A stretch of 20,000 nt of DNA from positions 51,955 to 71,954 of the forward strand of contig MEDY01000325.1 of the NCBI GenBank assembly GCA_001724265.1, written 5' to 3'. A model generated the notes under the pieces. It was not told the origin of the DNA, searched no databases, and was given only the letters and a program-made list of their open reading frames with translations. Position 1 is the stretch's first letter; the number at the start of each line of letters is the position of its first letter. A program made the translations under genes and the position numbers. Below, piece after piece: positions 1 through 20,000 of the stretch. This DNA is from Rhizaria sp. SCN 62-66. Lineage: Eukaryota.

Positions 1-14
1 ACCGTGTCGGACAT
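1..14 (-). CDS. Possible start of a divergently transcribed gene running off the window edge (MSDT...)
   Basis: The minus strand reads GCC ATG TCC GAC ACG GT at 17->1. It is preceded by a pyrimidine-rich leader (purine-rich on +, 15-150) resembling the leader of the minus-strand gene starting at 13915. Only 4 codons are visible. Confidence 0.25.
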
Positions 15-397
15 GGCTCGCAAGCTGTCAAAAGGAATCGGGGGCAAACAAGCAAAAGCAGAAAGAAGGCGGCGGAGGGGCGCTGTTGGGAAGCGAGATG
101 GGAGAGGAGAGAGCCGTTTGAAGTGGAGCAGGAAGAACAAGGTCAGCAAATGAGACAGATGCATCGTGACCGGTATACAATTTAAAATACACATATACAT
201 TAAGTGCTCTATGTCGGTGAAACCGCGGTCATTTCATTAGAACGATTAGAAACGATACAAAGGGGTCGGTTTAGAATCGACCTCAGCCGATACGTTATCG
301 CCAGCCACAGCCGGCCCGCTGGACCAGCGAGCGAAGAGATCAAGTGGCGGAGAGGTGGCTGATTTTGTGGTATCAATTGCACCTGTCCCGACCGACC

Positions 398-1763
398 ATG
401 CAATCTTACAAGCCTAAGGAGTGGGTCAACAAAACGTCTTCTAACGCTGCAATTCCCGCGCAGACGCAAGCCGCGACCTCTGTGGATAATATCGACAGCA
501 GTGCGTACTTCAAGACGGGCGTTGTCTCCTCGGCCGCCGGTTCCTCCTACTACGAGTTTGGCGGCACCAAGGTCATCTGCGCCGTCTACGGCCCGCTTCC
601 CTCACTCAAAGCGCAGTCTTTCGACCGTGGTGTGCTTGTCTGCGAGTTCGAGTTCGCGCCCTTCGCCTCCAGCTCGATCACCAGCGCCAGCGCCAGCGCC
701 AGCTCCAGCTCCGGCGCCGCCGTCAGCGCCGTCGCCGCGGGGCCCGGCGCGGTGATCAACGCGTCCGCCAGCGCCAGTGCAGGCACGGCGGGCCGTCGCC
801 GCCGCGGCGGGCGCCAGGATCCCGAGGAGAGCTTGAACGCGTCGATGCTGCACGACGCGCTCTCGGTCGCCGTCCGGCTCGACCGCTTCCCCAAGCACGA
901 GGTGCGTCATCTATATCGGCTACATTGCACGATAACATTAATAGCATGGCCGTTGCCGTTGCATTGTTATTTCGATTATATGGTCACTATATGTCTTTTT
1001 TTTACCACATCAGCCTCTCATATACCTTCGATATCTCTCTCTATATGTCCTCTGCAGGTGCAAGTGTTGGTTCAGGTGCTCGAGCGCAACGGCGGCGAGC
1101 TCGCTGCGGCGATTAACGCCGCCGTCGTCGCGCTTGCGGACTCGGGCATCGAGATGCTTGATCTGGCCGCCGCCGCCACTGTGGTCCGTCTCTCTCCTGT
1201 TTCCTTCATGAAATCTATTCTAGTCATACCATACCATATCTCACTCAACTTACTCACACTCGCTCTCGTTACTCCTCATCTGCTCTTGTCGATATATAGG
1301 CTTACGACACGAAGGCCGGCGTGATCGTCACCCCCAGCTTCGCCCAGATGGCCTCGCGCCGCTGCCGCGGCACCCTCACCATGTCCTGCCTGCCTACCCT
1401 CAACCAGGTCTCGTTCATTCACCAGGTACGGCGCAGCAATCTCACACGATACCACTAGATATCGCTGATATTCAATGTGAAACTTTACTGTAATGTTGCA
1501 TATGTGAGTATCGTCAACGTGATAAAGTTTGCGCGAAGTTCACTCACATCTAAATCCTAATATCTTGTATCCTGTTGCAACAGACTGGTGCGCTGTCGAT
1601 CGAGCAGTCCGAGAGCCTGATCACCGCGGCGAACAAGCAATGCGCGGACATGGTGGCGGCCATTACCGCGCGGCTCATCAAGACTGCGACGCAGGCCCGC
1701 AAGGCCGAGCTCGCGGCTGCCTCTACCGCTGAGGCCATCGCGGCCGCGCTCGGCGACCAGTGA
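398..1763 (+). CDS. MTR3: Exosome complex RNase PH-like subunit, Mtr3/EXOSC6-like (311 aa; exons 398-901, 1058-1183, 1300-1425, 1584-1763)
   Basis: The spliced translation contains RNase PH motifs TGVVSSAAGSSYYEFGGTKVICAVYGP, CEFEFAPFA, LDRFPKHEVQVLVQVLERNGGELAAAINAAVVALADSGIEMLDL, and LTMSCLPTLNQVSFIHQTG, which resembles EXOSC6 LTVALMPVLNQV. Three GT-AG introns restore a continuous frame. Start context is ACC ATG and the stop is TGA. Mtr3 versus Rrp41/Rrp46 is judged from memory. Confidence 0.85.
902..1057 (+). other. Spliceosomal intron 1 of the Mtr3-like gene (156 nt, phase 0)
   Basis: GAG|GTGCGT ... CTCTGCAG|GTG. AT-rich; removal joins FPKHE to VQVLVQVLE. Confidence 0.85.
1184..1299 (+). 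other. Spliceosomal intron 2 of the Mtr3-like gene (116 nt, phase 0)
   Basis: GTG|GTCCGT ... ATATAG|GCT. Needed to switch into the GC-rich exon 3 frame. Confidence 0.8.
1426..1583 (+). other. Spliceosomal intron 3 of the Mtr3-like gene (158 nt, phase 0)
   Basis: CAG|GTACGG ... CCTAAT (branch-like) ... CAACAG|ACT. Removal gives FIHQ-TGALS. Confidence 0.8.
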
Positions 1764-2398
1764 ACACAATACGTAGTCAACAAAACAGCGCATTTAATGA
1801 ACAGCAAGATCACGTATCACGAACGTCCCGCTAAGCTAGTCATGTATTAGAGCTGTGCTTTGACTAATTGCTCTTATTTGACGCAACAGACTGAAAGTCA
1901 TCCCGTTATGCATGCTTTGTGAGAATGGATGGACTTGGCCCCCGAGCAGGCCAGAGTATTGCACAATCGCCACCTAGAAATAGATAACACGTTATACAAA
2001 TTATCCACATCTTGAACAACCATGAATTTGCAATAATAATGCTAACGACAATCATATCAGAGTGCTGCAGTGTATTTTAATGACTGGTTGAATGGCTGCA
2101 AGTGACCCACAGTCCTTGCTCTTGCAGTTTTGGGCTTGCCAACGGATACCTGCCTGGCAGGAGATGCGAGATGGCAACGGCCCTAAGGTCTTTCAAAGCT
2201 AATATGTGCCTTTAAACAGAAGCTAAACGAAATGATATGGATGTAAATAGTATTTATGCGAAGGTTCTCATTGTTTACTTCTTTATCTTTGTATTCTACC
2301 CGTAGGTTCATTGTCTAGCCCAGGCTTGATTTCCCACCCGTTAGACCACCCTAAATCTATCGCCGTTTACGTGCGATCACCACCGTTTCCTCACCGCA

Positions 2399-5300
2399 AT
2401 GAGTGATTCTGCTTGTCCCGTTGTGGATGCTGAGAAGGAGGTATGCATTCAACTAGATATTTGTTTTATATTACGTTCTGTTGCGGTTTTGCCACTGAAA
2501 CCTAAGTTCTTATCTCAGCCGCGTGCCCCTCACCTGCCGCTCGCTCACCGCCCTGCTTCCACAACTGTTGTCACATTTGCTTACTCTTTACTGTTACGTC
2601 ACCCTCTATAGGAGAAGAACATGCGCCTCCGCCAGCGCGTTCTTAGTGAGATCACCTCCTCTGAGAAAACCTATCTTACTGACCTCAACAACGTCATTTC
2701 CGTCTACATGGAGGTCCGTTTCCCTGCAAGCATGAGCATCTATCTTGAGCTATATAACTCGATCTACGATTTTATTCACGCGATATCAATCTTCATATTT
2801 CATATATTGCAATGTTTAACAACTGAGCGATCTATTTCATCATTGACTTCTGATATTTATCACTCGAAACTCCCTCCAAATCTCTTCATTGTCTCATCCG
2901 TTCACACTCAACCTTCTTTTTATAACCGTGCATTACACCCGTCTACAGCCTCTCGCGCGCGTTGCCGATGACATTGATAAGCAGGACGCCATTACTGCCG
3001 TCCAGTCCCTTTTTTCTCAGCTTTCTCAGATCCGCTCTTTCCACCAGATTCTCCTGGCGACGTTCGAGAGCTCGGTGACCGCGACTGACTACGCCGACAC
3101 CTTCATCAAGTACTCGGACTTCTTCAAGATGTACACAAGCTACATCAACAGCTACGACCAGCACATGGACTCCGTACAGCTGCTCCGCGGCGTCAAGCGC
3201 CTGAACGCGGTGCTGGACTCTGGTCGCGACAAGCTCAAGGGCCGCGACATCACGAGCTACCTGATCACGCCGGTGCAGCGAATCCCGCGCTTCGAGCTGC
3301 TGCTGCGAGAGGTGCTGCGCTACACGAGCGACGCCGACGAGACGGAGCGCCTCGACTTCGCGCTTGAGAAGGTCAAGGCCATCGCGCTTGTGATCAACGA
3401 GGACAAGCGCGCCGCCGAGCGTAAGTCAAAGCTGCTGGAGCTGGCCGCGACGCTCGTCGACCTCGACAAGTGCCTGCAGACGCCGCTGCTCGAGGCGCAT
3501 CGCCACTTCATCATGGAGGGCACGCTCGTGGACATTATCAAGAAGAAGCCGCGCCACTGCGTGCTCTTCAACGACCTGTTCCTGTGGTGCTCTCTGCCGA
3601 AGCTGCGCGTCAAGGGCGTGGTCAAGCTCGACAAGTCGGTTTTCATGACCCACGGCCAGGACCCTAGTGAAACGCAGGAATTCTCCGTCTCCGATGTCAA
3701 CACGCTCTTCCCCGAGCTCGCCGCCGCTGCTGCCGCGCAGGCCGAGGCCGAGGCCGAGGCGGAAGCCGCCGCCGCGATGTACAACAGCAACGGCTCCGGT
3801 GTATGCGACTACGAGCCCGATTCCCCCTGCTCGGCCGCGGGCGACATGTGGGCCACCGCGGCCGCTGCCGCCGGGCTCGAGGCACCCGCGAACTCCACGC
3901 TGCCCAGCAACAGCTTCGGCGACAGCGGGCTGACCAGTAGCAGCTCTGGCTTCGGAAACAGCAGCAGCTCCAACGACTGCCTCGATCTCGACATGCTGCC
4001 TTCCCCCACCGTCGGCCTCAACGCCAACACCAACAACGCTAGCAACAACGCCAACGGTGGCAACAACACTCCGATCATGATGAACGGCGCCTTTGCCCCC
4101 AACGCCACTCTCAATCTCTCCGCGATCGCCGCCGCGTCCGCCGCCGCCGTGGCGTCCCGCAACTACAGCAACAGCGTCAGCTCCAATGCCTCACAGCCCC
4201 AGTGCCCTAGCACCCCCGAGGTCAAGTCGCAGGCGCCCGAGCTCAAGCCGCTCAGCTCCGCCGACGTGCCCACCGCGGCTGTGGGCCAGGGCAGCCTTGT
4301 CTTCGTGCGCGCCTCGCCCGCCCTCCGCTCGCGCGCGGCGCTGTCTGCGGCGCCCATGTCGCGGCCCGGCTCCCGCGCCGGCTCGCGCGCGCCCTCGCTC
4401 GGCCGCGGCTCGCGCGCGCCGTCGCCCGCGCCCGGTGTGCTCAGCGACGCGTCGCTGCACGTCGAGTTCCGCTGGACCTCCGCGGACCGCGTGCCGCGCC
4501 CGCTCGCGCTGCGCCTCGCCGCCAACTGCCACGAAGACAAGCAGGAGTGGGTTGAGTCAGTCACCGAGGCGCTGCGCGACGTCGCCTGGATTCGCCCCGG
4601 TGCGCTGCCCAACCTCTGCTCGCCCTCGGCCTTCGCCAACGGCGGCGCGGGCGCAGGCGCGCAGTGCGCCGGCACGGGCTCCGGCGTCAACTCGCCCATC
4701 GCGGGCCCTATGGCGGCCGGCGGCACCCCCGGCACCAAGGGCCGCCGCGCCAGCTTCGGCGGCGCCGGCCCTGTCATGCGCTCGCCCAAGCGCTTCTCGC
4801 TGGGCGGCCTGGGCGCCTACAGCACGCTCACCGCGCCCCTCGGCTCCGTGCCCTGCGTGCCCACCTCCGCGGGCACTCCTGGTGCCAGCGGCAGCAGCAA
4901 CGGCTTCATGCCCGCCAACACGCTTGTCACCACGCTCAGCGGCTCCGGCAACGGCGCCAACAGCAGCGCGGTCCCGCTGGTGCGCCCCGCGGTGAGCACG
5001 CCATCGCGCACGGGCACGCCCTCGGCCATGCGCACGTACCGCCCCGTCATGCCGCATCTCGCGCCCGGCGCCGCCGGCGGCAACGCGGGCTTTGGCGCCG
5101 GCACCGCGCCCGCGGCCACGCTGGCCGCCGCGCTGGCCGCGGGCCCCAACGGCTTCGGCAACGTCAACATCGACGGCGTGTCGCCCACCAGCGCTAACAG
5201 CGCTTCGCATGGCGTCTTCGGCGGCAGCGGCGCAGGCGCGATGACCCCGCGCGTCGTCGCCCCGCGCGTCGCGGCCACGCCGCAGCACCAGCAGGGCCGC

Positions 5301-6335
5301 GCCGGCTCCCAAAGCTCCGGCACAGCCCCCGCCGCCGCCATGGCCGCCGCCGCCGCCGCGGGGCTGGCGCCCGGCTCCGCGGCGCACGCGTCCCTCTTCG
5401 GGCAGCCCGCGATGCACCCCGCCACTCCTGGCCCTAGCGCCGGCGCCGGCAGCAGCGCCAACAGCAACGCGCGCACCGTCGCGCGCCGCGCACTGCTCGC
5501 CACCAGCGTGACTAACTCCAACGCCATCGGCGTCGCCGTCGGCGGCGCGACTGCGGGGGCGAATGCGCACGCCGTGGGCACCCCGCGCGCCGCAACCGCG
5601 TACGTCGGCTCGGCCGCGGCCGCCAACAACAAGGCGCCCGTGTTCGGCCAGCCTGCCGCGCTCCCGGGCCAGAAGAAGCAGTTTGCCGTGTCCTCAGCTG
5701 TCAGCGCCAGCGGTCTGCGCCCGCTGTCGCCACCCGGCTCGGGGCCCGGCTCGCCGGTGCGCCAGAGCGTCAGCCCGAACAAGCGCGCCGCCACGGCCGC
5801 CCCCGCGGGCGCCTCGCCGACGGGATTCCGCCCGCGGCTCGCCTCGGCTAGCCCCACCAACGGGCTCTCCGGCCGTGTTGCCGAGCTCAGCATCGGCGGC
5901 GGCGGCGGCGACGGCGACGGCGACTCCCCCGCCAAGCAGCAGCGCCGGCGCCGCTCTGGCGGCCTCAAGAGCCCCAACGCCGCCGCGGCCGCCGGCGGCA
6001 AGCAGCTGCGCTCCCCGGGCGGCTGGAACGTGCGCTCCCCTCTTGCCAACAGCAACGGCAGCAACCAGGAGCCCCCACGCTCGCGCGCGCGCGGCCGTGG
6101 CTTCACGTTTGGTCACGACTCGCCCCCGCCCGCCAGCGCGGCCGGCGCCGACGCCGCTGGTGGGTCCCCGCGCTCGCCCATACAGAACAGTGCGCGCGTG
6201 CACAACCTGCGCTCCCCGCGCGCCGGCGGCAACGGCAACGCGGGCGCAGTCAAGTCTCCCGTCGGCTCGCCCGGCGACTTGATGGGCAAGGAGAACCGCA
6301 AGAGCCGCCGCCGCTCGGGCTGCAACCAGCAGTAA
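2399..6335 (+). CDS. Dbl-family Rho guanine nucleotide exchange factor (DH domain, split PH domain, long low-complexity C-terminus; 1176 aa; exons 2399-2440, 2612-2713, 2949-6335)
   Basis: DH signatures RQRVLSEITSSEKTYLTDL, FFKMYTSYINSYD, SYLITPVQRIPRFELLLREVLRYT and ALEKVKAIALVINEDKR. PH elements RHFIMEGTL, RHCVLFNDLFLWC and LAANCHEDKQEWVESV. Stop is TAA. The first exon (14 codons) is less certain; ATG 2621 is an alternative start. Confidence 0.9.
2441..2611 (+). other. Spliceosomal intron 1 of the RhoGEF gene (171 nt, phase 0)
   Basis: GAG|GTATGC ... CTCTATAG|GAG. Joins MSDSACPVVDAEKE to EKNMRLRQRV in frame. Confidence 0.65.
2714..2948 (+). other. Spliceosomal intron 2 of the RhoGEF gene (235 nt, phase 0)
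   Basis: GAG|GTCCGT ... CTACAG|CCT. Restores the DH helix-1 end VYME-PL. Confidence 0.85.
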
Positions 6336-6969
6336 GTGCAGTGAGCTTTTGAAGTCAAGCCTCCTCAGATGGTCACGTCGTCGCTGCAATTTTTGTTTCG
6401 TTGTTGAATGTATCATCATATGCATTTCAGTTAAAAATGGGTTCTTTTGATTGTTGTTGTTTTTTTGTTCGTTCCTGTTCTTGTCGTCTCTGCTGTCGCG
6501 TGTTTAATCATATTATTTTGTTTCTCAATGTTGGGCTGTGTGCTAATGTGTTGGGTTTCCCATATGAACAAGCATCGCTGTAGTTGCAAAAGCAACAATG
6601 ATGTTGGTCAAGTGCTTGTTTCGTATCTCAAAAGTAGTAGAGGTAATTAAAATCTGTCAACCATGAGTTTTTGCTGTGTTTAAGTGCAACGCCACGTTGT
6701 TTCAAAGAATTGCTTTGTTTGTAACAACAATCAATCCGTTTAAAGTGGTTGTTTCGCCTCCGTTTGCTCTCGTGTTGTTCTCGCTCTCTCAGTTGTCCTG
6801 AGTTTCCTGTTGTTGTTCTTGTGCCTCTGGAAGTTACACTCGCTTTGTATTGCATACTACGCGAGCGCAGTAACGAACAAGACCAGTCGCAAGACCTAAC
6901 ACGACGCATGCATGTAGTAGATATGTGTATGAGTGGCAATGTTTTGTTAATAAAGAGCTGTAATAAATG

Positions 6970-7370
6970 TCAAAGTACCGTACTTCTGCGGCAGCAGCAC
7001 AGCCTTCTGCGACTGCAGCACAGCTTTCTGCAACTACACTGTCGCCTTTTGCGGCTGTGGCGCTGGCGGCCCTGCCGTTGCGCCTTCCCCAAGGCTTCGA
7101 GTTGCGCCTTCTGCTGCGCCATCTGCTCCTCCACCAGCAAGCCCATCAGCTTCAGAAACAATTGCGAATCAGCGACAGCATCGGCAGCGGAATCAAGAGC
7201 AGAATCAGCAGCGGCATGAGAGCGCTGACAGGGGCAGCCACGGCGAGGCACGCTTCACCAGCGACCACCTCAGCTCCGAAAACGTCGGGTCTTCGGGATT
7301 GCGGGGCGCTCCGTCCAGGTAGCGCTAGTTGCCAGCGTACTGACCGGAGCCAGGTGGGACGCGGTGACGA
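6970..7370 (-). pseudogene. Frameshifted coding-like relic with coiled-coil-like heptads (EEQMAQQKAQLEA ... QKAVLQS QKAVLLP)
   Basis: A GC-richer island in an AT-rich intergenic region. Protein-like segments fall in three different minus-strand frames, with internal TAGs at 7327-7325 and 7036-7034. No convincing start codon. Confidence 0.35.
6983..7066. repeat. Degenerate 21-nt tandem repeat, about 4 units
   Basis: CTTCTGCGGCAGCAGCACAGC / CTTCTGCGACTGCAGCACAGC / TTTCTGCAACTACACTGTCGC / CTTTTGCGGCTGTGGCGCTGG. Confidence 0.75.
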
Positions 7371-8114
7371 AAACTTAGAATGCATTTTTCAAGTAGCATT
7401 TTTTATTATTTGCAATAAAAAAAAACTTCACATATTTCTACTATTAATGTGATATAATTATTGTGTTTATTCTAAAATTAGACTTTGTTTCATCCTTTTC
7501 CACTGTTTACAAGATTTCAGGCGTCTCATTTTTTAATCGAGTAAAGTTAGTTACACCTAGCTTAGTGGGTATCATTTCATGACGCCAACAATATGCACAC
7601 GTCATGATTAGTTGTGGCCGTCACACATTTGTCATTTATCTGGTTGGGTATGAACAACGTGATATACGGACACGTCCTTGCTTTTCTTTGAGCAAGGTCA
7701 GGACGTACTCATGTGTTCAGCTTCCCAGAACAAGACTTACGGTTGTTAAGAAAACGCAAACTTCATGCTTTTAACACGGTCAAATGTATTGTTATAATTA
7801 ATGGATAAGATTTTATTATGAGCAGCATCTTTCATGGCCGGGTTCTAAGCCAAATTAACAGTTGATCGAGTATCATGCCCGTCAAGGAGCGATCAAAAAC
7901 ATCTCGAACACAAACTTAATTCCACATCTAGCATACAAAATATACACAAACAAATAGTGATTGCACATCTAAAATATAAAAAACCGGCCGGCTTCGTATC
8001 CTTGATCTTACGAGGAACGAGTATCTTAACCGTAAACAGAGTTGAGTAAAAGGTCCTAAACTACCTAAGAAGTGCAAGTGCAGCCAAGCTGTTCACTGGC
8101 TTGGACCCCGCCAC

Positions 8115-11100
8115 TCACATCTGGTGCTGGAACTTGATGTTGGCGCTGACGACAACGCCGTCGCGCACGGTCTTAATCGCGGCCGCGAGCGCGGGCACCG
8201 CGCCACTGCGGCCGTTGCGCCGCAGGTACTGGCCCGTGCGCGCGAGCTCTCCCGCCAGACTAGTCAGCGGCTCGGCGGCCGCCGATGCCGAGGTCACTGC
8301 CGCGGCGCGGGCGCGCGCGGAGAGGATCGCCTGCGCCAGCACGCTAGAAGCGGAGCCGGCTGTGGCGGCGGCGGCGGCCGCGGTGGCGGCGGCAGAGGCC
8401 GAGGCCGAGGCGGCGGCGACTGAGGCAGGCGACGGGTAAGCGTAGGCGGAGCTGATCTTGGCAGGAGCGCCAGAGTTCACACTCAAGTTGCTGCCCTTAG
8501 CGCTGCTGAATGCACCCTTAGACGCCGCCGCGCCGCTGTAAGGGGCGGCCTGGCCGTACGCCACGTCGTTTTCGTCGCTGTCGTTGTTGGCCTCGTCGTC
8601 GTAGACAGACCCGCGGGAGAAGCGGCCAGAGGCAGAAGCCCACTGCTGCTGCTGCTGCTGGGCCTGCTGGTAGGCAATGGCCTGATTGTTGCGATATGCA
8701 TTCACCTCAGCGGCAGCGCGGGCCTTGGCGCGCGCGCCAGCGGCAGCGACGGCCTCGGCCTCAGCCTTGGCTTCGGCCTCTGCAGCAGTAGCGGCGGCGG
8801 CAGCGACTGCGGCAGAGACGGCGGCGGCCTCGGCAGCTATCGCGCTCGCCACCTCAGCAGCGCTGTTGTGCTGCTGCTGCTGCTGGTGGTTAGCAGAGGC
8901 GGCCTGCTGAGCCTTCCACGGAGCGCCCCAGCCGCCGACCCCGGCGCCAGCGCCTGCGCTGACAGCTGCGGCGTTGCCAGCCTCCGCGGCGCCGCTGGCG
9001 TCGGGGCTGTTGTTGTTGCTGTGGGCGGGGGCCTGGACGTCGGGCCTGCGCCACGGCTGGTAGTTGTTGCCAACGTCGTCATTCTCGCTCTCGACATCGG
9101 CATTCGCAGCCGGCTGCGGGTTGCTTGCGTTGACGCTAGCGTTGACAGGCGCGAAGCCGGTGAGGCTTACGCTGGCGTGGCCGTGGGCCACCTGCCCGTT
9201 CTGGCCGTGGCTGTAGCCGCCATTGCTGTAGTGATGCTCCGGCTGCGCGAACAGCAGCACGGGCCCCTTGGCCGCCGGAGACATCGGCACCGAGGCCTCG
9301 GGCAGACCCGGCAGCGCGCTCGTCGGCGACATTGGCACACCGCCAGCAGCAGCAGCAGCGCCAGTTTGACCGTGGCTGTGGCCGTGGCTGCGGGGAGGGG
9401 TGACCGTGACAGCGTCAGTGCCGCTGCCAGAGCTCTCCGCGGCGTCGGCCTGGCTCTGCGCGGCGTTGGCGGCGCTGTTGGTGGTGTTGGATGGAGGCAG
9501 CGGGGGACGGGCAAAGGCAGACAGCGGTGGACGCACGTTGGCGATGGCATTGACGCGACTGGCGTCGTTGTTGTTGATGTTGTTGTGAGCATTGAACCCG
9601 CTGGCCGACTCGGTCTGCGCAGCGCCAGCGTGGCTGTGGCTCGGCGCAGCGGCAGCAGCGGCGTTGTGACCGCTGCGAGAGTGATACGAAGGCTGTGCGA
9701 ACAGACAGCTGGGGGAGCTGGGCACGTCCGGGGTCGGGAGGCCTGGAGGTGAAAGTAACAAAAAGGGAGAGTATAGACTCGTAATGAGATTGGTTCAACG
9801 TTAAATAAGATTTCGTAGAAATGGCAATTCAATTTACAGATGGCATGAAAGAGCAGTGATTGTCTAAGACTTTGGTGATCTATATCCACACAAACTTTGG
9901 CGAATGACGTACCAGGCAGGCGAGAGGTGGGACTGAGCAAAGCAGCACCGGCGCCAACGCTGCCATCACAGCCCGCGGCGCCGCTCGCAGCCGCGGCGTG
10001 CGTGTTGTTGGCCGAGTTCATGCGGGACGGGCGCGGCGGCGTGCAGGGGTCAGCCTCTGGGGCCGCGTTCGCGCTCTCCGAGGCGGCGCCCGCGTTGGCG
10101 TTGTGGTGGGGCTTGTTGAACGCGGACAAGGCGGCTAGCCCCGCGCCGTCATGAGCAGCAGCAGCAGGGGCGCCACTGGCGGCGGCGGTTCCAAAAAAGG
10201 CCTTTCCGTCGTCGACGTGCCTGCGGGGCGAAGCGAAGAGCGAAACCGAGGCCGGCGCCGGCAGCGTCGGCAGCGGCGACGACGGCACGGCGGCACTGGC
10301 ACCACCGCTCGCAACAACAGCAGCAGCAGCCTTTGAAGCGCTTGCGTGTTCACTAGCGGCCGTGCTGTTGTTGGCGGCGACAGGAGCGAAGCCGGTCAGC
10401 GAGGCGCGCGTGGCGTTGTTGCCTTGACCCTGGTTGTGGCTGTGCGTGTTGCTGTTGCTCGTGGTGGGCGGCGAGAAGAGCGGCACGGGGGCGCGAGACG
10501 GCGGCGACATCGGCACCGTCGGCTGCGGCAGCGGCGACAACGGGCATGCGGCAGCAGCAGCAGCAGCAGGGGCAGCAACAGTCTCAGTCGCTGAAGGAGC
10601 AGCGACGAAGCCGGAGATGCTGACGTTGTTGGCGCTGGCATTGACAGCGTTGCGGACCGGCACGGGAGGCGGAGGCGCAGTGAACCCAGTGAAGGCACCG
10701 CCATTACTAGCAGAAGCAGCACTGATGTTATTCGCAGCGACAAAGCCACTCTTGGCGTGAGCGCCGCCCTTCGCGGCCTCGGCCTCGACGTCTCTATCGG
10801 CGTCAACACTGTCCATGGTCGCAACGCCGCCACCGCCGCCTGCGCCGTCGCGGAGCAGGCGCGAAATGGGGTGGTTTGACGGGTTCGGCGCCGGAGACCA
10901 GTCCGAGCACTGTGCCGCGCCGAAGTTAGGCCGCCCGCTTGCACCAGCGCCCGACGGAGAGAGCAGCGAGGGCATGCCGTCGACGATACACACGCCATCG
11001 CCAGCGCTGCTGCTGCTGTTGCGGTTCGCGGGGGAAAACGCGTCCGGCGCAGGCAGGCCCGGCAGCGGCGAGCGCAGCGGCGTCATCGCTTTGCCATTGC

Positions 11101-13915
11101 CGGTGCCATCGCCGCTGTGGCTGCGGTGCGCCGCGGCGCCCGTGCCGGGGGCGAGCGAGGCGGGCGCTGCGGCGCGGGCGGGGGAGGCGTACAGGTCGCT
11201 CGTCTCACGGTGCAGCGCCGCGCCCGCAGCCGAGGTCGCAGCAGCGTTGGCGGCAGCGTTAATGTCGGGCGCGAAGGCAGCGGAGGCAGAGGCAGCGTTG
11301 GTGGTGGCGTCAGAGCCCAGGAAGCCGTAACCGTAGCCCTGAACCACCGCGGCGATGGGGCCAGCAGAGCCGGCGGTGACGGCAGAGGCAGCGGGGGCGG
11401 TAGAGGCGGAGACGGCCGAGCCGGGGACCGAGGAGGAGGAGGACGAAGCGTAGGACGAGGTCGTCGAGGGCGTCGGCGGCGTCAGCTGCAGCTGTGGGCC
11501 CTCCCACCGCCGCAGCACCGCAGCTGGGCTCGGCGTCTCCGCGGCGTAAGGGCCTGGCGTGTGAGTACCCTGCTGCCGCTGCTGCTGCTGCTGTTGCTGC
11601 TGCATTTGGGGAGTCGACGACTCGCTGCTCTCCTGGCCCAGGGACTTGCGGCCGGGGGTCTGCGCGGCGCTGCGGCTGCCGTCGTCCGCGCCGTGGTCAG
11701 TCTCGCTCTCGCTGTGACTGCGGCTGTGGCCGCTGCCGAAGCTGTGGCCGTTGAGGCGGTCCTCCGCGGTGTAGGTGCCGCGGGAGGCGTTTGGCGTGAA
11801 AAGCGTCGTGGCCGAGGGCAGGTCTGCAAGCGTGTCGTCCTCGTCCTCGAGGTCGCCGCCGCCGCCGCCGCTGCTGCTGCCGCGGGGAGTGCCGTTGCTG
11901 CTGCTGGCCTTGGGGGGCGTCGACAGGACAGCATCGTTAGCGGCAGCTGCAGCCGTGTTGTCGGTGGCGAAGTCGCCGCTGGCGTTCTCCGCCGCACTGT
12001 ACACCGAGTCAATGCCGAGCTCGGCGGGAATGCCGTTCGCGGTGACAGCAGCAGCGGCAGCAGCAGCGGCGGCGGCGGCGTTGGAGGCGGCGGTGTTAGA
12101 GGCCGCAGTGGGAGAGTTGCCCGCGAGCGACTCCGGCGACGAGAGCAGACGGGACACGGTCGCATCGGCCACGGCACCACCACTGGTTCCGGTGGCACCA
12201 ATGGCAGCGGAGTTTGTGGGGGTCGTGACGGAGGCGACGGCGCTGTCGCCCTCGCACTCGGTGTGGAGCCCGGCGCAGCTCGCGCCATTGCCCAAAGAGC
12301 CGGCGCTGGAGCTAGTGGGAGCGGATGCGACGGAGGTGACAGAGGGGCCTGAGCCTGGGCGGTAAGGCACATCATCCCATGCACTCATGTCAACGGTATC
12401 GGCGTTGTCTTCCCCAACAGCGTCCGCATCAGCCTCAGGCTCAGCGACGGCCGTCGTGTTGTGCGCACTGGGCTGCTTGCTGGAGGGCAGCTCGATGACC
12501 CGTTCGTTACCCCAGCTGACGCGGCGCTTGCACTTAGTGCCTCTGCCGCCTCTGGCACCGTCGCCGTCGCCGTCGCTTTCGCTGCCTGTGCCGTCGTACT
12601 CGTGCACAGCGGTGCCCACGCCCGCACCCGCGCCCGCGCCCGCGGCGGCGGCGGCGCTGCCGTGGTCGGCGGAGGGCACGGGGGACGCGTTGAGCGGCGA
12701 CGACGACGACGATGACCGTGGCAGCGGCCGCTCAGTGTCTGCCAGCGCCACCCACCACGCGTCCACGGCCCCGGCGGACTCAGCGGCCTCGGGCTCGGAG
12801 GCGACAGTAGCGGCCGCCGACTTGGTGATATCTTTGTTGGCTGAGGACGCGTTGGTGCCAGTGTTGGCGCCGGCAGGGTACTTAGAGGCCGTCTTGCCGA
12901 GGCCGACGGTGTAAGTGGCCAGGAGGTCGTCGTCGGCGCTCAGGTTGCTGTCGTCACTATTGGTGCTCACAATGCTCGTGTCGGCAGCAGAGTCAGCCAC
13001 ATTAGCGCCGTTAGCGGTATTACTCGCACTGGAGTTGTTGCTGTTATCGGACATAACCAGGCGGAATCCGCTGCCAGTCACGGTCTTGCTCGCGTTAACG
13101 GTGTTGCTGTTGTTGCTGCTGTTGTTGTTCGCAGTGGCAGCCGGATTGCTCAGACCCAGCGCCTGGCCCAGCGAGGTGCGGCTCGGACTATAGCTACTAC
13201 GCACACTGCTGCCGCCAGCATTGACACTCACACTTACATTCTCATTGGCGTTCGAGTTGGAGCCGTTGACCGCGGGGACCGAGGTGGCGGTGGTGGGGGG
13301 GCGGCGGGTGAACTTCGCGGTCGGCGAGCCCAGCCCGCCCAGCGTCGCGTACTTGGACTGCGCACCGGCACCAGCACCGTTGCCAGCAGACGTAGCAGCG
13401 GCGTCAGCGCCGGAGTGGGCGTTTGAGCTGGCACCATTGGCGTTGACGTGGGCGCGGGAAGCGAAAGCAGACTGGGGCGCGGTGTTGTAGCGGGAGACAA
13501 GGCCCGAGCCCCCGGCGGCGCGGGCGGCCATGGCGCGCTGGCGGGCAAGGCGCGCGGGGGAAATGGGCGCCAGGGTCGAGTCCTCGTCGGCGACAGCGAC
13601 AGCCGCGGGCGCAGCGACAACAGTGTTCATGCTTGCGTCCAGAGAAGAAGTGGGGAGAATGGGAGAGACGACGGCGTCTGGGGGGAACGAGTCGGGCAAG
13701 GCGGAGGAGTTAAACTCAGCGTCAAGGCGCGCGATGGGAGACGCGACCGAAGTGTCGAAGGAGGAAGCAGCGTCGTTGTTGAGGTTGTTGGCGTTCAGCG
13801 CAGAAGCGTCAGCTGAGGCTGCGGCCGCGGCTGTAGCGGAGGGGGCGAAGGCGGAGACAACGCGGGGCGCGTTGGGACTGCGGCCAACGCGCAGGAAAGC
13901 GTGGGGAGCGCTCAT
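8115..13915 (-). CDS. Large Ala/Ser/Pro/Asn-rich, probably intrinsically disordered protein of unknown function (1876 aa; exons 13915-9913, 9742-8115)
   Basis: Two long ORFs (1582 and 548 aa in the track) are joined by an AT-rich GT-AG intron, and the junction recreates the repeated LPGLP motif. There is an in-frame TGA two codons upstream of the ATG. No globular domain recognised; contains KRRVSWG and poly-Q and poly-A tracts. Confidence 0.8.
9743..9912 (-). other. Spliceosomal intron of the large minus-strand gene (170 nt, phase 1)
   Basis: Minus strand CCTG|GTACGT ... TTTCACCTCCAG|GCCTC. AT-rich between GC-rich exons. Confidence 0.85.
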
Positions 13916-14208
13916 CCTAGCTCAGTGGAGAGACAGGAAGGCAGGGGGATGCGCGGAAGCAGGCTGGACGTGGGTGACGGAGAGTGGGGTCGGCTGGGAA
14001 CAGAAAGCGGAGTTACAGCGATGAGAGTTTGCCGGTTCAGAATGTATAAGAAAGTATAAGATACGAGCGCTTTGGAAATATACGATACAAATGTTCAATT
14101 CTAATTTCACAAAATAAATGACCGATTTTTCGATGAAACAACAACAGGCGAATGGCGTTGAGCTCAGCCAGTGCTCTTGCTTAACGGCTAGAAAATCTGA
14201 CTGGCAGC

Positions 14209-14285
14209 CGACTGTGGGCGACTGTGGGCCTTGGCTGGACTGCGGACACCGTGGCGGTGGGTCAGAAGGGGCGAGTGGGTCAGAA
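14209..14285. promoter_or_regulatory. Cluster of four GTGGG-core direct repeats in the 437-bp divergent intergenic region
   Basis: CGACTGTGGG x2 (14209-14218, 14219-14228) and GTGGGTCAGAA x2 (14257-14267, 14275-14285). The repeats are seen directly; a regulatory role is inferred. Confidence 0.4.
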
Positions 14286-14352
14286 TGCAACGTTTTTCTT
14301 CAACCTCACTGAAAAGGGTCTTGCTTCCGTCTATTCCCGCTATACTTGTAGT

Positions 14353-15633
14353 ATGATGGCAGCACGGATGCCTCGTAAAGAGGTATTTAGTGCTTTCAGG
14401 AAGTACTGCTTCGAAAGTGGGCTAGACATCTTCACCCCATTCTCCGTGCGCACCTATAACAAGGCTGTCCCAGAGCCCTACCGCGTTCATACGTTCGACC
14501 GCGCTGACGGCGACTGCGTGGGTATCCTGCTGGGCAACACCTGCCACGCTTGGGAGTTTTTTATCTCCTCCGTCGCCTGCAACGAGGGCTTCCTGGCGGT
14601 GCCGAACCCGTTCGACACGTGGATGACGCAGATCGTCACCGCTGCCGTCGCCGTCGCGCGCCAGGACCTAGAGCCCGAGGGCGTGCAGATGGAGCTCCGC
14701 TTCGCATACGACACTGCGCCCGGGCGCATTATCGCGCTGCAGCGCCTGTGCCACGAGATCGGCTTCGGCCACTACAACCCGTCGCAGGGCCTCGTCGTGC
14801 ACCCCGTGCTGGGCCCGTGGTTCGCGCTCCGCGCCGTCATCCTCCTCGACATGTCGCCCGACGACCCCGCGTTCGACGAGCCCATCCCCTTCTCTACCGA
14901 GCTCGACGCCTGCGTTACCGAGGCCATTGACACGTACTACCAAAAGCCCTCGCTGCAGCGCCCGCTGGCGCGCTCGCCGTGCGACGACAACGGATGCAAC
15001 GACGTCCACAAGGTTCGTGCCACGCGCCTCACCAAACACGACTTTTGACATCCTCAATGCCGTCCTTTAAATGCTATACTTGAGTAGAATTTTCCACTAA
15101 TATTTTAATGTATTATACTGTTGTTTTAACTAACTGCGCATGCATCATTATTGCTAAAATTCTCTTTATCCGTGTTTCCATGCTTCCTTCTCGCGCCACC
15201 CTCCCAGAAAACGATCGCGACCGTGACCGCCGCCGAGTCCAACCCCTCGGCGAGCGAGGCGCAGGTCGCCGCGGCCCTGCACAAGCTCAAGACGGACTCC
15301 GACGCGCTGACCAAGGGTCTGTTCACAGACGCGACTGCGTACCCCAGCTTCGACCCCGCGCTCTGGGCCCCTTCCCGGCGCGATCTGCGCGCGCTGCCGC
15401 TGCGCCTGTGCTGCAACACGGCGCCCGCGTTCACGTACTCGCCCGGCATGGCGCTGTACCACTACACGCATGACCGCAGCATCCTCGCCGAGGAGATCCG
15501 CGCGTTGCGCCACCAGCGCCATCTCATGCTGCAGCGAGAGTACGAAGCCGCCGCGGCCGCTAACGGACACGGCCTCGGCCACGACGGCGACGGCGACCAC
15601 GACTACCTGGGCGGGCTCCTCGTCGACGACTAG
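14353..15633 (+). CDS. MMACHC: MMACHC/CblC-like cobalamin-processing protein (361 aa to the TAG; exons 14353-15012, 15208-15633)
   Basis: The motif order matches CblC: GLDIFTPFSVRTYN, GILLGNT, NPFDTW, IIALQRLCHEIG, VHPVLGPWFALRAVILLD (compare human IHPRFGGWFAIRGVVLL), W...RRD and YSPGMALYHYTHDR. The intron is phase 0. Recognised from memory. Confidence 0.8.
15013..15207 (+). other. Spliceosomal intron of the CblC-like gene (195 nt, phase 0)
   Basis: AAG|GTTCGT ... CCCTCCCAG|AAA. AT-rich and contains in-frame stops. Confidence 0.8.
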
Positions 15634-16923
15634 GACGACGCCGCCGCCACCTCGCTGCACGGCGCGAGCAGCGGTCACACCGGCAACGGTAACGGCAACG
15701 GGGCCGGCGTGCCTGCGACCGACGGTGGCGACGGTGACCTACCCAGCCAGTCCTCCCCCGCGGCCGTGGGCGCCAACGCGGCGCTCTGGGGCGGCAACGC
15801 CGGTGTGATTATCACCAGAGGCGCCAACGCCGCCGCCGCGGCCGCCGTCGTCGCCGCCGAGCTCCAGGCGAGTCCTGTCCCGGCCCACCCGTTCATCACG
15901 AGTCCCTCGAACAACACGCACGTGGGCGGCGCTGCAGTGGTGAGCAACGACTGCGACGAGCCCGCGACTACATCCCGCACCGACCCCCGCGACACCGACA
16001 ACAAGAGCGACTTCGACGCCGCCGAGTACCCCTCCACGTGTTCCTCCACGAGTACCGCCGCCGCGGGTCCCGCGCACCCGGCCAACATGAGCACCAGTGC
16101 CGCCCACAGTCACTACGCCCACAGCCACACTGCGCACAGCCCGGGCCACAGCCACGGCTATGGCCAGGCGGCGCTGCGGCACCAGGGCCACGGTCACGCA
16201 CACTGCCACCCGAGCGCTCCTGCCGGCGCCGCTGACAGCGCGACTGACGCGGCCGATGCGGGCAACGCGAGAGCGGGCGCCGCGGTCGCGGTTGCGGTTG
16301 ACGCCGGCGAGGGCGCCGCCATGTGCGACTCGCCCTTCGCGCCCTCGACCGTGCCCGGCGACGCCAGCGCCAGCCCCGGCGCCAGCCCAGGCTCCAGTCC
16401 CGGCGCGGCCTCGGTCGCGGGCTCGGGCCCCCAGTCGCCCTGCTCACCGTCGCCTGCCACTGTCACGCCTGTACCTGCGGCGAACCTGTACGCCGTGTCC
16501 CCGGCCTCGTCGGGGCGGCGCACGTCCATCTCGCACATCACCAGCGGCCCCTCGACTGCCGCCGCTGCCGCCGCCGCCAGCATCGTCAACAGTAGCTGCG
16601 GCGCCACTGCGGGCGCGAGCGCGGGCGGCGCTGGCGGCCACAGCTGCGGCCGCCGCAGCGTAACTGGCAGCGTGGCGGGTGTGGCGGGAGGGGAGGACTG
16701 CGAAGACATCATTTACGACTCGCTCGGCCACGTCCACCACACGCACGCGCACCCGCATCCGCACGGCAGCGCCGCCACGAACGCTCTCGCTAGCGCTGGC
16801 GCTGGCGGCAGTGGTGCCGCGGCGGGCGCGTGCTGCGGGGGCGGCGCCCAGGCCATCACGAGCGACCAGTTCGACATCAACACACAGGCCGAGATCAACA
16901 CACAGGTCGAGATGCGCGAGTGA
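15634..16923 (+). CDS. In-frame 429-codon low-complexity, His-rich extension directly after the CblC-like TAG (readthrough, recoded codon or nonsense allele)
   Basis: Same frame as exon 2, with no stop until TGA 16921-16923. C/G-ending codon bias and Ala/Gly/Ser/Asn/His composition match the other genes. The AT-rich UTR-like sequence begins only after 16923. Confidence 0.65.
   Translation, partial: DDAAATSLHGASSGHTGNGNGNGAGVPATDGGDGDLPSQSSPAAVGANAALWGGNAGVIITRGANAAAAAAVVAAELQASPVPAHPFITSPSNNTHVGGAAVVSNDCDEPATTSRTDPRDTDNKSDFDAAEYPSTCSSTSTAAAGPAHPANMSTSAAHSHYAHSHTAHSPGHSHGYGQAALRHQGHGHAHCHPSAPAGAADSATDAADAGNARAGAAVAVAVDAGEGAAMCDSPFAPSTVPGDASASPGASPGSSPGAASVAGSGPQSPCSPSPATVTPVPAANLYAVSPASSGRRTSISHITSGPSTAAAAAAASIVNSSCGATAGASAGGAGGHSCGRRSVTGSVAGVAGGEDCEDIIYDSLGHVHHTHAHPHPHGSAATNALASAGAGGSGAAAGACCGGGAQAITSDQFDINTQAEINTQVEMRE
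16872..16913 (+). repeat. 18-nt tandem duplication encoding DINTQA-EINTQV-EM
   Basis: CGACATCAACACACAGGC / CGAGATCAACACACAGGT / CGAGAT. Confidence 0.8.
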
Positions 16924-16945
16924 GTGTGTGTGTGAGCGCGTGGGT

Positions 16946-16985
16946 GGGGAACACGTGGCGGCTTGGGAAACACGTGGCGACTTGG
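16946..16985. repeat. 19-nt tandem duplication, each unit containing CACGTG
   Basis: GGGGAACACGTGGCGGCTT / GGGAAACACGTGGCGACTT / GG. Confidence 0.8.
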
Positions 16986-17100
16986 TTCCAAGCACGCGCA
17001 ACACGCGGCTTGCCTTTTTGTTCTGATAACCCCTTCTATTGGCTATCTTTTCTCTCATTTGGCTCTTGATTGCGTTCCTTTGTATCATTGCTTTCCTCTT

Positions 17101-17124
17101 TCTCTCTCTCTCTCTCTTTTTTTT
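17101..17124. repeat. (TC)8 microsatellite followed by T8 in a pyrimidine-rich 3' region
   Basis: TCTCTCTCTCTCTCTCTTTTTTTT, read directly. Confidence 0.85.
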
Positions 17125-18124
17125 CTTGATTCTTAGCTTTATCGCTTTATAGCTCTCTTGTTTTTAAGCTTTCTTGCTATCTCTTCTACTTTCCCGCTCT
17201 ATCATCCCCACAGTGTCCCTCTTTCCCGTTCTCTCTTTGCGACCTCGCCCTCTCTACATATCTATTCACCTTTTTTTCCCCGACACACACCCCGTCACTA
17301 CACCTGTCACACTTACATTTGTTTCTTTACATTTGTTTGTTCGTTCACACGTACCGTACATTAGCCCGTCTTTTAAATAGCGCTTCTTCATCTATACCAC
17401 ATGTCATTGATGACATGTTTTCATCTCATGTACTCTCACCCCATCCATGTACATGTTTCGCCACAAAACAAACCAAAACAAAACAAGACAAATCCCCTCA
17501 AAAATCTCGTCACATTGCAACATCCACGCTTTTTTTCTTTGTTTCATTCACAACAATATTGTGTCGCAAAAGCTACTCGAAAACACCCAACAAACTTGTT
17601 CTTCATCAATGCCACAGTGTTTGAGTTGAGTTCTTTGTCCTTTTGCTCTGTGTACGTAACCTACAGAGGTTGTTTGTCTCTTGCTTTATTTCTTGCTTGT
17701 TTTCTTGTTTGTTACAGTCAGAGGCACATTTGTTGCTTCTGCTTGTGGGTCGCTGCGTTTGTTTTTGTGGATTTCTTCATTATTTTTATAGCAATCATTA
17801 CTAAACTTGTTATCATCACATCACATAATCACCACCAGCTTCATTAGCAACAACGTTTATTTATCTTTATAGCTCCCCTTTTATGTTTTTGTGCTTTGAG
17901 TTCACTTTATTGAAGGATACCTCCTGCAATATCATCAAATTTCTTCTGTTTCTCGTTGGCTGTTGTTAACATGCTTTTTCTTGACTTTACGTTTCCGGGG
18001 TTGTGCTTATTCCGATTTCGTTTTCAGTTTCTTTTTTTTGTTCTCTCTTGATTGTGGTTCGATGCATCTGTACCCGTATCATTAGTATTTATCGTTATTG
18101 TTCGTTCGTAACACACATCACGCG

Positions 18125-18935
18125 TCACAAACACACATCCAACAGTGCTTCAAAACAATCAATGCAATACACCGAAACAACCTTTGTTACCGAAACTAAT
18201 TTCCATTCAACGTTACACGGGAATCCGATAGCATTGGCGACGTTGGTTGTCATGTCGAGTGCATATGCACAACGTAATGACGATGACTGGTAGTCGCAGT
18301 CGCCACTCAACGAATTTGGCCACGCAGCGATCCGACAGCCACATTGCATTGGAAGTTGGAAGTACAATTCACTCGTTAGATTCATCGTAGTTTTCTTTGC
18401 AGCGGACGTTTCCCGATAAAAAAATGGTGCACACATTAACCCCGATTCTTACTTCATCGTTCGAGCTGCTTAATGTATTCGTTTTCACCATTTTTATTCC
18501 TCCCTCGCGTGTCGCCCCTCTAACTTTGCTTCCCCGCGCCTCAGTGCTCATGTTGGTTGTCGCATCACCTATCTTTGTGCCTCCGGGGTTTACCTTGTTG
18601 TCGTCAGCTTCTATGCATTTTGCACACTTGCGTACCGCTCGTTGATATCGCGGTGTAAGTCCGTCATTGCCTCTCCCAAACATAAGGTTCGGCGCCCGGT
18701 CCCAACTCCTCGTTCGTGTTGTACAAAGCAGAGCGTAATCGACACTGTTGTCTTCCGTTTCAATGCCACAAACAGAAAGCTCTACCTGATGCACTTGTGG
18801 GGCGCAGTTTATGACTGCTTTGACTGCCTCCGCAGTGACGAGCGTCGCCTCCATCAATGGCTTGAACAAATATTATTACTGCGTATCGCAACCCTGCTAT
18901 CGTACTCTCGTCGCTGCAGCGCGACTTCGGTCACG
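18125..18935 (-). mobile_element. Possible highly degenerate LTR-retrotransposon gag/protease relic
   Basis: Frameshifted minus-strand fragments occur in gag-pro order: ALQ..DES....YA...FKPL...EAVKAVIN (reminiscent of the gag Q...ES..Y..RF..L motif), a basic/Gly linker, HHFFIGKRP (weak knuckle remnant) and FEALLD (protease-like ALLD). Composition differs from host exons. No LTRs or RT seen. Confidence 0.3.
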
Positions 18936-20000
18936 CCGCGACGCTATGACACTAGGTATGGCACTACGACCCCAGGTGTTGTTGTCGCATTGCCAACTGT
19001 GTTGCTGTCTGCTCTAGGTTCGAATCACCAGCGCTACGAGGGCCACCGCATACGTACCGCGCACGTGCGTGTGCCGTGACAGACGACGCAACACTAAGTA
19101 ATGGTTCGCTTGCTTGACTCGGCTTGAGGCTCGGCCGTGGGAGTATGTGTGCGAGCGCTTGCTTGCTAATAGCGTGGCGATGCCGCCGAGGTGTGCGTTG
19201 CAAGATGCCCGGGTGGGGCTTGCGCTTGTTGCAGCATCAAGATCGTCAGAGTTCTTATGCAATGTCATGACATAAACAGTGACATAGCGTTGCGTATCTT
19301 GACACTAAAGTGGCTATTGCAGACGAACGAGTGCGCGCGCTGACTTCTTGTGGCCACTCTGGCTCTCGCTTGAGCTGTTCGCTTTCGGCGCCTGCCGTCG
19401 CAAAACAGTATTTCCGAGATCAAGCTCGTTGCACAGGCCATACGAGTTTGAGGAGGCAACCAGCGCGCGGTTTTACTTCCTACGATATCAGAGATGAGTG
19501 AGGTATTACGTTTTGCAGTGGAGCTGGCGTGCGTTGTCCGTTTCTCGATCGTCGTCATCTGTATGATGATCACATTCTCCACATTCTGTACCGCCCACGC
19601 CTATCATCGTACCTTCATGCACGCGACTTACCGTGGTTACAACCCCACTCCGGAGCACACTGCTGTCACACCTGACGCCATATATCCTTGGCTTGACGTA
19701 CTGAGCCTGTTGCTCAATCGGATGACTGACTGACGTCATCAACGGTGGTGTGTGATCATTGTTCATACGGTACGCTAATGTCTTTGCGCGATTATGCTGA
19801 AGGAGCGGGCTTGATCCTCATCTTGATGTTTGTCGCGTCGACCTGGTTTCACGCCTGATCTTTTCTGTGACCTTGCGGTCGTTTTCGTTCTGCCAAGTCA
19901 CGTCACACGGGGGTCGCGAATTGGGCCGTTTGCCTCTCCCACCCCACATGTTTGTGATGTTGAGGCACCCCCCATCCCCAATAAACATCCCTAGATTACC

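Follow-up and report, generated by a model that had tools for sequence, protein, structure and literature searches.

Human MMACHC (CblC), a cyanocobalamin reductase and alkylcobalamin dealkylase with solved structures (PDB 3SC0, 3SOM, 5UOS, 7WUZ), is, together with CblC of C. elegans (5UJC), the closest known system to the gene described here. A full-length profile match (E 4.4e-22) connects the gene with the human protein, and its second exon shares with the MMACHC/CblC proteins a C-terminal block of the W..W..RDA...RYS..Q..YHY type. However, no more than about 20% of residues are identical to those of human MMACHC, about 70 extra residues lie between the core and the C-terminal block, and a tail of 429 codons stands behind an in-frame TAG. 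None of the 149 best homologues reaches 700 amino acids, and their median length is 252.

Arrangements with one stop codon between a complete domain and a coding-looking, in-frame extension are known from stop-codon readthrough. PMC4615788 describes the peroxisomal isoforms of human LDHB and MDH1, more than 280 Drosophila and metazoan genes, viral type III readthrough at UAG-G followed by a pseudoknot, and yeast ORF pairs that are split by one stop. The present locus shares this layout and the UAG-G tetranucleotide, but it differs from the readthrough genes in that neither a significant downstream structure nor a known hexanucleotide motif accompanies the stop. For a readthrough extension, 429 codons is very long, and the end of the long frame presumably does not resemble a peroxisomal signal. 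Another comparison is with genes that are intact apart from a premature stop present in particular strains, such as FLO8 with its nonsense allele in laboratory yeast. In these alleles, as here, a single nonsense codon interrupts an intact ORF and the coding signature downstream has not decayed; unlike them, the present TAG leaves the catalytic domain complete and cuts off a disordered tail alone, and no sense allele has been seen. Several protist lineages read TAG as an amino acid in their nuclear code. Their genomes have many in-frame TAGs, whereas here there is one in about 3800 codons. A literature search for MMACHC with stop-codon readthrough returned human disease alleles only, none of them relevant to this locus.

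The window, i.e., the whole stretch of 20,000 nucleotides that was analysed, comes from an uncultured, GC-rich wastewater eukaryote. The gene lies on the plus strand. Its exon 1 (14353–15012) begins with the ATG at 14353 and provides 220 codons for the core of the MMACHC/CblC-like domain. An intron of 195 nt with a GC content of 0.41 (15013–15207, GTTCGT...CAG) carries in-frame stops, such as the TGA at 15046. Up to the TAG, exon 2 (15208–15630) comprises 141 codons, in which the family C-terminal block (residues ~264–322, nt 15337–15513, as given by the second phmmer stretches of the homologues) is followed by approximately 40 low-complexity codons. We infer the splicing of 15013–15207 from homology, as exon 2 carries the C-terminal block of the family in the same reading frame. 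Among the joints listed for the RNA contigs at 90% likeness, no clean 15012/15208 joint was seen, and one RNA-library contig covers 15162, within the intron. The TAG (15631–15633) stands in the context GAC GAC TAG GAC GAC; as 361 codons precede it, it is codon 362. The in-frame extension (15634–16920, 429 codons) has its earliest ATG at 16087 and closes with the TGA at 16921–16923. A second in-frame TGA lies four codons further on, after which GC drops. Counting the TAG, the frame comprises 791 codons. The first-pass annotation had proposed such a long frame with a single TAG, and the ATG, the TAG, the 429 codons and the terminal TGA were all found as described.

By profile and predicted fold, the gene is clearly a true relative of MMACHC/CblC with a nitroreductase-like core, as the first-pass annotation had suggested, although Pfam applied to exon 1 alone falls below threshold (PF16690, 20.7 bits, E 3.5e-4; cut-off 27 bits). 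Among 15 homologues scanned with the same family, 8 pass this cut-off, another 5 match with lower scores and the remaining 2 have no match. NCBIfam matched no family, either in this protein or in 4 homologues. In a search of 1.84 billion representatives, exon 1 has 712 homologues at E<=1e-3. A profile built from the protein and 49 homologues and compared with solved structures finds human MMACHC chains over positions 1–232, with the E value given above. The AF2 model of exon 1 (pLDDT 88.1, pTM 0.81) gives the same assignment in a Foldseek search of the PDB: at E<=0.001 there are 20 matches, every one of them an MMACHC/CblC structure (TM 0.61–0.67), and nitroreductases come next, at E>1e-3. At the other end of the domain, the homologues' own C-terminal ends align to residues 264–322 of the query (phmmer, i-E 7.4e-6, 1.6e-4 and 2.6e-4), and the C-terminal motif of exon 2 also aligns with human MMACHC in the profile comparison. 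The homologues stop near residue 322, which marks the end of the conserved part. The earlier view that the domain is complete ahead of the TAG therefore holds, with the conserved part ending at about codon 322 as the homologues do. Judged from sequence, the 361-residue product is an intact predicted cobalamin-processing domain of approximately normal family length.

The extension still looks fully protein-coding, and the coding signature is undiminished. The GC content at codon positions 1, 2 and 3 is 0.62, 0.44 and 0.85 in exon 1, 0.70, 0.50 and 0.91 in exon 2, and 0.68, 0.68 and 0.86 in the extension. Codon usage was scanned by log-odds in overlapping 180-nt segments after training on two further ORFs from the window. 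Between 15211 and 16920, frame +0 is the best in 15 of the 19 segments; three of the others are below threshold and one favours the minus strand. The segments directly 3' of the TAG reach 41–48 bits per 60 codons. The claim that composition and codon bias do not change at the TAG is thus confirmed by GC3 and by frame preference. Equally well founded was the contrast drawn with the AT-richer DNA shortly after the other stops, since the window has four terminal stops and the 150 nt past them have GC contents of 0.41, 0.39, 0.45 and 0.54, compared with 0.77 past the TAG. Over its 429 codons, the extension contains no further stop and no frameshift. A comparably open frame is found in 50 of 20,000 mononucleotide shuffles and in 906 of 20,000 shuffles that keep codon-position composition. 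Openness is therefore only moderately beyond chance, and it is the codon periodicity, not openness alone, that constitutes strong evidence. A contig from a polyA-RNA library lies within the extension (15719–16057) and has no differences from it.

The encoded tail is rich in alanine (23%), glycine (13%) and serine (13%) and appears disordered. The ESM Atlas holds its own model of the tail ORF, with a pLDDT of 0.35, and contains no usable look-alike beyond this ORF of the window. A similar bias towards alanine, serine, glycine and proline is displayed by the RhoGEF tail and by the large minus-strand gene of the window. Histidine makes up 6.1% of the extension and 2.0% of other tails (Fisher p 8e-6), and among the tails compared, His clusters are specific to the extension. 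There are three of them in the 791-codon frame: residues 520–530 (16105–16137), residues 545–554 (16180–16209) and residues 728–739 (16729–16764). The share of histidine is alike on the two sides of the TAG (5.7% before, 6.1% after), and a Gly/His/Asp-rich low-complexity run begins about 25 codons 5' of the TAG and carries on 3' of it. Pfam has no match in the extension, and no homologue of the extension was found among the 8000 candidates sharing most words (proteins of 235–751 aa).

No exon 1 relative above 35% identity occurs in the 1.84 billion representatives or in 5.8 billion clusters; the clusters yielded the window's own ORF and one match at 30% identity. In metagenome_contigs and genome_contigs, 213 and 157 pattern matches to exon 1 were obtained, and none was confirmed. 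Neither a close orthologue nor further sequence of the organism was found in the protein sets, clusters and contig collections searched. In the public protein sets, the locus is stored as two unrelated ORFs, one of 274 aa that runs into the intron (P0002) and one of 404 aa that is started at a GTG. As prokaryote-style gene callers split the locus in this manner, the two-exon CblC gene is invisible in those sets.

The TAG is real and not an assembly error. That it might be an artefact, namely an error in base calling or assembly, a chimera or an allele that is minor in the population, is suggested by the source, which is a metagenome assembly, and by the GC-rich low-complexity DNA, which is hard to assemble. 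Against this, a DNA run from a separate study (X3) has a contig (record 7) that covers 14987–16698, i.e., 1712 nt over the site, with no differing letter and no gap. No alternative letter at 15631–15633 is listed in the four runs compared, which represent nearly identical strains and of which X3 is the only one shown covering these positions. The comparison used assembled contigs at 90% likeness, and its tables of joints and loose ends are swamped by GC-rich low-complexity matches, with 397 joints and 2520 loose ends beyond those listed; the runs X7–X18 hold small shares of the words of the window. Since an independent DNA run has the same sequence, an error can be rejected, and an artefact of any of these kinds is hardly credible. 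The first-pass annotation had offered four options for the TAG. Base-calling error falls away on this evidence and general recoding of TAG is unlikely for reasons given below. The two options left are readthrough and a nonsense change of recent date.

Three further explanations take the TAG as real. The TAG could be a rare or context-dependent sense codon of a variant nuclear code, and the gene would then encode 791 residues. Such decoding would explain the full-strength coding signal past the TAG at once, and the window's terminal stops (three TGA, one TAA) include no TAG, although four are too few to show avoidance. Directly after three of these terminal stops comes GTG, in GTRAGT-like hexamers. 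Their being splice donors was ruled out, because the DNA downstream is AT-rich and without coding signal. No other in-frame TAG occurs in 3402 trusted codons (the other exons of the window and the CblC exons), where a usage of 0.3% would give about 10; general recoding is therefore unlikely. The window also has no tRNA gene that could lend positive support, and a sense TAG seems very improbable. A GC-rich in-frame intron (exitron) or alternative splice might instead take the TAG out of some or all transcripts. It is formally possible, as the TAG lies inside 163 in-frame GT..AG pairs and itself has a terminal AG. Yet 15208–15640 contains no donors like those of the window (GTTCGT, GTACGT, GTGAGT), and the use of 15540, the single site with a loose resemblance to a donor, would cause a frameshift. 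Moreover, the known introns are AT-rich (GC 0.41), while codon periodicity passes straight across the TAG, and none of the 15 joints listed skips it. Removal by splicing is accordingly judged improbable.

The same low standing is given to the idea of two genes or a nascent fusion, in which a 361-residue CblC gene would abut an in-frame low-complexity gene whose start is lost or hidden. Two such genes would share a frame by chance in one case in three, and members of the family are normally about 250 aa long. The depth of polyA-RNA contigs is higher in the extension than over 15162, although contig depth cannot rank gene parts. In contrast to all other gene boundaries in the window, there is no AT-rich spacer here, and the unusual Gly/His/Asp composition is common to both sides of the TAG. 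The coding signal, in addition, already fills 15634–16086, before the first ATG at 16087, which makes a separate downstream gene unlikely, in agreement with the first-pass annotation.

Two explanations are left for a TAG inside a coding-looking frame: a truncating mutation of recent origin, or readthrough of the stop codon. We tentatively favour a recent, tolerated nonsense allele that truncates a protein of about 790 residues. The locus would be, or would until very recently have been, one gene with a two-exon CblC domain and a long disordered Ala/Gly/Ser/His tail. At codon 362, within the acidic run, a single base change would have converted a sense codon to TAG; we take the original codon to be most likely GAG (Glu), the commonest acidic single-step neighbour here. 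The allele would have been fixed in the nearly clonal population sampled, ribosomes would stop at the TAG and release the 361-residue enzyme, and the 1287 nt past the TAG would be a young, undecayed former coding region within the 3' UTR. It is from the evidence below that we infer the direction and age of the base change and the stopping of ribosomes at the TAG.

Reading frame, GC3 and codon usage continue unbroken over the TAG, as expected of one coding unit, and the tail fits the organism, since its composition recurs in the tail of the RhoGEF and in the large gene on the minus strand. The GC3 of the tail is close to that of the translated exons, whereas the untranslated stretches examined are AT-rich, which suits recent full-rate translation better than a low leak. 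Sense codons that lie one step away from TAG are frequent in the window (GAG 89, CAG 96 and TAC 49 in 3402 codons). The domain is complete and ends where its much shorter homologues end. The intact domain and nearly normal family length suggest that loss of the tail is tolerated. The context of the stop also provides no outstanding readthrough signal. There is an A at just one of positions -1 and -2, which count in the context rules of leaky stops given in PMC4615788. The fold of 15631–15750 has a z of -1.0, and 28 of 200 shuffles fold equally well, so that downstream structure is not significant. Motifs of the CAAUYA or CUAG type are missing at the TAG, as the first-pass annotation had already observed of its TAG-GAC context. 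Rfam has no matches at the gathering score.

Other observations speak against a nonsense allele. Of the approximately 470 codons of the tail, only about 40 precede the TAG, a position that would be expected for the end of a short isoform; nonsense changes that are random and tolerated would hit so early a codon in about 8% of cases. The absence of decay in 429 codons means that the nonsense change would be very young, yet the same openness is seen in those 906 of the composition-keeping shuffles. The His clusters of this tail hint at a function that selection should protect. No sense allele appears in the four runs compared, although the strains are nearly identical, and TAG as a terminator is without an example in the window. 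Finally, the tetranucleotide UAG-G is the leakiest UAG tetranucleotide in yeast and that of viral type III readthrough, according to PMC4615788 (Table 1 for yeast).

The other reading is programmed or efficient leaky readthrough, which we consider possible, although with less confidence than the nonsense allele. It would yield mostly the 361-residue enzyme and, by near-cognate insertion, a fraction that also has the disordered, His-rich tail of 429 residues. In favour of it, the extension has a full coding signature in frame with the domain, unlike the DNA past the four terminal stops. The open tail, its specific His clusters, the polyA-RNA contig within it, the position of the stop about 40 codons beyond the conserved domain, and the leaky UAG-G context also agree with readthrough. 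On the other hand, the downstream structure is not significant, the classic motifs are missing, none of the RNA contigs listed bridges the TAG, and no relatives were found that could lend the support of conservation. A rarely translated extension might also be expected to have a weaker codon bias than that seen. Among yeast single-stop ORF pairs that were tested, readthrough is reportedly efficient in a minority only. Either efficient readthrough or context-dependent decoding of the TAG may produce two CblC forms, of 361 and 791 aa, from one mRNA, a possibility on which we place limited confidence. This would be the first readthrough-extended CblC, in a context that matches none of the classic motifs, and the three His clusters of the tail could bind metal or tether the enzyme.

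The two readings differ in what they would mean for the organism and the family. If the tail is translated, the locus would be a clean example from nature of readthrough that adds a very long extension to an enzyme of B12 trafficking; the protist lineage would be an unsampled one and the stop context one outside the known motifs. If the TAG is a young nonsense allele, the case is an ordinary one; yet it would show that the long low-complexity tails of this organism can be shed while the catalytic domain is left untouched.

The CblC gene begins at ATG 14353 on the forward strand. Exon 1 (14353–15012, 220 codons) is followed by an intron of 195 nt (15013–15207, GTTCGT...CAG, GC 0.41) and by exon 2, which starts at 15208 and after 141 codons meets an in-frame TAG at 15631–15633. 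Past it, this frame has no further stop for 429 codons, until TGA 16921–16923. All the numbers in the first-pass annotation are correct, including the first in-frame ATG past the TAG, at 16087. In public protein sets, the locus is split into two prokaryote-style ORFs, within 14224–15048 and 15709–16923. Both have GTG starts; one (P0002, 274 aa) runs into the intron, and the other (404 aa) lies inside the extension. The true gene structure is reflected by neither.

Exon 1 alone scores 20.7 bits against Pfam MMACHC, under the 27-bit cut-off. The original assignment as a CblC/MMACHC-like gene is nevertheless borne out by a profile of the CblC protein and 49 relatives, which matches human MMACHC structures over their full length (E 4.4e-22), and by the AF2 model of exon 1 (pLDDT 88), for which 20 of 20 matches at E ≤ 0.001 are MMACHC/CblC entries. 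In a PF16690 scan of 15 relatives, eight scored above the cut-off, five matched below it, and two gave no match. An exhaustive search returned 712 relatives at E ≤ 1e-3, the closest of which, other than the window's own ORF, shares 35% identity; no close relative was found in any collection searched. The best 149 relatives are all shorter than 700 aa, with a median of 252 aa. A comparison of the spliced protein (X in place of the TAG) with stored relatives revealed a second conserved block in exon 2 (residues ~264–322), which aligned with their C-terminal ends. This block supports the intron model and shows the domain to be complete before the TAG, as first proposed, with about 40 codons to spare. 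The locus is a genuine CblC gene carrying a real anomaly.

Sixteen public runs contain the stretch, whole or in part, and the best-matching one may be the source sample. Contigs of four other runs were compared with the window, and only X3, a DNA run from another study, was seen over the TAG. Its 1712-nt contig spans 14987–16698 with no differences and no gaps and carries the same TAG; no sense codon or other alternative letter at 15631–15633 is listed in the four runs, X3 being the only one seen to span the site. The TAG is real, and a base-calling or assembly error is excluded. The strains are nearly identical (run X4 differs from the window at seven listed places in all), so the comparison bears on neither the age nor the conservation of the TAG. 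From the polyA-RNA library (X5), one contig lies inside the extension (15719–16057, no differences); none bridges the TAG among the matches listed. Another X5 contig covers 15162 within the intron, at least 110 nt from the contig end, with a C>A variant common to X4, a DNA-like run of the same study; this reflects either intron retention or DNA carry-over into the RNA library. The RNA evidence is thin, and all of it is compatible with a nonsense allele and with readthrough alike. The fit of an X5 contig begins at 15376 with 15 unlike letters before it, and that of an X4 contig at 15208 with eight unlike letters up to 15207. These may be chimeric ends or strain variants.

The window, part of a eukaryote-like metagenome contig, has GC-rich exons (0.65–0.80) and AT-rich introns and spacers (~0.4 GC). 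Over the 150 nt past its four terminal stops (TGA 1761, TAA 6333, TGA 8115 on the minus strand, and TGA 16921), GC falls between 0.39 and 0.54, compared with 0.77 past the TAG. In GC3, the extension (0.86) compares with 0.85 and 0.91 for exons 1 and 2 and stays at 0.80 or above in every 150-nt window. A log-odds scan of codon usage, with two other ORFs as training set, placed 15 of the 19 windows between 15211 and 16920 in frame +0 (three were sub-threshold and one fell on the minus strand), with top scores of 41–48 bits per 60 codons directly after the TAG. Openness alone is weaker evidence of coding than these signals, since 906 of 20,000 shuffles preserving codon-position composition also stay open. 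In the frame of the exons, the extension has the properties of coding sequence, and the early observation that composition and codon bias do not change at the TAG is upheld. At three of the four terminal stops the next triplet is GTG, and the stop lies within a GTAAGT/GTGAGT hexamer resembling a splice donor (TAA GTG once, TGA GTG twice; 6333–6341, 8109–8117 on the minus strand, and 16919–16927); the fourth, at 1761, reads TGA ACA. No coding signal lies 3' of these stops, and the pattern may reflect either chance or a preferred termination context. At the right end of the window (17100–20000), the sequence is AT-richer (0.37–0.57 GC) and holds ORFs of 150–200 codons, with no coding signal under the GC-rich codon model.

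Among the other genes here are those for an exosome RNase PH-type subunit, a RhoGEF gene (2847–6335) and a very large minus-strand gene (8115–13921, two exons, ~1900 codons) without a Pfam family. The RhoGEF domain occupies only residues 51–184 of a 1162-codon ORF. Both this ORF and the minus-strand gene are mostly Ala/Ser/Gly/Pro low complexity, and long disordered tails are thus the rule in this organism. The CblC tail (Ala 23%, Gly 13%, Ser 13%) resembles those of the window's other proteins. Its His content is three times higher (6.1% vs 2.0%; Fisher p 8e-6), with the residues gathered in three clusters. It has no Pfam family and no homologue among proteins of 235–751 aa, and it is unfolded in the Atlas's own model (pLDDT 0.35). 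A Gly/His/Asp-rich low-complexity stretch starts some 25 codons ahead of the TAG and runs on past it, which places the TAG inside one compositional unit. Short in-frame tandem repeats at 16872–16913 and 16367–16406 (units of 18 and 12 nt) reveal repeat expansion as a way in which the tail grows. Just 3' of the terminal TGA, a GC-rich 19-nt unit containing the palindrome CACGTG is repeated 2.2 times (16945–16985) and is followed by an AT- and pyrimidine-rich stretch.

A separate downstream gene is unlikely, as was originally held: there is no AT-rich spacer, and coding signal occupies the 151 codons before ATG 16087. An intron removing the TAG is also unlikely, given that exon 2 has no donor of the types seen in the window, that its sole loosely donor-like site would break the frame, and that known introns here are AT-rich. 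General reassignment of TAG to sense is unlikely, since no TAG occurs in 3402 other trusted codons; TAG is also absent from the four terminal stops, however, and the window thus offers no example of its use as a terminator in this organism. The options of the first-pass annotation are narrowed: error is refuted by the X3 contig, recoding is improbable, and readthrough and a recent nonsense change both stand.

Sequence alone cannot separate these two. Readthrough, which is possible but doubtful, has in its favour the placing of the stop just beyond the domain end, where a random tolerated nonsense change would land about 8% of the time, as well as the zero decay across 429 codons, the tail-specific His clusters and the UAG-G tetranucleotide at the stop. 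A review reports that UAG-G leaks most among UAG contexts in yeast, and gives it as the type III readthrough motif of viruses (PMC4615788). A young tolerated nonsense allele is our tentative preference, at somewhat less than even chances. In its favour, the codon bias of the tail is at full strength, in an organism whose other untranslated sequences, all those examined, are AT-rich; no significant RNA structure lies downstream of the TAG (z −1.0); and one-step sense neighbours of TAG, such as GAG, are common. In yeast screens, most single-stop ORF pairs are not known to read through efficiently, and this is the prior behind the order in which the two are placed. The best explanation would be a recent, tolerated nonsense change, by which the TAG would truncate a formerly longer CblC protein.
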